A stretch of 64,000 nt of DNA from Bacillota bacterium. GTDB taxonomy: Bacteria; Bacillota; JAAYKD01. Both the position numbers and the translations under genes were made by a program. This document shows, piece by piece, positions 1-64,000 of the stretch. The stretch lies in contig OY762825.2 of the NCBI GenBank assembly GCA_963666425.2, positions 2,208,001-2,272,000 on the forward strand, in the 5' to 3' direction. The notes beneath the pieces were generated by a model. That model saw nothing but the letters and a program-made list of their open reading frames with translations, did no database searches and was not told the origin of the DNA. Position 1 is the stretch's first letter; each line of letters starts with the position of its first letter.

Positions 1-4
1 CCAC

Positions 5-373
5 ATGATTCAACAGCAAACTGTTTTGAATGTTGCTGATAATTCCGGTGCGAAAACAATTATGTGTATTCGCGTGAAAGGCGGTCATTACCGTCGTTAC
101 GGTAATGTCGGTGATACTATTGTTGCTGCCGTCAAATCCGCCACACCCGGCGGCGTTGTTAAAAAAGGCGAAGTTGTCAAGGCTGTCATCGTCAGAACCC
201 GTAAGGGTATGGGACGCGACGATGGTTCTTATATTCGCTTCGACGATAATGCGGCCGTTATTATCAAAGAAGATAAGAGTCCGCGTGGCACTCGTATCTT
301 TGGGCCTGTTGCTCGGGAATTACGCGAAAGAGATTATATGAAAATCATTTCGCTAGCTCCCGAAGTTCTGTAG
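5..373 (+). CDS. rplN: 50S ribosomal protein L14
   Basis: [17 protein letters not shown]...[11 protein letters not shown]...[10 protein letters not shown]; first gene of the spc operon order. Confidence 0.99.
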
Positions 374-390
374 TCAGGAGGTGTACTAGT

Positions 391-720
391 TTGACAGCAC
401 CTAAAATGCATGTTAGAAAAGACGATACCGTCGTTATTTTACAGGGAAAAGATGCAGGCAAGCAGGGTAAGATCTTAGTAGCGATGCCAACTGACCGTAA
501 AGTCATTGTTGAAGGCATCAACATTATTAAGCGTCATACGCGTCCTTCCAATACAAATCCCAAAGGCGGAATTGTGGAGAAGGAAGCGCCGGTTTTCGCT
601 GCAAGAGTGCAGGTCGTTTGCAAAAGCTGCGGAAAACCGACCAGAGTCGGCCGCAAAATTGCCGAAGACGGCAGTCACGTTCGTTATTGTAAAAAATGCG
701 GACAGTCCCTTGATAAATAG
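391..720 (+). CDS. rplX: 50S ribosomal protein L24
   Basis: KOW motif (DTVVILQGKDAGKQG), VEGINIIKRH; TTG start after GGAGG. Confidence 0.98.
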   Translation: MTAPKMHVRKDDTVVILQGKDAGKQGKILVAMPTDRKVIVEGINIIKRHTRPSNTNPKGGIVEKEAPVFAARVQVVCKSCGKPTRVGRKIAEDGSHVRYCKKCGQSLDK

Positions 721-740
721 AGGAAGGGAGGTAAACTATC

Positions 741-1280
741 TTGTCCCGATTGAAAGAAAAATATCAAAATGAAGTGACACCAGCTTTGATGGAGCGCTTC
801 AAATACAGCAGTGTGATGAGTGTTCCCCGTCTATCGAAGATTGTTATTAACATCGGCGTGGGAGACGCATTGCAAAACTCAAAACTGCTGGACGCATCGG
901 TCAGTGATCTGACAACAATTGCCGGACAAAAACCGGTAATTACGAAAGCTAAGAAATCGATCGCAAACTTTAAACTGCGTGAAGGCGTTTCGATTGGCAC
1001 CATGGTGACTTTACGCGGCGAGCGTATGTGGTCTTTCCTGGATAAGCTAATGAATATCAACCTTCCCCGCGTTCGTGACTTCCGCGGAGTTTCTCCGAAA
1101 GCTTTTGATGGTCGTGGTAACTATTCCCTCGGCGTGAAAGAGCAATTGATCTTCCCCGAAATTGAATATGATAAGGTCGATAAAATTCGGGGTATGAATA
1201 TTTCTATTGTCACCACGGCAAGAACAGACGAAGAGGCCTTCGAGTTGCTGAAAGCACTCGGCATGCCTTTCCGTTCCTAA
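741..1280 (+). CDS. rplE: 50S ribosomal protein L5
   Basis: [41 protein letters not shown]. Confidence 0.99.
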
Positions 1281-1295
1281 TGAGGAGGAAGCTTT

Positions 1296-1481
1296 ATGGC
1301 TAAGACTTCACTAAAAATCAAACAGAGCCGTCCGCAGAAATTTAAGGTTCAGGAATACAATCGCTGTAAAATTTGCGGTCGTCCTCATGCCTATATGCGG
1401 AAATTTGGCATCTGCCGCATCTGCTTCCGCAATCTGGCGCATCAGGGACACATTCCCGGTGTCACGAAAGCCAGCTGGTAA
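1296..1481 (+). CDS. rpsZ: 30S ribosomal protein S14, zinc-binding type Z
   Basis: 61 aa, RCKICGRP...FGICRICFR...IPGVTKASW. Confidence 0.98.
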
Positions 1482-1508
1482 TATCGAAACAGGGAGGAGG
1501 TCGTTTAC

Positions 1509-1907
1509 ATGGCTATGACCGATCCGATTGCTGATATGTTAACTCGCATTCGCAATGGTAATGTGGTTTACCATGAAAAGGTAGACATTCCGGCGTCAAA
1601 GATGAAAGTGGCGCTGGCGGAGATCCTGAAAAATGAAGGATTTATCCGTGATTTTCAACAAATCAGCGACAATAAACAAGGCGTTATTCGGGTTTTTATG
1701 AAATATGGTGCAGAACGCGAACGCGTAATCACCGGCATCAAACGTATTTCGAAACCCGGTTTACGTGTGTATGTTCACAAAGATGAAATTCCTCGTGTCC
1801 TTGGCGGGTTGGGTGTTGCGATTATTTCCACAACATCTGGTCTAATGAGCGACAAACAAGCTCGCGCAGCAGGTCTGGGCGGCGAAGTGATTTGTTATAT
1901 CTGGTAG
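1509..1907 (+). CDS. rpsH: 30S ribosomal protein S8
   Basis: [31 protein letters not shown]. Confidence 0.99.
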
Positions 1908-1921
1908 AGGAGGTGCCGTAA

Positions 1922-2458
1922 GTGTCTCGTATAGGTAGAATGCCGATTGTAATTCCGCAGGGCGTAAACGTTACTGTGGAAGGTAACTTGGTAAGCGTAA
2001 AGGGACCCAAGGGCACCCTGACACGTGCTTTACATCCGGAGATGAAAATTACTTTGGAAGACGGAGCTCTGCATGTCAGCCGTCCCAGTGACGCTCCGAA
2101 GCACCGTGCGCTTCATGGTTTGACCCGCGCCTTGTTGAATAACATGGTTGTTGGTGTCACCAAAGGTTTTGAGAAAAATTTAAACATTGTTGGTGTTGGA
2201 TACCGTGCTTCAAAACAAGGAAGAACCCTGGTACTCAATATGGGATATTCCCATCCGGTCGAGATTACTCCTGAGGAAGGCGTAGAAGTTGAAGTTCCCG
2301 CTCAGGCCAGAATGATCGTTAAGGGAATCGACAAAGAAAAAGTCGGTGCTCTTGCCGCTGAAATTCGCAAGGTCCGCGAACCGGAACCCTACCTCGGTAA
2401 AGGAATCATGTATGAGGGCGAAGTCATTCGTCGTAAAGTCGGTAAGACCGGTAAATAA
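1922..2458 (+). CDS. rplF: 50S ribosomal protein L6
   Basis: [20 protein letters not shown]. Confidence 0.99.
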
Positions 2459-2490
2459 AGGGATTTGATCAAGAAAGGAGTGACTCCGCT

Positions 2491-2859
2491 TTGATCCAAA
2501 AGCCGGATGCGAATAAAGCTCGTCTGGTCCGTCATTTTCGTGTGCGCAAACATATCAGCGGCACAGCAGAACGTCCTCGTCTCTGCGTTTACCGCAGTAA
2601 CAAGCATATTGTTGCACAAGTCATTGATGATAACAGCGGTCACACCCTGGTTGCTGCTTCTTCCTTAGAAAAGGCAGTCCGGGAAGAATTAAAATACGGC
2701 GGTAATATCAGTGCCGCTAAAGTGGTTGGCAGTATCGTTGCCAAACGTGCTCTCGAAAAAGGTATCAATCAAGTAGTCTTTGATCGCGGTGGATATCTCT
2801 ATCACGGCCGTATCGCCGCGTTAGCTGATGCCGCCCGTGAAGGCGGTCTGAAATTCTAG
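2491..2859 (+). CDS. rplR: 50S ribosomal protein L18
   Basis: [41 protein letters not shown]. Confidence 0.99.
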
Positions 2860-2881
2860 GACGATTGGGAGGGAATTTTCA

Positions 2882-3382
2882 ATGCAAAAGATTGATTTAA
2901 CCAATCTGGAACTGACAGAAAAAGTAGTCTCCATCGGTCCTGTATCCAAGACCGTAAAGGGCGGACGTATTCGTCGGTTCAGAACTCTGGTTGTAGTCGG
3001 TGACCAAAAGGGTCACGTAGGAATCGGCGTCGGAAAAGCCAGAGAAGTACAGGAAGCCATCAAAAAAGGTACGGACGACGCAAAGAAAAATGTTGTAACG
3101 ATTCCTATGGTAGGAACTACGGTTCCTCATGTTAATATCGGCCGTTATGGTTCTGCAGAAGTCTTACTGAAACCGGCAGCAGTCGGAACCGGTGTTATTG
3201 CCGGCGGTCCGGTGCGTGCGATTCTGGAAGCAGCAGGCATACACGACATTTTAACAAAATCCAATGGATCTTCTAACCCTATCAATCAGGTACAAGCAAC
3301 TCTCAAGGCTTTAATGACCATGAAGACAGTTGAACAAGTAGCCAAATTGCGGGGTAAAACCGTGGAAGAAATCCTCGGTTAG
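2882..3382 (+). CDS. rpsE: 30S ribosomal protein S5
   Basis: [22 protein letters not shown]. Confidence 0.99.
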
Positions 3383-3396
3383 GGAGGAAAAAAATC

Positions 3397-3585
3397 ATGG
3401 CAAAACAGATTAAAGTGACTCTATTCCGTGGTTTTGCCGGACGTACCGAAAAGCAGCGCAAAATTGCCCGGGCTTTGGGATTAACCAAACGCGAGCATGT
3501 TGTTATGCATGACGATAACCCGGTAATCCGCGGTATGATCAACAAAATCCCCCACATGTTGATTGTGGAAGAAATTGAAGAATAG
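3397..3585 (+). CDS. rpmD: 50S ribosomal protein L30
   Basis: 62 aa, ALGL...DNPVIRGMINKIPH; located between rpsE and rplO. Confidence 0.97.
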   Translation: MAKQIKVTLFRGFAGRTEKQRKIARALGLTKREHVVMHDDNPVIRGMINKIPHMLIVEEIEE

Positions 3586-3597
3586 GAGGTGCCCTTC

Positions 3598-4038
3598 ATG
3601 AAACTTCATGAATTAAAACCGGCTGCTGGTTCGCATAAACCCCGTCGCCGCGTTGGACGCGGTCTGGGTTCCGGGATGGGCAAAACCTCTACCCGCGGAC
3701 ATAAAGGCCAATGGAGCCGAACCGGTGGTGGTGTACGAATTGGTTTTGAAGGCGGTCAAATGCCGATTACCAGACGGATGCCGAAGGTCGGTTTCACCAA
3801 TATTTTCAAAAAAGAATACGCGTTAGTCAACGTAAAATTCCTCGATTGCTTTGAAGCTGGTACCGAAGTGACGCCTGAACTGATGTATCAGGAAGGTCTG
3901 ATCAATAAACTCCAGTTGCCGGTAAAAGTGCTCGGCCATGGTGATTTAACAAAAGCGCTCACCGTGAAAGCTCACAAATTCTCGGCATCAGCCTTGGAGA
4001 AAATTGAAAAGGCCGGCGGCAAAGCAGAGGTGATTTAA
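3598..4038 (+). CDS. rplO: 50S ribosomal protein L15
   Basis: [29 protein letters not shown]; ATG 3598 follows GGAGG. Confidence 0.98.
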
Positions 4039-5297
4039 TGTTTAACACCTTTGTAAACGCGTGGAAAATACCGGAACAACGGAAGAAAATTCTCTATACC
4101 GGCTTGCTGATCTTCCTATTTCGTTTAGGCTGTCACATCCCGGTACCATTGGTTGATGCTACGGCAATCCGCAGCATCTTCAGTGAAAGTAATTTCTTTG
4201 GTTTCTTGAACGTGATGTCCGGCGGTGCACTCAAGCAAATGAGCTTCTTTGCGCTTGCCGTCAGCCCTTATATTACATCCTCCATTGTGGTGCAATTATT
4301 GAGCATCGTCATCCCGAAATGGGAAGAGATGTCCAAAGAGGGCGAAGAAGGCCGGAAGAAATTACAAGAGTATACCCGCTATATCACACTGCTGCTTGCT
4401 TTGATTCAAGGTTATGCTACCGCTAATTATATCGGCAGCTTAGGTGCAGTGAAAGATCCTGGATTCTATTCCTATTGTGTGATCGCTCTTACCTTTACTG
4501 CCGGCACAATTCTTTTGATGTGGATGGCGGAAACGATTGGCGAAAAAGGCGTTGGCAATGGTGTTTCTCTCCTGATTTTTGCAGGTATCATCTCGCAAAT
4601 GCCGGATGCTGTGGTCACTATGGTCAAAGGTGTCATTGCTGGCACTACTCCTTGGTGGGGCATGGCGATTCTCATCGTGATCGCTGCCGTGAGCGTAGTA
4701 GGTATTGTTTTTGTCACCCAGGGCACCCGGAAAATTCCGGTGCAATATGCCAAACGTGTGGTTGGCCGTAAGGTCTATGGTGGACAAAACACACATATTC
4801 CTTTCAAAATCAATCAAGCCGGTGTCTTACCTGTTATTTTTGCCTCCAGTTTGTTGATGTTTCCGGAAACGATTCTGCAATTCGTCAACGCCAGCTGGGC
4901 AGAGAAAGTCAGTTCATTTATGGGCACTGGTACCTGGTTCCATACAATCTTGTATGTGCTTCTCATTTTCTTCTTCTCTTTCTTCTATACGATGATCCAA
5001 TTCAATCCGATTGATACTGCGAAAAACATGCAGAAGAATGGCGGATTTATTCCCGGGATTCGTCCCGGTAAACCGACTTCTGATTTTCTTAGCCGTATCA
5101 TGAGCCGTCTTACGGTTGTAGGCGCTGTTTTCCTTTGCGCTTTGGTTCTACTGCCAATGATGTTGTCTGCTGTCACGACCATGAAAACCGGTTTCGGCGG
5201 AACAACCATTTTAATTGCAATCAGTGTGGCTTTGGAAACGATTAAAGCGATTGAAGCTCAAGTAATGCAGCGTCATTACAAAGGTTTCTTACAATAG
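4038..5297 (+). CDS. secY: preprotein translocase subunit SecY
   Basis: About 10 TM segments; SPYITSSIVVQLL, GVGNGVSLLIFAGI, FIPGIRPGKPT. Confidence 0.99.
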   Translation: MFNTFVNAWKIPEQRKKILYTGLLIFLFRLGCHIPVPLVDATAIRSIFSESNFFGFLNVMSGGALKQMSFFALAVSPYITSSIVVQLLSIVIPKWEEMSKEGEEGRKKLQEYTRYITLLLALIQGYATANYIGSLGAVKDPGFYSYCVIALTFTAGTILLMWMAETIGEKGVGNGVSLLIFAGIISQMPDAVVTMVKGVIAGTTPWWGMAILIVIAAVSVVGIVFVTQGTRKIPVQYAKRVVGRKVYGGQNTHIPFKINQAGVLPVIFASSLLMFPETILQFVNASWAEKVSSFMGTGTWFHTILYVLLIFFFSFFYTMIQFNPIDTAKNMQKNGGFIPGIRPGKPTSDFLSRIMSRLTVVGAVFLCALVLLPMMLSAVTTMKTGFGGTTILIAISVALETIKAIEAQVMQRHYKGFLQ

Positions 5298-6724
<1,427 letters not shown>

Positions 6725-6765
6725 TTTGAATTGTAAGATTTTAGAGGAGGATTGAGCTATAAAAT

Positions 6766-6984
6766 ATGTCCAAAGAGGATGTAATCGAAGTAGAAGGCAA
6801 AGTTGTGGAACCATTGCCCAATGCAATGTTCCGGGTTCAGTTGGAAAACGGTCATATCGTATTAGCACATGTGTCCGGCAAGTTGAAACTGAACTTTATC
6901 CGTATCCTCACGGGAGATAAGGTGAAGTTAGAGATTTCACCTTACGATCTCAGTCGAGGCCGCATTACCTATCGGTTGAAGTAA
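6766..6984 (+). CDS. infA: translation initiation factor IF-1
   Basis: [24 protein letters not shown]...[13 protein letters not shown]. Confidence 0.99.
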
Positions 6985-7010
6985 CCTAAAACCTAAGGAG
7001 GTAAAAACCC

Positions 7011-7124
7011 ATGAAGGTTCGGCCGTCTGTTAAAAAGATGTGTGAAAAATGCAAGATCATTAAGCGCCATGGTCGTGTTATGGTGATCTGTGAGAATCCC
7101 AAACATAAACAAACACAAGGTTAA
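7011..7124 (+). CDS. rpmJ: 50S ribosomal protein L36 (not in the ORF track)
   Basis: Translated by hand: [37 protein letters not shown]; RBS AAGGAGG upstream. Confidence 0.98.
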
Positions 7125-7207
7125 CCAAGCACAAAGAGCAAAGGGCTTCTGTAAAACATCATGGCTCTTGACTGCTTTATGCAAGTCAATGGAGGTGTAC
7201 GACAAGT

Positions 7208-7576
7208 ATGGCACGTATTGCCGGTGTAGATTTACCCAGAGAGAAACGTGTAGAAATCGGATTAACGTATATCTTTGGCATTGGTCTTTCAAGATCAAGA
7301 AAGATTCTGGGACAAACCGGAATCAGCCCCGATACCCGTGTTCGCGACTTAACTGAAGGTGACGTAGCGAAATTACGTGAGGTTCTCGACCACGATTATA
7401 AGGTCGAAGGGGATTTACGGCGTGAAGTGACCGCCAGTATCAAACGCCTGGTAGACATAGGCTGCTACCGTGGCATCCGACATCGCCGCGGCCTGCCGGT
7501 AAGAGGACAGCGCACCAAAACCAATGCGAGAACGCGCAAAGGCCCACGTCGCTCCATGTCCGGTAAAAGGAAATAA
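7208..7576 (+). CDS. rpsM: 30S ribosomal protein S13
   Basis: [33 protein letters not shown]. Confidence 0.99.
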
Positions 7577-7609
7577 GCGGTAAAACCCCAAAGGAGGGAT
7601 TAGCGATAA

Positions 7610-8002
7610 ATGGCTAAGGCAAAAGCTGTTCGCACCAAACGTCGTGAACGTAAAAACATTGAGTTCGGCGTTGCGCACATTCAATCTACCTTCAACAATA
7701 CCATTGTTACCATTACTGATCGAACCGGTAATGCAATTTCCTGGGCTACTGCCGGGGGAATGGGTTTTAAAGGTTCTAAAAAGAGTACTCCCTTTGCTGC
7801 TCAACAAGCTGCAGAGAAAGCTGCTGCAGCTGCGATGGAACATGGTATGAAAGAAGTAGAAGTATTGGTCAAAGGACCCGGTTCCGGCCGTGAAGCGGCA
7901 ATTCGTCAGCTTCAAACGTCCGGTTTGAACATCAGTCTGATCAAAGATGTTACATCAATTCCCCATAATGGCTGCCGGCCACCCAAACGGCGCCGCGTTT
8001 AA
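7610..8002 (+). CDS. rpsK: 30S ribosomal protein S11
   Basis: [33 protein letters not shown]. Confidence 0.99.
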
Positions 8003-8022
8003 TCTGAAGGAGGAAAAGTTAT

Positions 8023-8652
8023 ATGGCTAGATATACCGGACCTGTCTGCAGATTGTGCCGCCGCGAGGGCATTAAGCTCTTCTTGAAGAGTGAACGTTGC
8101 TATACCGGCAAGTGCGCTCTGGAGCGCCGTGCAACGATTCCTGGACAACATGGACAGGGTCGCCGCGGTAAAGTATCTGACTATGGTCTGCATCTGCGCG
8201 AGAAACAAAAAGCCCGCCGTATTTATGGCATTTTGGAAAGTCAATTCCACCGTTACTTCGCCCTTGCCAAACGTAAAAAAGGTGTTGCCGGTGAAAACTT
8301 ATTACAATTACTGGAATGCCGTTTAGATAACGTAGTTTATCGTCTTGGCTTTGCCGGCAATCGAATTGAAGCCCGCCAGTTGGTTCGACATGGACACTTC
8401 AAAGTGAATGGTCGTCGGGTGGATATTCCTTCCTACATTTTGAAAGTAAACGATGTCGTTGAAATCAGATCCAAGAGTCGGGCCAGTACTAAGTTCGTTG
8501 GTCTGGTGGAGGCACTCGGAGCAAAAGCCGTGGTGTCTTGGCTGCAATTGGATGTTGAGAATTTAAAGGGTTCGGTTTTGCGCATTCCGAGCCGTGAAGA
8601 AATTGACATACCGGTAGCCGAAAACCTGATCATCGAGTTTTACTCCCGTTAA
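8023..8652 (+). CDS. rpsD: 30S ribosomal protein S4
   Basis: [42 protein letters not shown]. Confidence 0.99.
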
Positions 8653-8682
8653 TGCATCGGGAACAAGTAGGAGGGTTGGCCT

Positions 8683-9642
8683 ATGTTGGAGAAATTTGAT
8701 CGCCCAAAAATTGAAATTGTCTCCATAGCGAGTGACGATCGCTATGGGAAGTTTTGTGTGGAACCTCTCCAACGGGGTTACGGACACACTTTAGGCAATT
8801 CTCTTCGTCGTATCCTCCTTTCAAGTATCGACGGAGCCGCAGTTACTGCGGTTCGGATTCAGGGGGTTGAGCATGAATTCACGACGCTTCCGGGAATGCT
8901 GGAAGATATCACGGAATTCGTACTGAACCTGAAGGAACTTCGCCTCAGAATCTTCAGTGATGAAGTGAAAACGTTACGAATTGAAGCGCAGGGTGAAGGA
9001 ATCGTTAAAGCAGGAGATTTGAAGCTGGATGCTGATGTGGAAGTCTTAAATCCGGAACTGAAACTGGCGACATTGGATACCGACGGTCGTCTCTTTGCCG
9101 AATTAACGGCAGAGAGAGGGCGCGGATATGTATCGGCCGACCGGAATAAGAAGAACGATACAACGATTGGTACTATTTGGGTTGACTCTATTTTTTCACC
9201 CATTATCCGCGTGAATTACGTTGTTGAAAATGCGCGTGTCGGTCAAGTCACAGACTTTGATAAGCTAACGCTCGAAGTTTGGACCGATGGCAGCATCAAA
9301 CCGCAGGAAGCAGTCAGCAACGGGGCTCAAATCATCTGCGATTTATTGAATCCTTTTGTCGCCTTGACGGAGACTCATACGGAAGCAGAGGAATCTGTGA
9401 TCCATGAAGCCGGCGAGACGAGACAGAAGGAAGATAAATTGCGCATGACGATTGAAGATCTGGACCTATCGGTTCGTTCCTACAATTGTTTAAAGCGGGC
9501 GGGTATCAATTCGGTATCTGAATTAGTCAACCGTACTGAAGATGATATGATGAAAGTGCGCAATCTGGGAAGAAAGTCTTTGGAAGAAGTTATTATCAAA
9601 CTTCAAGTCCTTGGCTTATCCTTAAGGAAACAGGAAGAATAA
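8683..9642 (+). CDS. rpoA: RNA polymerase alpha subunit
   Basis: [48 protein letters not shown]. Confidence 0.99.
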
Positions 9643-9664
9643 AAGTGACGAAGGAGGGAGAACC

Positions 9665-10033
9665 ATGGGCTATCGTAAATTAGGTCGTAATACCGGTCAT
9701 CGTAAAGCCCTTCTCCGTAACCTGGTGACTTCATTATTGGAAATGGAACAAATTGAAACCACGGAAACCCGTGCAAAAGAAGTTCGTTCCATTGCTGAAA
9801 AAATGATTACCTTGGGTAAAAGAGGAGATCTCCATGCTCGCCGTCAGGCTGCCGCATATCTTACCAAAGAGAGTGTAGCAAAGAAAGTCTTTGACGACGT
9901 AGCAAAACGTTGTGCGACCCGCCCAGGCGGCTATACACGAATTTTGAAATTAGGTCCCCGGCGCGGGGATGCTGCCCCTATGGTGCTGCTGCAATTGGTG
10001 GACGGCAAAGTAGAAGCAGCCAAAAAGGAATAA
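9665..10033 (+). CDS. rplQ: 50S ribosomal protein L17
   Basis: [37 protein letters not shown]. Confidence 0.99.
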
Positions 10034-10037
10034 TAAC

Positions 10038-10883
10038 ATGACAGGCCAAACTCTGCTGATAGAAACCAGGAACTTGAGCCATACGTTTCAAGGTCCGGAA
10101 AATCAGGAGATTCAAGCGCTTGATTCTGTTAACTTGACAATCTATTCCGGGGAATTTGTGGTGATTTTAGGTGCCAACGGTTCCGGTAAGTCTACTTTAG
10201 CCAAACACTTGAACGCTCTCTTGCTTCCAACAGAAGGAACTGTGTGGGTGGATGGCTTGGATACTGCCAGCGAGGAAGCACTTTGGACGATTCGGCAAAA
10301 TGTCGGGATGGTCTTTCAAAACCCAGACAATCAGATCGTGGCAACCATCGTAGAAGATGATGTCGCTTTCGGTCCGGAAAACTTAGGGCTTCCCCCTGCT
10401 CTCATCCGTGAGCGGGTTGCGGAAGCCCTTGTCATGGTTGGCATGAGTGAATTCAGGCAGCATGCTCCTCATTTACTATCCGGCGGTCAGAAACAACGTG
10501 TGGCAATTGCCGGAATTGTTGCGATGCGTCCGAAAGTGGTCGTTTTGGATGAAGCCACTGCCATGTTGGATCCACAGGGCCGCAGGGAAGTCATGGCTGC
10601 GATTCAACGGCTGCGCAGTGAAGGAATGACCGTGATTCTGATCACTCATCACATGAACGAAGCGGTGATGGCGGATCGGATCATTCTGCTGGATCAGGGT
10701 CGGATTGTTGATCAAGGCACACCGCATGATATTTTTCAAAAACGAGAGCAAATGAAGGCATTGGGTTTGGATATTCCCCAGATAGCGCAATTGGCGGCAT
10801 TGCTGAAGGCCGATCATCTGATCGAGCGCGATGATTTGCTCAGTGTGGAAGAGATGGTGAAGCAATTATGTCCATCATCTTAA
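10038..10883 (+). CDS. ecfA1: ECF transporter ATPase A1
   Basis: Walker A GANGSGKST, VFQNPDNQ, LSGGQKQR, DEATAMLDP; canonical position after rplQ. Confidence 0.95.
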   Translation: MTGQTLLIETRNLSHTFQGPENQEIQALDSVNLTIYSGEFVVILGANGSGKSTLAKHLNALLLPTEGTVWVDGLDTASEEALWTIRQNVGMVFQNPDNQIVATIVEDDVAFGPENLGLPPALIRERVAEALVMVGMSEFRQHAPHLLSGGQKQRVAIAGIVAMRPKVVVLDEATAMLDPQGRREVMAAIQRLRSEGMTVILITHHMNEAVMADRIILLDQGRIVDQGTPHDIFQKREQMKALGLDIPQIAQLAALLKADHLIERDDLLSVEEMVKQLCPSS

Positions 10884-11725
10884 AAAACGTCGGACTGGTC
10901 TACAGCCCCGGCACTCCTTTTGCTGCCTTTGCCTTACAAGAGATCAATTTGGAAATCGGCAGCGGCAAGCTGGTGGCAATCATTGGGCATACCGGTTCCG
11001 GAAAATCAACGCTCGTGCAGGTCATGGCCGGTCTGGAGCAGCCCAGCAGCGGCGAAGTGATACTGGACGATATTGTCTTGTACAAAAGAAATACAGATAG
11101 AAAACAACTGCGCAGGAAAGTCGGTATGGTCTTTCAATACCCGGAGCATCAGTTATTTGAAGAAACCGTCGAAAAAGAACTCGCATTCGGTTTGCTGAAG
11201 CAGGGCAGAAGTGAAGAAGAGATTCGCGTTCAAATGGAAAAGGCGATGCAATTTGCCCAATTAGCACCGGATTTGCTCAGCCGGTCTCCTTTTGAATTAT
11301 CCGGCGGTCAAATGCGGCGCTTAGCGATTGCCTCCGTCATTGCGATGGAGCCGGATTATCTGATCATGGATGAACCGACAGCCGGTCTCGATCCGGCTGG
11401 CAGGGACGAGATCTTGAGCGGTTTGGCTAAATGGCAGCGTCAAACGAAGAAGACGGTCATCTTAGTCTCCCACAGTATGGAGGATGTTGCGAAACTGGCA
11501 GAGGAAATTCTCGTCTTAACCGATGGTCGTTTAGTAATGTCGGGCGATACGAAGAGCATCTTTGCACGTGGGGAAGAACTGCAGCAAGTGGGACTCGATG
11601 TCCCGCAGGTAACCGCTTTGATGATGGAACTGAAACGGAAAGGTTGGCCAGTTCCCACCGATGTGATCAGTGTGGAAGAAGCTTATGCCAGCATTTCTGC
11701 ACTGCTCAGGAGGGGAAGGCCATGA
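10868..11725 (+). CDS. ecfA2: ECF transporter ATPase A2
   Basis: GHTGSGKST, VFQYPEHQLFEETV, SPFELSGGQMRR, DEPTAGLDP. Confidence 0.95.
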   Translation: MSIILKNVGLVYSPGTPFAAFALQEINLEIGSGKLVAIIGHTGSGKSTLVQVMAGLEQPSSGEVILDDIVLYKRNTDRKQLRRKVGMVFQYPEHQLFEETVEKELAFGLLKQGRSEEEIRVQMEKAMQFAQLAPDLLSRSPFELSGGQMRRLAIASVIAMEPDYLIMDEPTAGLDPAGRDEILSGLAKWQRQTKKTVILVSHSMEDVAKLAEEILVLTDGRLVMSGDTKSIFARGEELQQVGLDVPQVTALMMELKRKGWPVPTDVISVEEAYASISALLRRGRP

Positions 11726-12558
11726 ATTTATTACGGGGTGTAACCATTGGCCAGCATTATCCTCTCAATTCACCGATTCACCATCTGGACCCGCGCTTTA
11801 AAATCTGCTTTGTATTTCTCTATATTACGGCCCTGTTTACCGCCAGCGGGCCGCTCGCTTACGCAGTCCTGCTTCTGTTTTGTTTATTGATCATCTATCT
11901 GTCTAAAATCCCTTTTAAGCTGATTTTGCGTGGGCTGAAGCCTGTCCTATGGATCGTTGGCTTTACCCTGCTCCTGCACAGTTTTAGCACCGCTGAGGGA
12001 GAGATCCTCTGGCAATGGTGGCGGTTTACTCTTTACAGCGGCGGTATCCTGCGCGGTGTGATGATGTCAAGCCGTCTGATTCTGCTGATCAGTACGACCT
12101 CGCTGCTGACCTTAACTACCTCGCCCATTGCCCTAACCGACGGCTTGGAAGTGTTGATGAAGCCGCTGCAGCGTTTTGGTTTACCGGCTCATGAATTGGC
12201 GATGATGATGACCATTGCTTTGCGTTTTGTACCGACGCTGATTGAAGAAGCGGATAAGATCATCAAAGCGCAGACAGCCAGAGGTGCGGATTTTGAACAG
12301 GGCGGTTTGATCGCCCGTGCCAAAAATCTGCTGCCTGTCTTGGTCCCTCTCTTTATCAGCGCCTTTCGCCGAGCCGATGATCTCGCCATGGCGATGGAAG
12401 CGCGCTGTTATCGCGGCGGTGAACACCGTACCCGCATGAAAGAATTGAAAAGCGGCAGCAATGATTGGATAGCCTTGCTGATTCTCCTGGCTCTCTTTGC
12501 GCTCGTTCTTACACTCAGACTGACAGGGATGGATGTCTGGCAGGTTGCGGGGAACTAA
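11722..12558 (+). CDS. ecfT: ECF transporter transmembrane T component
   Basis: IHHLDPRFK, IALRFVPTL, AQTARG, AMEARCY; true start ATG 11722 (ATGA overlap with ecfA2), the ORF track over-extends it. Confidence 0.95.
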   Translation: MNLLRGVTIGQHYPLNSPIHHLDPRFKICFVFLYITALFTASGPLAYAVLLLFCLLIIYLSKIPFKLILRGLKPVLWIVGFTLLLHSFSTAEGEILWQWWRFTLYSGGILRGVMMSSRLILLISTTSLLTLTTSPIALTDGLEVLMKPLQRFGLPAHELAMMMTIALRFVPTLIEEADKIIKAQTARGADFEQGGLIARAKNLLPVLVPLFISAFRRADDLAMAMEARCYRGGEHRTRMKELKSGSNDWIALLILLALFALVLTLRLTGMDVWQVAGN

Positions 12559-12559
12559 A

Positions 12560-13336
12560 ATGAAGACCATTCGTTTGAATATACAGTATGACGGCAGCAG
12601 GTATCATGGCTGGCAGCGTCAGCCAAATGTTTTGACGATCCAGCAGCTGATTGAAGAAGCCATCACACAGTTAAGCGGTGAAAGCGTTATTCTCAACGGG
12701 GCAGGCCGTACCGATGCCGGCGTACATGCGATGGATCAATGGGCTCAATTTAAAACAGAAAGCCGCATTCCACCGGAAAAGTGGTATCCGGCGCTGAATA
12801 GCATCCTGCCCGGAGATATCCGTATCATGCATTCCGAAATGTGTGAACCGCTTTGGCATGCCCGTTTTGTACCGCATCAGAAGACCTATCGATATACGAT
12901 TGAAACAGCTCAGGTGGTTTCTCCTTTTCGGCAGGCGTATGTTTGGCATCGCCGTGGAGATTTGCCATTCGTCCGCCTGCAGGCGGCGGCTGAGTTGGTG
13001 CTGGGAGAGCATGATTTCAGTGCTTTCTGTGCGGCACACAGCGAAGTGAAGAATAAAGTGCGCCGGATTGCCGCCTCGGAGTGGCGGCAGGAAGAAACGC
13101 GTTTGATCTACAGTATCACCGGAAACGGATTTCTTTATAACATGGTCCGTCTGTTGGTTGGATTTATGGTGGAAATTGCCTCCGGAAAGCGGGAGCTGCA
13201 GCAAATGCAGAGTTTTCTTACCGCTGCCTGCCAAAGCAAAGCCAGCTTTACGGTACCGCCGCAGGGACTTTGTCTGTATGAGATAGTTTATGAAGAAATG
13301 CCTGCACTACTTGACATAAGCACAAATATTGACTAA
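12560..13336 (+). CDS. truA: tRNA pseudouridine(38-40) synthase
   Basis: YDGSRYHGWQRQ, AGRTDAGVHA, GEHDFSAF, GNGFLYNMVR. Confidence 0.97.
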   Translation: MKTIRLNIQYDGSRYHGWQRQPNVLTIQQLIEEAITQLSGESVILNGAGRTDAGVHAMDQWAQFKTESRIPPEKWYPALNSILPGDIRIMHSEMCEPLWHARFVPHQKTYRYTIETAQVVSPFRQAYVWHRRGDLPFVRLQAAAELVLGEHDFSAFCAAHSEVKNKVRRIAASEWRQEETRLIYSITGNGFLYNMVRLLVGFMVEIASGKRELQQMQSFLTAACQSKASFTVPPQGLCLYEIVYEEMPALLDISTNID

Positions 13337-13339
13337 AAT
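13311..13339 (+). promoter_or_regulatory. sigma-A promoter of rplM-rpsI
   Basis: TTGACA (13311) - 17 nt - TAAAAT (13334). Confidence 0.75.
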
Positions 13340-13349
13340 AGTAATGTTC

Positions 13350-13395
13350 TGTATTTCTGTCATCCGGTAACCCCGATATCTGACGGCAGAAAGCG
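13350..13395 (+). promoter_or_regulatory. probable L13 leader stem-loop
   Basis: TTCTGTCATCCGG...CCGATATCTGACGGCAGAA hairpin in the 5' UTR of rplM; not tested against a covariance model. Confidence 0.45.
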
Positions 13396-13442
13396 AAAAA
13401 CCCAAGATACAACAACTTTGAAAAATAAACGGAGGGAATACC

Positions 13443-13883
13443 GTGCGTACGACCTATATGGCCAAATCTTCTGAAGTGATCGACAAATGGTGGATCATTG
13501 ATGCAAGTGGTTTGGTGTTGGGACGCGTTGCAGCCGATGTGGCAGCGATTCTGCGTGGCAAACACAAACCAACCTTTACTCCTCACGTCAATTGCGGTGA
13601 TCATGTGATCATTATCAATGCCGACAAAATTGTTCTGACCGGTAATAAATTGGATCAGAAATTTGACGAGCATTATTCCGGATATTGGAGCGGTTTAAAG
13701 CGCGTTCCTTATCGTATTCTCATGGACAAGCATCCTGAACGTGCTTTGGAAAATGCCGTCAAAGGCATGTTGCCGCATACTCGTCTTGGCAAACAAATGA
13801 TGAAAAAATGCCGCATCTACGCCAGCCCTGAACATCCCCACGAAGCACAATGCCCTGAAGTCTGGGCAATCGGCAACAAATAA
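13443..13883 (+). CDS. rplM: 50S ribosomal protein L13
   Basis: [35 protein letters not shown]. Confidence 0.99.
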
Positions 13884-13901
13884 CGAAAGGGAGAAACGAC
13901 A

Positions 13902-14300
13902 GTGGTACAATATCGCATTAAAAATTATGGTACCGGCCGCCGCAAAAGTTCTGTGGCTCGGGTTCGTTTGATTCCCGGAACCGGTAATATCATCGTAAAT
14001 AATCGTGGCATTGACGAATATTTTGGTCTTGCTACCCTAAAGCTAATCATTCGCCAACCCTTGGTCCTCACCAAGACCGAAGGCGACTATGATGTCATCT
14101 GCAAAGTGGAGGGCGGCGGTAATTCCGGTCAAGCCGGTGCGATCCGTCATGGCATCTCCCGCGCGCTCTGCTCGATCGACGCGGAAATGCGTCCGATCTT
14201 GAAAAAGGCTGGTTTTCTTACCCGTGATCAACGGATGAAAGAACGTAAGAAATATGGCTTAAAGAAAGCACGCAAAGCGCCGCAATTCTCCAAACGTTAA
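13902..14300 (+). CDS. rpsI: 30S ribosomal protein S9
   Basis: [46 protein letters not shown]. Confidence 0.99.
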
Positions 14301-14334
14301 TTCTCCCGCAAACAAAACTTACGAACAAAACACG

Positions 14335-14373
14335 AGCAGCTATCGGATTTGTGGAATCCGACAGCTGCTTTTT
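14335..14373 (+). terminator. intrinsic terminator after rpsI
   Basis: AGCAGCTATCGGATT-TGTGG-AATCCGACAGCTGCT followed by a T-run. Confidence 0.8.
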
Positions 14374-14583
14374 GTCTGTACAAAATTTGGTCAATGGTTT
14401 TTTCCGGCTCGGGATTGTCGGACGATTAGAGCTAATTAGATTGCATAAAAAATAAAGCTGAGAAATAGTTATAATATTTAGAAGGAATTTTAAAAAAAGT
14501 GTCAAAAGAATATACAAAGACCTACTGACAGAGATGGCGATCACAAAGTTTGCCAAATCACAGCGAATCGAAGGAGGAAAAAA

Positions 14584-15432
14584 ATGAAACCATTGATCCT
14601 GATCACGGGGGAAGACGAATTTGATCCCAAATCGCACAACCCATTTTATCTGATTAAGCGCAGCTATGGCACGGCAGTGGCCGGCGCGGGCGGCACGGCC
14701 GTGATGCCGCTGGACCCGGCGCAGTGGGCGAGTTATGCCGAAATGGCGGATGGATTGCTGCTGACCGGCGGCGTGGATGTCCATCCGGCACGTTATAATG
14801 ATATCTTTATGGATTACGATCCGAATTCCGGAGCACCGGCGCCTTTTGTTATCAGCGTCACCCGGGATTCCATGGATATCCTGCTTTGCCAGGCATTTTT
14901 GCGGGCGGGTAAGCCAATCATGGGAATCGGACGCGGTTTGCAGGTGATCAATGTCGTTTTAGGCGGCACGATGGTCCAAGATATTGCGATTTTACTGCAG
15001 CAGGAACACCCGATTGGCCAGCACCACTGGGTTTCCACTACAGCCGGCAGTCAAATGCAGCAATTACTGGGAGAGAAGCTGGAAGTAAACAGTTATCATC
15101 ACATGGCAGTCAAGACGTTGGGTAATAATCTCAGCGTCAGCGCCTGGTCCGAAGATGGTCTGATCGAAGCCATCGAACATACCAGCCTGCCTGTTTTTGC
15201 GGTGCAGTGGCATCCGGAGACTTATCACACTGACGACGAAGAAATTCGAGCCCTGCATGCCGGTGTGACAGAACCGATCATGACGCTGGATGTCGAAGAA
15301 CTCGCAAAGCAGATCACGGCGACCGAACATAAAAAAGCCATTCCGGGTACTAAGACCGATGCGGATGTGGAATTGCCAACCGATAACGCATTGTTTAACT
15401 ACTTTATTGCTTTATGTCAAAAGGAGGGCTAA
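14584..15432 (+). CDS. peptidase C26 / PuuD-like class I glutamine-amidotransferase-fold protein, copy A1 (catalytic Cys replaced by Gly)
   Basis: DGLLLTGGVDVHPARY, KPIMGIGRGLQVINV, VNSYHH, AVQWHPE. Confidence 0.9.
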   Translation: MKPLILITGEDEFDPKSHNPFYLIKRSYGTAVAGAGGTAVMPLDPAQWASYAEMADGLLLTGGVDVHPARYNDIFMDYDPNSGAPAPFVISVTRDSMDILLCQAFLRAGKPIMGIGRGLQVINVVLGGTMVQDIAILLQQEHPIGQHHWVSTTAGSQMQQLLGEKLEVNSYHHMAVKTLGNNLSVSAWSEDGLIEAIEHTSLPVFAVQWHPETYHTDDEEIRALHAGVTEPIMTLDVEELAKQITATEHKKAIPGTKTDADVELPTDNALFNYFIALCQKEG

Positions 15433-15436
15433 TAAA

Positions 15437-16162
15437 GTGAAAAAACCGATTATCATGATCATGTGGGGCTCTTGTTTGGAGAATCAGTTTCTCTCTCATG
15501 CTAATATGCTGACCAAGGCCTACAGCGCGGCGATTACCGCCGGCGGCGGCATTCCGCTTTTGCCGCTGGTGCAAAGTCAGGTGAAGGAATATGCCAAGCT
15601 GGCCGATGGTTTGCTGCTGCCGGGTGCGATGGGCTACTCGCCCAAACCGGAGCTGGCAAAACACCTGGCAGCAGAGCGTTTTTCACGTCAATCGGATTTT
15701 GAGAGTGAATTGTATCAGGCTTTCAAGGCCGCCGGCAAACCGATCCTGGGGATTTGCGCCGGCTGCCAGAAAATGAATTGTGAAGAAGGCGGCACTTTAC
15801 AGCTTGATTTTCGAAAAATGTTTGGTATAGAACATAGTGTCGGTGTGACGCATGCGGTAGATGCGGTCGCCGGCTCGCTGCTGAATGAAATTTGGGGTGA
15901 GCATTTTTTCATCAACAGTTATCATGGCTTTCGCATCGCGCAATTAGGTAAAGGTTTTAGAATTACAGCCTATTCGCCGGAAGGGATTCCCGAGGCGATT
16001 GAGCATCAGGAATTGCCATTCTACGGAACACAGTTCCATCCGGAGCGGATGCGCGGTGATTTTCCCAATCCACCGGAAGGGCCCAATTCCGATCCTCTTT
16101 TCCAGCGCTTTGTTGAATTGTGCGCCACGGCTGCGGCTCAGAACGAACTGCACGGGTGCTAA
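15437..16162 (+). CDS. peptidase C26 / gamma-glutamyl hydrolase-like protein, copy B1 (Cys-His-Glu triad intact)
   Basis: GTG start after AAGGAGG; DGLLLPG, KPILGICAGCQ, INSYH, GTQFHPE. Confidence 0.9.
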   Translation: MKKPIIMIMWGSCLENQFLSHANMLTKAYSAAITAGGGIPLLPLVQSQVKEYAKLADGLLLPGAMGYSPKPELAKHLAAERFSRQSDFESELYQAFKAAGKPILGICAGCQKMNCEEGGTLQLDFRKMFGIEHSVGVTHAVDAVAGSLLNEIWGEHFFINSYHGFRIAQLGKGFRITAYSPEGIPEAIEHQELPFYGTQFHPERMRGDFPNPPEGPNSDPLFQRFVELCATAAAQNELHGC

Positions 16163-16239
16163 AGAGACGTTCGTTCTCGCGTGGATGGTTGCAGCTTTCG
16201 CGTAAAATGATTTAAAAAACAGAGAATGGAGTGAATGAC

Positions 16240-17091
16240 TTGAAACCATTGATCCTGATCACGGGGGAAGACGAATTTGATCCCAAATCGCACAACCCAT
16301 TTTACCTGATTAAACGCAGCTATGGCACGGCAGTGGCCGGCGCGGGCGGCACAGCCGTAATGCCACTGGATCCGGTGCAGTGGGCGAGTTATGCCGAAAT
16401 GGCGGATGGTCTGCTGCTGACCGGCGGCGTGGATGTCCATCCGGCACGTTATAATGATATCTTTATGGATTACGATCCGAATTCCGGCGCACCGGCGCCT
16501 TTTGTTATCAGCGTCACCCGGGATTCCATGGATATCCTGCTTTGCCAGGCATTTTTGCGGGCGGGTAAGCCAATCATGGGAATCGGACGCGGTCTGCAGG
16601 TGATCAATGTCGTTTTAGGCGGCACGATGGTCCAGGATATTGCGATTTTGCTGCAGCAGGAACACCCGATTGGCCAGCACCACTGGGTTTCCACCACAGC
16701 CGGCAGTCAAATGCAGCAATTACTGGGAGAGAAACTGGAAGTAAACAGTTATCATCACATGGCAGTCAAGACGTTGGGAAAGGATCTGAGTGTCAGCGCC
16801 TGGTCCGAAGATGGTCTGATTGAAGCCATCGAGCATACCAGCCTGCCTGTTTTTGCGGTGCAGTGGCATCCGGAGACCTATCGAACCGATGACGAGGAAA
16901 TTCGAGCCCTGCATGCCGGTGTGACAGAACCGATCATGACGGTGGATGCCGATGAACTCGCAAAGCAGATCACGGCGACCGAACATAAAAAAGCCATTCC
17001 GGGTTATAAGACCGATGCGGATGTGGAATTGCCAACCGATAACGCATTGTTTAACTACTTTATTGCATTATGTCAAAAGGAGGGCAAATAA
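16240..17091 (+). CDS. peptidase C26-like protein, copy A2 (catalytic Cys replaced by Gly)
   Basis: Near-identical to A1 (about 10 aa differences by eye); TTG start at the position equivalent to the A1 ATG. Confidence 0.9.
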   Translation: MKPLILITGEDEFDPKSHNPFYLIKRSYGTAVAGAGGTAVMPLDPVQWASYAEMADGLLLTGGVDVHPARYNDIFMDYDPNSGAPAPFVISVTRDSMDILLCQAFLRAGKPIMGIGRGLQVINVVLGGTMVQDIAILLQQEHPIGQHHWVSTTAGSQMQQLLGEKLEVNSYHHMAVKTLGKDLSVSAWSEDGLIEAIEHTSLPVFAVQWHPETYRTDDEEIRALHAGVTEPIMTVDADELAKQITATEHKKAIPGYKTDADVELPTDNALFNYFIALCQKEGK

Positions 17092-17092
17092 A

Positions 17093-17809
17093 GTGAAAAA
17101 ACCGATCATCATGATCATGTGGGGCTCTTGTTTGGAGAATCAGTTTCTCTCTCACGGTATGATGCTGACCAAGGCCTACAGCGCGGCGATTACCGCCGGT
17201 GGCGGCATTCCGCTCTTGCCGCTGGTGCAGAGTCAAGTGATGGAATATGTCAAACTGGCCGATGGTTTGCTGCTGCCGGGCGGCATGGGTTATGTGCCGC
17301 GGCCTCAATTGGGAAGACATCTGGCAGCAGAACGCTTTTCACGTCAATCGGATTTTGAGAGTGAATTGTATCAGGCTTTCAAGGCCGCCGGCAAGCCGAT
17401 CCTGGGGATTTGCGCCGGCTGTCAGAAAATCAATTGTGAAGAAGGCGGCAGCCTGGAATTGGACTTTCGACGGAATACCGGCATAGAGCATCATATGGGC
17501 AGCAGCCACGCTGTAAAAGCAGCTGCGGGCAGTTTATTTGACCAATTGTTTGGTGATCATTTCCGCATCAACAGTTATCATGGTTATAAAATCAGCCAAT
17601 TGGGTGAGCAGCTAAAAGTGACGCTGCTGTCACCGGAAGGAATTCCCGAGGCGATTGAGCATCTGAAATATCCTATTTTTGGCACGCAATGGCATCCGGA
17701 GCGGATGCGCGGTGATTTTCCCAATCCACCGGAGGGCCCGGATACAACAGTGCTCTTCCGTCATTTCATTCGATTGTGTGGGGATCGACGGGATCAAGAG
17801 CAAGCTTAA
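17093..17809 (+). CDS. peptidase C26 / gamma-glutamyl hydrolase-like protein, copy B2 (triad intact)
   Basis: GTG start; KPILGICAGCQ, INSYH, GTQWHPE; paralog of B1. Confidence 0.9.
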   Translation: MKKPIIMIMWGSCLENQFLSHGMMLTKAYSAAITAGGGIPLLPLVQSQVMEYVKLADGLLLPGGMGYVPRPQLGRHLAAERFSRQSDFESELYQAFKAAGKPILGICAGCQKINCEEGGSLELDFRRNTGIEHHMGSSHAVKAAAGSLFDQLFGDHFRINSYHGYKISQLGEQLKVTLLSPEGIPEAIEHLKYPIFGTQWHPERMRGDFPNPPEGPDTTVLFRHFIRLCGDRRDQEQA

Positions 17810-18328
17810 GAAGAAGAAAACAAATAGTACGCCAGCGATAAAAGCTCGGTAGAATGCTGCAGTCCAAAGAGGTAAAGAATACAAAAGCTGGATCCTGGCA
17901 GCAATTCCAAGCAAAAAAACTTGTCATAAATTTACATATACATACGATTTATCAGAAACAGAAATTAAACAGGTCAATGAAATTAATTAGTTCTAAATAA
18001 AGCAACATTCAGCCAATTTTTCGAGCATCTAAAGAATAATATTAGCTAAATTTTATAAAAATGCAGAATGCTGCAAACCGACATTTACCAAAATATGTAA
18101 TTAATACAACATAATTTTCAAAATAAATAAGATCATCAAAGGCACCCCGACGAACTCTACGTTTAAAATGCATATCCGACAGAAAGAAATAGTATTAAAA
18201 AAAAAGGAATTCGATATGTGGTTGCATAATGAATAAGAAGACAGATTTCTGTCAATGGTTGTTCTATTTCGAATGGAATCGATGTGCGACCCGAATAAAA
18301 CGGAATGCATTAAAGGAGGAGTGTTGCG

Positions 18329-19660
18329 ATGAAGACAGGAATTGTAGGTCCAAAGATTACTGTTGAGAGAATCATATCGAACTTGGAAACCAAAAAACTC
18401 TTTGTTGAATATGTTCCCATCATTTATGAAAAACTGCAGGATGCTGTGGCACTGGTACGAGCACATATCGGAGTCGTGGATAATTTTTATTTCACCGGTC
18501 CGATACCGTACCACTATATCCGGACAAAAATGACCTTGCCATGTCCGGTGGAATACCGTACGGTAGATAGTAATGCCTTTGTTGTGATGCTGTTTCAAGC
18601 CAATTATCATTTTCACTGTGATATCAAAAAGGTGACTGCAGATTTTTACGATAACACGAACCTTGCCAAAGCTTATAACCTTTTAGAAATACCCGCTTCC
18701 CAAGTAAAGATCCTGGAAGCGCAATATGATATTTTCGACAATGAGTATCCGGAAAAAAACGCGGAATTTCATATTGCCAACATTGCGGAAGGAAATGCAA
18801 ATTTCTGCCTGACCGGAACCGAGCGAACTTACGAAATACTGAAAGCAAAAGGTTATCCCGTTATTATGGCCCAGCCTTCTCAGGAGCAGCCGGAAATGCA
18901 GATCAATCAGCTGCGCTTGCGTAATGTGATGGCTTTACGGGATGAAAATGAATCTTCAGTTATTTCTATCGCGGTGGAATATGGTGTTGAACAGGAAGGT
19001 GCCATTACCACCGAGCTGCAGAATTATCAGATCCGCGGACAGATTATGGAGAAGATTTATTATTACGCTCAGAGATTGGATGCGGCAGTGGAAAAGCAGG
19101 AGAATGGTGACCTGATCTATCGCATCTACACCACCAAATCGATTCTCAGCGATGAAACCAGCGGCTACCGCAAACTGCGCTTGTTGGATGAATTGCCGGG
19201 TCTCTTTGGGGTCGTCAAAGTCGGCATTGGCATCGGCCTTGGTGAGACGACGGCAGAAGCGAAGAGGAATGCTGATTTTGGCTGTGAACGGGCGAGTAAT
19301 TACGAAACCGACTGCTTCTTTATTGTCTATGATGACCAGAAAATCGCTGGGCCGATCATCCAGACCGAAGTGGTCAAAAAGAATGAAGAAATTAATGGCG
19401 AACTCTATTTAATCTCCCGGGATACGCAGGTGGGTTTGGATAAATTGATCATTATCGATGCAGTCCTCGACCAATATGGGGTTGATGTGATCACCCCGGG
19501 AGAATTGGCACGTTTATGCGAATTGCCTCTGAACAGAGTGAATCGTCTGATCACCAAATTAGAATCATCGGGTTACGCTAGAGTCATCGGCAAAAAGCCG
19601 TTGAATGGTTCGGGTCGTCCCAGCCGTCTCGTCCAAATTAACCTTAAAAAGCGGATTTAA
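18329..19660 (+). CDS. putative transcriptional regulator (sensor-like N-terminus, central GGDEF/cyclase-like fold, C-terminal winged HTH)
   Basis: N-terminal GIVGP...FTGPIPY, central VGIGIGLGETTAEAKRNA, C-terminal ITPGELARLCELPLNRVNRLITKLESSGYA...GRPSRL. Confidence 0.7.
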   Translation: MKTGIVGPKITVERIISNLETKKLFVEYVPIIYEKLQDAVALVRAHIGVVDNFYFTGPIPYHYIRTKMTLPCPVEYRTVDSNAFVVMLFQANYHFHCDIKKVTADFYDNTNLAKAYNLLEIPASQVKILEAQYDIFDNEYPEKNAEFHIANIAEGNANFCLTGTERTYEILKAKGYPVIMAQPSQEQPEMQINQLRLRNVMALRDENESSVISIAVEYGVEQEGAITTELQNYQIRGQIMEKIYYYAQRLDAAVEKQENGDLIYRIYTTKSILSDETSGYRKLRLLDELPGLFGVVKVGIGIGLGETTAEAKRNADFGCERASNYETDCFFIVYDDQKIAGPIIQTEVVKKNEEINGELYLISRDTQVGLDKLIIIDAVLDQYGVDVITPGELARLCELPLNRVNRLITKLESSGYARVIGKKPLNGSGRPSRLVQINLKKRI

Positions 19661-19671
19661 TCCGCTTTTTT
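19646..19671 (+). terminator. hairpin/terminator overlapping the regulator stop codon
   Basis: AAAAAGCGGAT-TTA-ATCCGCTTTTTT. Confidence 0.65.
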
Positions 19672-19879
19672 GGTTGTTTTGGCAGAGGGTTTCGATGATA
19701 CAAAAACAAAATCATGCAAGGGAGGGTTGTAGCGGTATTGCCGAGTTCAATTTTTAATCGGAATTATTCGTTGAGATCTTATTATCGGCAGCAATGTGTA
19801 AAATGAAAAGAAATGATGGAATCAAGACAGCTCTTGTAGGGACAAACTGTCTGACAGAACTCAGAATGGAGGATTTGAT

Positions 19880-20665
19880 ATGACCATTATTCCAGGGAAG
19901 ATTTTTTCCTTTCTCGTCCTGATCGTGCTGAGCATAATAACGGTTTACATGATTAAGAGGATGCAGACGAGCAGTGAACCGGTGGATGTTCGTCGTTTAG
20001 CCGGATTGGATGCGCTGCAGGAAGTGGTTGGCCGTGCTACGGAAACCGGACGCCCCATCCATTACAACCCCGGCATGGGTTCCGTTGAAAGCGCCAGTAC
20101 CGGCGCACGTGTTTTGGGCGGTATGGAAGTTTTGGGCTGGCTGAGTAACCAATGTGCCCGCTATGATACACGCTTGATTTCAACTTACTGTGCACCTTCC
20201 ACTTACGCAATCGCGCGCGAAGTCATTCGGAACGGATACGTGCAGGCAGGAAAACCAGAAAGTATGAATGAAGAAACCGCACAATTTTTATCCAGCGACC
20301 AAATGGCATTTGCTATGGGCGCAGTATCCATTATGCAGCGGGAACGCATCGCCTCTAATGTGCTGATCGGCAGCTACGGCGCAGAATGCCTGCTGTTGGC
20401 GGAAGCCGGCAATACCCTGGGCGCGATCCAGATTTCCGGTGATACCAATGCTTACCAATTGCCTTTCCTGATTGTTACTTGCGACTATTCTTTGATTGGT
20501 GAAGAGCTCTTTGCCGCCGGCGCCGTTTTGAGCAACAATCGCGATGTTTACGGTTCTTTGATTGCGCAGGATTACGGTAAATTGGCCGCTGTGGTCTTGA
20601 TCATCGCCGGCAGTGTGATGGCGACCTTCGGCAATACGGTTTTAACAAAATTATTCAGTTGGTAG
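19880..20665 (+). CDS. DUF6754-like membrane-anchored protein
   Basis: N-terminal TM, VRRLAGLDALQEVVGRATETGRPIHY, QLPFLIVTCDYSLIGEELFAAGA, C-terminal TM; family recognised from memory. Confidence 0.75.
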   Translation: MTIIPGKIFSFLVLIVLSIITVYMIKRMQTSSEPVDVRRLAGLDALQEVVGRATETGRPIHYNPGMGSVESASTGARVLGGMEVLGWLSNQCARYDTRLISTYCAPSTYAIAREVIRNGYVQAGKPESMNEETAQFLSSDQMAFAMGAVSIMQRERIASNVLIGSYGAECLLLAEAGNTLGAIQISGDTNAYQLPFLIVTCDYSLIGEELFAAGAVLSNNRDVYGSLIAQDYGKLAAVVLIIAGSVMATFGNTVLTKLFSW

Positions 20666-20678
20666 GAGGTGAGCGTAA

Positions 20679-21299
20679 ATGAAAAGAACAGTTCCGTTGA
20701 TCATTGCCTTTATAGTTGGTATGGGTTTATTGTTGGATAACTTTATTAAACTTACTCCGTTGAATACTTCCATGGTGACTTTGCGTTCCTGGCTGGTTAT
20801 CATTGCCTTGTTTTCCCTGATGGTGGCAGCGCTCAACCTTTTAATGGTGCATATCCCACGGATCATCAAACGCAAAGGTACTTGGTCACAGAGTATTGTC
20901 CTGGTTACTTTTATGCTGCTGACCATTATTAGCGGTATTTTCATCGGTACCAAAGGGACAATCTATCAGACTCTTTATACCGGTATTATGACGCCGGGCG
21001 GTTCTACCGTCAATGCGTTATTGGCCTTCTTTATTGCTTCCGCAGCAGTGCGGACCTTCCGGGCTAGAAATCTGGAATCCACACTCCTCTTGATTACTGC
21101 CATTATTCTGATGTTATCCAATGTCACCATTGGTAATGCGATCAGTCAGTACATTCCCGTTGTTGGTAATTGGATCACCAATGTACCGAATGCGACTGCA
21201 CAGCGGGGCTTGATTATTTCCAGTTCACTGGCCTTTGTCACCATTAACTTAAGAAATATCCTCGGCTTCAGCACCCAGTGGCTGGGCGGCAAAGATTAG
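20679..21299 (+). CDS. uncharacterised integral membrane protein (about 6 TM)
   Basis: Hydrophobic; LLAFFIASAAVRTFRARN, VPNATAQRGLII; RBS GGAGG. Confidence 0.8.
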   Translation: MKRTVPLIIAFIVGMGLLLDNFIKLTPLNTSMVTLRSWLVIIALFSLMVAALNLLMVHIPRIIKRKGTWSQSIVLVTFMLLTIISGIFIGTKGTIYQTLYTGIMTPGGSTVNALLAFFIASAAVRTFRARNLESTLLLITAIILMLSNVTIGNAISQYIPVVGNWITNVPNATAQRGLIISSSLAFVTINLRNILGFSTQWLGGKD

Positions 21300-21311
21300 G
21301 GGGGCGGGCAG

Positions 21312-22154
21312 ATGAAAAAGTTTAACATCTTCGATCTCGATAAAAGAATTACTTATCTCTTACTGCTGATTATGATTGTTTTCCCCTTGCTCTATCCGAT
21401 TGGGATTGCCATCAAACCATCGGAAAACACCATCCTTGCCTATAATTATGTGGAATCCTTAAAACCAGGTTCTTCCGTCATTCTCTTTATTGACTTTGGC
21501 ATGGGCAATAGTGCAGAACTGACACCGCAGGTGATCGCTTCTTTAAAACACTTTGCCAGGAAAGACCTGAAAGTATATGCCGCTACGCAAGTGCCGGAAA
21601 TGGCGACCGCCCTTGAATCGTATTTGGAGCAGACTTATGGGGCAGCAGGCAAGGTCTACGGTGAAGATTATATCGACCTAGGCTACTTTGCCGGTGCAGA
21701 ATCTGCCATCGGCGCCATGGGTGATAGCCTGATTGCTGTCTTTAAAACGGATAGCAGAGGCACTGATCTGACCAAGATTCCGATGATGAAATCTGTTGTG
21801 AAATTGCCTGATATTAACGTGGTTTTTGCTGTGACGGCATCCGGCACAATTCCATTCATCCGTCAGTGCAATGCCAAGTTCGGTATGCCGATTATTTTCT
21901 CGGTCAATGCCGTCATGGGACCTGCCAATGTACCTTATGTTCAATCCGGACAAGCGGTATCCGTGCTGGTAGGTAGTCCCGCTGCCGCGCAATATGAAAC
22001 GATCATCGGCGAGCCGGGTGTAGCAACTGCCGCCATGGATGCGCAATCGCTGGCTCATGTTATCATCATTCTTTTGATTGTTTGGGGTAATATTGGCTAT
22101 TTTGTGGAAAAACGTCAAAAGCAAGCAAAAAAATCAGAAGAAAAGAAAGCCTAA
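21312..22154 (+). CDS. uncharacterised protein with 2 TM segments and a large soluble domain
   Basis: TM - alpha/beta domain (YGEDYIDLGYFAG, PYVQSGQ, AAAQYE, MDAQSLAH) - TM - basic tail. Confidence 0.8.
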   Translation: MKKFNIFDLDKRITYLLLLIMIVFPLLYPIGIAIKPSENTILAYNYVESLKPGSSVILFIDFGMGNSAELTPQVIASLKHFARKDLKVYAATQVPEMATALESYLEQTYGAAGKVYGEDYIDLGYFAGAESAIGAMGDSLIAVFKTDSRGTDLTKIPMMKSVVKLPDINVVFAVTASGTIPFIRQCNAKFGMPIIFSVNAVMGPANVPYVQSGQAVSVLVGSPAAAQYETIIGEPGVATAAMDAQSLAHVIIILLIVWGNIGYFVEKRQKQAKKSEEKKA

Positions 22155-22166
22155 GGAGGTGCACTA

Positions 22167-22781
22167 ATGCAAATCAGTAATAATCCTGTCGTTTGGTTGG
22201 CCGCCTTTGTTACGGTCTCGATCCTCAGTTTCGTTTTCTGGAATGACAGTCCGTTTTATAAATATGTGCAAAGCGCTTATTTAGGCGTAGCTGCTGGTAT
22301 CACGGTGGTGGTTGGCTGGGGCAATATAAAAAGTCAGGTGATTGCTCCTTTAGCAAAAGGTGACTACAGCATGGTTGTGCCGATTATTTTCGGCTGCCTC
22401 CTGCTGATCCGCTTTATTCCCGGTTTAAATTGGGTCGCACGATATCCGGTCGCAATCTTAGTCGCCGGCGGCGCCGGCCTAGGCTTGGCCAATACCGTGC
22501 AGGCACAGTTTGTCAGTCAGATCAAAGCTGCTTTACTGCCTCTCAACAACATCAATAATCTGATCATGTTTGTCGGTTTAATCGCGGTGATTGCCTTCTT
22601 TTTCCTGACCGGTCGGACCACGCATGCGATTGAGAAATTTAAACTTGGTTGGCTGACCTATCTTGGCCGCCTCGTTTTGATGATTGCTTTCGGTGCAGCC
22701 TTTGGTACCACGGTCATGGGACGCTGTTCCATACTGATTGGCCGTATGCAGTTCCTTTTGACCGATTTACTCGGTTTATAA
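22167..22781 (+). CDS. uncharacterised integral membrane protein (about 6 TM)
   Basis: DSPFYKYVQSAYLGVAAG, GRLVLMIAFGAAFGTTVMGR; RBS AAGGAGG. Confidence 0.8.
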   Translation: MQISNNPVVWLAAFVTVSILSFVFWNDSPFYKYVQSAYLGVAAGITVVVGWGNIKSQVIAPLAKGDYSMVVPIIFGCLLLIRFIPGLNWVARYPVAILVAGGAGLGLANTVQAQFVSQIKAALLPLNNINNLIMFVGLIAVIAFFFLTGRTTHAIEKFKLGWLTYLGRLVLMIAFGAAFGTTVMGRCSILIGRMQFLLTDLLGL

Positions 22782-22802
22782 AAAGTAAATTTTACTTTCA
22801 AT

Positions 22803-22842
22803 GAACATCCTTCCTCTTACTAAAGAGGAAGGATGTTCGTTT
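22803..22842 (+). terminator. terminator ending the four-gene membrane operon
   Basis: Perfect 16-bp stem GAACATCCTTCCTCTT-ACTA-AAGAGGAAGGATGTTC then GTTT. Confidence 0.85.
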
Positions 22843-22941
22843 TACGGTAATCAGCAGAAAATGCAGGAAAGCAGCGGATCCGACACGAATTAAAAAGCAT
22901 CGCTCATGCTTTTGAGTGAAATACGAACTTGGAGGTTCTTC

Positions 22942-23178
22942 ATGAAGACCTTTTTGGAATATTGTTCTGCTTATTTTAAAAGAATGTCACTGATCGATAG
23001 CATGCTGTTGAAAGTGAGCATTTTTTCTCTTGCTCTGCTGATCGGGATGGTGCTTTCACCAAAACAGCGTGATGCAAAGATTACCGTGATCACCGCAGTG
23101 TTCAGCGCTTCTACTCTGATGCTGATGAAAGGGCTCTTGCAGTTTTTCCAGGCGCACCGTCTGCATGCCATGGAATAA
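22942..23178 (+). CDS. small membrane protein (2 TM)
   Basis: ATG 22942 after GGAGG; two hydrophobic helices. Confidence 0.6.
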   Translation: MKTFLEYCSAYFKRMSLIDSMLLKVSIFSLALLIGMVLSPKQRDAKITVITAVFSASTLMLMKGLLQFFQAHRLHAME

Positions 23179-23180
23179 GC

Positions 23181-23615
23181 ATGCCAGGCAGCAGCATCGA
23201 ACAAACGATCGACGAAAAAGGCAGTTTGCTGATCATACCGTATGGTCATAGTATGTGGCCATTGCTGCGCAGCGGCATAGATCCGGTCTACTTAAAAAAG
23301 CCGGTGATTTTACGGAAATATGATGTTATCCTTTTTCGGCGCAATCAGGCACAACTCGTTCTGCATCGTATCGTGGCTGTCGGGAAAGACAGCTACCTTA
23401 TCTGCGGCGATGCAGAAAGTGGACGGGAGTGGATCCGTCCAGAGCAAGTGAAAGCGGTGATGGGCGGCTTTTATCGCGGAAAAGCCTATATCGGCTGCGA
23501 TCATCCGCTTTACCGAATCTATGTGCAGCTCTGGTGTGCCGCTTATCCGCTGCGGGTTGGTTTGCTTTATCTGCACGCTTTGCTTGCTAAAAAAAACGTC
23601 GCCAGAAAAAAATAA
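23181..23615 (+). CDS. S24/S26 peptidase-fold protein
   Basis: GHSMWPLL, YDVILFRR, LVLHRI, CGDA. Confidence 0.75.
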   Translation: MPGSSIEQTIDEKGSLLIIPYGHSMWPLLRSGIDPVYLKKPVILRKYDVILFRRNQAQLVLHRIVAVGKDSYLICGDAESGREWIRPEQVKAVMGGFYRGKAYIGCDHPLYRIYVQLWCAAYPLRVGLLYLHALLAKKNVARKK

Positions 23616-23642
23616 GATAAAATTGAGCGGAGGTGCGAAAGG

Positions 23643-24293
23643 TTGAAGTTTCAGACCATCCTTTTTGATTTAGACGGTACCTTGACCGATCCGGCGATCG
23701 GCATTACGAATTCGATCATGCATGCTCTCAAGCATTTTCAGATTACAGTCAATGATCGCAGCGAATTATATCGCTTTATCGGACCGCCTCTGCTGCCGGC
23801 CTTCATGCGCTTTTACGGATTTACTCAAGAAGAAGCCGCTCTGGCCGTGACGCTCTATCGGGAGTATTTCAGTGAAAAAGGCTTATTTGAGAATACGGTT
23901 TATCAGGGCATCCCGGAATTATTGGCTGCTTTGCAAAGCGAAGGCAAAACGCTGTTGGTCGCTACCTCCAAACCAACTCCTTATACCGAACGGATTTTAA
24001 AGCACTTTCAGTTGGAGCGTTACTTTCATTTTATTGCCGGCAGCAATCTTGATAACAGCAGAACCGATAAAGCAGAGGTGATTCGCTACGCCTTGGCAAA
24101 CGCTCCGGCCGCAGATCCGAGCTGTACCCTGATGGTTGGTGACCGTGAGCAGGATATCCTGGGCGCTAAAAAGAATCAAATTGCAGCTGCGGGCGTTCTA
24201 TATGGTTATGGCAGTAAAGCAGAATTAGTAACAGCCGGTGCGGATTATCTGTTGGATTCGGTGCAGCATTTGCAGGATTTGCTGCTGAAGTAA
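23643..24293 (+). CDS. HAD-IA hydrolase (5'-nucleotidase/phosphoglycolate phosphatase-like)
   Basis: FDLDGTLTD, FIGPPL, ATSKP, MVGDREQDILGA, YGYGS. Confidence 0.9.
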   Translation: MKFQTILFDLDGTLTDPAIGITNSIMHALKHFQITVNDRSELYRFIGPPLLPAFMRFYGFTQEEAALAVTLYREYFSEKGLFENTVYQGIPELLAALQSEGKTLLVATSKPTPYTERILKHFQLERYFHFIAGSNLDNSRTDKAEVIRYALANAPAADPSCTLMVGDREQDILGAKKNQIAAAGVLYGYGSKAELVTAGADYLLDSVQHLQDLLLK

Positions 24294-24317
24294 AAAAAAT
24301 GTTGCCAGCTGAAACAT

Positions 24318-24355
24318 GAAACCGCAGAACGATCACTTCGTTTTGCGGTTTCTTC
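24318..24355 (+). terminator. intrinsic terminator
   Basis: GAAACCGCAGAACGA-TCACT-TCGTTTTGCGGTTTC. Confidence 0.7.
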
Positions 24356-24424
24356 TGCCTCAGCGATCAAAAAACCGCCGATCGCGGATCTATTTTCAAG
24401 CAATAAGAGAAAGCAGGGAATGAA

Positions 24425-25240
24425 ATGAGTCTAGTCGCAGAATTGCCGCCGCAGTGGCTGAAAAAAGCCAAAGTGTTTATCTTGGATATGGATGGAACCA
24501 TCTATCTGGGTGGACGGCTTTTCCCTTTCACACAGAACTTTTTGCAGGAAATCAGCAACAGCGGCCGACGCTATGTCTTCTTTACCAATAACTCTTCCCG
24601 CAGCGTGGCAGACTATCGGGAAAAATTGGCTGGTATGGGCATCAAAACCGCAGAGAATCAGCTCTATAATGCAACACAGGTTTTGTTGGAAGATTTACTG
24701 CAGAGACAGACAAGTCCTACGGTTTTTGTAGTCGGCACGCAAGTCTTGCAAAAAGAATTCATTCAGGCGGGATTTCAATGCAGCGAGGCTGCCGATCTTG
24801 TCGTGTTGGGTTTTGATACGGAACTAACCTACGATAAAGTAAAAACAGCCTGTGATTTGATTCGGCAGGGGGTTGCTGTCGTTGGGATCAATCCGGATTT
24901 GAATTGTCCGGTGGAGAACGGTTTTCTGCCCGACTGCGGTTCCATCGCCGCGCTGATCACGGCATCGACCGGCGTTAAAATAGAGTTTTATGGCAAACCA
25001 AGCCGCTATACCTTAGACTTTCTCAAACGAAAAACCGGTGTTCGCGAAGAAGAACTCGTCTTTGTCGGCGACCGCCTTTATACGGATATTGCGATCAGCC
25101 AAGGCAGCCAGGCACACAGCATTTTGGTTTATTCCGGTGAGACAAAAAAAAGCTCTGCCGAGAATCCGCACTGCAAACCGGATTTGGCTTGCGCAGATTT
25201 AGCAGAGCTGGCCATCTTGCTAAAAAAAGCAGACGGTTAA
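24425..25240 (+). CDS. HAD-IIA hydrolase (NagD family)
   Basis: LDMDGTIY, FTNNSSRS, NPDLNCP, PDCGS, GKPS, VGDRLYTDI. Confidence 0.92.
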   Translation: MSLVAELPPQWLKKAKVFILDMDGTIYLGGRLFPFTQNFLQEISNSGRRYVFFTNNSSRSVADYREKLAGMGIKTAENQLYNATQVLLEDLLQRQTSPTVFVVGTQVLQKEFIQAGFQCSEAADLVVLGFDTELTYDKVKTACDLIRQGVAVVGINPDLNCPVENGFLPDCGSIAALITASTGVKIEFYGKPSRYTLDFLKRKTGVREEELVFVGDRLYTDIAISQGSQAHSILVYSGETKKSSAENPHCKPDLACADLAELAILLKKADG

Positions 25241-25878
25241 ATGTTGATTCCTTTTAAGAAAAGCTCCGTGTTAAAATACTTGGCGGCATCATCAATCAAG
25301 AGTGCATCTGGCGTTAGAAATTTCAGCAGCAAGCGGGCGCTGCCTTTGCCACCGCCGGAGCCGGGTGCAGCCACGAGAGCACAGGAGAAATCGCTGCCGC
25401 GCAGTGCGATGCTATAGCGCTCCTCACTGTAAAATAAAAAAGGTGAACGGAGCTTAACGCAGGTCAGTGGTGTCAGCTGAACTTGTTCTATTTCACTGAC
25501 TGCGGTGCGGTTGGATTTGATCACGAGATCGAAGCAGCCGCTGAAGCCAAAATAGACAGCCAGTTGATCCGCAGCTTCCAGACCAAAAATACGGCTGGCA
25601 TGATCAGCCAACCATTGCGGCAAACGTGCGTTGCTGTCATTGCTGAGATCGAGCACTTCTCTCTGCTTCATTAACTGGCGCTCGAGTCGGCTAAGGACTT
25701 GAGAGACACCATTCTGTTCTTTCTCAATCAGAAAAGCGATATCCTCTGTCGTTAAGCTGGAAAAAAGCAGGCTGGGTATCTGGTAAAATTCTCCCAGATG
25801 GCGCATGCTCAAAGGCTGTGAAAAATGGATCGCCCGGTAGACGGAGGCGGGAATGAGGGCTGCATTTTGATTTTTCAA
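25237..25878 (-). CDS. hypothetical protein
   Basis: 213-aa ORF directly downstream of the HD gene with an AAGGAAG RBS; no motif recognised. Confidence 0.6.
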   Translation of the reverse strand: MKNQNAALIPASVYRAIHFSQPLSMRHLGEFYQIPSLLFSSLTTEDIAFLIEKEQNGVSQVLSRLERQLMKQREVLDLSNDSNARLPQWLADHASRIFGLEAADQLAVYFGFSGCFDLVIKSNRTAVSEIEQVQLTPLTCVKLRSPFLFYSEERYSIALRGSDFSCALVAAPGSGGGKGSARLLLKFLTPDALLIDDAAKYFNTELFLKGINI

Positions 25879-25895
25879 GATGGTTGCTTCCTTTC

Positions 25896-26555
25896 TTACA
25901 TCATAACCATTTGATTGACAATCAGGCTGAAGCGCAGTTTTAGAAATTCTGCGGCGCGGCGGCAGAGCAGCATGCGGCTGATGAAAATCTCAAAATACTC
26001 CATCGGCGGGCAGATTTGGGGATCGATGGTGATATTCAGCGTAATCAGCTTTTTTTCTGCTTCGATCAGCAGATCGCAATGTTCCACGGCATAATTGACT
26101 CGGTCATGTATATCAAAAGCAGTGGAATTTCGGTTCCGTACACGACTGCGGCGCACATCACTCTTGTCGGCGATGATCAAAGCGGCGCTGATCGGATTGA
26201 CGGCGACCGCAGTCGCCTCATCATGCGTTCCGATGGCGGAGACAATCAAAGCAATTTCATCTGCCGGCAGCGCCAGGTTTTGCAGCAGCGTGAAGGCCAT
26301 AATACCGCCGCTGTGCGCATGATCCACCCGGTTGACCAAATTACCGATATCATGCATGTAACCCGCAATTTTGGCTAATTCCACCATCCTCGCGCTGTAA
26401 TCCAGGGCTGTGAGGATTTTAGCGGCGCGGTCGGCACTCAGCAAAGCATGCGGGAAGGAATGCTCGGTATAGCCGAGTTCCTTCATCATCTGATCGCTTT
26501 GTTCGATATAGGTATGCAAATTCGAGTTTTCTTTAACTTGTGCAAAAGTGACCAT
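25896..26555 (-). CDS. HD-domain phosphohydrolase
   Basis: GYTEHSFPH, YMHDIGN, IIADKSDVRRSRVR, DIHDRVNYAV. Confidence 0.9.
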   Translation of the reverse strand: MVTFAQVKENSNLHTYIEQSDQMMKELGYTEHSFPHALLSADRAAKILTALDYSARMVELAKIAGYMHDIGNLVNRVDHAHSGGIMAFTLLQNLALPADEIALIVSAIGTHDEATAVAVNPISAALIIADKSDVRRSRVRNRNSTAFDIHDRVNYAVEHCDLLIEAEKKLITLNITIDPQICPPMEYFEIFISRMLLCRRAAEFLKLRFSLIVNQMVMM

Positions 26556-26819
26556 CGTGTTTCTTTTCTCCTTTGAATTCCTCTGCTTCTATTATACCTG
26601 TTTTTCTGTTTCTGACAAGTAGCAGCCGCAAAATCAGCGCAGGGTAATCAACCCGGCAGTGGGCCGGAAGCTGCGCTTGCCTGGACGGGCAGCAATAAAA
26701 AAACAATCCACCCGCCGTGGATGGAAAAGAATTTTCAGTGGCAGCCGGCTGAGACAAGCAGGAGACAGTCTTTTCTTTCTCGAATGATAAGCAGCATCAA
26801 CCGCAAGGAGGAAATTGAC

Positions 26820-27995
26820 ATGGAAAAAATCTATCAGGGCATCCAGGCTGCCGTTGAAGCGGACAAAGAGCGACTGTTTGAAATCAATGATGCAATTTAC
26901 GCCCATCCGGAATTGGGCAATCAGGAATTCTATGCTGCCGATCGTTTGACTGCAGCGCTGCAAGAAGCAGGTTTCAGCATTGAACGTCCTTACCGCGAGA
27001 TCGCCACCGGTTTTCGTGCGACCTATGATACCGGTAAACCGGGTCCCACCCTGGCGATTATGGGTGAATATGATGCTCTGCCGGATATCGGTCATGGCTG
27101 CGGTCACAATATGATCGGGACAATTGCGCTGGGTACGGCTTGTGCTTTGGCTAAAAATGCAGCGGCTCTGCGCGGTAGGATTGTGATGCTGGGCACTCCT
27201 GCGGAAGAAACCAACGGTGCTAAAGTCGTTTATGCGGCGACTAAGGTCTTTGATGATATCGATGCTGCGATGATCGTGCATCCCGGCAGTGAAAATGCGC
27301 TCGGTTCGACATCCCTGGCTTTGGAACCGCTGGAGTTCATCTTCCATGGCAAGACGTGTCATGCTTCCGGTAATCCGGAAGATGGCATCAACGCCCTGGA
27401 CGGAGCTATCCTGACTTTTAACAATATCAATGCGCTGCGCCAGCATGTGACTTCGGATATTCGCATCCATGGCGTGATTACGGAAGGCGGCAAGACGCCT
27501 AATGTTACGCCGGACTATGCGGTTGCCCGTTTCTATGTGCGCGGCAAAAAACGCGATTATCTGGATACCATCGTTGAAAAAGTCAAAAACTGTGCCCAAG
27601 CCGCCGCTTTGGCGACCGGCTGCAGTCTGGAAATCAAGACCTACGAATTTCCCAATGACAATATGCGCCCCAATGTGCGGATGACCGCTGTCTGGGAGAA
27701 GCATCTGCGCGCCTTGGGCATCACAGAATTCAAACCGCTCGATTTGACGGCAGCCGGGGGTTCCACCGACTGCGGCAATGTTTCACAGCAGTTGCCGGCC
27801 ATTCATCCCCATATCGGCATTACCGGCGGAGTGAAAGTCAGCGGTCACAGCCGCGAATTTGCCGCGGCGACGCAGACCGAAGCAGGACATGCCGCCATGT
27901 TGGTTGCCATCAAGGGTGCAGCCTGCACGATGGCGGATCTCTTGATGAATGATGCGCTTTTGCAGGAAGTCAAAGACGAATTCGACCGGCACTAA
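26820..27995 (+). CDS. M20 family amidohydrolase (ACY1L2/AbgB-like)
   Basis: HPELGNQE, GEYDALP, GHGCGHN, GTPAEE, GGSTDCGNVS; ATG 26820 after AAGGAGG. Confidence 0.93.
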   Translation: MEKIYQGIQAAVEADKERLFEINDAIYAHPELGNQEFYAADRLTAALQEAGFSIERPYREIATGFRATYDTGKPGPTLAIMGEYDALPDIGHGCGHNMIGTIALGTACALAKNAAALRGRIVMLGTPAEETNGAKVVYAATKVFDDIDAAMIVHPGSENALGSTSLALEPLEFIFHGKTCHASGNPEDGINALDGAILTFNNINALRQHVTSDIRIHGVITEGGKTPNVTPDYAVARFYVRGKKRDYLDTIVEKVKNCAQAAALATGCSLEIKTYEFPNDNMRPNVRMTAVWEKHLRALGITEFKPLDLTAAGGSTDCGNVSQQLPAIHPHIGITGGVKVSGHSREFAAATQTEAGHAAMLVAIKGAACTMADLLMNDALLQEVKDEFDRH

Positions 27996-28012
27996 GACCG
28001 GATGATCAAGAC

Positions 28013-28051
28013 ACCGGAGAACCAAGACCATGTGGTTCTCCGGTCTTTTTT
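28013..28051 (+). terminator. intrinsic terminator after the amidohydrolase
   Basis: ACCGGAGAACCA...TGGTTCTCCGGT then CTTTTTT. Confidence 0.8.
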
Positions 28052-28112
28052 CTAGGCAAATCTAACTGTAGAGCGGCCCTTACAGCAAAAAATGAGGAAA
28101 ATGAGGTGAAAT

Positions 28113-28754
28113 ATGATTCGCTATTCACATATTCTTTGGGATTTTAATGGTACTTTGCTCAATGATGTCCAGACAGGACTGCAAAGCGCCAATGTCTTAT
28201 TGCTGCGCCGAAATTTGAAACCGATTGAAAGCATCGCCAGCTATCGCCAGCTTTTTTGCTTTCCGATTATTGAATACTACCGAAAAATCGGCTTGGATTT
28301 GACGGCGGAATCTTTTGAAGCTTTAGCCGAAGAGTGGATGGAGCAGTATCGCTATTTTTACCGCAGCGCGGCTCTCTTTGCCAATGTCGTAGAAGTATTG
28401 ACCACGATTCAGTCTCTTGCTCTGCCGCAGATCATTTTGTCCGCGACGGAAAAAAACATGCTAACCGTTCAATTGAGCGAATTGGGCATCCGCAACTATT
28501 TCGCTGAGATTCTGGGCTTGGATAATATCCATGCCTATAGCAAAGTGAATCTCGCAATAAGTTGGCAGGAACGTGTAAAGCCAAGCAAAATGTTGCTGAT
28601 CGGAGATACGGCTCACGATTTTGAAACTGCTGAAGCAATCGGAGCGGATTGTATTTTAGTCGCCAATGGACATCAAGCCAAAGAAAATTTACAGAAATTG
28701 AACTGTCAGGTACTGAACGATCTGACGGAACTGCTCTCGCAACTGACCAAATAA
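28113..28754 (+). CDS. HAD family hydrolase
   Basis: WDFNGTLLND, ILSA, LIGDTAHDFE, GHQ. Confidence 0.9.
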   Translation: MIRYSHILWDFNGTLLNDVQTGLQSANVLLLRRNLKPIESIASYRQLFCFPIIEYYRKIGLDLTAESFEALAEEWMEQYRYFYRSAALFANVVEVLTTIQSLALPQIILSATEKNMLTVQLSELGIRNYFAEILGLDNIHAYSKVNLAISWQERVKPSKMLLIGDTAHDFETAEAIGADCILVANGHQAKENLQKLNCQVLNDLTELLSQLTK

Positions 28755-28890
28755 AATCACAGCTGAGGCGTTCACTGCTTCAATTTTCTGCCTGCAGTGC
28801 AGCTAAAAACAGATTGATGGATGAAATTGCATCCCGAGCAAAGCAGTACAGGAAGCGATGAAAAAATTTGAAATAGAGCAAGAAAACCAC

Positions 28891-28948
28891 TTGACAGTTG
28901 AGCCAGTATTCAATTATAATGCAGGCAAAGGTTGAATCATGATTCAAC
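28891..28948 (+). promoter_or_regulatory. cad operon promoter and ArsR/SmtB operator
   Basis: TTGACA (28891) - 18 nt - TATAAT (28915); perfect palindrome GTTGAATCATGATTCAAC (28931-28948); imperfect copy GTTGAGCCAGTATTCAAT in the spacer. Confidence 0.8.
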
Positions 28949-28977
28949 TGAGAAAACGGGAGGGAGGAAATCAATTG

Positions 28978-29358
28978 GTGAAAGCGGATGTATTTTGTGA
29001 TTGCGATGTGATCCACGCAGAAGCAGTCAACGCGGTCAGGCTAAAAATGCCGGATGAGAATAAATTAACCGATCTAGCTGATTTTTTCAAGGTGCTGGGT
29101 GACAGCACGCGAGCGAGAATCATCTGGGCACTGGATGAAAGCGAATTGTGTGTCTGTGACCTGGCGGTATTGCTGAACATGACAAAATCTGCAATTTCCC
29201 ACCAACTCAGTGCTTTAAAACAGGCAAATCTTGTCAAGTCCAGAAGAGACGGCAAAGTCATCTTCTATTCTCTTACCGATGATCATGTCAAAGAGATCTT
29301 CGAAAAGGGATGGCAGCATGTCACGGCATGCAATCAAATGGAAGCGGAGGCAATATAA
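28978..29358 (+). CDS. ArsR/SmtB family metal-sensing repressor (CadC/CzrA-like)
   Basis: CDCDVIH, FKVLGDSTRARI, ELCVCDLA, SAISHQL, YSLTDDHV. Confidence 0.93.
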   Translation: MKADVFCDCDVIHAEAVNAVRLKMPDENKLTDLADFFKVLGDSTRARIIWALDESELCVCDLAVLLNMTKSAISHQLSALKQANLVKSRRDGKVIFYSLTDDHVKEIFEKGWQHVTACNQMEAEAI

Positions 29359-29359
29359 A

Positions 29360-29581
29360 ATGAAAAAGACTTATAAGCTTGAAGGCTTGGATTGCGCCAA
29401 TTGTGCGGCAAAAATAGAAAGAGCCGTCAATGGCCTGGACGGAGTCACGTCCGCCACACTGAATTTTCTGACGACGAAATTGGTGATTGAGGCTGACGAA
29501 GCAAAAATCAGCGAAATCGTAACCGCTACAGAAAAAATCGTAAAAAAATTAGAGCCTGATGTCATCTTGAAAAAGGCTTAA
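29360..29581 (+). CDS. stand-alone heavy-metal-associated (HMA) domain protein
   Basis: MKKTYKLEGLDCANCAAKIE; ATG 29360. Confidence 0.9.
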   Translation: MKKTYKLEGLDCANCAAKIERAVNGLDGVTSATLNFLTTKLVIEADEAKISEIVTATEKIVKKLEPDVILKKA

Positions 29582-29593
29582 TCGAGGTTAGCA

Positions 29594-31438
29594 ATGAAGA
29601 AACGTTTTTGGCGGATCCTGGTTGGGGCATTGATCTTTGTGGCAGCCTTATTGATCCAAACCTCAAATCCCTGGCTGCAGCCGCTGATCTTTCTGATCAG
29701 CTATTTGGTCTTAGCCGGCGATGTGCTTATCTTGGCATTGCGGAATATTCTGCATGGTCAGATTTTTGATGAGAATTTTTTGATGGGGATCGCTTCACTG
29801 GGAGCATTTTGCATTCGGCAATACTCCGAAGGCGTTGCTGTCATGCTTTTTTATCAAGTCGGTGAGTTGTTTCAAAGCTATGCCGTCAGTAAATCCAGGA
29901 AATCGATTGCCGATCTGATGGATATTCGGCCGGATTATGCCAATGTTCAGCAGGGACTTGAGTTGATCAGAATGGATCCGGACGATGTAAAGATTGGCGA
30001 CCTGATTGTGATTAAAGCCGGGGAGAAAGTACCGCTTGACGGCACCGTGCGGGAAGGCAGTTCGATGATCGATACTTCGGCTCTGACAGGTGAATCACTG
30101 CCGCGTGAAGTGGCAGTCGGTGGTGAAATCCTCAGCGGCTGTATCAATCTCAATGGTGTCCTGACTGTGGAAGTGACAAAGGAATTCGGTGAATCAACCG
30201 TCAGTAAAATCCTGGATTTAGTGGAGAATGCCAGCAGTAAAAAATCGAAATCGGAGCAATTCATCACCAAATTCGCCCGTTATTATACACCCATCGTGGT
30301 GACACTGGCTGTGCTGTTAGCCATTCTGCCGCCTCTGCTGATCCGGGGAGAGAACTTTGGCAGCTGGATCTATCGGGCATTATCCTTTCTCGTCGTATCC
30401 TGTCCCTGTGCCCTCGTGATTTCGATCCCGCTCAGCTTTTTCGGCGGCATTGGCGGAGCTTCCCGCCGGGGGATTTTAGTCAAAGGCAGCAATTACCTGG
30501 AAGCTTTGGCGCAGACGGAGATCGTGGTTTTTGATAAGACCGGTACCCTGACCAAAGGTGTCTTCAATGTGCAGGAGATCCGGCCGCAGGGGCTGACCAG
30601 AGAAATATTGCTGGAATTGGCCGCTTATGCGGAAAGCTACTCCAATCATCCGATTTCTTCCTCTCTCAAGCGTGCCTACGGTAAAGCCATTCAAAACGAG
30701 CGCATTAGCGGAGTGGAGGAAATTCCGGGGCAGGGAGTCCTGGCAACGGTTGATGGGAAAAAAATCATCGCCGGTAATGTCAAACTGATGAAAGCCAAAC
30801 AGATCTCCTATTTCACGGGAGAATTGATCGGGACAGTGGTTCATGTTGCCGTCGACGGCAGTTATGCCGGCTATCTGCTGATTTCCGATGAAGTTAAAGA
30901 AGATGCGGCGCAGGCAATTCAAGCCTTGAAGAAAAATGGGATTCAAAAAATCATCATGCTGACCGGCGATAATCAAAATGTCGGAGCAAAAATCGCTGCG
31001 GAGCTTGGCATCAATCAAGTCTATGCTGAACTGCTGCCTGCGGATAAAGTCGACAAGCTGGAAGAACTCTTGCGGGAGAAATCCGGTAAAGGCAAATTGG
31101 CTTTTGTCGGTGACGGCATCAATGACGCTCCGGTATTGGCGCGGGCGGATATCGGTATTGCCATGGGGGGGTTGGGTTCGGATGCCGCCATTGAGGCAGC
31201 GGATGTGGTGATCATGACCGACGAGCCTTCGAAAATTGCCACTGCCATCAAGATCTCTAAAAAAACCTTGAGGATTGTTTACCAAAACATCATCCTGGCA
31301 ATTTCTATTAAAGTCATCGTCTTAATTCTCAGCGCTTTGGGAATTGTCTCGATGTGGGCCGCGATCTTTGCCGATGTTGGCGTCATGATCTTAGCAGTCC
31401 TCAACTCCTTCCGTGCCTTGAATATGCGCAATCTCTAA
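29594..31438 (+). CDS. cadA: P1B-type Zn/Cd/Pb-exporting ATPase
   Basis: TGES, CPC, DKTGT, HP, GDGINDAP, FADVG. Confidence 0.93.
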   Translation: MKKRFWRILVGALIFVAALLIQTSNPWLQPLIFLISYLVLAGDVLILALRNILHGQIFDENFLMGIASLGAFCIRQYSEGVAVMLFYQVGELFQSYAVSKSRKSIADLMDIRPDYANVQQGLELIRMDPDDVKIGDLIVIKAGEKVPLDGTVREGSSMIDTSALTGESLPREVAVGGEILSGCINLNGVLTVEVTKEFGESTVSKILDLVENASSKKSKSEQFITKFARYYTPIVVTLAVLLAILPPLLIRGENFGSWIYRALSFLVVSCPCALVISIPLSFFGGIGGASRRGILVKGSNYLEALAQTEIVVFDKTGTLTKGVFNVQEIRPQGLTREILLELAAYAESYSNHPISSSLKRAYGKAIQNERISGVEEIPGQGVLATVDGKKIIAGNVKLMKAKQISYFTGELIGTVVHVAVDGSYAGYLLISDEVKEDAAQAIQALKKNGIQKIIMLTGDNQNVGAKIAAELGINQVYAELLPADKVDKLEELLREKSGKGKLAFVGDGINDAPVLARADIGIAMGGLGSDAAIEAADVVIMTDEPSKIATAIKISKKTLRIVYQNIILAISIKVIVLILSALGIVSMWAAIFADVGVMILAVLNSFRALNMRNL

Positions 31439-31496
31439 AAAAAACACCATGCTATTCTGACTTGATAAGGAAAAATGATTTTATTTCGCCGTGACG

Positions 31497-31544
31497 AACA
31501 GAAGAATCGCCGACTAGGCTAGCCTAGTCGGCGATTCTTCTGTT
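31497..31544. repeat. perfect 48-bp palindrome between the convergent cad and ars operons (probable bidirectional terminator)
   Basis: AACAGAAGAATCGCCGACTAGGCT|AGCCTAGTCGGCGATTCTTCTGTT. Confidence 0.9.
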
Positions 31545-31942
31545 TGCAGTTGTTCTTTTAAGTTTCTGACCTTTTGCTCGATGACCGCGATGGTTTTGAG
31601 CATCTCGTCGTCCGGTTTGCCGCTGGGATCGGCCAATCCCCAGTCTTCGCGCCGTTTGCAGGGCAGATAAGGACAGGTGACGTTGCATCCCATTGTGATG
31701 AGTAGATCTATCGCAGGCAGTTCTGCCAGCAATTTGGGGTGCTGCGTGAGTTCCATGTCGATGTGATAGATTTCCTTGATCAATCGGACCGCATCGGGAT
31801 TGATTTGCGCAGCGGTTTCTGTCCCGGCAGAATAGCTTTCGAAGACATCTCCTGCCAAATGCTTAGCCAAAGCTTCCGCTATTTGAGAACGGCAGGAATT
31901 ATGTACACAGACAAAAGCTACTTTTGGTTTGATTTGTTTCAT
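31514..31942 (-). CDS. arsC: thioredoxin-coupled arsenate reductase (LMW-PTP fold)
   Basis: FVCVHNSCRSQIAE, YSAGT, TMGCNVTCP, DWGLADP. Confidence 0.9.
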   Translation of the reverse strand: MKQIKPKVAFVCVHNSCRSQIAEALAKHLAGDVFESYSAGTETAAQINPDAVRLIKEIYHIDMELTQHPKLLAELPAIDLLITMGCNVTCPYLPCKRREDWGLADPSGKPDDEMLKTIAVIEQKVRNLKEQLQTEESPTRLA

Positions 31943-31964
31943 GCTTAACCTCCTGGCACATTCC

Positions 31965-33032
31965 TCATTTGAGTTCAGACACGTGGGGTTTCGGAAACCA
32001 ATGTTTGGTTTGATTGGCGATCCTGACCAGAATCAACATGGTGGGAACTTCGGTCAGAACACCAACCGTGGTCGCCAAAGCGGCAGGAGAGGTGGTTCCA
32101 AACAAGGCGATTGCAACCGCCACCGATAATTCAAAGAAATTGGAGGCGGCGATCATGCCGGCTGGTGCCGCAATCTCATGCGGCAATCGCAGCCAGCGGC
32201 AGGGAAGATAGGAAATAAAGAAAATGAAGAAGGTTTGAATGATCAGAGGGATTGCGATCAGCAGAATGTGCAAAGGGTTCTTCAGGATAATCTCACCCTG
32301 AAAAGAAAACAGCAGGATTAAGGTCAGCAGCAAACCGGCGATGGTGGCGTGATCGAATTTCGGCAAGAATTGCTTTTCGAAATAGGCCGTGCCGCTGCGG
32401 CGGCTGACGAACAGCCTGGTCAGGATACCGCCGGCCAAAGGAACAACCACGAAGAGAACCACCGATAAAATCAAGGTATCCCAGGGGACGAAAACATTGC
32501 TGACGCCCAGCAGAAATTTCACTATGGGAACAAAAGCGACGAGAATAATCAGGTCATTGGTCGCAACCTGCACGACCGTATAGGCAGGATTTCCGTTGGT
32601 TAAAAGGCTCCAGACAAAAACCATCGCGGTGCAGGGAGCTGCGCCCAAGAGAATTGCTCCGGCGAGATATTGTTTGGCCAGATCCGGCGGAATCAGATCC
32701 TGAAAGACGACATACAGGAAAAAAGAAGCGATTGCATACATCGTAAACGGCTTAATCAACCAATTGGCGATCCAGGTGACATATAAGCCCTGGGGATTTT
32801 TTCTCACATTTTTGATGCTCTGAAAATCGACCTTCATCATCATGGGATAGATCATAATCCAGATCAGAATCGCAACCGGTATGGATACCTTGGCATATTC
32901 AAACCGGTTCAGGAAAGCAGGGATGCCGGGCAAATACTGACCAATCAAAACTCCGGCCGCCATACACAGCAGCACCCATACCGTTAAATATTTCTGAAAG
33001 AAACCGATATCCTGAACTTTTTCGTTTGGCAT
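31965..33032 (-). CDS. acr3: ACR3 family arsenite efflux transporter
   Basis: MIYPMM, NWLIKPF, GAAPCTAMVFVW, SNFFELSVAVA, GVLTEVP. Confidence 0.95.
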   Translation of the reverse strand: MPNEKVQDIGFFQKYLTVWVLLCMAAGVLIGQYLPGIPAFLNRFEYAKVSIPVAILIWIMIYPMMMKVDFQSIKNVRKNPQGLYVTWIANWLIKPFTMYAIASFFLYVVFQDLIPPDLAKQYLAGAILLGAAPCTAMVFVWSLLTNGNPAYTVVQVATNDLIILVAFVPIVKFLLGVSNVFVPWDTLILSVVLFVVVPLAGGILTRLFVSRRSGTAYFEKQFLPKFDHATIAGLLLTLILLFSFQGEIILKNPLHILLIAIPLIIQTFFIFFISYLPCRWLRLPHEIAAPAGMIAASNFFELSVAVAIALFGTTSPAALATTVGVLTEVPTMLILVRIANQTKHWFPKPHVSELK

Positions 33033-33051
33033 CGTCAGATCGCACCTTTGC

Positions 33052-33450
33052 TTATAGAGTTTTCTTCAGTAATTTTTCCAGATCGGCTGGTTTCAAGACT
33101 TTTCCCATCGCAACCACTTTTTCATTGATCACGACGGCCGGCATCGACATCACGCCGTAGGCCATGATCGTTGCTAAATCGGTGATGTATTCTACTTTGG
33201 CTTCGAGCCCCATCGTTTTGACGGTTTCTTCTACGTTTTTTAATTGTTCATGACATTTGGCGCAGCCAGTACCCAGAATTTTAATGCTGAGGCTGCCCGG
33301 TTGACATTGCCCGCCGCAGTCACAGGTTTTTGCTGCGGGTGGTTGGCTTTCCGCAGCGCTGCAGCTGCAGGTGGGTTCCGCTTGCGGCTCTGCAGCGCAC
33401 GTGCAGGCGGGTGTTTTGGTTTCGTTTTTCTTGATGTGGAATAAAGACAT
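33052..33450 (-). CDS. small redox-active thioredoxin-like protein with Cys-rich N-terminus
   Basis: IKILGTGCAKC...YGVMSMPAVVINEKVVAMGKV; N-terminal CTC/CSC/CDC. Confidence 0.85.
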   Translation of the reverse strand: MSLFHIKKNETKTPACTCAAEPQAEPTCSCSAAESQPPAAKTCDCGGQCQPGSLSIKILGTGCAKCHEQLKNVEETVKTMGLEAKVEYITDLATIMAYGVMSMPAVVINEKVVAMGKVLKPADLEKLLKKTL

Positions 33451-33503
33451 GATTCTTCCTCCTCTGATTTGATGAATTTCTTTGTGGAAATACGGAGCCT
33501 TGC

Positions 33504-34517
33504 TTAGATCAGGAAAGGCTGCAGTGCATTGAATAGATAACCGACCGCGATAATACCCAGTGTACAGTAACCGACGAATAAGGTCAAGAGTTTTGGTTTT
33601 ACTGCTTTACGCAGCATGATGATCGACGGCAGAGAAAGGGTAGTGACAGCCATCATAAAGGCAAGGATGGCGCCAAGCTGAGCTCCTTTGCTCAGCAGCG
33701 CTTCCGCAACCGGCAGCGTACCAAAAATATCGGCATACATGGGAACACCAACCAGAGTAGCCAGGATCACGGAAAAAGGATTATGGCTGCCAAGCACATT
33801 GCTGACCCAGGCATCGGGAATCCAGTTGTGGATGAGAGCGCCGATCCCAACCCCGATCAAGACATAGAGAAACACTTTTTTCACGGTTGCCAGCACTTGA
33901 TCCCAGGAAAACTGCAGGCGGTCCTGGACGCTCAGTGCTTCGGCTTCCAAGTCAACCGATCCGGCACTGCGGATGAACGCTTCCACCTGATCCTCCATAT
34001 GCATTTTTTCGATCAGACTGCCGCCCAGAATGGCGATCAGCAAGCCCATGCTCACATAAGCAAGTGCGACTTTGGCGCCAAAAATACTCATCAGCAGAAC
34101 GAGCGAACCAAGGTCAACCATCGGGGAAGAAATTAAAAAGGAAAAAGTAACACCCAGGGGTAAGCCGGCGCCGGTGAAACCGATGAACAAGGGGATTGAG
34201 GAACAGGAACAGAAGGGAGTAACCGTGCCGAGCAGAGCGGCAATCATATTTGCACCAAGGCCATGGAAGCGGCCAAGGATTTTTTTACTGCGTTCTGGCG
34301 GAAAATAGCTTTGAATATAAGAAATCAAAAAGATCAGGATACTGAGCAGCAGCATTATTTTGATGGAATCATAGAGAAAAAATTGTGCGCTTTTGCCAAT
34401 TTTACTGTTCAGGTCTAAACCAAAGCGTGTCAGCAGGCGGCCGACCAGAAGATTCAGCCATTGCATGCCAAGAACCTGATTCTGAAAAAACCCCCAACCG
34501 GTTTGCAGTGCCGTCAT
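33504..34517 (-). CDS. ArsP/DUF318 family permease
   Basis: TPFCSCSSIP, FSFLISSP, GVPMY, TLSLPS; ATG 34517 follows GGAGGG. Confidence 0.88.
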   Translation of the reverse strand: MTALQTGWGFFQNQVLGMQWLNLLVGRLLTRFGLDLNSKIGKSAQFFLYDSIKIMLLLSILIFLISYIQSYFPPERSKKILGRFHGLGANMIAALLGTVTPFCSCSSIPLFIGFTGAGLPLGVTFSFLISSPMVDLGSLVLLMSIFGAKVALAYVSMGLLIAILGGSLIEKMHMEDQVEAFIRSAGSVDLEAEALSVQDRLQFSWDQVLATVKKVFLYVLIGVGIGALIHNWIPDAWVSNVLGSHNPFSVILATLVGVPMYADIFGTLPVAEALLSKGAQLGAILAFMMAVTTLSLPSIIMLRKAVKPKLLTLFVGYCTLGIIAVGYLFNALQPFLI

Positions 34518-34630
34518 AACGATACCCTCCACTAAATTAATATATTTAAATATATCTATATGATGGTTTGAAAAGAAAGTCATCTTGCGATGACTCGAGA
34601 AGACAAACCGTTCCGGTGTAGCCGGATCAA

Positions 34631-34680
34631 ATAGACAAGTCTCTATCTGCTATTATAACTATAGATAGAGACTTGTCAAT
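34631..34680 (-). promoter_or_regulatory. ars operon promoter inside a 15-bp inverted repeat (ArsR-type operator)
   Basis: Minus-strand TTGACA (34679-34674) and TATAAT (34657-34652); IR GACAAGTCTCTATCT (34634-34648) / AGATAGAGACTTGTC (34663-34677). Confidence 0.75.
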
Positions 34681-34731
34681 GGGTTAGCGGAAAATCACAA
34701 AAAAAATCAGAATCAGCCAGCGTCCGTCCTC

Positions 34732-35505
34732 TCAGCGGATTCTGCCTTCCAAGCGGCTATTTAAAAAATTACCATTGGGATAATCAGGGAGAAACATTTT
34801 CACGGTAGCCTTGACAATATCCTTGCGCACACTATCCATAAAGGGATTAAAAACCACTTTCATTTCATGCAGCACCTGAGTAGGAAGTGTGCAATAGATA
34901 TAATCAAAATTGGGGTAGTTGTATTTTGTACTGACCCCGGACTTATTTTTGCTGATCGAAACGGAGGGATTACCTTTGCCAACATCAATGTAGCAGCGCA
35001 GTCTCGTTTCTTGCTCATATTCCCAAATTTTCGTTTTAGCGAAACCGATACAGGTGGAATAAACTGCATCGGCGCTGTCCACACCGTCTGGGCGGGTAGT
35101 TAATTCAAACTTGGATAAGTCATCGTCGTATAAAACATCCAGCAGTTTGGCATCCCGTACTTCCCAACCTTTTTCGATGGCCAAATAGTTGCTTTTGTCT
35201 TCCAGGAAATCCAGATGATCAAATCGCAGGGACAACCCCATTTTATCATTGGCGTAAATTTTCCACATGGGGATTGTTTCGGTGCTGTGGTGGGTAAAGC
35301 AGAGGGTGAATACTTTATTTTTATATAAGGGCAGTGCTCGTTCTTCTTCGATGGGATCATTGAATTTTTTTAACTGGGATAATCGAATCGATTGATCAGA
35401 GACAATATGTGCGAGTGTTTCCAAATTGGTAAAATGATAATAGCTGTCGTGCGCTTTTGCTTTCTCATTTTGTTGGGTGTAAAATTCTTTTTCATTCAAA
35501 CTCAA
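34732..35505 (-). CDS. DUF2971-like protein
   Basis: YYHFT, FNDPIE, LCFT, PMWKIYAN, KTKIWEYEQETR; motif pattern recalled for DUF2971. Confidence 0.7.
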   Translation of the reverse strand: MSLNEKEFYTQQNEKAKAHDSYYHFTNLETLAHIVSDQSIRLSQLKKFNDPIEEERALPLYKNKVFTLCFTHHSTETIPMWKIYANDKMGLSLRFDHLDFLEDKSNYLAIEKGWEVRDAKLLDVLYDDDLSKFELTTRPDGVDSADAVYSTCIGFAKTKIWEYEQETRLRCYIDVGKGNPSVSISKNKSGVSTKYNYPNFDYIYCTLPTQVLHEMKVVFNPFMDSVRKDIVKATVKMFLPDYPNGNFLNSRLEGRIR

Positions 35506-35934
35506 GTCTGATCCCTCGCTTTGCGTTGGTCACTCTAATTTTGGCTTAGATACTGATCCAATCGCATTATACAACATATAGCTACAAAAAGCCAGAAGAA
35601 CGGCCGCTGCAACATTTTTTGTATCGGTGAAACGTACAGAAAAATGGAATCCACTTAAATTGGATGCAATATCCTGATGTAAATTTAAATACCGGTGCGC
35701 TGATTTTTCAAGGGACCCTGAACTTACGAATCTGCTGGGGGCATTCAGTTCAAAACGAGGTTTATTTTGAATTTTTTCTGAAATAGAGTTCTTTTTTTCA
35801 GCTGCGAAAGGGAAACCTCTCGGCTTTGCAGAATAAAAAAAAGTATTGCTTTATCAAATCACGGTTTCGGCAGTAAAAATGGTAGATGATGTTGGTTTGT
35901 GTTTGTCTTACCGAACCAGTCTGGAGGGAAATTT

Positions 35935-36765
35935 ATGGAGAGAATTCTAGCGATTTTCGCTGATTTTAGTTTACTCGACGCAGTGGATGTGCTGATCGTC
36001 TCCATCGCCATATCCAGTTTGATTATGATGATTCGCAATACGCGAGCCATTCAATTGGTCAAAGGATTGCTTTACGTCTTACTGGCTTTTGCCGTCAGTT
36101 CGTTCCTGGAGTTGAAAGCAATCGGCTGGCTGATGGATAAAATCCTTACTTTAGGTATTGTCGCTATTCCCATTGTTTTTCAATCCGAGCTGCGTAAAGT
36201 TTTGGAAGAATTGGGACGCGGTACTTTTTTTCGCAAACAAACGGCGGATCAAATTCAAATGAACCAGATGTTCGCAGAAATTATTAAAGCAGTGGATACG
36301 ATGTCAGCTGCTAAAACCGGCGCTTTGATTGTTTTAGAGCGCAAAACCGGTTTGCGGGAGTATATGGAAACCGGTATCGAGCTGGATAGTCTGGTTACCA
36401 GTCAGCTGCTGCTGAATATATTCTATAAGAATACACCGCTGCACGATGGTGCTGTGATGATTCGAAATAACCGCATTGTTGCCGCAGCCTGCTATCTGCC
36501 GCTGTCCGCCAATCCGGAAATTGCGCAGGAACTAGGTACGCGCCATCGGGCCGGCATTGGCATCACCGAACAATCCGATTGTCTGACCATTGTCGTATCC
36601 GAAGAAACCGGCGCCGTATCTTTGGCTCAGGCAGGAAAATTAATCCGTTATCTGGACGGTAAAATGTTGGGCGAATTACTGCAGCAGACTTATTTCGAAG
36701 AAGAAAACACCATTAAGGCTGCGCTGCCGTCCTGGCTGCATTGGGGAGGGAAAAAAGATGAATAG
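35935..36765 (+). CDS. cdaA: diadenylate cyclase CdaA
   Basis: 3 N-terminal TM; TPLHDGA, LGTRHRAG, VVSEETG; ATG 35935 after GGAGG. Confidence 0.97.
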   Translation: MERILAIFADFSLLDAVDVLIVSIAISSLIMMIRNTRAIQLVKGLLYVLLAFAVSSFLELKAIGWLMDKILTLGIVAIPIVFQSELRKVLEELGRGTFFRKQTADQIQMNQMFAEIIKAVDTMSAAKTGALIVLERKTGLREYMETGIELDSLVTSQLLLNIFYKNTPLHDGAVMIRNNRIVAAACYLPLSANPEIAQELGTRHRAGIGITEQSDCLTIVVSEETGAVSLAQAGKLIRYLDGKMLGELLQQTYFEEENTIKAALPSWLHWGGKKDE

Positions 36766-37759
36766 AATTTTTTCTTCCAATTTGGCCGTGCGTATTTTAT
36801 CGGTTTTGATTGCTCTGACAATTTGGGTCGTAGCCAGCGAGCAGTCAACCCAGCAAGCAGCAGGCGCTGAAATGAGTAAGAATTTCTATCGTATTCCGAT
36901 TGAGGTGCTGAATGCTCCGGCTAATTATGCGATCTCCTATGATTATACCGCGGTGGAAAGCATCGTGCTGAAAGGGTCTTCTTCTTTACTGACCGATTTA
37001 CTTGGCCAGGAGATTACAGCCAGTATTGACCTGAAAGGATTAAGCGAGGGAGAATATGATCTGGACATCAGTCTGCGTTATCCTGCCGGTTTAAGCCTCG
37101 AAGCAGTCCAACCGCGTAAAGTTCATGTCAGCATGGTCAGCAGCATGAGCCGGGTGATGGATGTGGAAGTGATCATCACAGAGCAGCCAACCGATGCCGC
37201 TGTCGATCCTGTGGTAAGGATTCAACCGGAAACCGTCTTAGTAGTCGGTTCTCGCTCTACCTTAGAGCAGGTAGCGCAGGCAGTTGTGCTGATTGACCTA
37301 AGTGATCGCAAAGGGAATTTCGAACAAAATCTTGAGGTGAAGATTCTGGACAGCGCCGGCAACAGCGTGGAAGGCGTCACCGTGCAGCCCAGTTTGATTG
37401 CCGTAACAATTCAGCTGCTGTCCGCCAAAGAGGTCGGTTTAGCGTTGCCGGATTCATTGGTGATTCCGGAAGGGTGGGCGCTGCAGAATTATACCTTTTC
37501 TCCGACCACAATCCGGATCAATGGTGACTTTGCCCAGCTGGCTTTGATTGATAAGCTGCCGGTGAAAATGAGTGTTCTGGAGATTACGGCCGAGGACAAG
37601 ACAAGCGAAGAGATCGTGAAATCACTGCGTACCACCATCCAATTACCGGAGGGGATTACATTGTCGCAGGAGATAACCAATACTGTCAGAGTGACACTGA
37701 CGCTGAAACAGGTGAGCAGCGGCACAACCGTGATCGCTGCAACAGGAACCGGCAACTGA
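36758..37759 (+). CDS. cdaR: CdaA regulator CdaR (YbbR domains)
   Basis: N-terminal TM (SVLIALTIW), beta-rich YbbR-like repeats, located between cdaA and glmM. Confidence 0.88.
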   Translation: MNRIFSSNLAVRILSVLIALTIWVVASEQSTQQAAGAEMSKNFYRIPIEVLNAPANYAISYDYTAVESIVLKGSSSLLTDLLGQEITASIDLKGLSEGEYDLDISLRYPAGLSLEAVQPRKVHVSMVSSMSRVMDVEVIITEQPTDAAVDPVVRIQPETVLVVGSRSTLEQVAQAVVLIDLSDRKGNFEQNLEVKILDSAGNSVEGVTVQPSLIAVTIQLLSAKEVGLALPDSLVIPEGWALQNYTFSPTTIRINGDFAQLALIDKLPVKMSVLEITAEDKTSEEIVKSLRTTIQLPEGITLSQEITNTVRVTLTLKQVSSGTTVIAATGTGN

Positions 37760-37850
37760 GCAGAATTGAAGACCCGTTCGCTTCTGATGATGTAAAGACA
37801 GGAGATGAGCGCAGCAAAAAAACTGAAGGCAACTTCTGGGGGGCAGCAAG

Positions 37851-39203
37851 ATGACAAGATTATTTGGTACAGACGGGGTTCGCGGGATCGCAAACACGAA
37901 ACTAACACCGGAATTGGCATTTCAATTGGGGCGTGCAGCCGCAGCGGTATTAACGCCGCAGCAGGAAAGACCGACGATTTTAGTTGGCAAAGACCCAAGG
38001 TCTTCCGGAGATATGTTGGAAGCAGCCTTAGCGGCAGGGATGATGTCGAATGGTGCCGAGGTGATTTCTCTCGGTATCGTCACCACACCGGCAGTAGCTT
38101 ACCTGACCAAACACATGGCGGTGCAGGCAGGTGCGATGATCTCCGCTTCACATAACCAGGTGGAAGATAACGGTATTAAGTTTTTTTCGCATAACGGCTA
38201 TAAATTGCCGGATAAAACAGAGGACGCCATCGAAGCATACTTGCGGCAGGATCAGGAGGTAAGTCAGAGACCGACCGGTGCCGGCGTAGGCAATTGGCAG
38301 CAAAACGAGACGGCGATTCAGCTTTATTTGCATCACCTGCAGCAAAGCATTGCCGGGATCAGGCTGGAGGGCTTGCATATCGTGCTTGACTGCGCAAATG
38401 GTGCCGCCTCTCCTTTTGCCGCGGATTTATTCCGCAGTGCCGGTGCTAAGGTAACAGCGCTGCATGCCAAGCCAAGCGGAGCGAATATTAATCTGGACTG
38501 CGGCTCAACGCACCCTGCCAGTTTACAAAAAGCAGTCACGCAATTACAGGCGGATTTCGGATTTGCTTTTGACGGAGATGCCGATCGCTGTTTGGCCGTG
38601 GATAGGGACGGCAATTTGGTCGATGGCGATCAAATCATGGCTATGTTGGCTCTGCATTTTAAGCAAAAAGGCAGGCTGCATAAAAACACTTTGGTCATTA
38701 CGGTGATGAGCAACCTTGGCTTAAAAAAAGCCATGGCAGAACATCAGATTGATTTGCAGATTACAGCGGTTGGTGATCGCTATGTTTTGGAAGCAATGCT
38801 GGCCAACGACTACTGCCTGGGCGGAGAACAGTCCGGTCACGTCATTTTAACCGATTTTTCCACGACCGGTGACGGTATGCTGACCGGATTACAAATTGCA
38901 GCCATGCTGAAAGAGAACAAAGCATCCATGCGGGAGAAGGCTGAGGTGATGCATAAATTCCCGCAAATCCTGCTGAATTGTCAAGTGGAAGATAAACAGG
39001 CTGCCATGCAGAATACCGCTTTCACTCAAGCAGTGGCAGAAGAGACAGCAGTTTTAGGCGAGCGGGGGCGCATTTTAGTGCGGCCTTCCGGCACTGAGCA
39101 GCTGATACGAATTATGGTTGAAGCGGAACAGGAAGCAGCAGCGGCAGCAATTGCCAAGCGCTTGAGCCTGTATTTAGTGAATGAAGCACGGATAGTAGAA
39201 TAG
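37851..39203 (+). CDS. glmM: phosphoglucosamine mutase
   Basis: FGTDGVRG, ISASHN, FDGDADR, GGEQSGH, VRPSGTE. Confidence 0.97.
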   Translation: MTRLFGTDGVRGIANTKLTPELAFQLGRAAAAVLTPQQERPTILVGKDPRSSGDMLEAALAAGMMSNGAEVISLGIVTTPAVAYLTKHMAVQAGAMISASHNQVEDNGIKFFSHNGYKLPDKTEDAIEAYLRQDQEVSQRPTGAGVGNWQQNETAIQLYLHHLQQSIAGIRLEGLHIVLDCANGAASPFAADLFRSAGAKVTALHAKPSGANINLDCGSTHPASLQKAVTQLQADFGFAFDGDADRCLAVDRDGNLVDGDQIMAMLALHFKQKGRLHKNTLVITVMSNLGLKKAMAEHQIDLQITAVGDRYVLEAMLANDYCLGGEQSGHVILTDFSTTGDGMLTGLQIAAMLKENKASMREKAEVMHKFPQILLNCQVEDKQAAMQNTAFTQAVAEETAVLGERGRILVRPSGTEQLIRIMVEAEQEAAAAAIAKRLSLYLVNEARIVE

Positions 39204-39215
39204 GAGGGATAGCGT

Positions 39216-41042
39216 ATGTGCGGGATTATGGGTTATGTTGGACCAAAGGAAGCACTGCCGATCATTATCGACGGGTTACGTTGTTTAGAATATCGGGGTT
39301 ACGATTCTGCCGGTGTAGCGATCATTGAGGCGGGTAAGCTGAACCTGCTGAAAAGCGCCGGGCGTTTATCGGAATTGGAAGCGATTTTAAAAGAAACACC
39401 ACTGACGGGGCATATCGGCATCGGTCATACCCGCTGGGCGACGCATGGGGAGCCCAACAATGAAAATGCCCATCCGCATCTAGGCAGCCGCGGTCGGATC
39501 ACGCTGATTCATAATGGCGTGATTGAAAATTATAAAGAACTGCGCCAGGAACTCGTCGCCAAAGGCGTTGCTTTTCTTTCCCAAACCGACTCTGAAGTCG
39601 TGGTGAATCTGTTGGAAGAAACTGAATTGCCGCTGATGCAGGCGTTGGACGTGGTATTACCCCGTTTACGCGGCGCTTACGCTTTGGTTATGCTGGATCT
39701 TTGGCAGCCGGATCGCATTGTTGTGGCACGTAAAGATAATCCGGTGGTCATTGGTTTGGGTAAAGGCGAAAATTATGTAGCGTCTGATATTCCGGCGCTG
39801 TTGCCCTATACACGCGAGATGGTTTTTTTGAATGACGGCGAACGTGCTGTGATCACCAAAGAAAAGGTGACCTTTTATCAAAAGAACGGCAGCGAAATTG
39901 AAAAACAGCCACAGGAAATTACTTGGACGGCAGAAGCAGCCGATAAAGTCGGCTTTGAGCACTATATGCTGAAAGAGATTCATGAACAGCCCAAAGTCCT
40001 GCGCGAAACAATGAAAGAACGCATGCCGAATGCCGACGGCAGAAAGTTCTTTGCTGAAATTGATGCTTCCCCCTGGAACTGGCAGAAGGTAAACCACATT
40101 CATATCGTGGCATGCGGGACAGCCTATTATGCCGGTATGGCAGGTAAATATATGATTGAGCGCGTTGCCCGCATTCCGGTAGAAGTGGATATGGCCTCAG
40201 AATTCCGCTACCGGGAGCCCATCCTGGAGGCTTCTGATGTGGTGATTATTATCAGCCAATCCGGTGAAACCGCGGATACCCTCGGCGCTTTGCGTGAAGC
40301 GCAGCGCAGGGGTGCGAAAGTATTGGCTGTGACCAATGTCATGGGCAGCACGGTTTCCCGTGAAGCGGATTTTGTGGTTTATACGCAAGCCGGACCGGAA
40401 ATTGCCGTGGCTTCCACCAAAGCCTATATTTCCCAATTGCTGATTATGTTGATGCTGGCTTTCAAATTAGGTCATCTGCGCAATCAGGTCACGGATACGG
40501 AATTAGCGGCATGGATGGAAAAACTGCGTGTCTTGCCTTATTGGGTAGAAAAAGTATTGCTGCAGGAAAAAACAATTGCCAATTGGGCCAGACAAATTGC
40601 AGGATATCAAAATTTCTTCTTTATCGGACGCGACCTGGATTATGCTTTGGCTCTGGAAGGCGCTTTAAAACTCAAGGAAATCTCCTATATTCATGCGGAA
40701 GCCTATGCAGCCGGCGAATTAAAGCACGGTCCGCTGGCCTTGATTTCCGGCGGTACTCCGGTGGTTGCTCTGACGACTCAGAGCCGCTTGGTGGAAAAAG
40801 CGCTGAGCAATATTGAAGTGGTGAAAGCCCGCGGCGCGTCGGTTTATCATATTACCAATTCGGAAATCATCAGCCACAGCGAAGACAATGAACATATCCT
40901 CGCTTTACCTGAATTGGATGATCTTTTAATGCCGCTGCTGGCGATTGTTCCTCTACAACTTTTGGCATATCATGCAGCGGTCGCCAAGGGCAACAATGTG
41001 GATAAACCGCGGAATCTGGCAAAGAGCGTTACAGTAGAATAA
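39216..41042 (+). CDS. glmS: glutamine--fructose-6-phosphate aminotransferase
   Basis: MCGI, GHTRWATHG, SQSGETADT, ELKHGP, PRNLAKSVTVE. Confidence 0.99.
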   Translation: MCGIMGYVGPKEALPIIIDGLRCLEYRGYDSAGVAIIEAGKLNLLKSAGRLSELEAILKETPLTGHIGIGHTRWATHGEPNNENAHPHLGSRGRITLIHNGVIENYKELRQELVAKGVAFLSQTDSEVVVNLLEETELPLMQALDVVLPRLRGAYALVMLDLWQPDRIVVARKDNPVVIGLGKGENYVASDIPALLPYTREMVFLNDGERAVITKEKVTFYQKNGSEIEKQPQEITWTAEAADKVGFEHYMLKEIHEQPKVLRETMKERMPNADGRKFFAEIDASPWNWQKVNHIHIVACGTAYYAGMAGKYMIERVARIPVEVDMASEFRYREPILEASDVVIIISQSGETADTLGALREAQRRGAKVLAVTNVMGSTVSREADFVVYTQAGPEIAVASTKAYISQLLIMLMLAFKLGHLRNQVTDTELAAWMEKLRVLPYWVEKVLLQEKTIANWARQIAGYQNFFFIGRDLDYALALEGALKLKEISYIHAEAYAAGELKHGPLALISGGTPVVALTTQSRLVEKALSNIEVVKARGASVYHITNSEIISHSEDNEHILALPELDDLLMPLLAIVPLQLLAYHAAVAKGNNVDKPRNLAKSVTVE

Positions 41043-41187
41043 GGAATCAAACCAGAGTGGTGAATGAAAAGTGAAATGGAATGAAAGGGATCTATTCCCC
41101 CCCGGGAGACTGAGGAACCTTTGGGGAAAGGTCTCTTTTTTCTGTCAAAAGACGAAGCGTGGGATGCGATGACGGAGAGAGTGTAGA

Positions 41188-42101
41188 ATGGATGGAAAAG
41201 TAATTCTCGCTGCATGGAATTTACAGCAAAGTCAAATTAAGCAAATCTATGCTACAACTTGGCAGGTTGACGAACATTTTATTCTAAAACATACAGAGAA
41301 TAAAGAACAGCTGCAGCGCAGCATAGTAATTATGCACGGATTAAGTCAACTGGGTATTCCGGTTGCATTACCAATCCCCACGATAACAGGGGAAGAATAC
41401 CTGACAAGTGGAGATAGTGATTTCTGGTTGTTAATGAATCAATTACCTGGCGATCACATCCAAGGGATCTATGAGGGCGACTCAGAGAAAACCGCCTATC
41501 GATTGGGTGAAATTCTGGCGGAACTGCATCAGGCTCTTCGTCAATTACCCATGGTATCAGGAGTCAAGGATCATGACTTTACAATTGAAATGAGCGGTTG
41601 GGTCTATGAAGTTTATCAGCAAAAAGCACAGCGACTGGTTCCGTCAGAAAAAGTAGAAGCTATGCTTGCTGAGCTAAAGCAGATTTATCCCCAGCTGCCG
41701 CGTCAATTGATTCACGTGATCCTCACTTGGGTAATTTGCTGTTCTGTGAAGGCATACTTACCGGATATATTGATTTTGATTTGAGTCAAGTCAATGCTCG
41801 TTGTTTTGATTTGGCGTATTTCACACTCGGCTGGCTGATCAATCACTTCAATACGCAAGAAGAGGGCGCGCAATGGTTGAAACTATTGGCTGCAGCCGTA
41901 AGTGGTTACCATGGTAAGCTCCCTTTGACAGAGGCAGAGAAGCAGGCCATGATCTGGATGATGTTGAATATAGAATTGCTTTTTGTCTCTTATTTTACTC
42001 AAAAAGAAATGACGGAGGCTGCAGAAAATGCGGCTGCGATGGTCATCTGGTTGTGGAATCATCAGAAAGAGATCAATGCTGTCGTATTTGCATCTGTCTG
42101 A
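41188..42101 (+). pseudogene. APH/homoserine-kinase-type phosphotransferase split by a frameshift
   Basis: ORF1 ends ...RQLIH and ORF2 resumes DPHLGNLLF...YIDFD; one base is missing at about 41716 (CAC GT GAT). Confidence 0.85.
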
Positions 42102-42218
42102 AGAAAAGGCAGCGGATCGCCAGCTCTACCTAAGGCAGAATATTCTTTACAGAATAAAGAATCATAGTCCATCATGCTTTTTTCTAACACCGTTCGTAGA
42201 TAACAATAAGGGGATATC

Positions 42219-43457
42219 ATGGATCATTACCAAAATAATTATAAGCATAATATCAGAGGAGGCTTGCTGGGCACTTTTGTGATGGGATCCGCCAGTTACG
42301 CAGCGACTTTTCTCAAAGCGCTGGGTGGAACGGATCTCCATTTTGCTATGCTGAATGCCTTGCCCGCGATGATTGCTGTTTTAGCACTGATTCCCGGGGC
42401 GATGTTGATTGACAATGCCAAAAACAAATTGAAGACTGTTTTGATCATTTGTTTGATCTCGCGCCTGTTTTTTTTATTCTATGCGGCGATTCCGCTTTTA
42501 CCGCCTGTTCTGCAGCCGCTGGCCTTGGTTTTTTTAATCGGACTGCGCAATGCACCGGAATCGATTTGGCTGATCGGCTATCAATCGCTAATTGGCGATG
42601 TTTTCCCCATGGCTCACCTGAATGAGATCATCGGCAAACGCAACAAATATAACAGCTTGCTGACCATCGGCGCTACTTTTTTGTTGGGAATTTTTCTTTC
42701 TTTGAATGAACGGTTTGCCATCAGTAATTTCACCTTGTTTGAAATTCTCTTCGTCTTTACCTTCCTGGTCGGTTTGACGGAAATTTATCAATATAAACAA
42801 TTTGCTTTTCTGCAAAAGCCGCCTGCCAAGGGAGATCTTCTTGGTAAGAAACTGCTTGGTATCATCAGGACATTGCCAAAACACCCGCAATATGTTCGTT
42901 ATTGTTCGACAGTGATCGTCTTTTATCTTGGTTGGCAAATGGCTTGGCCGCTCTACAGCATTTATCAGTTGAATGTGCTGCAGGCAAATGCAGCTTGGAT
43001 TGGCTATTTTACAATTGTCTCAACCATCACTCAGGTAATCACGATTGAACTCTGGATCAGATTGAGCAGAAAAATCGGCAGTCAGTTCGTGCTTGGAATT
43101 TGTATGTTCCTGATGGCAATTTCTCCTTGTGTCTATGCCCTCAGCGCTACGCTTCCTATGCTTTTATTGGCGCAGATCGTGGTAGGCAGCGGGACAGGCG
43201 GAGTGCTCTTCCTGGTATTCAATGAATTGATCTATGTTTGTCCGCAAGAAAATCGAACGCTGTATATTTCTCTTTTCACCTGTCTGACTCAAATCACCGG
43301 CTCGATCATGCCCTTTGTAGGTACTTACATCAAACAACTCTGGTCGATTTACGCAGCTCTCTATCTCAGCGCTGCAATTCGCTTCGTAGGCGCCGCAATT
43401 TTCCTGTGGGCTTGCAATCGAAATCTAAGGAAAACCGATAAAGCGAAGCAAGCATAA
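42219..43457 (+). CDS. MFS transporter
   Basis: About 12 TM; paralog of 45284-46648. Confidence 0.85.
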   Translation: MDHYQNNYKHNIRGGLLGTFVMGSASYAATFLKALGGTDLHFAMLNALPAMIAVLALIPGAMLIDNAKNKLKTVLIICLISRLFFLFYAAIPLLPPVLQPLALVFLIGLRNAPESIWLIGYQSLIGDVFPMAHLNEIIGKRNKYNSLLTIGATFLLGIFLSLNERFAISNFTLFEILFVFTFLVGLTEIYQYKQFAFLQKPPAKGDLLGKKLLGIIRTLPKHPQYVRYCSTVIVFYLGWQMAWPLYSIYQLNVLQANAAWIGYFTIVSTITQVITIELWIRLSRKIGSQFVLGICMFLMAISPCVYALSATLPMLLLAQIVVGSGTGGVLFLVFNELIYVCPQENRTLYISLFTCLTQITGSIMPFVGTYIKQLWSIYAALYLSAAIRFVGAAIFLWACNRNLRKTDKAKQA

Positions 43458-43554
43458 CAAAAAGCCCGACAGATGAAAAATCTGATATGCTCCCCATAGA
43501 GTAGACACTCGAAATAACAAAAAGTTCGAGACTACACAATGGGGAGCTATTATT

Positions 43555-44232
43555 ATGCAAAAAACGAAAGCAACATCAGAAGAAAAGATCAAAGCTGTAG
43601 AAGCAAATCTAGCTGGAGAAGGAAGCCAAGCAGAATGGGCAAAGAAATTCGGGATAGATGAATCATCCTTTCGTCAATGGGTACGAAACTACAAATCAAT
43701 GGGACGAGATGGGCTTAGGCCACAAAAAAACAATAAGAAATATACAATAGAAATGAAGCAGGAAGCCGCACTTGCCTATCTTTCAGGGAAAGGGAGTCAA
43801 ACCGAAATTTGCGAAAGATACAAAATTCGAGCGAACCGGCAATTGCAAACTTGGATAAAGATGTATAATGGTCATAAAGAATTCCGCGCTTCCAGCGGTA
43901 AAGGGAGTGAACTCTATATGACCAGGGGGAGAAAGACGACACGGGAGGAACGAGTTGAGATCGTTAGCTATTGCATAGAGCAAAATAAAGATTATGCTGA
44001 GACGATTGAAAAATATGACGTCAGCTACCAACAAATCTATGCTTGGGTAAAGAAGTATGAAGAACGCGGTGTAGATGGTCTCTCAGACAAACGGGGAAAA
44101 CGGAAAGTAGAAGCTGAAATGACGGAGATAGAGAAGCTACGCGCTGAACACCGACTCCTAACAGCAAGGAACAAAAGACTGGAATTGGAAAATGCTGTCC
44201 TAAAAAAACTCGAGGAATTGAGGAGGAGGTGA
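43555..44232 (+). CDS. IS3 transposase OrfA (tandem HTH and leucine zipper)
   Basis: Repeated HTH blocks (QWVRNY, TWIKMY, AWVKKY) and LELENAVLKKL; slippery A7 run at 44202-44208. Confidence 0.93.
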   Translation: MQKTKATSEEKIKAVEANLAGEGSQAEWAKKFGIDESSFRQWVRNYKSMGRDGLRPQKNNKKYTIEMKQEAALAYLSGKGSQTEICERYKIRANRQLQTWIKMYNGHKEFRASSGKGSELYMTRGRKTTREERVEIVSYCIEQNKDYAETIEKYDVSYQQIYAWVKKYEERGVDGLSDKRGKRKVEAEMTEIEKLRAEHRLLTARNKRLELENAVLKKLEELRRR

Positions 44233-45131
44233 CGTTAAGCGGAGTTCGACAGCAAAGTTTATATGTTTGTGTAGAAGGCTTTGCAGAAGAAAACTCCTCT
44301 GTTGCGGAGATCTGTGACATCTTGGAATTAAATCGTTCCAGTTACTACAAATGGACACACAGGGAAAAGAGTCAAAACGAACTGGAGAACGAAAAACTCA
44401 TCCATGAAATTGGATTGATTTATGCCAAGAATAACAGTACGTTTGGATATCGGAGAATTGCTGATGAATATAATGGAAACGAAAAGCACACACAAAAATA
44501 TAACTACAAACGGTTTTACAGATTGACGCAGCTAGTGGGATTGCAGTCCGTCATCCGTCGTAAGCGACCAGCTTACCAAAGATCTAAACCAGAGGTTACG
44601 GCAGAAAACATTCTGAATCGTGAATTCACTGCTGAAAAGCAAAATGAAAAATGGCTGACTGATGTAACCGAGATGAAATACAACCATAACATGGAGAAAC
44701 TCTATTTGAGTGCGATCCTGGATTTAAAGGGAAGAGATATTGTTTCTTTTGCCATTGGGCACAGTAACAATAACCAATTGGTCTTTGACACCTTTGACTT
44801 AGCAGTCCAAAGATATCCGAATGCTCATCCCTTGTTTCATAGTGACCGCGGATTTCAATATACGAGTAAGTCTTTTAAGAGAAAACTGGACCTTGCAGAA
44901 ATGACGCAAAGCATGTCTCGTGTTGGTCGTTGCATTGACAATGGCCCAATGGAAGGCTTCTGGGGAATTCTTAAGTGTGAGATGTATTATCTAGATCAGT
45001 CTGAAGATTATGACTCTCTTGCTAAAGCAATTGAAGATTTCATTCACTATTACAATTATGAACGTCGTCAACACAAGCTGCAGAAACTAGCACCGATGAG
45101 TTACCGGAATCTATTCGAAAAAGCGGCATAA
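44229..45131 (+). CDS. IS3 transposase OrfB (DDE integrase core)
   Basis: KWLTDVTE, LYLSAILDL, HSDRGFQY, CIDNGPMEGFWG; -1 frame relative to OrfA and open from the A7 site. Confidence 0.95.
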   Translation: MTLSGVRQQSLYVCVEGFAEENSSVAEICDILELNRSSYYKWTHREKSQNELENEKLIHEIGLIYAKNNSTFGYRRIADEYNGNEKHTQKYNYKRFYRLTQLVGLQSVIRRKRPAYQRSKPEVTAENILNREFTAEKQNEKWLTDVTEMKYNHNMEKLYLSAILDLKGRDIVSFAIGHSNNNQLVFDTFDLAVQRYPNAHPLFHSDRGFQYTSKSFKRKLDLAEMTQSMSRVGRCIDNGPMEGFWGILKCEMYYLDQSEDYDSLAKAIEDFIHYYNYERRQHKLQKLAPMSYRNLFEKAA

Positions 45132-45283
45132 GTAAAACCGCAAATTTTGAATGGCTGTTTTGACGTCCATTCGAAATTTGCGGTTGCCACAGCGCGCAGC
45201 GCTGTGTTTCCTAAGAGTTTTTTGTTATTTCATCTGTCTACTTGACAGGGAGCAGTTCAATCCGCCGGGCTTTATTTTTTTTT

Positions 45284-46648
45284 TTAGACAACTTCTTCTG
45301 CGGTATGTTTTTTCTCATAACGCTGCAAAACTTTAAAGCTGGAAGCTCCGCCGACCCGCAGCAGAGCACAGATCAGGAAAGCAATTGGAAAGCCGAAAAG
45401 ATCCCTTAAGCCAACACCGACAATGGGAGCAAACACGGCCATGATATTGATAAACGTTTGATGATACGCAAGAAAACTGGTGCGGTTCTTTTCCGGCGCC
45501 GCCTCAAGTGTCGCATTAAAGAGAGAAAGCGTGACACCAGAAAAGACCATGCCGGTAATCAGATTGATGCAAGCAACAAAATACAGGCTTTTCGAAAAAG
45601 CATAGGCCAATGGAACGACGAAAATCCAAATGCCCGAAGAGAAGAGCGTGGCCAGATTACCATTCTTTTGGCTGTATCTTGTCCAGAAGCCGTAACCGAG
45701 TAAGGAACCTCCGGTATTGATCAAGCTTAATAGACTGACCCAGGTATTGTTGGCACCCAAGATCCGCACCTGATAGAGAGAGAACAAAGACCAAGGGATC
45801 ATCATGGCAAAATTGAAGCAAAGAGAAGCGGCGCAGAAGCGCAGAAAACGCTTTTCCTGCCATATTTCCTGCAGGTTTTTTTCCAGGCTTTGCAGCAGAC
45901 TCGTTTTGGCTTGAATGGTCTGTGCTCGCTGTTCAATCGCCTCATCACCCGGCAGGTCCGGTTCATCCATGCGAGAGAAGACCCAGATTTCAACCATAGT
46001 GAGCAAAAAAGAAGTGAAGAAAGCCAGTTGATAGCCAATGGGATAGGAAGCAATATCGAGGAAGCGGCCGGCGAGCAGGGTAAAACAAGTGCCGACCAAA
46101 TTCTGCATTTTATTCCTGGTAGCAATCGATTGCGGACGCAATGCCGGCGGAATGACCCGTGCGATATACGACTGCCAGGAAATCGTACTGATCGAACCGG
46201 GCAGATTCATTAAAGCGATGGTCGCTACCAGCAAAGAGGCGCGCAGACTGGGGCGAAAGAAAGGAATGCAGGCCAATAACAGATAAAAACAGCGATGAAA
46301 AAGCATGGTGATCATCGTGACTTTATGCTTCTTGGCACGTTTATCAATATAGCGTGCACCGGGGATCATCGATAAAACACTGACCAATGCCGGAGCGGAG
46401 GCGAGCAGAGCAACTTGATAATCGGTCGCACCGTTTTTAATCGCGAAGATGCTTAAAAACGGATTGACCAGATTGATCGCCATGATGGACAGGATGCCTT
46501 GCGCCACATTGATTTGCTGATTGCGTTGGAACTGTGCTTCCGATCCATCGGTGTTTTTGTTGCGTAAAAGCTGCCAAAAAGTTTGCGGGTTGGGAAAACT
46601 CAAAACTAAAACCACCTTATTTGTCGATTTTGCCGCACACGTTTCCAA
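45284..46648 (-). CDS. MFS transporter
   Basis: About 12 TM; the true start is probably downstream of 46648. Confidence 0.85.
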   Translation of the reverse strand: METCAAKSTNKVVLVLSFPNPQTFWQLLRNKNTDGSEAQFQRNQQINVAQGILSIMAINLVNPFLSIFAIKNGATDYQVALLASAPALVSVLSMIPGARYIDKRAKKHKVTMITMLFHRCFYLLLACIPFFRPSLRASLLVATIALMNLPGSISTISWQSYIARVIPPALRPQSIATRNKMQNLVGTCFTLLAGRFLDIASYPIGYQLAFFTSFLLTMVEIWVFSRMDEPDLPGDEAIEQRAQTIQAKTSLLQSLEKNLQEIWQEKRFLRFCAASLCFNFAMMIPWSLFSLYQVRILGANNTWVSLLSLINTGGSLLGYGFWTRYSQKNGNLATLFSSGIWIFVVPLAYAFSKSLYFVACINLITGMVFSGVTLSLFNATLEAAPEKNRTSFLAYHQTFINIMAVFAPIVGVGLRDLFGFPIAFLICALLRVGGASSFKVLQRYEKKHTAEEVV

Positions 46649-46851
46649 ATCAGAAAGGGGGGAAGAGAATCATCATTTGCTTCCGGTGCAGCATTTTGAG
46701 TAAGTATGATAATTTTCGCCCGGACACCCTGACCTCAAACTGGCACGAATCAAAGCTTTGTTCAAAGACAAGATTATCTAAAAAACAGCACCCGGTTCGC
46801 TTTACGCCGGGTGCCTTCATGTTGCGTCACGCGCAGCAGTTCGTTCTATTT

Positions 46852-47286
46852 TCAGCCGCAATCCTCTTCAGCATCAGCAAGACCTTTGTCCAGCAATTCT
46901 TCTACTTTTTCGGCTACGAAACGCACATATTCGGCGCATTGCTTTTTGGCATTGCTTTCCGGTTTGAGCTTCAAACAGCTTTCCGCCCCGAATTTGTCCG
47001 TGAAAGCTTCATATAAAGCTTTGCCGTATTCTTTCATTTCGTCCTTGCGTGCTTCATTTAAGTTACGGCCAAACCAGCGGCCCAGCGTCAGCATGCCGCC
47101 TGTCAAGGCGCCGCAGACGGAGCCCACACTCATCCCACCGGAAAAAGCGCCGGCCATATGATTTCCTGCATCCATTTCTTCTGCGGTTAAATCATCGGCT
47201 TCGGCTAAAGCAATATAAACGGATTCTGAACAGCTGAAGCCTTTCTCCAGATAGAGCTCAACTGCACGATTGCCTGTTTTTGACAT
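46852..47286 (-). CDS. C-GCAxxG-C-C family putative redox protein
   Basis: FSCSESV, FSGGM...VCGALTGG, FGAESC, C-terminal C; start MSKTG at 47286 after GAAAGGA. Confidence 0.85.
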   Translation of the reverse strand: MSKTGNRAVELYLEKGFSCSESVYIALAEADDLTAEEMDAGNHMAGAFSGGMSVGSVCGALTGGMLTLGRWFGRNLNEARKDEMKEYGKALYEAFTDKFGAESCLKLKPESNAKKQCAEYVRFVAEKVEELLDKGLADAEEDCG

Positions 47287-47495
47287 GGAAACCATCCTTT
47301 CTATACCCAAAATCATACGCATTGCGTAGATCATTTAGCTGAGATTATAACATGGATTGAGTCAAAATGCAATTCGGAATCCGATCGGGTTCTGGTATAA
47401 AAAGGAGAAAGAAGGACTCAGGAAGCTTTGTCCAGAAAAGAATATATTCAATCTGAAGATAAGCACAAGCCGCTAGAGAAAAGAGGTGTCAAACC

Positions 47496-48947
47496 ATGAG
47501 CACAAAAAACAAAGCGATCATTTATGATTTACGCTTCATTCAGCAAGTAGAGGATTTGTTGACAGAAGCACTGTCGCGGCAGGATTTACAACAAATCAAG
47601 ACACAGCCTGTCAATCAGCTGATTGAAATGATGGAAGCACGGCCCGCGGATTTTTTAGCCGCTCTGGTGATGCAGTTTCGTAAACCATATGAACAGAAGC
47701 GGCTGAATTTCTTGGCTTGGCTGATGACAGAAGGCGATCTGCCGGGTGTGGAGGAAGCTTTATATCGGGTGATGGGCAATCCGAAAATCCCGGATATGCA
47801 GCGGATGGCGGCAGCAACGATTCTGACGGACTTGGGTGAGAACGTCGATAAAGAAGAATTATTGCTGTCATTACAGGACTCTATGTCGATTTTAAGATAT
47901 TATTACGACGAGTATTTACGTGCGATTGCCGATGAGGATGAAAACCTGGATAAGCTGGCAGAGGAATTCTGCGATTTGGATGAGGAGCTGCAGATTGAGT
48001 GTATGGCAGCCATCTCTCAGCAAAAAACAAAGCGCGCCGCTATGTTCCTTTGGCTGCTCAGTTTACAGCGGGAAGAGTGGTATCAGGAAGAAGCCTATGA
48101 TTTGCACCGGAAACTTGTCCTGCTTGGTGTTCCATTTTTGGATCCTGTGCAGCGCATGAAGGAAAGCGTGCCAATTAGTCTGAAAATTAGTCATAGCAGA
48201 GACGATTGCTTGGTTCTAATCCTGCTGGCTTGGCAGACTGAGGGCTTTGTGGAGTACGTTTATTTCTATCTCAACGCTTATATGCAGGAAGGTCGCGGCA
48301 TCCAATTTAATAGCGAGAGAGTGCCAATCAAGCAATTCTATGCTTATTTTGAACATGCCAGATTTAACACGGACATCAAAATGCAGGATACTGATCTGCT
48401 GACCTGTCGCTATTTATTGGCAGATGCGGTAGCACTTGCCGAGGCGAGCCAGCGTAATGTGGAGCTGCCCATGAAATACCATTGGCTGATTGAAGAACTG
48501 GCAGAAAAAAAAGATGCAGACTACCAGGTATTCAATCGTTCTCTGTATCGCTGCAAATTAGGTCCGAAGAATTTGCTGACGATTTTTTGCAGAGCTTGGG
48601 GCAGCCAGGATTGGGGAATGCTCTGGGATTTATATGAACCAAGCGCAGCGCCGCTCGGGCGAATGGAATATGTGCAAGCCATGTCGGCACGTGCCATCAA
48701 AGAGAAATTGTTCTTCAGTTTTGCCGGCTTCCAGATGGCGGAGGGGAAAACCAAGAGAACGGCAGTCGTTCGCCTGGAATATCAATTAAATAGCAGCCAC
48801 TTTGAAGCCGTTTGGCATGTGCTGATCAGCAAATTGGAAACGGAGTGGTATATTAGCGAAATTCGCGATCAACAGGAAAAACCATGGCTCTTTCCTTTCC
48901 CGGAGAATTCGATGCAGGATATCTTGCGGTTACCTTTGAAACGTTGA
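47496..48947 (+). CDS. hypothetical protein (helical, HEAT-like N-terminus)
   Basis: 483-aa ORF with a GAGGTG RBS; no catalytic motif recognised. Confidence 0.7.
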   Translation: MSTKNKAIIYDLRFIQQVEDLLTEALSRQDLQQIKTQPVNQLIEMMEARPADFLAALVMQFRKPYEQKRLNFLAWLMTEGDLPGVEEALYRVMGNPKIPDMQRMAAATILTDLGENVDKEELLLSLQDSMSILRYYYDEYLRAIADEDENLDKLAEEFCDLDEELQIECMAAISQQKTKRAAMFLWLLSLQREEWYQEEAYDLHRKLVLLGVPFLDPVQRMKESVPISLKISHSRDDCLVLILLAWQTEGFVEYVYFYLNAYMQEGRGIQFNSERVPIKQFYAYFEHARFNTDIKMQDTDLLTCRYLLADAVALAEASQRNVELPMKYHWLIEELAEKKDADYQVFNRSLYRCKLGPKNLLTIFCRAWGSQDWGMLWDLYEPSAAPLGRMEYVQAMSARAIKEKLFFSFAGFQMAEGKTKRTAVVRLEYQLNSSHFEAVWHVLISKLETEWYISEIRDQQEKPWLFPFPENSMQDILRLPLKR

Positions 48948-49066
48948 CAATGAAAAGTGAAATGCTGTCGAATCGTTAAGAATTCTGATAGGGTGATAGG
49001 AATCTTGTCAGTGGGGCAGAAATGGTAAGTAGAAGCTTTGCTGATGAATTGTGAGGAGGAACGATT

Positions 49067-50182
49067 GTGGACGCAGGAAAAATCATAAAACTATTCGCCG
49101 GCACGGCAAGCCGTCGTTTGGGAGAACGAATCGTCGATCATTTAAAAACAGAATTACCGGAAACAGCAGGTCACAAACATTTGGAGAAATATCGCCTTGG
49201 TGATATTACGGTGAAAAAGTTTTCCAATGATAATACTTTTGTTAAATTGGAAGAAACAGTACGGGAAGCCGATACCTTTATCATCCAATCTTCCGGAGTA
49301 CCGGTGAATGACCGATTGATGGAATTGCTGCTGACGATCGATGCCATGCGCCGCAGTTCAGCCGGACGCATCACAGCGATCCTGCCCTATTTTCCCTACT
49401 CGCGCTCAGATAAAATCGATCAGCCCCGCATTCCGCTGACGGCCAGACTGGTAGCGGATTTAATTGAAGCGGCCGGTGCCGATCACATTGTTGTCATGGA
49501 TCTGCATGCCGACCAAATTCAGGGCTATTTTAATATTCCGGTCGATCATCTGAAGGCGACCAGTATTCTGGCTTCTTATGTCAGAGAGAATATATTAAAG
49601 GGCTTGAGTAAGAAAGAATTAGCGAGTTGGACTGTGATCTCACCGGATGCCGGCTCTGCCAAGCGTGCGCAGAGCTTTGCTTCCAAGTTAAACCTACCCT
49701 TGGCGGTTGTGCTCAAAGAACGTCAGGGTAATGAAGATGTCTCTGAAATTATGCATGTCATCGGTGATATTGATGGCAAGAACGCGATTGTCTTTGACGA
49801 TGAAATTGATACTGCCGGTTCCATGATGAACGCGATTACTGCCCTCTGTGAAAATTTTGGGGTAAAACGCGTAATCGCTGTGGCAACGCACGGGATTTTC
49901 TCCGGTGCCGCCCTGCGCCGGATTGAAGAAAATAAGTATTTGCAGGAAGTCGTGGTCACTGACACGCTGGATGTCCCAGAAAAAGGCGAGACCGTGACCA
50001 AGTGCTATTTATCCGGAGGGAAGATGGTGGAAGATCGGATTACCGTGACGAAAATCCGGGTTTGCTCTGTCTCGGAATTGTTTGCTGCTACCATCCGTTC
50101 CATTCATTTGGGAGAGAGTGTGACCCATCTCTATCAGCGCTGGGAAATTAATGATCCCACCGATAATAACGAAACCATTTAG
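49067..50182 (+). CDS. prs: ribose-phosphate pyrophosphokinase
   Basis: LMELL, PYFPYSRSDK, MDLHADQIQGYF, SPDAG, DDEIDTAGS, ATHGIFSG. Confidence 0.93.
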   Translation: MDAGKIIKLFAGTASRRLGERIVDHLKTELPETAGHKHLEKYRLGDITVKKFSNDNTFVKLEETVREADTFIIQSSGVPVNDRLMELLLTIDAMRRSSAGRITAILPYFPYSRSDKIDQPRIPLTARLVADLIEAAGADHIVVMDLHADQIQGYFNIPVDHLKATSILASYVRENILKGLSKKELASWTVISPDAGSAKRAQSFASKLNLPLAVVLKERQGNEDVSEIMHVIGDIDGKNAIVFDDEIDTAGSMMNAITALCENFGVKRVIAVATHGIFSGAALRRIEENKYLQEVVVTDTLDVPEKGETVTKCYLSGGKMVEDRITVTKIRVCSVSELFAATIRSIHLGESVTHLYQRWEINDPTDNNETI

Positions 50183-50375
50183 TCTCTGCTGCCCCGTACT
50201 GTCGGTTTGATCGGCTGCGGCCAGCGCATACAGCCGATCGCCGCGCACGATCGGCTTTTTCTATCTACTGTAATGTAAGAAAAATCAGGAAGCCATGCTC
50301 TTTTAAATGAAGCAGAGCCTGGATATAAAGCAAATTCGGATCAATGCTTGTCTAAAAGTGAAGGAGGATGCGACC

Positions 50376-51152
50376 ATGAGGAAGATGATTGACTTAAACA
50401 GCGATATGGGAGAATCTTTTGGCGCTTATCGCTATGGCGCTGACCAGGATATTGTGGAGTTTATTTCTTCTGCTAATATCGCTTGTGGCTGGCATGCCGG
50501 TGATGCGGTCGTCATGGATCAAAGCACGAAGCTATGTCGTACGCATCAAGTTGCGATGGGAGCACATCCCGGATTCCCCGATTTGCTCGGCTTTGGCCGA
50601 CGTAACATGAACTGCTCCGCAGCCGAAATCCGTGCTTATCTGATTTATCAGATCGGTGCGCTGCAGGCATTTGCACACAGCCAGGGGATTGAATTGTCAC
50701 ATGTCAAACCCCATGGCAATTTGTATAATATGGCCGGTCAGGACTTAAAGATGGCACTGGCCATCGCTGAAGGGGTAAAAGCGGTGAATCCAAAATTGAT
50801 TCTGGTTGGACTGGCCGGTTCTCAGCTTTGCCGGGCGGGTTATCAAACGGGATTGCAGGTGGCCGAAGAAGTCTTTGCCGATCGCGGTTATCGTGCGGAT
50901 GGCAGCCTTGTCCCCCGCGGCGAACCGGGGGCGATGATTGAAACTTTGCAAGAAGCGGTCAGTCGGATTGTTCATTTGGTGGAAACCGGTGAAATGATTG
51001 CCAATGACGGCAGTATCTTAAAGTTGGAAGCGCATACCGTCTGTCTGCATGGTGATACACCCGGAGCAGCGGCGTATGCCAAAGCCATCCGTCAAATGCT
51101 GACCGAAAAAGGGATTACGATCGCTCCCATGGCAGAGGTGATTCGGCAATGA
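50376..51152 (+). CDS. pxpA: 5-oxoprolinase subunit A (LamB/YcsF)
   Basis: DLNSDMGESFG, ANIACGWHAGD, HVKPHG, EVFADRGY, CLHGD. Confidence 0.95.
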   Translation: MRKMIDLNSDMGESFGAYRYGADQDIVEFISSANIACGWHAGDAVVMDQSTKLCRTHQVAMGAHPGFPDLLGFGRRNMNCSAAEIRAYLIYQIGALQAFAHSQGIELSHVKPHGNLYNMAGQDLKMALAIAEGVKAVNPKLILVGLAGSQLCRAGYQTGLQVAEEVFADRGYRADGSLVPRGEPGAMIETLQEAVSRIVHLVETGEMIANDGSILKLEAHTVCLHGDTPGAAAYAKAIRQMLTEKGITIAPMAEVIRQ

Positions 51153-51886
51153 GCAGCCCTCGCTTCTTAAGACAGGGTGAAAGCGGTTTGGTAGTGGAGT
51201 TTGGCGACCGTATCGATCCCACTTTGGTAGCGCAGGTGCGCAGCCTGGAAAACGCCTTACAGCGGGAAAATATCGCTGCCATTCGGGAAACGATTCCCAC
51301 CTATCGCTCCCTGCTGATTGCCTACGATCCGCTGCAGCTGCACTTTGACGATTTAAAGCATGAAGTCGAGCGTTTGCTGCAGCATGTCTCGCATGAAACG
51401 GCAGAAGCGGAAGTCGTGGAAATTCCTGTTTGTTATGGCGGTCTCTTCGGACCCGATCTGCACGATGTAGCAGAACATGCCGGCGTAACGGAAGAGAAGG
51501 TGATCGAACTGCACAGCTCGGTCGATTATTTGATTTATATGCTGGGCTTCACGCCGGGTTTTCCTTATCTGGGCGGTTTGCCGCCGGAAATTGCCTGTCC
51601 GCGTTTGCCTTCTCCCCGCACAGCGGTACCGATCGGATCCGTCGGCATAGCGGAAACACAGACGGGCGTCTATCCCTTGGAAACACCCGGTGGCTGGCGC
51701 CTGATTGGGCGGACGCCGCTGAAACTCTTTAATCCCCAGCTGGACCAACCGGTTTTACTGAAAGCCGGTGACTATCTGCGCTTTTCACCGATCAGTTTAG
51801 CCGATTATGAGAGGATCCAACAAGAGGTTTCACTGAATGCTTATCAAGTGATCCGCCGCCGGAAAGAGGGAGGCGATGTCCGATGA
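51149..51886 (+). CDS. pxpB: 5-oxoprolinase subunit B
   Basis: PTYRSL, IPVCYGG, LGFTPGFPYLGG, TPGGWRLIGRTP. Confidence 0.95.
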   Translation: MSSPRFLRQGESGLVVEFGDRIDPTLVAQVRSLENALQRENIAAIRETIPTYRSLLIAYDPLQLHFDDLKHEVERLLQHVSHETAEAEVVEIPVCYGGLFGPDLHDVAEHAGVTEEKVIELHSSVDYLIYMLGFTPGFPYLGGLPPEIACPRLPSPRTAVPIGSVGIAETQTGVYPLETPGGWRLIGRTPLKLFNPQLDQPVLLKAGDYLRFSPISLADYERIQQEVSLNAYQVIRRRKEGGDVR

Positions 51887-52914
51887 GTCTACAATTACTG
51901 GTGGGGCAACCCGGTTTGCTGACGACCGTGCAGGATTTGGGCCGATATGGCTATGGTTCCATTGGTCTGCCTGCCGCCGGAGTGATGGATGAATACGCTG
52001 CTTCCGTGGCGAATTTCATGCTGGGCAACGAGGCTGAGGCGGCCGTGCTGGAAATCACTTTGCTGGGACCGACCTTGACTGCAGTCGGCAGCGGCCTGGC
52101 TGCGCTGGTGGGCGGTGATCTGGGCGCTAAACTCAATGGCATCGCCTTACCTGTTTGCGGCAGCTTTTGGCTGCATGAGGGTGATGTCTTGAGTTTCCGC
52201 GGTGGCACAGGCAGCCGTACTTACCTTGCTTTGGCAGGTGGAATTGATATAGCGCTTGTTCTGCACAGCCGCAGTACTTTTTTACGCGGTAAACTAGGCG
52301 GTTTTCAGGGCAGAGCCCTGATGCGCGGTGATCTGATTGCGGCTGGTGCCGCAGCAGGGCTGCCTGCCTGGTATGGCCGGCTGCCGGAACGGTTTTGGCC
52401 GCAAAGCCAAGGCGAGCGGCAGCTGATTCGGGTTTTACTTGGGCCACAAGGTGATTTTTTCGGCGCAGCTGAAAAATTGAGCTTCTTTACGCAAACCTGG
52501 CAGGTGAGCAAAGATTCCGACCGCATGGGTTATCGCCTGGAAGGGGAAGCGCTGCATCATCTGGATAAAAAAGAGATCGTTTCTGATGGTGTGATGAAAG
52601 GCGCGATTCAAGTGCCGGGTCATGGCCAGCCGATTGTCTTGCTGGCGGATGCCCAAACGACGGGGGGTTATCCCAAAATCGCAACGGTAATCGGGCCTGA
52701 CTTAGGTAAGTTCGCCTATTTTTCTGCGGGTAATCGGTTACGTTTTCAGGAAGTCAGTTATGAGGCGGCGCTGCAGGCCCGGCGTGATCGGAATGCACAG
52801 TATGCAGCCATTAAAAATTGGCTGGCAGGTCAAACGACGCCTACCAGCCACCTCTATAGAATTTCTGTCAAAGGAGAAGTCTTTACCGTGCGGGTGGATG
52901 AGAAATTAGAGTAG
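51883..52914 (+). CDS. pxpC: 5-oxoprolinase subunit C
   Basis: PGLLTTVQDLGR, SDRMGYRL, GAIQVP, QTTGGYPKIATV. Confidence 0.93.
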   Translation: MSLQLLVGQPGLLTTVQDLGRYGYGSIGLPAAGVMDEYAASVANFMLGNEAEAAVLEITLLGPTLTAVGSGLAALVGGDLGAKLNGIALPVCGSFWLHEGDVLSFRGGTGSRTYLALAGGIDIALVLHSRSTFLRGKLGGFQGRALMRGDLIAAGAAAGLPAWYGRLPERFWPQSQGERQLIRVLLGPQGDFFGAAEKLSFFTQTWQVSKDSDRMGYRLEGEALHHLDKKEIVSDGVMKGAIQVPGHGQPIVLLADAQTTGGYPKIATVIGPDLGKFAYFSAGNRLRFQEVSYEAALQARRDRNAQYAAIKNWLAGQTTPTSHLYRISVKGEVFTVRVDEKLE

Positions 52915-54117
52915 CTTGGCCTGCCTTTGCTCCAATTTAAACCGCATCAGCAGTAAATCGAACAGCAGAACCAAACAACAGAAGAAAAATACACCGCGGT
53001 AACCGATATAAGTGGCAGCAAAACCCAGAGTAAAGGCACCCAAACTGGCGCCTAAATCAGAAGCGGCCATATAAGTAGAATTGGCTTTGCCCCGTCTTTG
53101 TGACGGGGCTTTTTCTACGGCCATGATGTTTAATAAAGGGAAACATAAACCACCTCCGATGCCATAGAAACCGGCTGCTAACAGCAGAATGGTTTTATTT
53201 GTGGCAAAAGCCATTAACAGAAGAGCGGTCGTAGTGATCAGCATTCCCGCCGTCAGAGTATTTTTCACACCAAATCGCTTCGCCAAGGCAGCTGCCTGCA
53301 AGCGACTGAATAACAGACAGGCCGCTTGCGTGGCATAGATTGCAGTCAATCCGCTGACACCGAGTGAAGTTGCAAACGGAAATAGGAACGTCATCAGTCC
53401 ACCCATGGGAAAGGCGTAGAGCAGCATAATCATACCCGGAAGCAAGGCGGTCTTTTCAAAAAAAGCATCAAATAAACCAAGCATACCATTAGTCAAAGGT
53501 ATTTTTTCCGGATGGACCCGGTGTTTCATTTCCTGACCTTGTTCATAGTTCATGCGGGTGGTCAACAACCAAGCTAAACCGGAAAAAATGCCGACCAACA
53601 GGAATAATCGAGCGGAAGGATAGTTTTCCCAGAGATAGAGACCAAAAATCGAACCAAACATGCTGCCGATTGTGCTGAATAAGCCGAAATAACCAATTCC
53701 TTCGGCAAAACGTTCACTGGGCAGGAGATCGGCAGCCATAGTGGAAAATGTAACGGTAGCCAGTGACATACCGATGCCTTGCAACAGGCGCAGCAGTACA
53801 GTAACCAGTGGCAGCGGGAAGCAGACATATCCGATCAATCCCAGGACAAAACAAGCAAGACCGGTCAGTGCCATGCTGCGCCGGCCATATAAATCGATCA
53901 GGTAACCTGAGGATAACCGCATAATCAGGATACAAAAAGTATAGGTGCCGCTGATAATACCGATTTCAGCTAAGTGGAAGCCGAGATAAGCCAGATACAA
54001 CGGAAAGATCGTAAAAACCATTTCGGTCGACAAACCAAATGAGACAGAAATACTGCCTAAGAGCAGGAACCTTCTGTTCCATACAGAGGTTGCTGCTGTA
54101 CCGCTTGACTGTGCCAT
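52906..54117 (-). CDS. MFS transporter
   Basis: Motif A (GYLIDLYGRR), RLLQGIG, RRGKANST; start MAQSS at 54117. Confidence 0.9.
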   Translation of the reverse strand: MAQSSGTAATSVWNRRFLLLGSISVSFGLSTEMVFTIFPLYLAYLGFHLAEIGIISGTYTFCILIMRLSSGYLIDLYGRRSMALTGLACFVLGLIGYVCFPLPLVTVLLRLLQGIGMSLATVTFSTMAADLLPSERFAEGIGYFGLFSTIGSMFGSIFGLYLWENYPSARLFLLVGIFSGLAWLLTTRMNYEQGQEMKHRVHPEKIPLTNGMLGLFDAFFEKTALLPGMIMLLYAFPMGGLMTFLFPFATSLGVSGLTAIYATQAACLLFSRLQAAALAKRFGVKNTLTAGMLITTTALLLMAFATNKTILLLAAGFYGIGGGLCFPLLNIMAVEKAPSQRRGKANSTYMAASDLGASLGAFTLGFAATYIGYRGVFFFCCLVLLFDLLLMRFKLEQRQAKLL

Positions 54118-54322
54118 CGATAAAACTCCTTGTCCTATTATTCTGCGCTGTGTCTGTGAGCAGGAAATGAGCAGCAGCACTGTGAATTATAAAATAAAAG
54201 GTGAGGTGCTCTGTAGGTATTGTAGTCGGGTGGCGCTGCTGCCGTCAACCATCAACTTCGCAAAACAAGTTGACTAATCAACACTTGTCCGAAAAAAATG
54301 GAAACGAAAAGGAGGGAGAATC

Positions 54323-54886
54323 ATGGCGGATCGACGTTATCGCAAAACAGAAGCAGCGATTGAAGCGGCTTTTCTGAAATTAGTATCAGAAAAACCGATT
54401 CGGCAAATCACGGTCAAAGAACTGTATGAAGTGGCAGATATGAATAAAAGTACTTTTTATGCTCATTATCAGGATATTTACGCTTACGCTGAAGTTTGGC
54501 TGTTGGGAACTGTGGCAACTTTTGATCAGATATTGGCTGATTATAATTTTGAGCAATTGATTTTCCATCTGCCATTTGTGATACGACGAATCACGGAGAA
54601 GATTCACCAATTTTCCGAGCAATATCGTATGACGGCGAAATCACCGGAAGTTTCGACCCTATTGGTGCAAATCAAGAAGAAGCTGGTAGAGCGAATGCTG
54701 CAGCGCGCTACCGCTGGAGAACGTGCGGATATGAGCTTTCGCTGTTCGGTGACTTTTGTAATTTTCGGCATTATTGGTTTATATGAAACCTATTATTACA
54801 GCGAGCTGACGGAGGAAACGATTGCAAATGTGTCACATCGTATTCAAGCTGCTTATGCGCTGCAGCCTTTTGGCAAGCTTTCTTGA
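54323..54886 (+). CDS. TetR/AcrR family regulator
   Basis: DRRYRKT...ITVKEL...MNKSTFYAHYQDI; divergent from the MFS gene. Confidence 0.92.
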   Translation: MADRRYRKTEAAIEAAFLKLVSEKPIRQITVKELYEVADMNKSTFYAHYQDIYAYAEVWLLGTVATFDQILADYNFEQLIFHLPFVIRRITEKIHQFSEQYRMTAKSPEVSTLLVQIKKKLVERMLQRATAGERADMSFRCSVTFVIFGIIGLYETYYYSELTEETIANVSHRIQAAYALQPFGKLS

Positions 54887-54999
54887 ATAAACCTCAGCAA
54901 AATAGCGAAAAAAGACTTTCCAATTAGAAAAGAATATGGTATACTAAAGGACGTTATCGTTTGAAAACAACGAAATCAACGTGAGAAGAGGTGCTACGT

Positions 55000-55152
55000 A
55001 TGCCTAAAACAAAAAGAGGTAAGAACATTAAAGCCACTGCCGGTTGGAGAGGTACCTGCCCTGTCTGTAAGAGAACCGGTGTAAAATTATTATGGAATAA
55101 GAATGATGCCAATGGCAATGCAATCAATGTATGCAAACGCTGCGGTAAATAA
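55000..55152 (+). CDS. 50-aa basic zinc-ribbon protein (not in the ORF track)
   Basis: MPKTKRGKNIKATAGWRGTCPVCKRTGVKLLWNKNDANGNAINVCKRCGK*; RBS GAGGTG, extended -10 TGgTATACT (54937-54945), own terminator. Confidence 0.85.
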   Translation: MPKTKRGKNIKATAGWRGTCPVCKRTGVKLLWNKNDANGNAINVCKRCGK

Positions 55153-55163
55153 TCGGTAAACTG

Positions 55164-55207
55164 AAAAGCTTGTGGATCAAAAAAGATTCGCAGGCTTTTT
55201 TATTTTC
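55164..55207 (+). terminator. terminator after the small zinc-ribbon gene
   Basis: AAAAGCTTGTGGATC-AAAAAA-GATTCGCAGGCTTTT followed by a T-rich tail. Confidence 0.75.
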
Positions 55208-55292
55208 TTCTTTTATCGGTTTTGTTGATGGAAGAAGCCAGTCTGTTTCGAATATAACGCGCGTTATAAAAAAGGAAAACAGACCGTTCGCT

Positions 55293-55967
55293 TTACCGGC
55301 AATCGATAAAGCGTTTGATATTTGCTTCCTTCGCCAGGGGGTTCAGCCGCAGGATTTGTTCCCGAATGGCAGCTTCTGCTTCGCAGCAAGAGAGCTGTTC
55401 GGCTTCTGCCTGCAGTTCAGATGTAAAAAATTCTTCTGCCGTGGAAAAGGTGCTGACAGGCCAGCCATACGGTTCGCCATTTTTACTCAGCTTGCGCGTC
55501 TCGCCATCCAAGGTGATCAGCAGCAGCATCTGCAGTTGAACTAAAGCGGTTTCCGCTGTTGGATCACCGGTGATTGCTTTGATCGTGTGCAGTGACGAAG
55601 CGGTTCCGTTTTTGATCAGAGCATAGATGTCCCGTTCCAGCCGGCTGAGCTTCCCTTCTGCGTATAATTCTTCGCAGCTTTTTGCCGCACGCCGCACGGC
55701 AATAAAATAGGGATACCATTTTCGCGTGATCCAGCCGCTTTTTTTCAAAAAAACCTTACCATAGGCAACATCGTCGTATTCCAAAACGGCTCTGATGCGC
55801 CAGGTCCAGGGATCGCTTTCCGGTTCGCCGGTGTGCCAGACAATCAGCGGGGAGGCGTAATTCTGCAGGGTGAAGATCCCTTCATTATTCTCACCGGCTG
55901 TCGAAAAACCGGCTTGCTGCAGAGCGGTATAAAAATCTTTGAATTGACCGATCATCGGAATCTCCAT
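55293..55967 (-). CDS. AlkZ-related winged-helix protein
   Basis: WHTGEPESDPWTWR, VAYGKVFLKKSGWIT, LVQLQMLLLIT, PYGW; family recalled from memory. Confidence 0.6.
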   Translation of the reverse strand: MEIPMIGQFKDFYTALQQAGFSTAGENNEGIFTLQNYASPLIVWHTGEPESDPWTWRIRAVLEYDDVAYGKVFLKKSGWITRKWYPYFIAVRRAAKSCEELYAEGKLSRLERDIYALIKNGTASSLHTIKAITGDPTAETALVQLQMLLLITLDGETRKLSKNGEPYGWPVSTFSTAEEFFTSELQAEAEQLSCCEAEAAIREQILRLNPLAKEANIKRFIDCR

Positions 55968-56243
55968 CCAAAATTACCTCCGTAGAAATGAATTTCTGCC
56001 GCCGGATTGTCAGGCAGGATTCCACCAGGCAGCGAGAGAAAGAGAGAGCAGGTTGTTTATATTCAATACGAGTCAGCCCATGACGCAGCACAAAATCTAC
56101 CCGATCCGAAGCAGCAGACGATGATCACAGCAGCCGCCTGGGCACGGAAGAACAGCTTTTTTTGCGAAGGGAGATTGCGAAAGGATAAGACTCCTATTCA
56201 ATTCTCTTTTACGCGGTTAATTCCTTTGCATGGGGAGGTCAGA

Positions 56244-56846
56244 ATGAAGACAAGATACATGGAAGTGCCAAACCCGCAGCCGCGGCAATTAAGCTGCCGA
56301 TCCGAGCGGAAAGAGGATGCGGCTTGCATTCGTCTGATTCATACTACCGCATTTGGGCACGACTGGGAAGCCAATCTGATTGAAGAACTGCGCCAAGAGA
56401 ACCTGCTGGATCCCGCTCTCTCTTTGCTCGGCATGGTCAACGGGGAAGTCGCCGCTCACATTCTTTTTACTCCGGTCAGCATTCATAACAGCGTTCGCAA
56501 GCTGCCTGTGATGTTATTGGCACCGCTGGCTGTTTTGCCTCAATATCAGGGCATCGGCGTCGGCAGCCTGCTGGTTCGGGAAGGACTGCGTCTCTGCAAG
56601 GAACGCGGTCTTAAAATTGTGCTCGTCTACGGTGAAGCTTATTATGCCCGCTTTGGCTTTCGGCCAGCCAGAGAATTTAACGTTTTTCGTCCGATTGTGG
56701 AAACAGGAGACCATTTCTGGCTGCTGGAATTGGTTCCGGAGGCGGCGGTCAATGCGAGCGGCGTGATCGAATATCCCAAACCGTTTTACCCGCTTGTGTT
56801 CCAAAATGTGCTGGCAGCCTTGCATCTGAGCACCTTGAAATGTTAA
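56244..56846 (+). CDS. GNAT N-acetyltransferase (YhbS-like)
   Basis: AHILFT, LAPLAVLPQYQGIGVGSLLV, YYARFGF; ATG 56244 after GGAGG. Confidence 0.9.
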   Translation: MKTRYMEVPNPQPRQLSCRSERKEDAACIRLIHTTAFGHDWEANLIEELRQENLLDPALSLLGMVNGEVAAHILFTPVSIHNSVRKLPVMLLAPLAVLPQYQGIGVGSLLVREGLRLCKERGLKIVLVYGEAYYARFGFRPAREFNVFRPIVETGDHFWLLELVPEAAVNASGVIEYPKPFYPLVFQNVLAALHLSTLKC

Positions 56847-56968
56847 AAAACAATGACAAAAAACCGAGGCGGGTTATTGCATTAAATGAGGGATTGTGTT
56901 ATTCTATGACTATGTGACGTGCGTAAAAAGCGCACCACGAAATAATTTTTAGGAGGAAAGAACTGAAA

Positions 56969-58045
56969 ATGAAGAGAAAAAGTATTACGATGTTACTTAT
57001 TCTGGCCATGGTTTTAGCTATGTTTGCAGGCTGCGCTCCGAAAAAAGAAACTTTTGAAATTGGTTTAGTCACAGATGTTGGTACTATTGATGACAAATCC
57101 TTTAACCAGGGCGCTTGGGAAGGTGTCGTTCAATATGCAAACGAAAGTAAGAAAACCTTTAAGTATTACCAACCAAAAAGCGATGCGAAAGACGATTTGC
57201 TTGCCTCCATTGGCCTTGCCATTGACGGCGGAGCAAAAATCGTGGTTTGCCCCGGTTTCAATTTTGAAGTAGCTATTTATGAAGCCCAGACCAAGTATCC
57301 CAAAGTAAACTTTATTCTCCTGGATGGCGTACCTCATACTGCAGATTTTAAAACCTTCAAGACGGAATCCAATGTGAAATGCATTTCCTATGCAGAACAA
57401 GAAGCCGGATTCCTCGCCGGTTACGCTGTTGTCAAAGACGGCATGACCAAATTGGGCTTTATGGGCGGTATGGCTGTTCCCGCCGTGATCCGTTTTGGCT
57501 ATGGTTTTGTTCAAGGTGCTGATTATGCTGCCAAAGAAATGAAACTTGCCGCAGGTGCGATTGAAGTGAATTACAATTACACCGGCAAATTCGCAGCGAC
57601 ACCCGAAGCGCAAACGATGGCTGCCGGCTGGTTCACCAACGGCACTCAGGTTATCTTTGGCTGCGGTGGTGCTCTGGGCGATTCCGTAATGGCTGCCGCT
57701 GCGACAGCGAAAGCCAAAGCAATTGGTGTTGACGTCGATCAATCCAGCGAATCCCCAACCGTCATCACTTCTGCGATGAAGAACCTGACCAAATCCGTTT
57801 ATGATTCTCTGAAAGAATATTATGCCGGGAAATTCGCCGGTGGCGCCACTTTGACTGTTGACGTAAAATCCAAAGGCGTGGGCCTGCCGATGGCCACCTC
57901 CAAATTCACTACTTTTAAACAAGCAGATTACGATGCGATCTATGCCAAGTTAGTTGCCGGCGATATTAAGATCCTCGTCGATACGGATGTAGATTCCGCT
58001 GCGAAACTTACCACTACAAATGTAGTCGTCAACGAGATCAAATAA
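56969..58045 (+). CDS. BMP family lipoprotein (nucleoside ABC substrate-binding protein)
   Basis: Lipobox FAGC; IDDKSFNQGAWEG, AGFLAG, IGVDVDQ, TSAMK. Confidence 0.93.
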   Translation: MKRKSITMLLILAMVLAMFAGCAPKKETFEIGLVTDVGTIDDKSFNQGAWEGVVQYANESKKTFKYYQPKSDAKDDLLASIGLAIDGGAKIVVCPGFNFEVAIYEAQTKYPKVNFILLDGVPHTADFKTFKTESNVKCISYAEQEAGFLAGYAVVKDGMTKLGFMGGMAVPAVIRFGYGFVQGADYAAKEMKLAAGAIEVNYNYTGKFAATPEAQTMAAGWFTNGTQVIFGCGGALGDSVMAAAATAKAKAIGVDVDQSSESPTVITSAMKNLTKSVYDSLKEYYAGKFAGGATLTVDVKSKGVGLPMATSKFTTFKQADYDAIYAKLVAGDIKILVDTDVDSAAKLTTTNVVVNEIK

Positions 58046-58077
58046 GAAAGAACCTGAATGCTCTCGGTAATCGTCAA

Positions 58078-58108
58078 ACAGGGGGATGTTTATCCAACAT
58101 CTCCCTGT
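58078..58108 (+). terminator. intergenic hairpin after the binding-protein gene (partial terminator or mRNA stabiliser)
   Basis: ACAGGGGGATGTT-TATCC-AACATCTCCCTGT. Confidence 0.6.
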
Positions 58109-58159
58109 AATTATCATAAAGCTTTCAAGAGGCAGCAACGAAACAAGAGGGGATAAGTC

Positions 58160-59692
58160 ATGGAAAATGTCATTGAGATGCTCAATATCACGAAGAAGTT
58201 CCCCGGAATTATCGCCAATGACAATGTAACTTTTCTAGTCAGAAAAGGTGAAATCCACGCACTGCTTGGTGAGAACGGCGCGGGGAAATCGACGCTGATG
58301 AGCGTTCTTTTTGGTTTATATCAACCCGAAAAGGGAACGATTCGCATTAACGGGCAAGAAGCGAAAATTCGCAATCCCAATGACGCGAACCGCTATCATA
58401 TCGGTATGGTGCATCAGCATTTCAAGCTGGTGCAGAATTTTACTGTCCTGGAGAATATTATCCTTGGTGTTGAATCAACTCGTCAAGGATTTTTGGAAAT
58501 GAAAGAAGCCAGGGGCAAAGTGATCAAGCTCAGCGAAAAATATAAACTGAAGATCGATCCGGATGCCCTTGTATCCGATATTACCGTTGGCATGCAGCAG
58601 CGAGTAGAGATTCTAAAGATGCTCTACCGGGAGAATGAGATTTTGATTTTCGATGAGCCGACGGCTGTCTTAACCCCGCAGGAAATCATTGAATTAATCA
58701 AGATTATGAAGAATCTGGTGCATGAAGGAAAATCGATTGTCTTTATTACACATAAACTCAATGAGATCAAAGAGGCTGCCGACCGCTGTACTGTGCTGCG
58801 CAAAGGTAAATATATCGGCACAATCGATGTGCAGACCACCAGCAAAGAGCAAATGTCAGAAATGATGGTCGGACGCCTGGTCAATTTTAAAATAGATAAA
58901 AAAGCAGAAATCAAGGGTGAGCAAATCCTGAATGTGGAGCATTTATCCGTGAAAACCGGCCATCATGGTCAATCCGCTGTGGAGGATGTTTCTTTTATTG
59001 CCAATCGGGGTGAAATTGTCTGTGTCGCCGGAATTGACGGCAACGGACAGAGTGAACTGGTTTACGCTTTAACCGGCCTGCTGCCGGCGGGCAGCGGCAC
59101 GATTGAATTTATGGGTCAGGACATCACGCACCGCTCCATTCGTGACCGGACGCTGCTGGGTATGGCTCACATCCCGGAAGACAGACATAAGTATGGTTTG
59201 GTACTGGATTATTCGTTGGAGGAAAATTTAATTCTGCAAAGGTATTTCGAGCAGCCATTTTCCGTGCATGGCTTTCTGCAATTTGATGCCATTGACCAAT
59301 TTGCCCAGCAATTGATCGAACGCTTTGATATCCGCAGCGGTCAGGGAATCAAGACATCTGCCAGAAGTATGTCGGGTGGCAATCAGCAAAAAGCGATTTT
59401 GGCCCGGGAAATTGAACGCGATCCGGAACTCCTGATCGCCGTGCAGCCGACACGCGGCTTGGATGTAGGAGCGATTGAGTATATTCATAGCCAAATCATT
59501 GCCCAACGCGATCAAGGCAAAGCGATTTTATTGATTTCCTTGGAACTGGATGAAGTGATGGATGTCAGCGATCGTATTCTGGTGATGCACAATGGTCGAA
59601 TTGTAGCGAATCTGCTGCCGGAAGAGGTAACGATGCAAGAGCTTGGACTGTATATGTCCGGTGCGAAGGTGGGGGCGGGTTATGAAAGGTAG
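58160..59692 (+). CDS. nucleoside/sugar ABC transporter ATPase (two ABC domains)
   Basis: GENGAGKST, MVHQHF, DEPTAVLTP, SGGNQQK, QPTRGLDVGA. Confidence 0.95.
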   Translation: MENVIEMLNITKKFPGIIANDNVTFLVRKGEIHALLGENGAGKSTLMSVLFGLYQPEKGTIRINGQEAKIRNPNDANRYHIGMVHQHFKLVQNFTVLENIILGVESTRQGFLEMKEARGKVIKLSEKYKLKIDPDALVSDITVGMQQRVEILKMLYRENEILIFDEPTAVLTPQEIIELIKIMKNLVHEGKSIVFITHKLNEIKEAADRCTVLRKGKYIGTIDVQTTSKEQMSEMMVGRLVNFKIDKKAEIKGEQILNVEHLSVKTGHHGQSAVEDVSFIANRGEIVCVAGIDGNGQSELVYALTGLLPAGSGTIEFMGQDITHRSIRDRTLLGMAHIPEDRHKYGLVLDYSLEENLILQRYFEQPFSVHGFLQFDAIDQFAQQLIERFDIRSGQGIKTSARSMSGGNQQKAILAREIERDPELLIAVQPTRGLDVGAIEYIHSQIIAQRDQGKAILLISLELDEVMDVSDRILVMHNGRIVANLLPEEVTMQELGLYMSGAKVGAGYER

Positions 59693-60857
59693 AAGTGTCA
59701 GTAAATTAACACGAGCCATCCTGCCCTCCGTCTTGGCGGGACTCGCAGGTTTTTTACTTGGTTTTGTCATCATGCTGATTGTCAATCCGCAGCAAGCCCT
59801 GCAGGGGATCGGCATTATTTTAATGGGAGGTTTTCAAAAAGGCGCTGCCGGGATCGGTCAAACGCTCTATTATGCCACTCCCATTATCATGACCGGTCTG
59901 GCGGTTGGCTTTGCTTTTAAAACCGGTTTGTTCAATATCGGTGCTTCCGGACAGTTTATGCTGGGTTCCTTTGCCGCTGTCTATGTTGGTGTGACCATGA
60001 CTTGGCTGCCGGGCAGTATTCACTGGCTGGTGGCGCTTTTGGCAGCCATGCTGGCAGGAGCCTTATGGGGGATGATGCCGGGTCTGCTGAAAGCGGTCAG
60101 CAATGTCAGCGAAGTGATTACTTCGATCATGATGAATTATATCGGTATGAGTTTGGTCAATCTGTTGATCAAGGCTACCGTGTATAATAAACTCAAAAAT
60201 GAAACGATGCCGGTGGCGGAAGCCGCTAACATTCCGAAATGGGGCTTAGATCTACTCTTTCCGTATAGTAGTATGAATGGCGGTATTTTAATCGCCGTTC
60301 TGTGTGTAATTGTGATTTATATTGTTTTGAATAAGACAACTTTTGGTTATGAGCTGAAGGCCTGCGGTTTCAATAAAAGCGCCAGCCTCTATGCCGGGAT
60401 CAATGCCAAACGCAATATCGTTTTTTCGATGATGATCTCCGGTGCTTTGGCTGGGATTGGCGGCGGGTTGCTTTATTTATCCGGCTCCGGCAAATACATT
60501 AAAGTCATCGACATCATCGCCAGCGAAGGGTTTGATGGCATGTCAGTCGCCTTGTTAGGCTTATCGAATCCCGTCGGTATCCTGATTGCCGGTTTATTCA
60601 TTGCTTATATTCAGGTAGGCGGATTCAATTTGCAGTTATTGAATTATGATCAGGAGATCATCAACATTATCACAGCCGCCATCATCTATTTCAGCGGTTT
60701 TGTACTTGTTTTCCAAAACAATCTGGAACAGGTTCAAAATTGGTGGAAGGGCAGAAACTCCAAAAACAAGAGCAGTTTAGCGAACAGCGAAACAGAGGGG
60801 ACAGCATCAGAAACCCTGGAAAATGAGTCTCCCACGGAAGGAGGCGGTCAGCGATGA
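59682..60857 (+). CDS. nucleoside ABC transporter permease 1
   Basis: GLFNIGASGQ, EVITSIMMNYI, TTFGYELKACG; start ATG 59682. Confidence 0.92.
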   Translation: MKGRSVSKLTRAILPSVLAGLAGFLLGFVIMLIVNPQQALQGIGIILMGGFQKGAAGIGQTLYYATPIIMTGLAVGFAFKTGLFNIGASGQFMLGSFAAVYVGVTMTWLPGSIHWLVALLAAMLAGALWGMMPGLLKAVSNVSEVITSIMMNYIGMSLVNLLIKATVYNKLKNETMPVAEAANIPKWGLDLLFPYSSMNGGILIAVLCVIVIYIVLNKTTFGYELKACGFNKSASLYAGINAKRNIVFSMMISGALAGIGGGLLYLSGSGKYIKVIDIIASEGFDGMSVALLGLSNPVGILIAGLFIAYIQVGGFNLQLLNYDQEIINIITAAIIYFSGFVLVFQNNLEQVQNWWKGRNSKNKSSLANSETEGTASETLENESPTEGGGQR

Positions 60858-61840
60858 AAGGAATCGGTCTACTTTATTTTATTGTCCAGCAAACGATGTT
60901 CTTTTCGATGCCGCTGCTTTTGGTTGCCTTGGGCGGACTTTTTTCCGAACGCAGTGGTGTTGTCAACATTGCTTTGGAAGGAATTATGGTCATTGGTGCT
61001 TTAGCCAGTGTGCTTTTTATTTATTTGATGCAGACTTATGCGCTGCTCTCCGGCAATCTTTTATTGATCTGCGCGGTCTTGATTGCCATCGCGGCCGGAA
61101 TGCTTTATTCCCTGCTGCATGCTTATGCCGCTATCAATATGAAGGCAAACCAAGTCATCAGCGGTACTGCTCTGAATCTGGCGTCCTCCCCGTTGGCGAT
61201 TTTAATCGGCAGAATTGCGACCGGTTCCATCAGTGGCCGCAGTGTGCAGCAGATCCCTTTTCAAAATCAATTTCACATTGCAAAAGTACCGTTCTTGGGC
61301 GATTTGCCTCTGATTGGACCGCTTTTTTTCCAAAACACCTATATAACCACCTATATTTCGATCGCTATTCTGATCGTTTCCTGGGTGATGCTCTATAAAA
61401 CCAGATTTGGCTTGCGCTTGCGTGCCTGCGGTGAACATCCTCAGGCAGCCGATTCGGTTGGGATCAATGTTTATCAAATGCGTTATGCCGGCGTAGTCAT
61501 CTCCGGTGCTTTAGCGGGATTAGGCGGTCTGGTTTTTGTGATCCCAACTTCGACCAATTTCAATGCTTCCGTGGCCGGTTACGGCTTTTTGGCGATGGCT
61601 GTGCTGATCTTCGGTCAATGGAAACCTTGGCGTGTGTTTGCCGCCTCGCTTTTCTTTGGCGTGATGAAAACCATTTCGGCGTCCTATTCTTCCATAGGAC
61701 TGCTGCAGGGTTTGGGAATTTCCAGCGAAATCTATAAAATGATCCCGTATTTTGCTACTCTGATTGTCTTGGTTTTTTCTTCTAAAAATTCGCAGGCACC
61801 GAAAGCATCCGGTGAACCCTACGACCAAGGCGCCAGATAA
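60854..61840 (+). CDS. nucleoside ABC transporter permease 2
   Basis: FSERSGVVNIALEG, GLRLRACGEHPQAADSVGI, IFGQWKP. Confidence 0.93.
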   Translation: MKGIGLLYFIVQQTMFFSMPLLLVALGGLFSERSGVVNIALEGIMVIGALASVLFIYLMQTYALLSGNLLLICAVLIAIAAGMLYSLLHAYAAINMKANQVISGTALNLASSPLAILIGRIATGSISGRSVQQIPFQNQFHIAKVPFLGDLPLIGPLFFQNTYITTYISIAILIVSWVMLYKTRFGLRLRACGEHPQAADSVGINVYQMRYAGVVISGALAGLGGLVFVIPTSTNFNASVAGYGFLAMAVLIFGQWKPWRVFAASLFFGVMKTISASYSSIGLLQGLGISSEIYKMIPYFATLIVLVFSSKNSQAPKASGEPYDQGAR

Positions 61841-61870
61841 CCGTTGTCCAGGTAGCATAGTAAAGGTAGG

Positions 61871-61916
61871 ACCGTATCGCTTTCTTATGAGGAAGAAGAA
61901 ACGATACGGTTTCTTT
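61871..61916 (+). terminator. terminator of the ABC operon
   Basis: ACCGTATCG...CGATACGGT followed by TTCTTT. Confidence 0.7.
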
Positions 61917-62062
61917 GCTTTTAGTTCGGCTTTTCTTGTAAGGAAAACGGGCTAGCATGTCTTGATTCAGCGAGCAGGGCAGGAACCCTATGCAGCCAAA
62001 GAGAATTTTGAGACAGCTGCAGTAACAGACGGCCCGAATGGACCGCTCGAAAGACAGGAGAA

Positions 62063-62749
62063 ATGATCATGGCACTCAGAAAAGAAATTTACTGGCATTC
62101 CAATCTCTGGAATCACTTTATGGCAAGCTTTAGCGATTTAGCAGGCATGCTTTTGCTCCGTGCGGCGCTGCTGCCGGCGATTTTCATCACAGCGGAATTA
62201 CTGCTGCTGCAATATTATCACTTTCTGTCCGGTTTATTGCCATTTTCGGAATTTTATCTGGCTTTGGCTGGCGTTGTTTGTTTATTGGCAGCGCTGGTCA
62301 CCGCTCGTCTGAGAATTCCGCCTGTGACCATTTTCTTGCGGAATTGCGGCGGCGGATTGATTTGCCTGGCGGTTTTGTGGCTGAGTGTTTTTCGTTATGG
62401 TCTGGCGGCATTTTGGCTTTTACCGGTTGATTTTCTTTTCGGTGATAGCAGCCTTTGGTTCAGCTCTGTTTACAATCTGCCCAATCAGGCGATTGCTCGT
62501 TGGATCATCAGCGCAAAAAGCCTGCTGACCAACGGCGGCGGAGGAACCCTGCAGGATTTTTTAAGTTTTTTTGTGCTGAAACCGATCCGGCAAGATGCGA
62601 TTTATTGGGCAATCCCTGCCGCGGTACTGGGGGTTACTCTTGTCATAGTACTCCTTTATTTTTTAATTGTGGGTTGTTTTTTTCTGCCGCTGCTGCCTGC
62701 CATTGCTGCTTATACCCTCTTAAGAAAAGGTTGGAATCTGCTCGTTTGA
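62063..62749 (+). CDS. hypothetical membrane protein
   Basis: Several hydrophobic segments; RBS AGGAG. Confidence 0.65.
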   Translation: MIMALRKEIYWHSNLWNHFMASFSDLAGMLLLRAALLPAIFITAELLLLQYYHFLSGLLPFSEFYLALAGVVCLLAALVTARLRIPPVTIFLRNCGGGLICLAVLWLSVFRYGLAAFWLLPVDFLFGDSSLWFSSVYNLPNQAIARWIISAKSLLTNGGGGTLQDFLSFFVLKPIRQDAIYWAIPAAVLGVTLVIVLLYFLIVGCFFLPLLPAIAAYTLLRKGWNLLV

Positions 62750-62901
62750 GCAGCTGCCGATTGCCGAGCAGCATGCTATTCTCATGAACAAAAAATGAAT
62801 TCAGCTCTTTTGTTGGCAGATAGCAGATTTCCTTATTTTGACTGAGAAGGAATCGAGTCAAGAAATGATGAATAAGATAAGATTGTAAGGAGGCGTATGA
62901 T

Positions 62902-64000
62902 ATGTCAATGAAACTAACCCGTGAACAGATCAATAAGATCATCGACGAATGTCAAAAACAAATCGTCAAGAATCCGCATAATAAAGAAGCGCACCATGAT
63001 TTGGCTGTAGCCCGCATGGAAGTCGGTCAATTTGATCAGGCTTTACCAGGCTTTTTAAAGGCGATCGAACTGGATCCCCGTTTTGTCAGTGCTACTTATT
63101 TAGCAGGTGTCTGTTATGCGGAATTGAACCGGCCGGATGAAGCGGTGGAGATGTGGAAAAAAACCTTGACCTTAAATAAACGGCATGATAACGCGATGTA
63201 CTTCATCGGTAAAATTTACGGAATGAAGGGCATGTGGGATATGGCCATTCATCAATTCAATCAAGCCATCAAGGTGAATGATGAAATCCCGCAGTATTAC
63301 CAGGCTCTGGCTGAAATGTATTTAGCCAAGGGGGAATTTCAGACCGCAGTGGAGAATTGGCAGAAAATCCTCACGCTTGATGAAAAAAATCTCCAGGCGC
63401 ATGTCAATTTATGCGCCTGTTATCTGGATATGCATGACCTAGAAAAATCAGTCCTGCACGGCGGCATCGCTGTCAGCTTGGGTGTGGTCAGTCCCACGCT
63501 CTATTACGATTTGGCGATGGCTTACCTTTTTGCCGGTATGTATGAAGACAGTATTAAGTATTTCCTGTTGGCTAAAGAAGGCGATGAAAATGATATCCCA
63601 ACCCGGCTTTCTTTGGGAGAAGCGTATATCGCCAATGGTGAACGTCAGAAGGCGATTGCAGAATGGCAAGAATTACTGGCAAAAGATGCTGCCTGCGTCG
63701 AAGCCTGGTACAATTTAGGTTTGGCTGCCGCACAGGATGAAAATTCCGAACAGGCGTTCGAATATTTTGATAAAGCACTGGCGCTGGATCCGAGTTATTT
63801 GCCCGCCACATCGAATAAAGGTATTTTGTTTTACCAATTGGGAAAACTGGATGAATCTCTGGAGCAATGGCAGAAAATTGTCAGCGTCGAACCGAATCAT
63901 ATTCAGGCGCTCGGTAATATTGTGGAAATCTACATGGATAAGAAAGACTTTGTGCAAGCAAAGAAAAATCTGGACCATGCGATTGAACTGCAGCCGGAGG
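62902..64000 (+). CDS. tetratricopeptide-repeat protein (runs off the window end)
   Basis: Translated by hand: MSMKLTREQINKIIDECQKQIVKNPHNKEAHHDLAVARMEVGQFDQALPGFLKAIELDP...AWYNLG...ALALDP; RBS AAGGAGG. Confidence 0.9.
   Translation, partial: MSMKLTREQINKIIDECQKQIVKNPHNKEAHHDLAVARMEVGQFDQALPGFLKAIELDPRFVSATYLAGVCYAELNRPDEAVEMWKKTLTLNKRHDNAMYFIGKIYGMKGMWDMAIHQFNQAIKVNDEIPQYYQALAEMYLAKGEFQTAVENWQKILTLDEKNLQAHVNLCACYLDMHDLEKSVLHGGIAVSLGVVSPTLYYDLAMAYLFAGMYEDSIKYFLLAKEGDENDIPTRLSLGEAYIANGERQKAIAEWQELLAKDAACVEAWYNLGLAAAQDENSEQAFEYFDKALALDPSYLPATSNKGILFYQLGKLDESLEQWQKIVSVEPNHIQALGNIVEIYMDKKDFVQAKKNLDHAIELQPE

Follow-up and report, generated by a model that had tools for sequence, protein, structure and literature searches.

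A cysteine-less Peptidase_C26 protein as the probable non-catalytic partner of an adjacent, catalytic paralog in a Bacillota bacterium

Two gene pairs of a Bacillota bacterium each encode two diverged paralogs of the Peptidase_C26 family, here called A and B. Judging from sequence comparisons and structural models, we consider it likely that A and B are the subunits of a heteromeric C26 hydrolase in which A is non-catalytic and B is catalytic. In other bacteria the two kinds invariably occur side by side or as one fused protein, so that together they are probably one two-part enzyme. The genes lie in a stretch of 64,000 nt, called the window (GCA_963666425.2, contig OY762825.2, positions 2,208,001 to 2,272,000), with the following features:

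14335..14369, + strand: likely terminator, a hairpin with a 15-bp stem followed by a T run, directly 3' of rpsI
14584..15432, + strand: A1, 282 aa, Peptidase_C26 paralog with GIGRGLQ (ORF, PF07722 match)
14584..15790, + strand: repeat tract (A and about the first 115 codons of B), with its partner at about 16240-17445
14929..14931, + strand: Gly116 codon GGA of A1, at the position of the catalytic Cys
15220..15375, + strand: A1 insertion 3' of HPE, residues about 213-264 (alignment, model)
15437..16162, + strand: B1, 241 aa, GTG start, Cys107 codon at 15755-15757, B isoform type 1
about 16240-17091, + strand: A2, second A copy, Gly codon GGA at 16585-16587
17093..17809, + strand: B2, 238 aa, GTG start, Cys107 codon at 17411-17413, B isoform type 2
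18329..19660, + strand: gene for a 443-aa protein whose C-terminal part gives a weak winged-helix match, placed after B2 and ahead of the DUF6754 module
19880..22781, + strand: run of four genes for membrane proteins of 261, 206, 280 and 204 aa, beginning with a DUF6754 protein

The hairpin likely sets the A-B genes apart from the ribosomal-protein operon. Each A had been described in an earlier note on this DNA as lying 1-4 nt upstream of a B, and the gaps are indeed 4 nt between the end of A1 (15432) and the GTG of B1 (15437), with AGGAGG upstream of the B1 start, and 1 nt between the end of A2 (17091) and the GTG of B2 (17093). Such spacing, with the AGGAGG before B1, would fit translational coupling of A and B. 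For A2, a TTG start at 16240, with GGAG upstream, is more likely than the alternative GTG at 16231. An Rfam scan of 14200-19900, aimed at a leader or riboswitch ahead of A1, gave no match with E up to 1, and a promoter scan gave no convincing + strand site 5' of A1. That the A-B-A-B arrangement is an assembly artefact was rejected, as a DNA contig spans B1 to A2 (16048-16270, 0 differences) and the copies differ. Transcription is not shown by the expression check, which used two metatranscriptome runs of identical size: one 267-nt contig at depth 2 matches 16609-16875 exactly, and a second, 184-nt contig overlaps the stretch by only 18-19 nt.

All four proteins match PF07722 (Peptidase_C26, cut-off 20.5 bits), the A proteins with 165.5 and 165.1 bits and the B proteins with 119.6 and 116.8 bits. 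The nucleophile Cys in the G-x-C-x-G elbow is present in B1 and B2 (GICAG, Cys107) and absent from A1 and A2, both of which, as claimed earlier, read GIGRGLQ with the codon GGA at the nucleophile site (14929-14931 and 16585-16587). In the HMMER alignment the Gly of A falls on the C of AICRG in Lin1909 (3fij). The further argument that this codon is two substitutions away from a Cys codon stands for the GGA seen here and not for an ortholog (L009), whose GGC is one step from TGC. HPE, with the His and Glu of the triad, is present in A1, A2, B1 and B2. Because the site of the window's A is otherwise intact, retaining TGGVDVHP, R117, Q120, H210 and E212, some residual chemistry or ligand binding could persist there. 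The insertion of about 50 aa that follows HPE makes A longer than B and is specific to the long A forms, being missing in the short Gly-clade relatives; in the AF2 model of A1 (pLDDT 87.4, pTM 0.86) it forms two helices.

The loss of the cysteine is a property of a whole clade. G116, R117 and G118 are invariant among 19 aligned Gly-clade members that are 38-83% identical, and they reach 100% across 89 domain matches, the matches having been classed by the Gly alone; no homolog that keeps the Cys was found in the clade. Other positions have drifted in the A group compared with the canonical and B-like groups: H210 is kept in 83% (vs 99-100%), Q120 in 75% (vs 98%), N169 in 64% (vs 93-100%) and G62 in 66% (vs 98-100%). 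The catalytic and substrate positions of A are under relaxed constraint.

A protein without its catalytic Cys might be a decaying, functionless duplicate, i.e., a pseudogene that merely looks intact. This reading is hardly credible and is contradicted by the conservation data, as A has lost the catalytic residue and is kept under purifying selection (dN/dS 0.12 for A1 vs A2), is intact in 6/6 genomes of the same family, belongs to a clade represented in 33 or more 50%-identity clusters, and has a rate of divergence close to that of B (mean distance 0.58 vs 0.54). A second alternative, which we regard as unlikely, is that A acts as a sensor or regulatory subunit and not simply as a scaffold or lid, with a pocket that still binds glutamate or the gamma-glutamyl substrate and thereby controls B allosterically. 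The window's A retains the TGGVDVHP, R117, Q120 and HPE that such a pocket might use, R117 is found in 100% of the 89 Gly-clade domains despite the lost catalysis, and the Gly takes away only a side chain at the nucleophile site. Across the clade, however, the pocket decays at Q120, N169 and H210, and six two-domain relatives carry just the N-terminal ~120 residues of A, not the whole pocket, so that ligand binding is not the clade-wide role of A, although it may hold in this lineage.

The description of B as having an intact triad and an atypical oxyanion-strand region agrees with the sequences, in which GICAGCQ...HPE is kept and PGAMGY or PGGMGY replaces TGGxD. B1 has Cys107 followed by Ala instead of Arg, HPE, and PGAMGY for TGGxD, and it carries the tail HPERMRGDFPNPPEGP. 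Arabidopsis GGP1 shows that in this fold main-chain amides form the oxyanion hole and that the alpha-carboxylate is bound by a Gln located four residues C-terminal to the Cys (PMC12958103). Since B keeps that Gln, the PGAMGY strand need not disable B.

The two A/B pairs reported earlier are present, but they are unequal duplicates: A1 and A2 are 97% identical, and B1 and B2 are 74% identical (91% over the first 118 residues, 58% over the remainder). The DNA of the two units is ~96% identical over A and roughly the first 115 codons of B and ~62% identical thereafter; the ~96% tract points to a recent duplication or gene conversion of A and the 5' half of B. B2 is 91% identical to the sole B of a same-genus genome (G001). 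Three layouts occur in the same family, A-B, A-B-B' and A-B-A-B', and the picture thus exceeds two A/B pairs, being one of a common A with two B isoforms; one A appears, from these layouts, to serve both isoforms in the family. The provision of an upstream A for each B in this genome would follow from the recent A duplication. In 4/4 genomes with both B and B', the N-half is better conserved than the C-half (91/58, 70/56, 69/53 and 81/58% identity), and the better-conserved N-half of B is the half predicted to bind A.

The earlier note had proposed a search for Cys-less C26 genes adjoining active ones, and in 80 genome loci all 7 loci with a Gly domain also have a Cys domain, 6 of them directly downstream and 1 fused, vs 0/72 single Cys genes with a second C26 ORF nearby (57/72 are flanked by 700 nt or more on either side). 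Among the two-domain relatives examined, 33/33 combine a Gly domain with a Cys domain; the order is A-B in 31 and B-A in 2. The same genome itself encodes, on the minus strand at L004:703-2157, one A/B fusion of 484 aa, and its AF2 model has a pLDDT of 89.5 and a pTM of 0.91.

In a tree, the A clade (21 rows, SH-aLRT 99) is distinct from the B clade (23 rows, SH-aLRT 97), and the halves of fusions are placed in the corresponding clade. The pairwise distances of A and B are correlated over 22 pairs (Mantel r 0.857, with 0/5000 permutations as high), and this correlation and the adjacency reflect co-inheritance, the relatives not being independent samples. The Gly domains of the two B-A fusions P0125 and P0175 branch apart from the main A clade. 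We nevertheless make no claim that the Gly arose independently or by convergence, because an AU test leaves a single origin unrejected (p 0.131, lnL difference 22.9). A strict complementary loss, with the Arg after the nucleophile position kept in A and absent from B, was also rejected, because 2/22 pairs (L012 and G006) have a B with GICRG; retention of the Arg by A and its loss by B is a tendency, not a rule.

A prediction of the A/B complex, another check proposed earlier, passed with an ipSAE of 0.89 (runs 0.89, 0.87 and 0.89) against 0.00 for the best control, a pass that does not distinguish A/B from A/A or B/B and that may echo remembered multi-copy C26 entries (3fij, 6vtv, 7d4r). The ipSAE mark used is reached by 58/80 solved complexes and by 2/110 mismatched pairs. 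At least 93% of contacts are common to the runs, and the pLDDT of the partner is at least 85. The predicted interface takes in residues 2-63, 171 and 213-264 of A and residues 2-55, 65-91, 108, 111-112, 115-116, 120-123, 165 and 168 of B, and so would cover the residue after Cys107 and Gln111. In the model the insertion of A packs on the region around the B Cys.

Could A and B instead be independent homo-oligomers, kept side by side only through related substrates in one pathway, with A using another nucleophile or acting as a non-hydrolytic binder? The PuuD, SpuA and Lin1909 entries contain several copies of one chain, and tandem fusions of two Cys-bearing C26 domains make up 11 of the best 150 cluster representatives, so duplication of the C26 fold is common. 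We nevertheless regard separate oligomers as very improbable: Gly and Cys domains are fused in both orders, in some cases with a truncated A, none of the Cys, Ser and Thr residues of A is invariant among the 19 aligned members, and the pairing (7/7 vs 0/72), the fused model and the complex model give indirect support for association of the dead paralog with the live one.

The heteromer that we favor, and that the earlier note had put forward with A as a non-catalytic partner, is supported by the adjacency, the fusions, the dN/dS and the complex model, and might work as follows. B, with its Cys-His-Glu triad, would be the catalytic subunit and presumably hydrolyse an amide of the gamma-glutamyl or glutamine type. 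The N-terminal halves of A and B would make the contact, giving a pseudo-symmetric dimer, and in this lineage the A insertion would overlie the region around the B nucleophile; from that placement, A probably stabilises or shapes the substrate site of B. A single kind of A would serve two B isoforms whose differences lie chiefly in the C-terminal half, which forms the pocket. In a bolder version the active site is divided: B would be inactive alone, A would complete its pocket in trans, and A with alternative B proteins would give combinatorial specificities, for amides arriving via the DUF6754 module. The absence of the Arg and GGxD from B, together with the invariant Gly-Arg-Gly and the covering insertion of A, suggested completion in trans, and we hold this version to be rather unlikely.

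PuuD of E. coli (6vtv) and SpuA of P. aeruginosa (7d4r, 7d50, 7d53) are gamma-glutamyl-GABA/polyamine hydrolases of Peptidase_C26 and share the Pfam family and fold of A and B. In Foldseek searches the A model matches them with E-values of 3e-21 to 9e-20 and TM scores of 0.75-0.78 on the target. B shares with them the triad Cys-His-Glu and the Gln that is conserved in GxCxGxQ. Each of their entries contains a single type of chain, in which Arg follows the Cys and a strand reads GGxD, whereas here two diverged paralogs are paired, A lacking the Cys and B lacking the Arg and GGxD. Neither A nor B reaches any NCBIfam equivalog. All four proteins score 44-49 bits against NF008471 (PuuD equivalog, cut-off 266), so A and B are not orthologs of PuuD, and they score 42-59 bits against NF045546 (gamma-glutamyl-CDP-amidate hydrolase, cut-off 250). 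The closest solved sequence is Lin1909 of Listeria innocua, an uncharacterised C26 protein (A 1.8e-29, B 3.5e-19) that is ~33% identical to A; it differs in having a canonical AICRG with its Cys, and its entry is made up of 8 copies of a single chain. Arabidopsis GGP1 (9k7i-9k7l), a C26-type gamma-glutamyl peptidase, is distant (TM about 0.6 on target) and has its Cys intact.

In trypanosomatids, AdoMetDC with its prozyme and deoxyhypusine synthase are enzymes that work as heteromers with a duplicated, catalytically dead paralog. The A/B pair would follow the same logic, in unrelated folds, chemistry and organisms. In the class I GATase heteromers (TrpG/TrpE, PabA/PabB, HisH/HisF, GuaA subunits), to which A and B have weak NCBIfam matches, the GATase fold likewise forms one subunit of a two-protein enzyme. 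There the partner is an unrelated, ammonia-using synthase, while B is paired with an inactive version of the GATase fold itself; no synthase was found as a conserved neighbour of A/B in the same-family genomes or the distant loci.

C26/PuuD-like proteins carry the blanket annotation 'gamma-glutamyl-gamma-aminobutyrate hydrolase family protein'. The Cys-less share of the family is sizeable and diverse, with a Gly domain in 33 of the best 150 cluster representatives (50%-identity clusters, A profile). Its members, to judge by their sequences, would be unable to hydrolyse alone and always come with a pocket-altered Cys partner, as neighbour or fusion. Recognizing this corrects the annotation and makes it possible to test, in a clean case, whether the class I glutamine-amidotransferase fold has given rise to a pseudoenzyme subunit; the natural fusions lend themselves to structural work. 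In the portions of the literature that our searches reached, no paper on a dead-plus-live C26 pair was found. The literature searched for peptidase C26 with pseudoenzyme gave nothing but an ADP-ribosyltransferase survey, and that for the SpuA structure, GATase with pseudoenzyme, and PuuD with tandem or fusion gave nothing relevant; no papers on DUF6754 were found in the literature searched.

Outside the family, the gene context of A/B is varied, with an amidase, an amidohydrolase, ABC peptide transporter parts, GNATs, an M42 peptidase and others. These contexts are variable and unrelated, so the substrate is not readable from the neighbours, and its deduction from distant loci was dropped. Within the family, the DUF6754 membrane module lies 3' of A-B(-B') in 5/5 genomes with a long enough contig, and a candidate soluble amide hydrolase alongside it offers a handle on this widespread, unstudied module. 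The 443-aa protein encoded at 18329..19660 is similar to clusters labelled 'transcriptional regulator'.

Downstream of a typical Bacillota block (rplQ, ecfA1, ecfA2, ecfT, truA, rplM, rpsI) lie four genes for Peptidase_C26 proteins, arranged as two A-B units:

14335-14369: hairpin with a 15-bp stem and a T run, ending the rpsI-side block
14584-15432, plus strand: A1, Peptidase_C26 with Gly at the nucleophile position
15437-16162, plus strand: B1, GTG start, Peptidase_C26 with Cys
16231 or 16240 to 17091, plus strand: A2, Peptidase_C26 with Gly at the nucleophile position
17093-17809, plus strand: B2, GTG start, Peptidase_C26 with Cys

A1 and A2 (about 165 bits) and B1 and B2 (117-120 bits) all matched Pfam Peptidase_C26 (cut-off 20.5). 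None of the four reached an NCBIfam equivalog; the PuuD model gave 44-49 bits against a cut-off of 266, and the gamma-glutamyl-CDP-amidate hydrolase model 42-59 bits against 250. The earlier note held that Gly replaces the nucleophile Cys in both A proteins, and this was borne out: A1 and A2 read GIGRGLQ where relatives have GICRG, the Gly codon is GGA (14929 and 16585), and the HMMER alignment sets this Gly opposite the C of AICRG in Lin1909 (3fij). Also as described there, A retains TGGVDVHP and HPE, the latter followed by an insertion of about 50 residues, and B combines an intact GICAGCQ and HPE with PGAMGY or PGGMGY in place of TGGxD (the note's GGxD). The residue following the Cys in B is Ala, not Arg.

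The Gly form is not confined to the window. Searching with A1 retrieved 3412 proteins at E <= 0.001. For the best 120 of these, taken together with the four from the window, a motif regex assigned 38 to Gly and 79 to Cys at the nucleophile position, with 3 mis-hits and 4 proteins without a match; not all A homologs elsewhere keep the Cys, an outcome in favor of the note's reading of A. In 19 aligned Gly-type proteins (38-83% identity to A1), G116, R117 and G118 (A1 numbering) do not vary, Asn replaces the His of HPE in three, and there is no invariant Cys, Ser or Thr. When 1.84 billion cluster representatives were searched with a profile, 26,753 matched at E <= 0.001; the best 150 include 33 Gly-domain proteins, of which 23 are single-domain, 2 partial and 8 fused, as well as one with Asp (P0147) and one with Asn (P0179). 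We then compared all domain matches of at least 150 residues among the collected proteins, classed by nucleophile residue alone (89 Gly domains) and, for the 264 canonical and 79 B-like domains, split by positions 63 and 117, which makes those two columns circular for both classes. G-R-G is present in 100% of the Gly domains, and catalytic and substrate positions are relaxed in them relative to the canonical and B-like domains.

Conservation by position (A1 numbering): Gly domains; canonical and B-like domains
G62: 66%; 98-100%
Q120: 75%; 98%
N169: 64%; 93-100%
H172: 83%; 99-100%
H210: 83%; 99-100%

The note had also called for the dN/dS of A, which for A1 versus A2 is 0.12 (dN 0.016, dS 0.139). 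The predicted A fold is confident (pLDDT 87.4, pTM 0.86), forms two helices from the insertion, and structurally matches SpuA, Lin1909 and PuuD. Conservation of the clade, the low dN/dS and the confident fold with its matches argue against A being a pseudogene, and the absence of an invariant Cys, Ser or Thr from the 19 aligned proteins argues against an enzyme with another obvious nucleophile.

The note had proposed looking for Cys-less C26 genes next to active ones; Cys-less domains adjoin or are fused to Cys-bearing ones at all seven Gly loci and in all 33 two-domain proteins collected. A one-genome-per-species scan gave at least 590 matching stretches, at least 555 of them encoding a relative, from which the 80 best were taken as loci. 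Seven of the 80 have a Gly domain, with a Cys-bearing C26 immediately downstream in six (one of them A-B-B) and fused in one. At 72 of the 80 there is a lone Cys-bearing gene and no second C26 ORF within the fetched flanks, which reach at least 700 nt on both sides in 57 of the 72. One locus has Ser at the position, with a contig end too close to judge a partner; GVSRG is read in a Clostridiales MAG (L055:5968-6714) whose contig ends just downstream. Elsewhere in the window's genome a 484-aa A-B fusion (L004:703-2157, minus strand, equal to G000:C1 ~917.9-919.3 kb) carries GIGRG and NPE in its N-domain and GICLG and HPE in its C-domain. The 33 two-domain proteins, from a search with this fusion plus earlier matches, each have one Gly and one Cys domain, in A-B order in 31 and B-A order in 2; in six of them A is shortened to its N-terminal ~120 residues, stopping just past GIGRG. 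An order-level relative, G006, has separate genes in B-A order. Upstream of the 484-aa fusion, on the same strand, are a 'putative cyclase' (PF04199, kynurenine-formamidase-like) and a 216-aa gene without a Pfam match.

Tandem fusions with two Cys domains (445-645 aa) make up 11 of the best 150 profile matches: P0143, P0144, P0148, P0152, P0156, P0163, P0165, P0167, P0176, P0180 and P0186. Seven were placed in a tree, and in six (P0143, P0148, P0152, P0163, P0167, P0186) the N- and C-terminal halves group with each other as closest relatives; for P0156 the tree did not resolve the relationship. This suggests repeated internal duplications of the C26 fold, which would thus often work as a pair. 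P0295, with a 'TGGW'-type Cys and in the sister group of the B clade, and P0333, with canonical GICRGHQ, both have longest contigs of 55,395, and may be a further kind of C26 pair with Cys in both members.

In that tree (87 rows, quick IQ-TREE method), an A clade (SH-aLRT 99) takes in 21 of the 23 Gly rows, the N-halves of three A-B fusions among them, and the B rows together with the C-halves of the same fusions form a B clade (23 rows, support 97). Both are nested in a 58-row clade (95) that also contains some ordinary Cys forms. The Gly domains of two B-A fusions were placed outside the A clade; a single Gly origin was not rejected by the AU test (p 0.131). Across 22 A/B pairs, A and B distances are correlated (Mantel r 0.857, 0 of 5000 permutations as high), and the mean distance is 0.58 for A and 0.54 for B, A diverging about as slowly as B. 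The correlation shows inheritance as a unit; the relatives are non-independent, so it is not proof of physical co-evolution.

Modelled with 25 aligned fusions, the 484-aa fusion gave pLDDT 89.5 (88.5-89.5 over five models) and pTM 0.91, and from this pTM we infer fixed packing of its two domains. The A/B heterodimer proposed earlier was also favored by modelling: the A1/B1 complex, built from its own alignments (19 and 32 rows), gave ipSAE values of 0.89, 0.87 and 0.89 against 0.00 for the best control. Of 80 solved complexes 58 attain that mark, as do 2 of 110 mismatched pairs. At least 93% of contacts are common to the runs, with partner pLDDT of at least 85. The lowest-error contacts join A 22-41 to B 22-48, pseudo-symmetric N-terminal strand-helix units; A further contributes residues 62-63, 171 and most of 213-264 (the insertion), and B residues 65-91, 108, 111-112, 115-116, 120-123, 165 and 168, that is, the atypical strand, the residue following Cys107, Gln111 and the next helix (B1 numbering). 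This modelled interface fits the six fusions with truncated A, which keep exactly its N-terminal core part, and the higher conservation of the N-half between B and its type 2 paralog B' (N-half/C-half identities of 91/58, 70/56, 69/53 and 81/58% in the four of four genomes with both). Solved C26 entries contain several copies of one chain, and the complex may have passed because the model reproduces such assemblies; the score does not separate A/B from A/A or B/B. Taking the comparative and modelling evidence together, the earlier inference of a heteromer of non-catalytic A and active B is well supported as a prediction. The closest known proteins, PuuD, SpuA and Lin1909, belong to the same family; theirs is one kind of chain in the solved entries, with Cys intact. 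Enzyme-prozyme pairs resemble A/B in logic only. The open literature searched yielded no account of C26 subunits lacking the Cys or of A/B pairs.

B forms a distinct clade of probably active enzymes. Of 390 B homologs at E <= 0.001, the best 120 share L-x-L-[PTS]-G-[AGST], lacking the second Gly and the Asp; have A, L, Q, D, E, M or H rather than Arg after the Cys; carry the tail HPERMRGDFPxPPEGPD; and retain Gln at Cys+4. In Arabidopsis GGP1, main-chain amides form the oxyanion hole, and the Gln at Cys+4 binds the gamma-glutamyl group through the latter's alpha-carboxylate (PMC12958103). Given that precedent and the retained Gln, the atypical strand need not disable B. The pocket pattern is NS-R-H-N in B versus NS-Y-H-H in canonical forms, and B's substrate is therefore probably unlike PuuD's.

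A is present in all five other same-family genomes searched, and in one of four other same-order genomes at E <= 1e-40. Two further features enter the family layouts:

18329-19660: 443-aa protein with only a sub-threshold winged-helix match (HTH_24, 17 bits)
19880-22781: four-gene membrane module, the first gene DUF6754 (248 bits), the other three without a Pfam match

Gene order in the family genomes
G000 (window): rpsI, A B A B', 443-aa gene, DUF6754 x4
G001: rpsI, A B', 443-aa gene, DUF6754 x4
G002: rpsI, A B B', 443-aa gene, DUF6754 x4
G003 (= L009): MgtE, A B B', DUF6754 x4
G004: other genes, A B, DUF6754 x4
G005: rpsI, A B B', 443-aa gene, contig end

Type 1 (B) comprises the window's B1 and the first B of G002-G005, and type 2 (B') the window's B2, the B of G001 and the second B of G002, G003 and G005. 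These are orthologous sets differing mostly in the C-terminal half, and with the layouts they indicate that a single A would serve two isoforms of predicted catalytic role. Only G000 has a second A. Its units, 14584-15790 and 16240-17445 (A plus the first 115 B codons), are ~96% identical in DNA and ~62% beyond, the switch falling inside B near codon 115, just past GICAGCQ; this mosaic suggests that A and the 5' tract of B were recently duplicated or underwent gene conversion. Assembly error can be discounted, since a public-run DNA contig spans B1 to A2 with zero differences.

The membrane module lies downstream of the C26 genes in every one of the five family genomes whose contig reaches that far, including those with different upstream genes and no 443-aa gene; that gene sits between the two in four of six. 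No mention of DUF6754 was found in the literature searched. A-B loci in less closely related genomes have unrelated neighbours, and the C26-DUF6754 link is thus at family level only. In the atlas the 443-aa protein groups with clusters annotated 'transcriptional regulator', some of which contain GTP cyclohydrolase III-like domains.

Follow-up and report, generated by a model that had tools for sequence, protein, structure and literature searches.

In ECF-type ABC importers, an energising module, EcfAA'T, is shared by several S components. The GlmL/MutL proteins of glutamate mutase are regarded as chaperone-like helpers of a B12 enzyme, and are not known as transport motors. The system described here shares features with both, and it belongs to the DUF6754 family. 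This family is large and widespread, yet the databases and literature searched yielded no member that has been named, structurally solved or described in a paper. Its proteins are catalogued only, under the database names 'hypothetical' or 'DUF6754 domain-containing'. We found nothing in the literature on DUF6754 or PF13941 by those names, and the accessible portions of the literature on GlmL/glutamate mutase, on ASKHA proteins and transport, and on MutL reactivases did not mention this system.

We analysed a stretch of 64,000 nucleotides (the window, meaning the whole of this DNA) with a copy of the four-gene DUF6754 unit, g1 to g4. We suggest that g1-g4 together are a substrate-specific membrane module, one part of a larger and uncharacterised uptake system of modular build. 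We hold this view tentatively, at a little less than an even chance.

The DUF6754 cassette

We observed four genes on the forward strand. These are g1 (19880..20665), encoding a DUF6754 subunit of 261 aa; g2 (20679..21299), a polytopic membrane subunit of 206 aa; g3 (21312..22154), a TM-flanked, Rossmann-like subunit of 280 aa, recognised from an AF2 model and from paralogue divergence; and g4 (22167..22781), a polytopic membrane subunit of 204 aa. Both g2 and g4 are ORFs without a known family. The ORF coordinates leave gaps of 13, 12 and 12 nt (g1-g2, g2-g3 and g3-g4), and a purine-rich, Shine-Dalgarno-like run (GGAGG type) lies 6-10 nt 5' of each start codon. The close-set, co-oriented arrangement with ribosome-binding sites, which a preliminary description had read from the letters of the DNA, was thus borne out.

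The operon ends in an intrinsic terminator (22800..22846, forward strand), as judged from an inverted repeat and from folding. The arms of the repeat (22800-22841) are 19 nt long with 95% complementarity, and the perfect 16-bp terminator reported earlier was found as the core inside them. The hairpin had an energy of -31.3 kcal/mol (z = -8.4), which was equalled by none of 200 shuffles, and a GUUUU tail lies directly 3' of it. A consensus terminator scan missed this terminator because the tail has too few T. On the 5' side, the upstream gene has a terminator-like hairpin at 19646-19670, and a leader and promoter region of 219 nt (19661..19879, forward strand) extends from this gene's terminator to g1. 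An Rfam scan of the leader found no family, and the same scan of the window and of three other loci of its own genome found no riboswitch or T-box before any cassette. What it did detect in these sequences, T-box and glycine riboswitches, belongs to other genes. Two metatranscriptome contigs, one of 261 nt and one of 192 nt (two runs, two studies), fall inside g1; this is too little for a claim of transcription or of an operon transcript, and the uncovered parts are uninformative.

The first gene had earlier been assigned to DUF6754 without a database search. The Pfam profile (PF20539) matched g1 at E 8.5e-74, with a score of 248.4 bits (cut-off 27) over profile positions 10-257 of 257, establishing g1 as a full-length member above the gathering score. 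No Pfam match at E <= 0.01 was seen for g2, g3 or g4, and NCBIfam gave no match for any of the four. No ABC, MFS, PTS or TRAP family was reported by Pfam for g1-g4, and the earlier remark that no transporter signature is visible agrees with both scans, neither of which gave a known transporter family. An internal duplication was considered and rejected for g1 and g3 (BLASTP nothing, hhalign probability 2.6%) as well as for g2 and g4 (BLASTP nothing, hhalign probability 4.7%), any relation being undetectable.

The recurrence of the cassette in bacteria and archaea, which had also been stated earlier, was confirmed in the fetched loci. They contained 78 complete g1-g2-g3-g4 cassettes from many phyla, in an order identical to that of the window. 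Since each of g1-g4 has same-order homologues in these cassettes of other genomes, the four ORFs are real genes. A neighbourhood survey also established the co-conservation of the four genes: the exact order was seen in 63 of 93 same-strand groups, tandem arrays of the unit in 8 more, and a changed order in only 1. The 98 homologues of g2 in the fetched loci always stood behind g1, and the 88 of g4 were always the final gene of the unit. Among 8000 candidates scored, 6396 proteins matched DUF6754 at E <= 0.001, and at least 577 matching stretches were found in species-representative genomes of many bacterial phyla and of archaea. Symbiobacterium thermophilum and Anaerobranca gottschalkii, which can be cultured, are among the carriers with named records. 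The family was present in 26 of 301 genomes of the window's phylum and was near-universal in a second (candidate) phylum (91 of 101 genomes). The number of matches per genome, among those listed, ranged from one to at least 8; the window's own genome has four cassettes and one orphan g3.

Subunit architecture and divergence

Hydropathy agreed with the layouts proposed earlier, in which g1 and g3 have two TM segments and a soluble domain, and g2 and g4 are polytopic, with several TM segments each. The g1 protein consists of a TM helix, a conserved Rossmann-like alpha/beta domain and a TM helix (hydropathy; AF2, pLDDT 88.3), while g3 has a TM helix, a variable Rossmann-like domain, a TM helix and a basic tail (AF2, pLDDT 94.6). 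Going by positive-inside counts, the soluble domain of g1 is probably cytoplasmic and that of g3 (residues ~35-245) probably extracytoplasmic. We observed 20 invariant residues in 24 g1 sequences, many of them acidic, and in the g2 alignment some Arg and Asn residues within hydrophobic stretches were invariant.

Fold searches with the g1 and g3 models (Foldseek PDB, VIA-align) returned flat lists of Rossmann-type folds, such as sirtuins, SDRs, RCK/KTN domains, transhydrogenase dIII and MT0777, and no specific structural relative of either protein (best Z 10.6 and 10.3). The lists of generic matches for the two soluble domains overlap, despite the absence of detectable homology. The g3 model is one Rossmann-like lobe, and periplasmic sugar-binding proteins (Z 8.3, Foldseek E ~1e-3) appeared among its generic matches. 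When the four-chain complex was predicted with g1 as partner, a control with chain 3 replaced scored as high as the real complex, and the prediction thus speaks neither for nor against binding.

We compared the subunits between paralogues. Of 13 within-locus pairs, 10 had g3 as their least identical subunit and none had it as the most identical one; the median identities were 51/46/40/51% for g1/g2/g3/g4. The tandem cassettes of the window's own genome gave 98/95/74/97%. The subunit predicted to face outwards, g3, diverges most between paralogues, and the DUF6754 subunit, predicted to face inwards, is among the best conserved. This makes g3 a candidate specificity subunit. Positive (diversifying) selection on g3 was ruled out by its dN/dS of 0.10 in the tandem pair. 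The dS values across this pair were 0.10, 0.30, 1.69 and 0.56, a spread which implies either an old duplication with g1, g2 and g4 homogenised, or a swap of g3. With near-identical core subunits and different g3 proteins, the pair is a natural experiment on specificity.

A few proteins carried extra domains. One g3 had a CARDB insert inside its domain, and fusions were rare, with only 2 longer fused g3 proteins found. In 2 of 8 long forms of g1, the N-terminal extension is exported and matches fn3 weakly (E ~1e-3). Both fn3 and CARDB are domains typical of surface proteins.

The linked ATPase module and the genomic neighbourhood

The cassette had been described as ATPase-free. This is correct for the cassette itself, but its family is tied by adjacency and co-occurrence to a second set of genes, the c-module (c0-c3). 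The c1 protein is a GlmL/MutL-type actin-fold ATPase of ~620 aa with intact nucleotide-binding motifs. It matched PF13941 at E 1.8e-128 in a representative and at E 3.1e-126, over the whole 450-position model, in the window's own genome; the ASKHA phosphate and adenosine motifs were at least 90% conserved in 24 sequences, and Hydantoinase_A matched weakly (E 1.8e-4). Its partner c0 (~375 aa) has an N-terminal barrel-sandwich domain of the NqrA_N/RnfC_N type, which was matched in each of the three c0 sequences tested, with best E values of 6.4e-05 and 8.2e-07, and c2 and c3 are two small membrane-associated proteins. Profiles of g1-g4 and single sequences of c1 and c0 had no PDB sequence relative below E 0.1, and for g2 and c0 the ESM Atlas gave only unnamed clusters.

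In 20 of 82 loci, co-oriented c-module genes adjoined the cassette, and two different gene orders were seen; the other 62 loci had no adjacent c-module gene. In 3 of 3 genomes examined whose cassette locus was without c2, this gene was present elsewhere in the genome. The c-module usually occurs once per genome. In the window's own genome the only copy with c2 and c3 is a c3-c2-c1-c0 operon (G000:C1:2274516-2278815), 44 kb downstream and outside the window. As the ATPase module is this far away, the coupling in this genome rests on adjacency elsewhere and on co-occurrence.

We further examined the co-occurrence of DUF6754 with c2; the counts come from related genomes and are hence not independent. 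In the window's phylum, c2 was found in 25 of 26 DUF6754-positive genomes and in 0 of 275 DUF6754-negative ones, and the single miss (G101) has a partial DUF6754 match only. In the second phylum the numbers were 88/91 and 1/10, its 101 genomes comprising 88 with both, 3 with DUF6754 only (G326, G352 and G402), 1 with c2 only (G338) and 9 with neither. Of the 26 genomes with DUF6754, 25 likewise had PF13941, which occurs in 152 of all 301 genomes of the window's phylum. The window's own genome has four more c1-c0 pairs without a cassette, and beside them lie an MFS gene and lipid/acyltransferase genes (a CDP-alcohol phosphatidyltransferase and an MBOAT/DHHW acyltransferase pair). This family of ATPases thus has further functions.

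These results bear on the earlier proposal of a self-sufficient heterotetramer. As a secondary transporter, it would be driven by an ion gradient, and the role of the c-module would be confined to assembly, regulation or repair. The cassette does have its own leader and terminator and no nucleotide-binding family, the c-module is mostly not adjacent and here lies 44 kb off, and the invariant Arg and Asn residues of g2 could bind ions or substrate. However, the near-perfect co-occurrence with c2 in two phyla argues against it, and the 20 invariant residues of the cytoplasmic g1 domain are hard to explain without a docking partner. With the cassette family tied to a module that is encoded once in this genome, we consider it clearly unlikely that the four proteins are the whole machine.

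Upstream of the cassette we observed four genes of the Peptidase_C26/class-I glutamine-amidotransferase type, arranged as two tandem pairs (14584..17809, forward strand) with a tandem unit of 1656 nt. The three copies scanned matched Peptidase_C26 at E 1.9e-48, 2.6e-48 and 1.7e-33. The link to adjacent hydrolases suggested earlier is real, since in each of the 4 relatives examined the orthologous cassette follows directly on C26 genes. Between the C26 genes and the cassette is a 443-aa protein (18329..19660, forward strand) with a C-terminal winged-helix motif, a weak HTH_24 match (E 0.0044, below cut-off) and no NCBIfam or PDB relative. It keeps its position in 2 of the 4 relatives and is a candidate local regulator. 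The CbiQ and ABC genes at 10038-12558 are part of a housekeeping ribosomal-cluster region.

The neighbours of other cassettes are varied. In the window's own genome, one further cassette has M32 and DUF885 genes behind it, and two have glycolysis and PBP genes as neighbours and no catabolic partner. A tally of 132 same-strand proteins from 50 loci was led by the glycine-cleavage P protein (5) and amidohydrolases (5), followed by aminotransferases (4 and 4), ABC ATPases (4) and PALP (3); these are raw counts without background, and the tally is diffuse, with 161 families among the 132 proteins and a top count of 5.

It is also conceivable, though rather unlikely, that the system imports no nutrients and is a cell-envelope machine (exporting, flipping or inserting an envelope component) or a transmembrane sensor, whose outer domain would be variable and whose conserved inner domain would be coupled to the actin-fold ATPase. 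The phosphatidyltransferase, MBOAT/DHHW and MFS genes beside the other c1-c0 pairs point this way, as do the fn3-like extensions of g1, the CARDB insert in g3, and the two cassettes placed beside glycolysis and PBP genes and not beside catabolic enzymes. Substrate-specific uptake, however, is the better fit to copy numbers that reach 8 or more per genome with one shared module, and to the recurrent cytoplasmic amino-acid-degrading neighbours.

We think it quite improbable that the complex is a membrane-bound enzyme or a group-translocation system, in which the g1 domain or c1 would modify the entering substrate chemically, for example by using ATP to open or activate a lactam or amide. The invariant, often acidic residues of g1 in a Rossmann-like fold, the Hydantoinase_A match of c1 (a hydantoinase/oxoprolinase-related family), and the amidohydrolases and C26 enzymes recurring nearby are consistent with such chemistry; against it, no cofactor or catalytic motif was recognised, the fold matches were generic, and no known enzyme family was matched by sequence.

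In the modular uptake system that we favour, g3 would be a tethered receptor for the substrate, with its variable alpha/beta domain exposed on the outside of the cell, and g2 and g4 would form the membrane passage. The conserved cytoplasmic domain of g1 would be the docking surface for the shared c0-c3 ATPase module, which would power or gate uptake. One energising module would then serve many specificity modules, in an ECF-like logic. We infer transport itself, and the system is probably ATP-coupled; most likely, the DUF6754 set is a machine of a new kind for taking up nutrients, and not a transporter that works without an ATPase. It may plausibly take up peptides or gamma-glutamyl compounds, as first proposed. 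The window copy is kept directly behind the genes of cytoplasmic C26 amidohydrolases in its bacterial family, and its most likely substrate would be a derivative of an amino acid, gamma-glutamyl-type or otherwise amide-linked, that these enzymes cleave.

A bolder possibility, which we regard as doubtful, is that primary active importers come in a third form next to the ABC and ECF systems. This form would use one GlmL-type ATPase and interchangeable four-subunit modules, each with its receptor g3. The actin/Hsp70-fold ATPase module, one per cell, would dock on the DUF6754 domains of many modules, and each g3 receptor would take a different amino-acid-derived substrate. If its motor is the actin-fold ATPase, this would be a new way of energising transport. 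If the family is an uptake system at all, a major import route is missing from the metabolic reconstructions of many uncultured organisms that degrade peptides and amino acids. The window copy offers a handle on these questions through its tie to C26 amidohydrolases across three genera.

Comparison with known systems

The DUF6754 cassettes found elsewhere have the same TM-domain-TM g1 and the same g1-g2-g3-g4 unit, and we saw no difference in the window copy.

The barrel-sandwich domain of c0 resembles that of NqrA/RnfC in the Rnf and Na+-NQR complexes, and g2 and g4 (~205 aa, polytopic) are similar in size to RnfA/E or NqrD/E. However, g2 and g4 had no Rnf-Nqr match, and the scans showed neither a flavin nor an iron-sulfur domain.

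Like GlmL/MutL of glutamate mutase, c1 matches the whole PF13941 model. It differs in its length, as the cassette-linked c1 frames have 606-636 aa against ~440-490 aa for the best-scoring family matches, and in adjoining c2, c3 and c0. In the window's own genome the neighbours of the cassette-linked c1 are Tex, c3, c2, c0 and a Bro-N protein, and no mutase family was seen among the 10 neighbours scanned.

With the ABC, TRAP and TTT importers the system has in common a fast-diverging, probably extracytoplasmic alpha/beta domain (g3) beside polytopic subunits, and the orphan g3 gene is reminiscent of the orphan binding proteins of binding-protein-dependent importers. Yet the model shows g3 as a single lobe with a TM helix at each end, where the receptors of those importers are free or lipid-anchored two-lobed proteins. 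The DctP/Q/M, TctA/B/C and ABC permease families were not found in the cassette proteins, and DctQ/DctM, TctA/B, MFS_1 and PTS EIIC were absent from the 25 weak matches seen most often in 52 members.

The proposed logic of the system is that of the ECF importers, in which a genome has a single energising module but several substrate-specific membrane modules at dispersed sites. However, g1-g4 and c0-c3 contain no ABC ATPase, CbiQ/EcfT or S-component family; ABC_tran was absent from representatives of all eight and from the 52 members scanned at E <= 1. The ATPase linked to the DUF6754 system has instead the actin/Hsp70 fold (PF13941), and its specificity module is made up of four subunits, not one.

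The four-gene membrane unit

We observed that the four cassette genes, g1 to g4, lie on the forward strand at 19880-20665 (g1, 261 aa), 20679-21299 (g2, 206 aa), 21312-22154 (g3, 280 aa) and 22167-22781 (g4, 204 aa). Each is an open reading frame preceded by a Shine-Dalgarno-like purine run, and the successive gaps are 13, 12 and 12 nt. The unit is closed by a hairpin at 22800-22841 (19-nt arms, 95% complementary; -31.3 kcal/mol, z = -8.4), and none of 200 shuffles folded equally well; a simple terminator scan overlooked it because the T tail is short. When each frame was compared with Pfam, g1 proved to be a full-length DUF6754 protein (E 8.5e-74), while g2, g3 and g4 had no match at E <= 0.01; none of the four had an NCBIfam match. 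Hydropathy placed a TM helix at either end of g1 and of g3, and several TM segments in each of g2 and g4. The frames, spacing, hairpin, family assignment and membrane layout therefore bear out the operon of the preliminary description in every point.

Species-representative genomes were searched with a g1-homologue profile, which matched at least 577 stretches. The 80 loci kept from these come from Bacillota, WOR-3, Zixibacteria, Eisenbacteria, Poribacteria, Fermentibacteria and Latescibacterota, and from Cloacimonas, Armatimonadota-type and Bathyarchaeia records. HMMs built from the window's g1, g2, g3 and g4 recovered 104, 98, 91 and 88 ORFs in 86 loci, and no ORF fell into more than one family. 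The order was exactly g1-g2-g3-g4 in 63 of 93 same-strand groups, and 8 more consisted of two or three of these units in tandem; 11 were truncated by the locus end, and the remaining 11 were mostly short loci or split ORFs, one having g4 before g3. This survey, from which 78 complete cassettes were extracted, established the co-conservation of the four genes, and g1-g4 is a fixed unit.

The genome itself (contig C1) carries four cassettes, namely a tandem pair at 1.104-1.112 Mb, one at 1.465 Mb and the window copy. There is also one orphan g3 (L092:14251-15141; G000:C1:2286251-2287141) without g1, g2 or g4. It is 59% identical to a tandem-cassette g3, and an M20-like gene (L092:11718-13142) lies upstream of it.

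The c0-c3 module and its distribution

Clustering of flanking genes yielded four recurrent same-strand neighbours of the cassette: c3 (~160 aa, two TM segments), c2 (~130 aa), c1 (~620 aa, PF13941 'MutL' match, E 1.8e-128) and c0 (~375 aa), whose N-terminus matches the NqrA_N/RnfC_N/Biotin_lipoyl barrel-sandwich models. In 24 c1 sequences the nucleotide-binding motifs of the actin/Hsp70/sugar-kinase fold are at least 90% kept. In 20 of 82 loci the cassette has at least one module gene beside it. Two gene orders were seen, c3-c2-c1-c0-cassette and c3-cassette-c1-c0-c2, a pattern that favours a functional link over inherited synteny.

The window's genome has a single c3-c2-c1-c0 set (C1:2274516-2278815), 2.5 kb past the window end and 44 kb downstream of the window cassette, so that cassettes stand to this module as four to one. 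Four more c1-c0 pairs occur in other contexts without c2, c3 or a cassette (L093-L096; G000:C1 near 0.73, 1.04, 1.18 and 1.95 Mb). Two of them have an unassigned 282-287-aa gene between the partners. Genes for a CDP-alcohol phosphatidyltransferase, an MBOAT/DHHW pair and an MFS transporter are among those flanking the four pairs.

Across 301 sampled genomes of the window's phylum, DUF6754 was found in 26 and c2 in 25, all within those 26; the one of the 26 without c2 (G101) matches just part of DUF6754 (positions 65-249, E 4e-25). PF13941 is present in 152 of the 301, including 25 of the 26 with DUF6754, and the one lacking it (G017) is 78% complete; the form adjoining c2 is of a long-frame type (606-636 aa). 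The 101 genomes of a second phylum, to which locus L053 led, comprised 88 with both DUF6754 and c2, 3 with DUF6754 only, 1 with c2 only and 9 with neither, although such tables overstate significance because related genomes are not independent. Despite this kinship, the co-occurrence repeats in two phyla. In the second phylum, 88 of the 89 genomes bearing c2 have one copy of it, and DUF6754 reaches six matches. Three genomes without c genes at their cassette loci all proved to have c2 elsewhere (3 of 3).

The preliminary description had called the operon ATPase-free. Given the adjacency of the module, its phyletic pattern and the motifs of c1, this term fits the cassette itself but not the system. 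A secondary transporter working independently of any ATPase would suit the cassette taken by itself; set against the association with c1 and c2, it is distinctly unlikely.

Topology and variation of g1 and g3

Confident AF2 models of g1 (pLDDT 88.3) and g3 (pLDDT 94.6) predict a Rossmann-like alpha/beta domain between two TM helices in each. Fold searches returned flat lists of generic Rossmann folds only (best Z 10.6 and 10.3), and no PDB sequence relatives were found for g1-g4, c1 or c0. No relationship was detectable between g1 and g3 or between g2 and g4. An enzyme or group-translocation complex could accommodate such domains, but the flat fold lists point to no particular enzyme, and we consider it very unlikely.

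By positive-inside counts over the whole family, the g1 domain is assigned to the cytoplasm (K+R 5.7 at the domain ends nearest the membrane vs 0.7 and 1.4 at the termini) and the g3 domain to the outside (basic C-terminal tail 3.8 vs 2.4 at the domain's ends). Weaker evidence agrees with this topology: long g1 forms of other phyla are extended at the N-terminus, with weak fn3 matches in 2 of 8, an insert of ~555 aa carrying a CARDB domain splits the soluble domain of a single g3 homologue (P0121, 838 aa), and one other g3 has a long N-terminal extension starting with a zinc ribbon.

The subunit that varies most is g3. In 13 within-locus paralogue pairs it had the lowest identity in 10 and the highest in none (medians 51, 46, 40 and 51% for g1 to g4), and 20 residues of g1 are invariant in 24 sequences. 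The genome's own tandem cassettes are 98% (g1), 95% (g2) and 97% (g4) identical vs 74% for g3. Their synonymous divergence (0.10, 0.30, 1.69 and 0.56 for g1 to g4) and a g3 dN/dS of 0.10 indicate that both copies of g3 are old and under constraint, and that g1, g2 and g4 were homogenised or g3 was swapped. A variable outer domain, a conserved inner domain and one shared cytoplasmic module would together give the appearance of a modular receptor plus motor.

ORF-poor spacers precede both tandem cassettes (L005:9538-10497, ~1 kb; 13614-15002, ~1.4 kb). The first spacer examined has no ORF of at least 50 aa, and neither has an Rfam match. Two regulatory RNAs were found, neither of them ahead of a cassette: a tandem glycine riboswitch (L005:18773-18994; 51.8 and 33 bits) follows a PBP gene, and a T-box leader (L006:16728-17004; 103 bits) precedes an ABC ATPase gene.

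Neighbouring genes, a proposed import route and known systems

Upstream of the window cassette are four Peptidase_C26 genes (14584-17809). They form two tandem pairs, a two-gene unit duplicated with a period of 1656 nt, and identity between the copies is 97% in the first 300 nt and 84% in a 110-nt stretch further on. The suggested link to adjacent hydrolases held, since C26 genes lie directly upstream of the orthologous cassette in four of four relatives from three genera (subunit identities 68 to 96%). It is a lineage-specific link, because Peptidase_C26 is absent from the 25 commonest cassette-neighbour families elsewhere. The C26 genes and the cassette have nothing between them in two relatives. 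In the other two, as in the window (18329-19660), a 443-aa protein intervenes; apart from a weak C-terminal winged-helix match it has no relative in Pfam, NCBIfam or the PDB, and it could be an undescribed regulator family.

Elsewhere in this genome one cassette has M32 and DUF885 genes downstream, and the tandem pair adjoins glycolysis genes. Among 132 putative operon mates at 50 loci, the commonest families were the glycine-cleavage P protein (5), amidohydrolases (5), ABC ATPases (4) and PALP (3), with class I/II (4) and class V (4) aminotransferases and, at 2 each, M20, DUF885, GcvH and DAO. This tally, diffuse and without a background control, points towards amino-acid and peptide catabolism. 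An envelope or signalling machine with no role in nutrition would fit the catabolic leaning less well than uptake does, and appears unlikely.

Two adjacent genes without Pfam match (213 and 219 aa; 25237-26555, reverse strand) are kept beside the cassette region in two of the four relatives. At the end of the usual ribosomal-protein region (10038-14300) are ABC ATPase, CbiQ/EcfT, TruA, L13 and S9 genes, so that the window also encodes, a few kb upstream of the cassette, the energising module of a classical ECF system.

We propose that g3 would bind substrate outside the cell, that g2 and g4 would form the passage through the membrane, and that the g1 domain would be the dock for the shared c1/c0 module, with c2 and c3. 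ATP turnover by c1 would drive or gate import, and the window cassette may supply the cytoplasmic C26 enzymes with an amide-linked amino-acid derivative from outside. Taken whole, this scheme is tentative, and we give it slightly less than an even chance.

Of the families considered, the cassette belongs to DUF6754 alone, and a search in Pfam and NCBIfam for ABC, ECF, TRAP/TTT, MFS, PTS and Rnf/Nqr signatures found none. Among the papers searched, none names DUF6754 or PF13941, and further literature searches listed nothing on the cassette/ATPase system. The nearest known systems in logic are ECF importers, which combine a shared motor with many specificity modules, and binding-protein-dependent importers, with their variable external receptor; the cassette/ATPase system has no part in common with either.
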